From positions 1 through 27,144 of IMG/VR virus record IMGVR_UViG_3300003375_000114: a stretch of DNA of 27,144 nt. The stretch is one strand, 5' to 3'. A program made the position numbers and the translations under genes. Of this stretch, positions 1 through 27,144 are shown one piece after another. The first letter of the stretch is position 1. The number at the start of each line of letters is the position of its first letter. This DNA is from a virus (lineage: Duplodnaviria; Caudoviricetes). Below the pieces are notes generated by a model. That model was not told where the DNA came from. It worked only from the letters and a program-made list of their open reading frames with translations, and made no database searches.

Positions 1-9017: not shown

Positions 9018-9881
9018 ATGACATTAGATTCATTACCACAAGTACCGCAATCTCACATCAAAGCAATGGAAAAAAAAGCGCAAGAGCTTATGGCAAAAGA
9101 TGGAATTGAAAATGTTCCTGTTGAAGTAGCACCTATTGAACAAAAACACCCTATGTTGCAGCATCAAGAAGAACCGGTTGTGCAAGATGATCCTGAAGAG
9201 CAGGAACATGAAGAAGAGCAAGTAGTTGCAGCTTCCGCACCACAAGAAACTCCTCAACAAATGAATTTTAGAATGATTCGTGAGCGAGCAGAGCGAGCAG
9301 AACGTGAACGTGATGAAGCAATGAAATACGCTATGTCATTTAATCAACAAAAATCACAGCAAAAAGTAGCAGATCTTGAAGATGATTATTCAGATATTGG
9401 TTTAGATGATGACAGTTTAGCTGAAGGGAAGCATTTAAAAAAAGTGCTGAAAGAAATGCGTGAAATGAAAAAAGAGTTACAATCATATAAGACGCAAGCA
9501 ATCAGCGACACTGTTGAAATTAAATTAAAAACACAATTTCCTGATTTTGATAAAGTAATTACTACTGAAAACCTTCAGTCATTAAGTAATATTAATCCTG
9601 ATCTTGCAGATATGATTAGCCAGACACCAGATCTTTATAAACGCGCTAAATTAGCATACGACATGGTTAAACAATTAGGTATTTATAAAGATCGTTCTTA
9701 TGAACAAGAAAAAATTGTTGCTCAAAAGAATGCAGTAAAACCCCGTCCATTGACATCTATTTCACCACAACAAGGAGATACGCCTTTATCGAAAGCAAAT
9801 GCATTCGTTAATGGTCCTTTAAGCAAAGATTTAAAAGATCAAATGTATAGAGAAATGTTGGCTTCTATGAAAGGTAGATGA
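9018..9881 (+). CDS. Putative capsid scaffolding protein
   Basis: Acidic disordered N-terminus, coiled coils, position between portal and capsid. Confidence 0.65.
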   Translation: MTLDSLPQVPQSHIKAMEKKAQELMAKDGIENVPVEVAPIEQKHPMLQHQEEPVVQDDPEEQEHEEEQVVAASAPQETPQQMNFRMIRERAERAERERDEAMKYAMSFNQQKSQQKVADLEDDYSDIGLDDDSLAEGKHLKKVLKEMREMKKELQSYKTQAISDTVEIKLKTQFPDFDKVITTENLQSLSNINPDLADMISQTPDLYKRAKLAYDMVKQLGIYKDRSYEQEKIVAQKNAVKPRPLTSISPQQGDTPLSKANAFVNGPLSKDLKDQMYREMLASMKGR

Positions 9882-10228
9882 TGAAGTTGTCTGAATTACA
9901 ACAACAGTTTGCAGAAGATACTGTTCAACTTTTTATGTTTATTCATCAACAGGGATGCGGATTTACGTATGGCGAAGCTATGCGATCTGCTGAGCAAGCT
10001 GCAATCTATGCAAAAGACGGCAAAGGAATAGCAGATAGCTTACATTGCAAGCGACTTGCTATTGATATAAATATTTTCAATAAGAATGGTAAATATATGT
10101 CCGATACTAAGGACTATGCTATCTTTGGAGAGTTTTGGGAGTCATTACATTCAGACAATAGGTGGGGTGGCAGGTTTCATCGAGCAGACGGCAATCATTT
10201 TGAGCGTAAAGATACATCTAAAGCTTGA
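9878..10228 (+). CDS. M15-family Zn peptidase (endolysin-like)
   Basis: R..EQ, SLH...AID, WGG.F..DGNHFE Zn-ligand pattern. Confidence 0.85.
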   Translation: MMKLSELQQQFAEDTVQLFMFIHQQGCGFTYGEAMRSAEQAAIYAKDGKGIADSLHCKRLAIDINIFNKNGKYMSDTKDYAIFGEFWESLHSDNRWGGRFHRADGNHFERKDTSKA

Positions 10229-10319
10229 TTTCGTTACATATAGAAACATTTGCAAAATATATAAATAGGCGTAGGATAAAAATAGATATCGTTAACCTAT
10301 TTATACAAAGGGATACTTC

Positions 10320-10565
10320 ATGAAGAAGTTGTATAGTATTTTATTGTGTATGACTGCTTGCTATGTATACACTGCAGATGTTTCTATTAACGTAAATGGA
10401 GAACAATACGGTTACTCCTTTCGCTCAGGGCAAAGATATAACTTTAATAGTCAATGCACATACGGAGCATGTTATGAAGCAAGAACGTCCTATTTTGGTA
10501 CAGCCACAAAACTTACCGCACAGCGTGAATGTCAATCATCCAGAGGAGAAAATACCCATGCGTAG
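10320..10565 (+). CDS. Secreted hypothetical protein
   Basis: Signal peptide MKKLYSILLCMTACYVYTA; AAAGGGA RBS. Confidence 0.7.
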   Translation: MKKLYSILLCMTACYVYTADVSINVNGEQYGYSFRSGQRYNFNSQCTYGACYEARTSYFGTATKLTAQRECQSSRGENTHA

Positions 10566-10959
10566 CTCTTTTAATGGTACTGGATTGTTTGCAACAACTA
10601 TTGGTGCATCATTTTTATTATTATTTTTATTAACATCTTGTGATCTTCCTCCTGCTCGTTATAATGATTTGTATGATTTTTCGATGCCTTTGCGGGTTGA
10701 ACGAACTCCTCCTCGTGGATCGAATATAAAACTTGTTGATGTTGAATTTGATGAAGATGATTATATTGAACTTGAACCTGGTAATTATGCAGTATTGTAT
10801 CGTGGATTTTTAACCAATCAATATATTATTGTTTCTGAATCTTGTATTTTAAAAATAAATACGAAAAAGCATTGCGATACTAAATATTCATTGTTAGTCT
10901 ATAAACGTGGGCAAGACAACTTATTATCTCTGTGTTCATGTATTAATGCTTCTTCTTAA
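10558..10959 (+). CDS. Putative lipoprotein
   Basis: GGAG RBS before ATG 10558; hydrophobic stretch ending LLTSC (lipobox-like). Confidence 0.55.
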   Translation: MRSSFNGTGLFATTIGASFLLLFLLTSCDLPPARYNDLYDFSMPLRVERTPPRGSNIKLVDVEFDEDDYIELEPGNYAVLYRGFLTNQYIIVSESCILKINTKKHCDTKYSLLVYKRGQDNLLSLCSCINASS

Positions 10960-10984
10960 AACGTTTCTGGTTAGTATGAATTGT

Positions 10985-11019
10985 AAGATGTGCTGTTTAC
11001 ACCGGCACATCTTTTTTTT
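10985..11019 (+). terminator. Intrinsic terminator
   Basis: AAGATGTGC / GCACATCTT stem followed by a T-run. Confidence 0.75.
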
Positions 11020-11056
11020 ATAATCTTGTATATGTTTAATTAAAAAAAAGGATATT

Positions 11057-11307
11057 ATGTTTAAACATTTCAAACCAATTAATGATAATGTTCTTGTTGA
11101 GCTCATTGAAAAAGAGAAAACAACAACAGGTGGCATTATTATTCCTGATCAAGCACAAGAAAAAACTTCGCAAGCAGTTGTCGTGCATCCTGGAAAATCA
11201 GAACAGTTAGTTCAAGGTGATCGTGTATTCTTTAAAAAATATATGGGAACATCACTTGATACACATCATTTGGTATTAAAAGAAGAAGATATTTTGGGCG
11301 TTTTGTA

Positions 11308-11308
<1 letters not shown>
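11057..11308 (+). CDS. groES: Co-chaperonin GroES (short)
   Basis: FKPINDNVLV, mobile loop TTGGIIIP, GDRVFF, LKEEDILGVL. Confidence 0.93.
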
Positions 11309-13120
<1,812 letters not shown>

Positions 13121-13164
13121 TAAGTTATTTATCAATCTTTTTTTGATGATAATTATTTATTTCT

Positions 13165-13201
13165 ATTAAGGCAATCCAACAGTTAGATTGCCTTAATTTT
13201 T
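13165..13201 (+). terminator. Intrinsic terminator after groEL
   Basis: ATTAAGGCAATC / GATTGCCTTAAT followed by T-run. Confidence 0.75.
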
Positions 13202-13204
13202 ATG

Positions 13205-13275
13205 ACCCCCATAACTTAATTGGTAAATCTCATTTCTAGAGGATGAGCATGCGAGTTCGAGTCTCGTTGGGGGTC
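13205..13275 (+). tRNA. tRNA-like element / pseudo-tRNA, ambiguous anticodon (TAG or CTA)
   Basis: Acceptor ACCCCCA/TGGGGGT, TA at 8-9, D-loop AATTGGTA, T-arm GCGAG-TTCGAGT-CTCGT; weak D-stem, atypical anticodon loop, no encoded CCA. Confidence 0.6.
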
Positions 13276-13290
13276 ATCATGATTTTATTC

Positions 13291-13320
13291 TTGCGCATTC
13301 TTTTTACTTTTTTTTATACT
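13291..13320 (+). promoter_or_regulatory. Sigma70-like promoter for the capsid operon
   Basis: TTGCGC-18 nt-TATACT; predicted start near 13327. Confidence 0.6.
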
Positions 13321-13326
13321 ATCATC

Positions 13327-13420
13327 AACGTAATTCATAGAGTCGTGCTCTATACCCATTTTTAGGCGTATATATGAATTTCGCCAATTCAAAGACGTAT
13401 ATAAAAGCCCCGTCAGCTTT
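13327..13420 (+). ncRNA. Candidate structured leader: three 27-nt pseudoknot units
   Basis: RRCGTA-N4-stem6-YCGYS-stem6 at 13327, 13365 and 13394 with compensatory changes. Confidence 0.65.
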
Positions 13421-13457
13421 AAGTTGTTATTGTATAAATCACGCTTAAGGAAATAAT

Positions 13458-13769
13458 ATGTCAATTACTACTACAAGTATATTGCCAGCACCGGTGCAAC
13501 AAAGCTTTAGTTATAAGTTATTGTCTGTGCCAGTGCCAAACATGATCCACAAGATCCCGGCAATGTTAAAAGTTATGCCAAGAAATGGTGGTACAACTCT
13601 TCGTATGAGAAGATATAATCCATTGCAAACAGCTATGGTACCACTAGGAAATTCTGGTGTAACACCTCCAGCTCAAAACCTAACTGCAATCGATATCGAT
13701 GCGCAAATTTCATTTTATGGGACTTATGTTCAGTTGAATGAACAGGTGACATTGCAAAACCAAGACCCT
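13458..13769 (+). CDS. Major capsid protein (N4-gp56-like), exon 1
   Basis: MPRNGGTTLRMRRYNPL...GVTPPAQNL...YGTYV; ends ...LQNQDP at the predicted 5' splice site. Confidence 0.88.
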
Positions 13770-13824
13770 AAAATGAATGGGGTCGTTAAATTTTCTCTAA
13801 TTGACTTGGAAACCGTAGTGGCGT

Positions 13825-14334
13825 TTAGCTAACCGGTGACAGGGCCGAAGGATTTTTTAAAGGATGTTCATGATAGCGCGAATTAAGATTTTTCATTTCA
13901 CTCAACAGTTCAAGTCGTTTGGCGATAATTTCGTCGGACAATCTTTTGCTGCCAATATTTTTGGAAGTGAGGCGATATCTCTTCATTACGTCGCATTGTT
14001 TTTTTTTGATGATAAGATATGGTTCGACCAAGGGCAGAATGTAATCCAACATTGGTCCAGTTGCTTGCCAATTATAAACTGGTCTTGTGAAAGTTTTTTT
14101 GCTAGTCCATCTATATCTAGAATCTTTAGAACCACCAAAAGTATCTTCAAGCCATATTATAAGTTCCTCATCGCAGCTTGTTATTTTAAGCATGCTATGC
14201 CATTGAAGACCGTTGCCATATTTGCCTTGTTTAACATGACCCAAATACAAGCAACCTTCTCCATCAATAAGGCCTGCAAGATAAGCGATTTGAGCAATAT
14301 TATGATTTGTAATGAATTTAACTATTTTACCCAT
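13825..14334 (-). CDS. LAGLIDADG homing endonuclease (single motif)
   Basis: YLAGLIDGEGCL, ILPLVEPYLIIKKKQ; GAAAGGA RBS on minus strand. Confidence 0.92.
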   Translation of the reverse strand: MGKIVKFITNHNIAQIAYLAGLIDGEGCLYLGHVKQGKYGNGLQWHSMLKITSCDEELIIWLEDTFGGSKDSRYRWTSKKTFTRPVYNWQATGPMLDYILPLVEPYLIIKKKQCDVMKRYRLTSKNIGSKRLSDEIIAKRLELLSEMKNLNSRYHEHPLKNPSALSPVS

Positions 14335-14355
14335 GAATATCCTTTCATTTATAAT

Positions 14356-14364
14356 AGTATAGCA
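14356..14364 (-). promoter_or_regulatory. Extended -10 promoter for the endonuclease
   Basis: TGCTATACT on minus strand about 22 nt upstream of ATG. Confidence 0.55.
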
Positions 14365-14514
14365 TTAAATGAAAATAAAATCCACGGTGAACGACTAAGT
14401 GAGAAAACTCCATTTTATGGGGATGCGATAGTCTGACCTCTGGAGGAAACCCAGAGAGGCGAATCCGAAGAGGTTTGCCCGCCATAGAAATATGGTCATA
14501 AAAGTAACAGAATG

Positions 14515-15150
14515 GTTCTCAATGAATGTGCAGCTCGTTTAGGTGTGTCATTACGCCAAACAGAAGATCAGTTAACACGTGATATGTTAGCTTCAACTGC
14601 TTCATTTATTAACTGTACAGGTGGTGTTAATGGTGATAACCCTACAGAATTAACTCGTTCAGATGTTGATACTGTTGTTGAAGCATTAGTTGGTAACAAT
14701 GCTTATACAATTATGGATAACATTGAAGGCGAAGATCGTTTTGGAACAGCGCCAGTTCGTGATGCTTATTTTGCATTATGTAACTCAGCATTGATTGGAA
14801 ATTTTGATAACGTAAACGGATTTATTAATAAATCTCAATATCCATCTCCAATGAATGCATTGCGTTCAGAATGGGGTGCTATTGGTAATTTACGTTTCTT
14901 AATTTCATCAATTGGCTCTTCAACATTAAATGCATCAGCTTTAGGGCAAACTGTATATAATATCTTTTGTGTTGGTATGGAAGCGTATGCTTGTATCGAA
15001 CAAGATGGTTATTCAGCTTCATTCATTTATAGACCGCCAATATATGATGGACCTTTAGCGTTAAACGCAAGTGTTGGATATAAATTTGCTGAAGTTCCAA
15101 GAATCACTAATGATCTTTGGGTATTCAACTTACGTTGCACATTAGCTTAA
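14515..15150 (+). CDS. Major capsid protein, exon 2 (spliced product 315 aa)
   Basis: VLNECAARLG...EDQLTRD, EWGAIGNLRF, GPLALNASVGYK. Confidence 0.88.
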   Translation, partial: VLNECAARLGVSLRQTEDQLTRDMLASTASFINCTGGVNGDNPTELTRSDVDTVVEALVGNNAYTIMDNIEGEDRFGTAPVRDAYFALCNSALIGNFDNVNGFINKSQYPSPMNALRSEWGAIGNLRFLISSIGSSTLNASALGQTVYNIFCVGMEAYACIEQDGYSASFIYRPPIYDGPLALNASVGYKFAEVPRITNDLWVFNLRCTLA

Positions 15151-15162
15151 GAAAGGAATACT

Positions 15163-16149
15163 ATGTCAGATAATACTATTATACAACAAGGTTTTTTCAC
15201 TTCTACTGGTGCAGCTCAAATCATTCCTCTACGTTCTGGTGTAGACTGGATGAGGGTATATAATTCAACTGTTGCAGCTGCAAACCAAACCACCGCAATT
15301 GGTGTTGAATTTTATTGGCAAGCAGGCTTCCCTCAAGGAGCTATGTGGGAATATCTTAAGTCTAGCGCTGCAAATGCTGCTAACTTATCCCAATATCTTA
15401 CTTCAGGTGGTTTTACTTATATCGATTCATCTCTTTATAATTATGGTGTGGTCAATGCTACAACTACAGCTATTTCTACTGCTAGCATTCCTGTCGTTAC
15501 TAATTCTGGTACTAATGGATTGATTGCAGGACAAGTTGTTCGTATTTTAAGCCAATCTGGTTCACCTCAATTTGGTGGTATCGATTTTACAGTTGGTATC
15601 AATACATTAAGTTCAACTACATTTAGTTTGGATTATGCGCCACAACTTTCAACAGCTGGTACTTCTGGTTCTTGGATGTTAATAAATACTGATCCATTGT
15701 TTTATCCTCGTCGTCGTTTTATTATGTCGATTTCGCAAGCATCTGCTGCAGTTGTTACCACTTCAGTACCTCATGGTTACCAAGTTGGTCAACAGGTGAG
15801 ATTTAATATTGATTCTCATTATGGCATGGTGCAATTAAATAATGTTCAAGCGACAGTTACTGCTGTTAATAGCGTTTCTTCGTTTGTTATTAATGTTGAT
15901 ACATCAGCATTTAATGCTTTTGTATTCCCTTCATCATCTGCAGTTCCTTTCACTCCAGCACAAGTTGTGCCAATAGGTGAAAATACAGCGGTTGCTGAAT
16001 CAAATAACGTCAATATTCTTTCTGATGCAACAGTTAATACTGGATTTATCGGTATGAGCTTAGCTGCAGGTGCAAATAGCCCAGCAGGTCAAAGCGGTAA
16101 CGTTATTTATTGGGTTGCTGGTAAATCATTTAGCAATAACGGTATGTAA
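15163..16149 (+). CDS. Virion structural/decoration protein with beta-rich repeats
   Basis: Follows capsid; two ISxAxxxVVT...GxxxGQxVR repeats (E1-FCCH-like). Confidence 0.7.
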   Translation: MSDNTIIQQGFFTSTGAAQIIPLRSGVDWMRVYNSTVAAANQTTAIGVEFYWQAGFPQGAMWEYLKSSAANAANLSQYLTSGGFTYIDSSLYNYGVVNATTTAISTASIPVVTNSGTNGLIAGQVVRILSQSGSPQFGGIDFTVGINTLSSTTFSLDYAPQLSTAGTSGSWMLINTDPLFYPRRRFIMSISQASAAVVTTSVPHGYQVGQQVRFNIDSHYGMVQLNNVQATVTAVNSVSSFVINVDTSAFNAFVFPSSSAVPFTPAQVVPIGENTAVAESNNVNILSDATVNTGFIGMSLAAGANSPAGQSGNVIYWVAGKSFSNNGM

Positions 16150-16151
16150 TT

Positions 16152-16218
16152 TATTGTCGCTCTTAATGATTAATTATAAATAAATTTAGTTAGTGTAGTC
16201 ACATTAAGAGCGACAATA
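16152..16218. repeat. 17-bp perfect inverted repeat
   Basis: TATTGTCGCTCTTAATG / CATTAAGAGCGACAATA with 33-nt spacer. Confidence 0.85.
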
Positions 16219-16239
16219 TAAAAAATAAAAAGGAAATTT

Positions 16240-16668
16240 ATGACAGGCAAAAGCGTTGTTTCTCACAAAGTAAAACCAAGTAAAGATACCATTACAGAAG
16301 TGGCAAAAAAACTTGCTATAGAACAAGCAAAAGATCGTGAGTTAGTAAAAGGTGTATTTAAGTATTATGAAGTTCCAGGCGGAGTTATGGAATTTTGTTT
16401 TAAAAAATACAAAGGTGACCCATTAGAAAAATATGAATTGCATGATAACAAGGTATATACTATACCACTTGGAGTTGCAAAACATATTAACAATAATACA
16501 TGGTATCCAATTCATCAATACACTAAAAATGAAGATGGTAGTCCTGCGCAAACGATAGGTCAAAAAATACGGCGTATGGCATTTCAAAGTCTTGAATTTA
16601 TGGATGTTGATGGTATGGGAGATGATATCAGTAAAGTAATTACTGTTAATAACGTACTACATCGATAA
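16240..16668 (+). CDS. Hypothetical phage protein
   Basis: AAAGGA RBS, structural module. Confidence 0.8.
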   Translation: MTGKSVVSHKVKPSKDTITEVAKKLAIEQAKDRELVKGVFKYYEVPGGVMEFCFKKYKGDPLEKYELHDNKVYTIPLGVAKHINNNTWYPIHQYTKNEDGSPAQTIGQKIRRMAFQSLEFMDVDGMGDDISKVITVNNVLHR

Positions 16669-16677
16669 AGGAATATC

Positions 16678-17043
16678 ATGTCTATCCAGGCGCAACAGTA
16701 TCCAGTATTCCAGCCAGCTTTGAGAATCATAACGAATATCACCAACGCATATCCAGCAGTTGTTACTACATCGTTTCCTCATCAATATAAAACTGGACTT
16801 ATTGTGCGGCTTATATTGACGCCTGGATGGGGTATGATTCAAGCAAATCAACAGATGAGTGATATTACAGTACTGACTTCAAATACTTTTAGTATCAATA
16901 TAGATACGACTTTGTACCAACCTTTTACGACTCCATCAACTGTTCCTGACAACTTGCAATATCCTCAATGTATCCCCACAGGAGAAGTTAATTCTACGGT
17001 ATATTTAGCAACGGTTAACATTTTACCTTATGGAGCAGTATAA
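16678..17043 (+). CDS. Small structural protein, single FCCH-like domain
   Basis: ITNITNAYPAVVTTSFPHQYKTGLIVRL...FSINIDT matches the second repeat of 15163..16149. Confidence 0.7.
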   Translation: MSIQAQQYPVFQPALRIITNITNAYPAVVTTSFPHQYKTGLIVRLILTPGWGMIQANQQMSDITVLTSNTFSINIDTTLYQPFTTPSTVPDNLQYPQCIPTGEVNSTVYLATVNILPYGAV

Positions 17044-18188
17044 TGGCAGATTCAACATTACTTGCAATACGCAATAAAGTTCGATTGATTACGCGTAGTC
17101 TTTCTGAAGCGCAATTAAGCACAGCAAAAATTGATCAATATATTAATACTTATATGCTGTATGATTTTCCTGAAACATTACGGCTATTTAATTTAAAAAC
17201 TACATTTTCATTTTATACTTTGCCGTTTGTTGATACTTATTCAACTACTACCAATCCCGCAAGCCCTTTGTATAATTTTACCAATAAATATATTACCACT
17301 GATTCTCCTATTTATATTGCAGGTTATAATGCTTTATTTAGTCAATCCCGTGAGCAATTTTACGGGATTTATCCTCTTGTTAACTCTATTGCTAGTATTG
17401 GTGTTACAGGAAATGGTTCGGTAAATTATTTTCAGGGTGTTGTAAACTCGCAACAAGCAAATGTACCTCAAAATAGCACGCAACTTATAACATTGTTGCA
17501 AAACAATGTGCTATTTAGTTCTATTGATAGCAATGGTAATGGTCTTGCTATGCAAGATTCACCTATTTTAGATGCTACAACGGGTAATCCTACTCATTTT
17601 GGTTTATTGTATAATGCTTTAGCAACGAATGAAAATGCATATAATGCAATTTTAAATCCAAATGGAATACCTGTTTTGTCATTGCCAGCACCATATCAAT
17701 CCAATGCTAATTTTCCGAGTACAAATTATATTAATTATCTTACTGGCCAATATTATGTGACATTTCCTACAGCTCCTGCTGCTGGTGTGCCTATTAATAG
17801 TCAAACAGTGCCTCAAAATGCTGCATTACCTCAAGCTTTACTTTTTTATGATGGTAGTTTTGTTGTACGACCTGTTCCAGATCAATCTTATCGTGTCGAT
17901 ATGGAAGTATGGAAGCAGCCAACTGAGTTATTAGCAGCAAATCAATCACCTGAACTATCAGAATGGTGGCAGCTTATTGCATTTAATTCGGCAAAAAAGG
18001 TGTTTGAAGATCGTATGGATTATGATTCTATCAATTTAATTATGCCATCATTGAAAGAACAGGAAGTATTAGTATTGCGTAGAACCATTGTACAAAACAC
18101 TACTCAACGTGTTGCAACGATTTATAGTGAGCAAGGAAGAACTGGGTATAATAATAATGGTTTTGGAATGGGTGGAGGTAACTTCTAA
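17043..18188 (+). CDS. Putative head-tail adaptor / tail tubular protein
   Basis: LLAIRNKVR...IDQYIN N-terminus, VRPVPDQSY, helical C-terminus; position. Confidence 0.55.
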   Translation: MADSTLLAIRNKVRLITRSLSEAQLSTAKIDQYINTYMLYDFPETLRLFNLKTTFSFYTLPFVDTYSTTTNPASPLYNFTNKYITTDSPIYIAGYNALFSQSREQFYGIYPLVNSIASIGVTGNGSVNYFQGVVNSQQANVPQNSTQLITLLQNNVLFSSIDSNGNGLAMQDSPILDATTGNPTHFGLLYNALATNENAYNAILNPNGIPVLSLPAPYQSNANFPSTNYINYLTGQYYVTFPTAPAAGVPINSQTVPQNAALPQALLFYDGSFVVRPVPDQSYRVDMEVWKQPTELLAANQSPELSEWWQLIAFNSAKKVFEDRMDYDSINLIMPSLKEQEVLVLRRTIVQNTTQRVATIYSEQGRTGYNNNGFGMGGGNF

Positions 18189-18886
18189 TGTCAGGACCAG
18201 TTTATACATTTACACCAAACACACCCAATGCTGCAGATGCTATGAATGCAACGCAGCCATTAATTTTAGCTAACTTTCAAGCTATAGCTGAATGGGTCGA
18301 CGTTAATCATGTTGGATTTAATCAAGAAAATACTGGAAAACATAATGTTATTGGTATGCCTAACCAATCAACGCCACCAGATACTGCGACTGGCGAAGTT
18401 GCTATGTTTGTTCAAGCAACTCCTGATGGACCTAATGCCAGTGAAATATTTATAGAATATCCAGGTAATAATAGTTCTAATTCATTATCACCGGTGCAAA
18501 TATCAAATGTTACTACGCCTGCAGGTGTAGGAGCAATTGGTTACATAACACAATATAATGCTATTGGAGGAAGTGGATTTATTAAATTCCCTTCAGGTTT
18601 TATGTTAAAATGGATTGGACCACAGGGTTCATTTCAAACTGGAGTTTATCCATATGTGTATCCAACGACGTATTATAATTATGACACTGCTCAAGATGAA
18701 ACGGCTCCTGTTTTTGTTAATGCGCCTACAGTTATAATTAATGCTGCTAGTGTTGGTGGGGGAGCTAATAATGCAAATTGGTTTGCGTCTAATTCAACGC
18801 AAACTTCTTTTACATACAATACTGTTTCAGGATCAAATGCTTTAAGTAATGTGCAAGGTATTAGCACTCTTTCTTGGGGATTTTAA
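18188..18886 (+). CDS. Tail fibre/spike-like protein, paralog 1
   Basis: Shared N-terminus TQP.I.ANFQ...VNH...G.H; beta-rich C-terminus. Confidence 0.65.
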   Translation: MSGPVYTFTPNTPNAADAMNATQPLILANFQAIAEWVDVNHVGFNQENTGKHNVIGMPNQSTPPDTATGEVAMFVQATPDGPNASEIFIEYPGNNSSNSLSPVQISNVTTPAGVGAIGYITQYNAIGGSGFIKFPSGFMLKWIGPQGSFQTGVYPYVYPTTYYNYDTAQDETAPVFVNAPTVIINAASVGGGANNANWFASNSTQTSFTYNTVSGSNALSNVQGISTLSWGF

Positions 18887-18888
18887 TT

Positions 18889-19572
18889 ATGCCAACATAC
18901 ATTTATACACCAACAGTACCGCAACCAAATCAACAGATTAATAATACGCAGCAACCAATTGAAAATAATTTCCAATATATTTATGATCTATTAGGCGTTA
19001 ATCACGTACCATTTAATACTGCAAATACATTTGGAGAACATAACTTTGTAACGTATGTACAAAATGAAATTGATCCATCAACTGCCGCAAATGAAATGGC
19101 ATTATATTCAAAGCCTGTGTCTGATGATCCTAATAGTTTAGAACTTTTTTATCGTTATCCTTCTAATGGATCTATTATTCAATTAACAGGCGCTGGAGCT
19201 GGATCTTCATCAGGATCTTCAACAAATCAAAATACATCAGGAGGTTCATGGGCGGCAGGAACTACTTCTTCAGGATATAAATATCTTGGTGGATGTTGGC
19301 AGTATACGTCGTCTGGGTTATTAATGATGTTTGGATCTGCATATTATCCTGCATATGGTACAGTTGTGCAAATTCCTGTAGCACCTGGTATACCAACATT
19401 TAATACATCAGTATTTAATGTACAAATAATGACAACCCAATCGTCTCCTGTTTCTTCGGGTAATTTTGTATGGGGTGTGAGTGCAGTAACGACAACTTCA
19501 TTTACGGTATATTGTAGTACGACATCTACTGCATCAAATACTATTATTAATTGGGTTGCATTAGGAATATAA
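18889..19572 (+). CDS. Tail fibre/spike-like protein, paralog 2
   Basis: Same N-terminal motif; ends INWVALGI; ATG 18889. Confidence 0.65.
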   Translation: MPTYIYTPTVPQPNQQINNTQQPIENNFQYIYDLLGVNHVPFNTANTFGEHNFVTYVQNEIDPSTAANEMALYSKPVSDDPNSLELFYRYPSNGSIIQLTGAGAGSSSGSSTNQNTSGGSWAAGTTSSGYKYLGGCWQYTSSGLLMMFGSAYYPAYGTVVQIPVAPGIPTFNTSVFNVQIMTTQSSPVSSGNFVWGVSAVTTTSFTVYCSTTSTASNTIINWVALGI

Positions 19573-19581
19573 AGGATATTT

Positions 19582-20229
19582 ATGGCAGTTTTTACATTTA
19601 CTAATAACGTACCACAAGCAAGTCAAACCCGTAGTGCAACACAGGCTCCTATACAAGCTAATTTTCAAGCATTTAATGAATTTATTAATGTAAATCATTA
19701 TGGATTTGGAACTAATAATGCAGGAAAGCATACGTATACTAGTCTTCCTTTTCAAAATTCTGATCCTACGACTGCATCAGGTGAAATGGCAGTATATGCA
19801 AAAGCTACTTCAGGAGGTCCTAATACTGGAGAGATATTTTATCGTTATCCATCTAATGGTACTATTGTACAATTAACAGGATCTACGACTGATGCTGCAG
19901 GTATTGCAACAAATGGATGGGCAATATTATCAGGACAATCAAGTACTACATATCCTATTATGCTGCAATGGGGGCAACAATCTGGTATTACGCAAAGTTT
20001 TTCTGGCCAATTTATTCCATTTGTTACTGGATCTTCAGTTCCATCATACAATACGACCTATCAATCTATTTTTACAACATTTATTGGTAATTCGGCTGCA
20101 ATCGTTAATTTTAATGCAAATTGTACGCAGGGCGGAAGTTCAACTGGGTTTTATTTAAGAGTTCCAGGTACAGGAACTCCATCAGGAACATTATATTGGA
20201 TGGCAATAGGACCGTGTGTATTACCTTAA
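19582..20229 (+). CDS. Tail fibre/spike-like protein, paralog 3
   Basis: Same N-terminal motif; LQWG...YWMAIG gp53-like C-terminal pattern. Confidence 0.65.
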   Translation: MAVFTFTNNVPQASQTRSATQAPIQANFQAFNEFINVNHYGFGTNNAGKHTYTSLPFQNSDPTTASGEMAVYAKATSGGPNTGEIFYRYPSNGTIVQLTGSTTDAAGIATNGWAILSGQSSTTYPIMLQWGQQSGITQSFSGQFIPFVTGSSVPSYNTTYQSIFTTFIGNSAAIVNFNANCTQGGSSTGFYLRVPGTGTPSGTLYWMAIGPCVLP

Positions 20230-20244
20230 CTTTATAGGAATATA

Positions 20245-22770
20245 ATGGCATATGATAAATTTTTAATTGGCTACCAAGATAATCGAAGTGGATTGCAGAC
20301 AAACCTTAAACCATGGTTAATTGCTGATAATGCATTTGAAGCATTAGAAGATGCATATATATTTCGCGGAAGAGTAAAAAAGCGATTTGGTTCTATTTTA
20401 ATGGGTGCTGATCAAACTGCATCTCGTTTGCGTATTAATTTAGGTAATACCAATGGTTCAGGGGCATTTTCTGGTACAGTTCCTGGGGTCGTATTTGAGA
20501 TAGGGCAAATGTTTTCTTGCGGGACAGATATTTATACTGTATATCAAACAGGAACGCCAGGATCTTGTTTATCAACATCAACGGCAACTTGTACGTATAA
20601 CACTTCAAATGGAGCGGTTGTAATTGCGGGGGCTGCAGCATCAACTGCGGTTTATTTTTATCCTGCAACGCCAGTTATGGGACTTGCTGAATATTATATT
20701 GATTCGACTGCTGAAACTCAAAACATAGCGTTTGATACTCAATTTGCGTATCAATTTAATCGAACTTCTTTAGGTTGGTACCAATTATCATCGGGTGCAT
20801 CGACATGGACAGGTTCGGATAGTCAATTTTTCTGGTCTGCAAATTACCAAGGAGCTACGGTTGCTTTAAATTCATTATGGGTGACTAATTTTAATCCTGC
20901 AGATGGTATTCGTTGTTGGAATAATAGTACATGGATACAACCAGTTATTAATTGGACGTATGGATCTTCTATAGGAACAACTAATGGGTCTGGAGCGGCA
21001 TCGGGTACGGTTCCTGGATCTTCAGGATTTATAGGACAAGTATTTAATATTGGAACTACTTCATTTGCTGTAACAGTTGCTAATGGTGCATTAACTCCAA
21101 CATCAAATGCATTAGCTGGATCAGTAGGAACTGGAACATTTGATACTGCTACAGGAGCTTATACTTTTACAGGAGCAACTGCTAATGCGCCTATTTATTT
21201 TACTGGTAATAATTACGTACAAACTGCTCAACTTATAGTACAATTTAAGAATAGACTTGTGCTTTTAAATACAGTTGAAATGGTTAATGGAACATCAACT
21301 AATTTTCCATTTAGAGCTCGGTATTGTGCAATTTCAAGTCCATTGGCTGTAAATGCTTGGATGCAAGACGTTCCAGGTAATGGAAGCGCTATTGATGCAC
21401 CGACACAAGAAGCGATTGTTACAGCACAATTTGTAAAAGACAGATTAATAGTTTATTTTACCTCATCTACTTATGAACTTGTGTACACTGGCAATGAAAT
21501 CTTTCCTTTTGTGTTTCAAAAAATTAATAACGAACTTGGAGCTGTCTCTACATTTTCAGAAATCCCTTTTGATAAAGTTACTATTGGTATCGATGATATT
21601 GGTATTCATGCATGCAATGGATCAAATGTTTATCGTATAGATACTAAAATTCCACAATATACATTCGATTTAAGTTCTGAAAATGCTGGTTTTGAACGTG
21701 TATCTGGAATTCGTGATTACTTCAATGAGATGGCATATTGGACAATAGTTCCTACGAATCGTAATAGTTCATTTTATTTTCCTAATCTTGTTTTAGTATA
21801 TAACTACGCCAATTATTCATGGTCAAAAATTCATGATTCATTTACTACTTTTGGATATTTTGTATTAACGCCTTATAGCAATGGTATTACATGGGGTGCT
21901 ACAGCAACTCCGTGGGGGCAAATTACTGATTTTTGGAATTTTAATGGTAATACGAGCAATAATACAACAGTTCGTACAGTATTAGGTGGTAACCAACAGG
22001 GATATATTTTAGTTTTACGGCCTGATACTTTTTCAAATGCACCTTCATTACAAGTAAGTTCGTTTAGTAGTTCTGCTGCAGGTATAGGTACGATTAGTTG
22101 TATAAATCATAATCTTTCATTAAATCAGTTTGTATTGCTTTCTGATATGCATGGTTTAACGTTTACTGATTCATTAGGTAATACTTTACCTAATTTGATG
22201 TGTCGTGTGACGCCTGATCCGGTTTCTGCAAATACACCTAATCAATTTTCATTTTCAGCATTGGATAATAGTTCATTACCGATTACGATTACAGGAACAT
22301 ATACTGGTGGTGGTACTGTATCATTGGTGAGTAATATGAATATACTTTCAAAACAGTATAACTTTTATACTGAACAAGATCGTAATATGTATATGCAACG
22401 CGTTGATTTCTTGGTAGATCGTACGACGAATGGTGTAGTGACTGCAGATTATTTAGTATCATCAACCCCGTTATCGATGATTAGTGAAGGTATTGGAAAT
22501 GTTGCATCTCCAGGACCATTACCTGGCAATGGTACATTAGAAACTAGCCCTTATGCATTAGCACCGTTTGAGCAGTATCAGACAAGATTATGGCATCCTG
22601 TGTATTTATATGCTGAAGGTGAATGTGTGCAATTACAATTGTACATGTCACCGAATCAAATGTTTAGTTATAATATAGTGAATAATACCGTACAATACGT
22701 TGCTTTAAATGATTTTGAACTGCATGCCATGGTATTTTATGTAACACCAACATCAGTTCGTATGACATAA
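20245..22770 (+). CDS. Putative tail nozzle / packaged-DNA stabilisation protein
   Basis: 841 aa, GRVKKRFG N-terminus, FKNRLVL and beta-propeller-like composition, podovirus tail position. Confidence 0.6.
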   Translation: MAYDKFLIGYQDNRSGLQTNLKPWLIADNAFEALEDAYIFRGRVKKRFGSILMGADQTASRLRINLGNTNGSGAFSGTVPGVVFEIGQMFSCGTDIYTVYQTGTPGSCLSTSTATCTYNTSNGAVVIAGAAASTAVYFYPATPVMGLAEYYIDSTAETQNIAFDTQFAYQFNRTSLGWYQLSSGASTWTGSDSQFFWSANYQGATVALNSLWVTNFNPADGIRCWNNSTWIQPVINWTYGSSIGTTNGSGAASGTVPGSSGFIGQVFNIGTTSFAVTVANGALTPTSNALAGSVGTGTFDTATGAYTFTGATANAPIYFTGNNYVQTAQLIVQFKNRLVLLNTVEMVNGTSTNFPFRARYCAISSPLAVNAWMQDVPGNGSAIDAPTQEAIVTAQFVKDRLIVYFTSSTYELVYTGNEIFPFVFQKINNELGAVSTFSEIPFDKVTIGIDDIGIHACNGSNVYRIDTKIPQYTFDLSSENAGFERVSGIRDYFNEMAYWTIVPTNRNSSFYFPNLVLVYNYANYSWSKIHDSFTTFGYFVLTPYSNGITWGATATPWGQITDFWNFNGNTSNNTTVRTVLGGNQQGYILVLRPDTFSNAPSLQVSSFSSSAAGIGTISCINHNLSLNQFVLLSDMHGLTFTDSLGNTLPNLMCRVTPDPVSANTPNQFSFSALDNSSLPITITGTYTGGGTVSLVSNMNILSKQYNFYTEQDRNMYMQRVDFLVDRTTNGVVTADYLVSSTPLSMISEGIGNVASPGPLPGNGTLETSPYALAPFEQYQTRLWHPVYLYAEGECVQLQLYMSPNQMFSYNIVNNTVQYVALNDFELHAMVFYVTPTSVRMT

Positions 22771-22860
22771 AACAACACCCCACGCATATTAAACATGGGG
22801 TGCAAAAAGGAAAGGATCTATTCGAAGACAATTTGAAACGTCTTGCAAAAGATCTTTTGT
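22768..22860 (-). ncRNA. Candidate antisense-strand small RNA
   Basis: Minus-strand TTGCTC-18-TACACT promoter (22890-22861) and terminator CACCCCATG/CGTGGGGTG-TTGTTTT. Confidence 0.4.
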
Positions 22861-22907
22861 AGTGTAATAAAAAATTTGAAAGTTGAGCAAGTATTTAAGG
22901 AAATAGT

Positions 22908-23447
22908 ATGGCATCTCCTCTGCAAAATAATCTTGGTTTATTTATACCAACTACCAATGTGTATGAAATTAATCAAATACAGCAACAAGGATTGAGTAAG
23001 GAGTTACTTACTACAATCTTTACTCACTTGTATCAAGATATGAATAACGTTGCTATATCGTTAAATTTGAAGGATTCTGGGTATTATTTTAACACTAATT
23101 TTATTAACGGACAGGTTTTATTCCCCAATCCAAATGTAAGTAATCCAAATTATGCAGGGCGGCAAATATTTCGTACGGTTATTAACTTTGGTGCTTTACC
23201 CAATACGACACGAGCAACTGTTCCCCATAATATTAATGTGATGTTTTCTTATAGTTTTACTCGTATTTATGGGTGTTCTACAAACCCTACAACACTTGCG
23301 TTTATACCTATTCCGTATGCTTCTGCATCTTCAGTTGCCAATAATGTAGAATTATCAGTAGACTCAACTAATGTATATATTACTACCGGAACTAACATGT
23401 CAGCATATACAACGACCTATGTTGTTTTAGAATATGTTCAAAATTAA
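22908..23447 (+). CDS. Phage structural protein
   Basis: AAGGA RBS; beta-rich C-terminus ending VVLEY. Confidence 0.75.
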   Translation: MASPLQNNLGLFIPTTNVYEINQIQQQGLSKELLTTIFTHLYQDMNNVAISLNLKDSGYYFNTNFINGQVLFPNPNVSNPNYAGRQIFRTVINFGALPNTTRATVPHNINVMFSYSFTRIYGCSTNPTTLAFIPIPYASASSVANNVELSVDSTNVYITTGTNMSAYTTTYVVLEYVQN

Positions 23448-23456
23448 AGGAATGGT

Positions 23457-24305
23457 ATGCCAAATGAAAAAAAGATACTTAAAAATCAGTTGAAGCAACA
23501 AAAAAAACAATTTAAAGCTCAAGATTTAAAAAATGAACTTGAAAATGCAAAATTAAGAAGCCAAGCACTCAAAGAAGGACGACCTGTTCCTTATGGTGCT
23601 CAAGAAAAAGCTGACTGGCGTCATTCAACCGGTCCAACTCCCACCTCTATTAAAACAACAACACCAGAACAACAGCAGATTTTACAAAATTTGTATCAAG
23701 TATTGCCACAAGGCATTAATAACCTTAATTTACCCGGCAATCAGTCTAATTTCGCTCCTATTGAAGCACAAGCTCGACAAAATTTTAATCAAAATACTGT
23801 GCCATCTCTTGCTGAACGGTTTACATCATTAGGATCAGGAAATGCATTAAGCTCACCAGCTTTTGCACAGCAGTTAGGACAATCAGCTCGTGGATTTGAA
23901 ACTGATTTAGCAGCATTAAAAGCACAATACGGACTTGCAGAACAATCACAGCAATCAAATAATGTATTTAATTCTTTAGGTGCATTTTTATCTCCTCAAT
24001 TTGATTATGGTATTGATTCAGGTAGAAATTCAGGTGTCAGAAATGCATTTGAAGGTTTAAAAAGTCTTTTACCGACACAAATTGGAGTAGGACCAGTTTC
24101 TGTTGGATGGGGAGCAAATAGCGCGTCTGGGAATGCTCAACCACAGCAACAATATACTCCTATAACAACAAATGGCAGTGGAATAGGTATGCATTCATCT
24201 GGATTTGAACAAGCACAACAAAGTCAATTATCAACAAAACAACTTGCTGGAGCTGGATATCCTATGCCTGATTTGGGAAATCCTGGAGCATTTAATTTAC
24301 TATAA
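23457..24305 (+). CDS. Putative DNA ejection / internal virion protein
   Basis: Q/G/A/S-rich, Cys-free, follows tail genes. Confidence 0.55.
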   Translation: MPNEKKILKNQLKQQKKQFKAQDLKNELENAKLRSQALKEGRPVPYGAQEKADWRHSTGPTPTSIKTTTPEQQQILQNLYQVLPQGINNLNLPGNQSNFAPIEAQARQNFNQNTVPSLAERFTSLGSGNALSSPAFAQQLGQSARGFETDLAALKAQYGLAEQSQQSNNVFNSLGAFLSPQFDYGIDSGRNSGVRNAFEGLKSLLPTQIGVGPVSVGWGANSASGNAQPQQQYTPITTNGSGIGMHSSGFEQAQQSQLSTKQLAGAGYPMPDLGNPGAFNLL

Positions 24306-24316
24306 AAGGAATTATT

Positions 24317-25522
24317 ATGGCATTTTTAGGAAATATTAATGTAGGGCAATCGACGCTTGGATCTCGTGTTGGTAAAGATTTAGGCGATGTTTTACAAAAT
24401 TTAGCTCATCATAAAGCAACCCAAAAAATAGCAAGTGAAAAAGCAAAGTTATGGCAATCATTAGGTATTGATCCACAAACTGCTCAATCATTAGTGCATC
24501 AACCAGAAAAAGTACAACAAGCATTTTTTGATCGTTGGGAACAACCACAACAGCAGCAACAACAACCAATGCAACAATCTGATATACAGTCTTCATTTAC
24601 GCCAGAACAAATGAATATGTTAAAGACTATTCCTAACCCAATGGATCGTCAAAAAGTTGCACAAGGATTTTTGCAGCAGAATCAAGGTCAAAACCAAGTT
24701 TCAAGTACTCAGCCTTCGGAACGTATTGGACAAGCTGCAGTACAGCAACAAAATATTGAAAAGGCTGCGCAAGTACAACAAGGTGGGCTGCGCCCATTAA
24801 ATTATGCTGAGCAACAAAAAGCTATTCGTGATGCTTATCTTGATCAGCGACAAGAACAAAAAGAAATTGAAAAAGAGCAACGTAAAGAAAAATACGAGCT
24901 TGCCAAATATGAACGACAACGATTTGATAAAAAGCAGGATGAATCAAAAGATTTTTTAAAGGAATTAAATAAAAAATCAAAAGCTGTAAAAGAAGCAAAT
25001 GCTCGTTTAGAAAGAATGGAAGTATTAACTCGTTCTGGAAAGCTTGATTCTCCTGGGTTTTCTTCAGGTTTAGATGCTATTGGTCATGGATTGTGGGGTG
25101 TTGGTATAAGTTTAAAACATTTGCAAAGTCCTGAATCACAAGAATTTGAAAAGCTTTCAAAAGATATGTTAAGTGGTATTAAAGATATATTTGGATCACG
25201 TATTTTAAAAACTGAAGTTGATACTTTCTTGAAAACTATTCCTAATTTGCAACAATCAAATGAAGGTAAAATTGCTGTCATTGAAAATCTTAAATTATTA
25301 AATGATGCTAAATTAGCACAGCAGAAAGTAGCACGAGAAATTATTAAAGAAAATGATGGTATTGTTCCACCAGATTTAGAATTAATGGTAGATGATAAAC
25401 TTGATGATTATCTTGATGATATTCATAAAAAGTTTGTTAATCAGATTCATACACCTGTAAAAAATAAAGGTGGATTGTTGCCAGTTTTAGGTTTTATAAC
25501 AAAATCTGCAAATGTGTTATAA
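24317..25522 (+). CDS. Putative DNA ejection / internal virion protein
   Basis: Poly-Q region, coiled coil, helical C-terminus, Cys-free. Confidence 0.55.
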   Translation: MAFLGNINVGQSTLGSRVGKDLGDVLQNLAHHKATQKIASEKAKLWQSLGIDPQTAQSLVHQPEKVQQAFFDRWEQPQQQQQQPMQQSDIQSSFTPEQMNMLKTIPNPMDRQKVAQGFLQQNQGQNQVSSTQPSERIGQAAVQQQNIEKAAQVQQGGLRPLNYAEQQKAIRDAYLDQRQEQKEIEKEQRKEKYELAKYERQRFDKKQDESKDFLKELNKKSKAVKEANARLERMEVLTRSGKLDSPGFSSGLDAIGHGLWGVGISLKHLQSPESQEFEKLSKDMLSGIKDIFGSRILKTEVDTFLKTIPNLQQSNEGKIAVIENLKLLNDAKLAQQKVAREIIKENDGIVPPDLELMVDDKLDDYLDDIHKKFVNQIHTPVKNKGGLLPVLGFITKSANVL

Positions 25523-25524
25523 AT

Positions 25525-25550
25525 ATGGGGCCTTAAGGCCCCATTCTTTT
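25525..25550. terminator. Terminator between convergent genes
   Basis: ATGGGGCC-TTAA-GGCCCCAT followed by TCTTTT. Confidence 0.8.
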
Positions 25551-25734
25551 ACTGCTTTGGCTTGTCGTTAATATCGATAATAGGTTCTATATCGACGCCT
25601 GATTCCATTTCTACTACTTTTTCAATAATTTCTTCTGCAACTCTTTCAGTTGGTGTATCACCAAAGTACAGTTTGACGCCAATGCCAATAATTAATCCTG
25701 CAACAATGATGATGCCTGAGATAAAATTAATCAT
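25549..25734 (-). CDS. Small single-TM membrane protein
   Basis: GGAGGA RBS; MINFISGIIIVAGLIIGIGVKLYF. Confidence 0.7.
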   Translation of the reverse strand: MINFISGIIIVAGLIIGIGVKLYFGDTPTERVAEEIIEKVVEMESGVDIEPIIDINDKPKQ

Positions 25735-25981
25735 TTTCCTCCTTTTCTTCATGGTTATGATTACGTACATTTATTTGTATGTTAATATCTCGATCCATTT
25801 GTTGATCGTTATGTTTGAATTGTTCCATAACCATATCTTCAATAGATTCTCTATTTTTATCTTGGTTGCGAATTATAATTTGTTGTTGCATGTCGCGAGA
25901 GGTATAACATTCATGAATTACTTTTGCTATGCCCCCAGCTGCTGTTATAACCGCCAAAACAATTGCCATAATTTCAATCAT
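25727..25981 (-). CDS. Small single-TM membrane protein
   Basis: AAGGAGGA RBS; hydrophobic N-terminus. Confidence 0.7.
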   Translation of the reverse strand: MIEIMAIVLAVITAAGGIAKVIHECYTSRDMQQQIIIRNQDKNRESIEDMVMEQFKHNDQQMDRDINIQINVRNHNHEEKEEND

Positions 25982-25998
25982 GATATCCTCCTTGAATG

Positions 25999-26907
25999 TT
26001 AAAAAAATTCAATTACCCATATCGCTCCTGCAGCCCCACTTCCACCTGCGCCAGATGATGTTCCTGTTACTGAACCACCACCACCACCTCCAGATCCTCC
26101 AGGTGCTCCACCAGCTCCTCCAGTTCCTGGTCCTGAACTAAATTGTCCTGCTCCGCCACCACCACCAGAACCACCGCTTATAACACCTACAGATGCAGAT
26201 GCCACTGCAAGGCCATTTCCTCCATTAATGGTAGATGTTGCAATACCACCAGCTCCACCAGCAAGAGAAGTAGTATTAACAAAAATTATGTTACCACCAG
26301 CACCTCCTGAATTTGCTGATGCTGTATTACCACCACCACCGCCGCCACCGCCAGCTCCATATGGTAAAGGTGCACCTAAGTTACCAGCTTGGTTTGCAAT
26401 AGCTGCATTTCCTGCACTGCTTGATCCAGCGCCAGCTGCAATATTGTTGACACTATACGTTCCTGTAGCTCCTACTGTAAAATATAATAATCCATTCCTA
26501 CCAGAAGCATTACCTGTAGCTGTATTACCTCCATTAGCAAATGTTGTTTGCGCCGTTGCAGATATATATCCTATTGTAGTAGCCGTTTGTCCACCACCAC
26601 TATTACCATTGGTTGCAGCTGTTGTTTGCGATGCTGCACCTGCTGATGTACCACCAATTGTTATAGTTTCTGAACTGTTAAAAATAGAGACTGGAATTCG
26701 TTCAACATACAAACATGTTGAACTATTACCACCGGCTCCTCCACTTGATGCAGCACTTGTTCCTTGTCTTCCAGAACCTCCACCACACCCACTCGACATA
26801 CCAAACACTGTTACAAATTGAGTTCTTATGTTAGGCGTCCATGTTCCCGATGAGGTAAAATAAGTTAATAGACATGATTTATTAATTGTATTATTTGCTA
26901 CTGCCAT
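25999..26907 (-). CDS. Glycine-rich phage tail-associated protein
   Basis: FTSSGTWTP...GGGG repeats...G.IWVIEFF. Confidence 0.8.
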   Translation of the reverse strand: MAVANNTINKSCLLTYFTSSGTWTPNIRTQFVTVFGMSSGCGGGSGRQGTSAASSGGAGGNSSTCLYVERIPVSIFNSSETITIGGTSAGAASQTTAATNGNSGGGQTATTIGYISATAQTTFANGGNTATGNASGRNGLLYFTVGATGTYSVNNIAAGAGSSSAGNAAIANQAGNLGAPLPYGAGGGGGGGGNTASANSGGAGGNIIFVNTTSLAGGAGGIATSTINGGNGLAVASASVGVISGGSGGGGGAGQFSSGPGTGGAGGAPGGSGGGGGGSVTGTSSGAGGSGAAGAIWVIEFF

Positions 26908-26916
26908 TGTAATCTC

Positions 26917-27144
26917 TTATGCTAAAAATTCATAAATATAGACAGTCCCAGTACCACCATTACCACCTGCGCCTGAGTTAGCACCATTGATAGATCCACC
27001 GCCACCACCGCCACCACCGCCAGGAGCTTGTCCATTACCACCTTTGCCTCCTGCGGGTCCTGAGGATTGTCCACCACCGCCACCGCCACCAGCTCCACCA
27101 GCCATAAAGCATCGTAATGAATTGGTACTTGATCCATCTTGTCC
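26917..27144 (-). CDS. Glycine-rich protein, C-terminal part (truncated by window edge)
   Basis: Frame open to 27144; ends GTVYIYEFLA, paralogous to the neighbour. Confidence 0.75.
   Translation of the reverse strand, partial: GQDGSSTNSLRCFMAGGAGGGGGGGQSSGPAGGKGGNGQAPGGGGGGGGGSINGANSGAGGNGGTGTVYIYEFLA

Follow-up and report, generated by a model that had tools for sequence, protein, structure and literature searches.

The window analysed here, a 27,144-nt phage sequence, carries three similar 27-nt units in tandem directly before its major capsid gene, which raises the question of what such an array does in a capsid mRNA leader. All three units lie on the plus strand. Unit 1 (13327-13353, with a model score of 16.2 bits) can pair 13328-13330 with 13344-13346 (P1) and 13337-13340 with 13350-13353 (P2). 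In unit 2 (13365-13391, 26.2 bits), P1 joins 13365-13368 to 13382-13385 and P2 joins 13375-13378 to 13388-13391. The corresponding arms of unit 3 (13394-13420, 21.6 bits) are 13394-13397 with 13411-13414 and 13404-13407 with 13417-13420. The U of a putative U-turn is found at 13343 in unit 1 and at 13381 in unit 2, and unit 3 has a C at this otherwise nearly fixed position. An earlier reading made from the DNA letters (the sequence-only reading) had placed the three units at exactly these coordinates and at 37 nt from the capsid ATG at 13458. Folded as simple hairpins, single units of the window showed modest stability (z from -1.8 to -2.3) with a tool that cannot score pseudoknots. Two isolated model matches elsewhere in the window, at 5754 (minus strand, antisense in the portal gene, 14.3 bits) and at 14026 (plus strand, inside an intron, 8.2 bits), are probably due to chance.

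The array is preceded by a predicted promoter on the plus strand (13291-13320) that consists of a -35 box TTGCGC (13291-13296), an 18-nt spacer and a -10 box TATACT (13315-13320), placing +1 at about 13327. That the array begins at the start of this promoter had already been proposed; the boxes are present at the expected sites, and the first base of unit 1 is the seventh base after the -10 box. This promoter was absent from the output of a strict sigma-70 scan of the window. Of 102 related leaders, 74 have unit 1 starting 5-8 nt past the best -10 match, so that the array probably starts at the predicted transcription start; T, T and G are enriched at positions -36 to -34. No terminator-like site was found between the array and the capsid start, and a role in antitermination was therefore set aside. 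The position at the predicted +1, together with the constant proximity of the units to the 5′ end of the capsid-carrying transcript, would suit a structural element that acts independently of any ligand. In that case the knots would guard the 5′ end of the capsid-encoding mRNA against decay, and their folding kinetics would determine the rate of translation.

A search with capsid exon 1 detected 582 relatives, spread over 592 candidate stretches; 80 of these were retained, and 18 more were taken from genomes. An untrained pseudoknot descriptor was applied to 85 dereplicated upstream regions and found 196 units, compared with 17-23 in 10 dinucleotide-shuffled sets. Further controls gave 13 matches for the first 180 bases of coding sequence and 45 for the reverse strand. 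With a model trained on the descriptor units, 226 units were found in 76 of the 85 regions, compared with 1.5 in shuffles. The units thus recur upstream of homologous capsid genes, where the sequence-only reading had proposed to look for them.

To describe the fold, 306 units from 102 leaders were measured, none of which had been preselected by motif scan. From 5′ to 3′, the consensus reads N-N-C-G, Y-A, a variable linker, a purine-rich P2 arm, N-N-U, C-G-N-N, N-N and a pyrimidine-rich P2 arm. The conserved fold comprises P1 (4 bp), a Y-A step, P2 (3-4 bp) and a 9-nt loop with a U-N-R turn. Stems of 6, 6 and 5 bp, as originally described, can be drawn in the window; across relatives, the conserved stem is only 3-4 bp and its two inner pairs are not conserved, because the loop closed by P2 has 9 nt (NN-U-4 nt-NN) in 216 of the 306 units. 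The predicted pairing of the loop with the 5′ end of its own unit stood up well: P1 is fully Watson-Crick paired in 266/306 cases within a unit, compared with 151/644 across units. The U-N-R sequence is kept in 300/306 units, even where P1 changes. Since anticodon-like U-turns obey a UNR rule, the loop fits an anticodon-like U-turn that presents four bases to its own 5′ end. In the capsid leaders of four relatives (L009, L018, L027 and L060) the innermost P1 pair is flipped in all copies of one phage, and the identity of the bulge and of the Y also tends to match within one phage.

Covariation was scored on 38 units of one shared geometry. All seven core pairs change on both sides and 98.5% of the cells pair. 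Because a pairing model had been used to choose the units, the pair counts lean towards structure, and the descriptor counts in shuffled leaders given above serve as the independent control. The covariation score was reached by 0/500 shuffles, and no slid register came near it. The sequence-only reading had made its case depend on covariation in related capsid leaders; the two-sided changes together with the descriptor counts argue for the structure-conserved RNA array that it had suggested at the 5′ end of the capsid mRNA.

The earlier statement that the units belong to no known family was borne out by the covariance models of Rfam 15, none of which matched at E≤10 in the window, at E≤5 for 20 loci or at E≤2 for 15 loci. 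Resemblances to known elements were weighed nonetheless. Tandem compact pseudoknots recall the ToxI antitoxin decoy, which the sequence-only reading had named, the order of P1 and P2 recalls the core of the fluoride aptamer, and the inverted 4-mer in each unit is reminiscent of a DNA operator with dyad symmetry. ToxI repeats are near-identical direct repeats upstream of toxN, whereas here both stems differ between the units of one array, the downstream gene encodes a capsid protein and no ToxI model matched. Between its P1 and its pseudoknot arm, the fluoride riboswitch carries an inserted hairpin and a conserved 3′ segment, and it accompanies a fluoride-related gene. These features are absent here, where only 1-3 nt separate the 3′ arms of P1 and P2, and Rfam gave no match. 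Against a DNA operator, two crossed helices covary, the spacing of the dyad halves varies, and G-U exceeds A-C on the sense strand (30 vs 14 in the 306-unit set). An explanation by a ToxI-like decoy, a fluoride riboswitch variant or an operator is therefore very improbable.

Unit 3 is also connected to the translation start. The 3′ arm of its P2 is part of a predicted anti-Shine-Dalgarno (anti-SD) hairpin (13417-13450, plus strand), in which 13417-13420 pairs with 13447-13450 of the capsid Shine-Dalgarno (SD) sequence TAAGGA (13446-13451, plus strand), in competition with P2. The predicted hairpin has a free energy of -7.4 kcal/mol when the arm is free, compared with -2.2 kcal/mol when unit 3 is locked, and locking lowers the calculated energy for opening the SD from 4.6 to 1.2 kcal/mol. 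Releasing the arm of the last unit costs at least 2 kcal/mol in 70/137 leaders, compared with 17-23 when it is replaced by arms from units other than the last. In leaders that had not been preselected, an overlap at this threshold (at least 2 kcal/mol) was observed in 46/102, and a run of at least six pairs from the last-unit arm into the SD was observed in 48/96, compared with 18.7 ± 2.9 for shuffled partners (0/1000). The arm-SD helix covaries across relatives, with several pair types at positions 3-6. Half of the capsid leaders do not show the overlap by the run test, which would suit a stabilising element; some of these are missed last units. A clade of 13 loci (L199, L201, L211, L212, L219, L221, L228, L230, L236, L240, L246, L249 and L255) has a different conserved SD-proximal stem, which follows the last unit without overlapping it and lies in the last 65 nt before the capsid ATG.

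The placement of the units was compared with gene order in 121 loci for which the scaffold start as well as the capsid leader was included in the fetched DNA, after near-duplicates and truncated loci had been dropped. In all 100 loci with the capsid gene apart from the scaffold gene (gap of 161 nt or more), of which 22 came from a motif scan, units are present in the capsid leader, and only two of them (L162 and L204) also have units at the scaffold start. In all 21 loci in which the scaffold gene abuts the capsid gene (gap of 59 nt or less), the units are found at the scaffold start and none precedes the capsid. In 25/25 scaffold-capsid operons, the distance from the end of a unit to the scaffold AUG is 8-20 nt, and in 21/25 a second unit begins at +15 to +26 from the scaffold start. 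Seventeen units from the in-frame region were scored; both helices are kept through amino-acid changes and covary inside coding sequence. On an unrooted FastTree tree of 120 scaffolds, the layout label changes four times. No anti-SD switch was detected in the scaffold-start layout, where the SD opening energy, calculated with units locked or free, showed no consistent direction. In five near-complete genomes, arrays are present at the capsid leader only, which accounts for 18 of 27 matches, the other nine being scattered singletons.

The two loci with units at both sites, L162 and L204, might be intermediates or recombinants. Single matches near the start of a gene of about 150 aa that precedes the scaffold gene (L035 and L041) look like coding coincidences and were rejected. 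A second conserved element of a different kind was seen by eye in six scaffold-capsid operons (L089, L090, L093, L097, L197 and L208). It lies upstream of the unit, some 60-110 nt ahead of the scaffold ATG, and consists of an outer stem that encloses a short hairpin whose loop resembles GCGTA.

The unit also occurs outside this capsid family. A motif-only scan of viral contigs returned 91 loci, 88 of them in a capsid leader or at the 5′ end of a scaffold gene. The loci divide into 77 capsid leaders (72 assigned by tblastn and 5 by inspection), 11 genes in scaffold position and 3 sites elsewhere. The 11 scaffold-position matches are located inside the 5′ part of genes from six lineages; two of these genes encode scaffolds of phrog_8865, and another three are followed by major-head genes. 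Two further motif scans gave 57 loci, with 37 at head-gene sites (21 scaffold starts and 16 capsid leaders, including that of a P22-coat-family gene, L336); the 20 singletons elsewhere were treated as chance. The unit is thus common to at least three capsid families (phrog_1357, 283 and 9953), and one scaffold match precedes a 14242 capsid.

As an independent test, the frozen model was applied to 55 dereplicated loci (80 fetched) of an unrelated head family whose seed capsids match phrog_9953. Units were found within -60 to +250 of the scaffold start in 41/55 loci. This region yielded 81 matches in 17 kb, compared with 85 in 466 kb elsewhere, a 26-fold increase over background, and the 81 matches fell to 0-4 after codon shuffling and to 6-11 after synonymous recoding. 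In 31/55 loci the unit starts at -12 to -4 and embeds the scaffold AUG. The cultured Rhizobium phage RHph_N65 carries three candidates in its scaffold 5′ end (7.4, 12.2 and 12.9 bits). The unit is not universal among scaffold genes. A first set of annotated or related scaffold starts was positive in 1/13 loci (L275, 12.1 bits; the L274 ORF in this set is not a scaffold), and a second set in 1/9 evaluated (RHph_N65; the start of L347 is doubtful). In P22 gene 8, no clear unit was found, the best candidate scoring 9.1 bits and thus lying below background matches of 16-17 bits.

Placement, fold, covariation and the covarying competing SD helix identify the unit as a real, widespread and uncatalogued RNA element. 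They also bear on the ligand-independent stabiliser. Units that embed the scaffold AUG or sit at +15 to +200 inside coding sequence are not explained by nuclease blocking alone, one of the functions that the sequence-only reading had suggested. Moreover, no arrays occur at other late genes in the five genomes, and the conserved unpaired bases (Y-A and U) and the competing SD helix suggest a fold that is recognised and can be switched. We therefore regard pure stabilisation as unlikely. Among the suggested functions, protein-binding sites for the control of head proteins fit best. The anti-SD hairpin overlapping unit 3 and the copies on scaffold start codons of other phages had been missed by the sequence-only reading; both point to the scaffolding protein as the ligand, and to activation of the capsid gene rather than repression.

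A candidate for this ligand is encoded in the window. The ORF at 9018-9881 (plus strand) belongs to a family that adjoins the capsid gene in relatives, and profile and fold matches make it likely to be the head scaffolding protein. HHalign gave 90% to annotated scaffolds over a short stretch of 18 columns, and phrog_8865 was matched at E 0.043. A structure model of the protein matched 'Scaffolding protein' entries in Foldseek at E about 6e-4, while a fold search of the PDB with this model returned nothing at E≤0.001. A basic helix lies in the N-terminal part of the predicted protein (about residues 79-125). In Pfam, neither the capsid exons nor the 9018-9881 protein had a match. No unit was found at the start of the 9018-9881 gene.

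Correct procapsid assembly depends on the coat-to-scaffold ratio. We put about an even chance on the unit being a binding site for free scaffolding protein that would switch the capsid gene on here and the scaffold gene off where units lie at the scaffold start. By default, the 3′ arm of P2 in unit 3 is predicted to pair with the SD and to keep the capsid gene off. Locking of the pseudoknot would withdraw the arm, free the SD and turn the capsid gene on. Free scaffold that is not taken up into procapsids might bind to this tandem array, probably as an oligomer and with cooperativity, and thereby supply the energy for locking, so that capsid protein would be made in step with spare scaffold. 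In scaffold-capsid operons, where the units bracket or embed the scaffold ribosome-binding site, the same binding would keep ribosomes from initiating on the scaffold gene. With either wiring, a surplus of scaffold relative to coat would be corrected. The simplest candidate for a single ligand with these opposite effects, more coat and less scaffold, is the free scaffolding protein, and P22 offers a precedent for it. As in autogenous translational operators, a conserved structure lies at the translation start of the regulated gene. Several observations run counter to this scheme: 98 loci have units at the capsid only, with a scaffold gene that carries no such operator, the anti-SD overlap is present in only about half of the capsid leaders, with a different stem in the L199 clade, P22 gene 8 has no candidate above background, and most of the annotated scaffold genes examined gave no unit. 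The wider proposal, a portable 27-nt scaffold-protein aptamer used by several unrelated head families in two opposite wirings, with the capsid ON array arising several times, is put forward more tentatively, at somewhat below even chances.

The same homeostatic logic would apply if free coat protein bound the unfolded unit and destabilised the knot, switching the capsid off as the anti-SD hairpin forms and the scaffold on as its AUG is released. In its favour, the units always follow the capsid-bearing transcript. Binding of coat is nevertheless quite unlikely, since the unit is not confined to one capsid family but common to at least three, since conservation centres on the folded form, and since the known precedent concerns scaffold and not coat (bioRxiv 10.1101/2022.12.13.520362). 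Another ligand altogether, such as a phage late regulator, a host protein, or a small molecule or ion in the manner of a riboswitch, would agree with an architecture of aptamer plus expression platform. It would also agree with a co-evolution test of protein residues against the motif, which showed no link to columns of scaffold or capsid exon 1 (mostly ties, with 4-9 independent pairs, among the results listed) and did not separate the competing explanations. On the other hand, the simplest explanation for opposite polarity at two partners in a single step of assembly is ratio sensing, and motif scans and the five genomes place the unit on head genes only, scattered singletons being treated as chance. 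Such a ligand seems improbable to us, to the same degree as coat protein.

Control by free scaffold would place the unit among autogenous operators. Wyckoff and Casjens reportedly described translational autoregulation of the P22 gp8 scaffold in 1985, and to our knowledge gene 8 is the only scaffold gene shown to autoregulate. Scaffold autoregulation has thus been on record since 1985, and the available parts of the literature searched define no RNA site for it. A preprint describes post-transcriptional control of the gp8 gene, likely by its own free product (bioRxiv 10.1101/2022.12.13.520362). The candidate scaffold of the window resembles gp8, as far as the latter is described there, in its predicted layout of a disordered N-terminus, long helices, a small bundle and C-terminal helices, although profile similarity to gp8 is not detectable. 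In contrast to gene 8, which has no clear unit, the window has a defined RNA fold, located on the capsid leader and with a predicted ON wiring.

Two pseudoknot operators are closer in structure. In the gene 32 leader of T4, T2 and RB69, a pseudoknot upstream of the ribosome-binding site is bound by the phage protein when it is in excess over its main ligand (PMC3014915). That leader, as described there, has a single knot with a long A+U tract and serves repression only, on a replication gene, whereas here 2-6 tandem U-turn knots lie on head genes and are predicted to be wired both ways. In Escherichia coli rpsO, S15 binds the pseudoknot form of a start-site region that can alternatively fold as a hairpin, the two forms being in competition, and thereby balances assembly stoichiometry (PMC3985624). 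The rpsO knot, on the same account, is larger, single, repressing and unrelated in sequence; the units here are minimal and tandem, with a predicted activating version. By analogy, the unit would work like these autogenous pseudoknot operators while belonging to no Rfam family, and may represent an operator of this kind with an activating form.

GP20 is a scaffold-type protein. Candidate cis-regulatory RNAs precede phage GP20 genes (GP20-a, GP20-b and related motifs of 72-107 nt; PMC10690425). The models of GP20-a (RF02991) and GP20-b (RF03003) do not match the units, and no Phage_GP20 Pfam match was found in the capsid exons or in 9018-9881. The unit is not described in the parts of the literature that were searched; supplementary material of Weinberg 2017 (PMC5737381) or Fremin 2023 (PMC10690425) could hold an overlapping candidate. 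If the proposed control is correct, the array would act as a natural ON switch that senses a protein and sets the stoichiometry of coat to scaffold. It offers a minimal, covariation-backed candidate site in several head families, with a predicted ON version on capsid genes, and candidate units are also present in the cultured phage RHph_N65. The question becomes accessible to reporter and binding assays, and a unit of 27 nt able to function in both polarities would also be of use as a regulatory part.

The surroundings of the array have several features of their own. The 27-kb record encodes a terminase, a P22-like portal and GroES/GroEL. The capsid gene (13458-15150, plus strand) is of the N4-gp56 type (phrog_1357; TIGR04387, each exon below the cut-off). 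Its exons, 13458-13769 and 14516-15150 (both plus strand), give a spliced product of 315 aa. They are separated by a predicted group I intron (13770-14515), for which the exon ends in U and the intron in G and for which Rfam gave no match. An antisense ORF inside the intron (13825-14334, minus strand) is of the LAGLIDADG endonuclease type (PF00961, E 2.3e-4, just under the gathering score). Eighteen genome bins hold a relative of the window, five of them assigned to Chlamydiae, Babeliales or Legionellales and the remainder scattered; we infer that these are mis-binned phage contigs. The phage-encoded GroES and GroEL genes (11057-13120) lie directly upstream of the capsid transcription unit, and the end of a similar gene is visible in L038. 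Just upstream of the capsid promoter, a tRNA-like element (13204-13276) is atypical in being called Leu-TAG without a long variable arm. Any tRNA was present in only 4/60 loci scanned, and two of the closest relatives have odd and differing tRNAs in the same place (L001, 3660-3759, and L004, 3737-3807; SeC-TCA and Ser-TGA).
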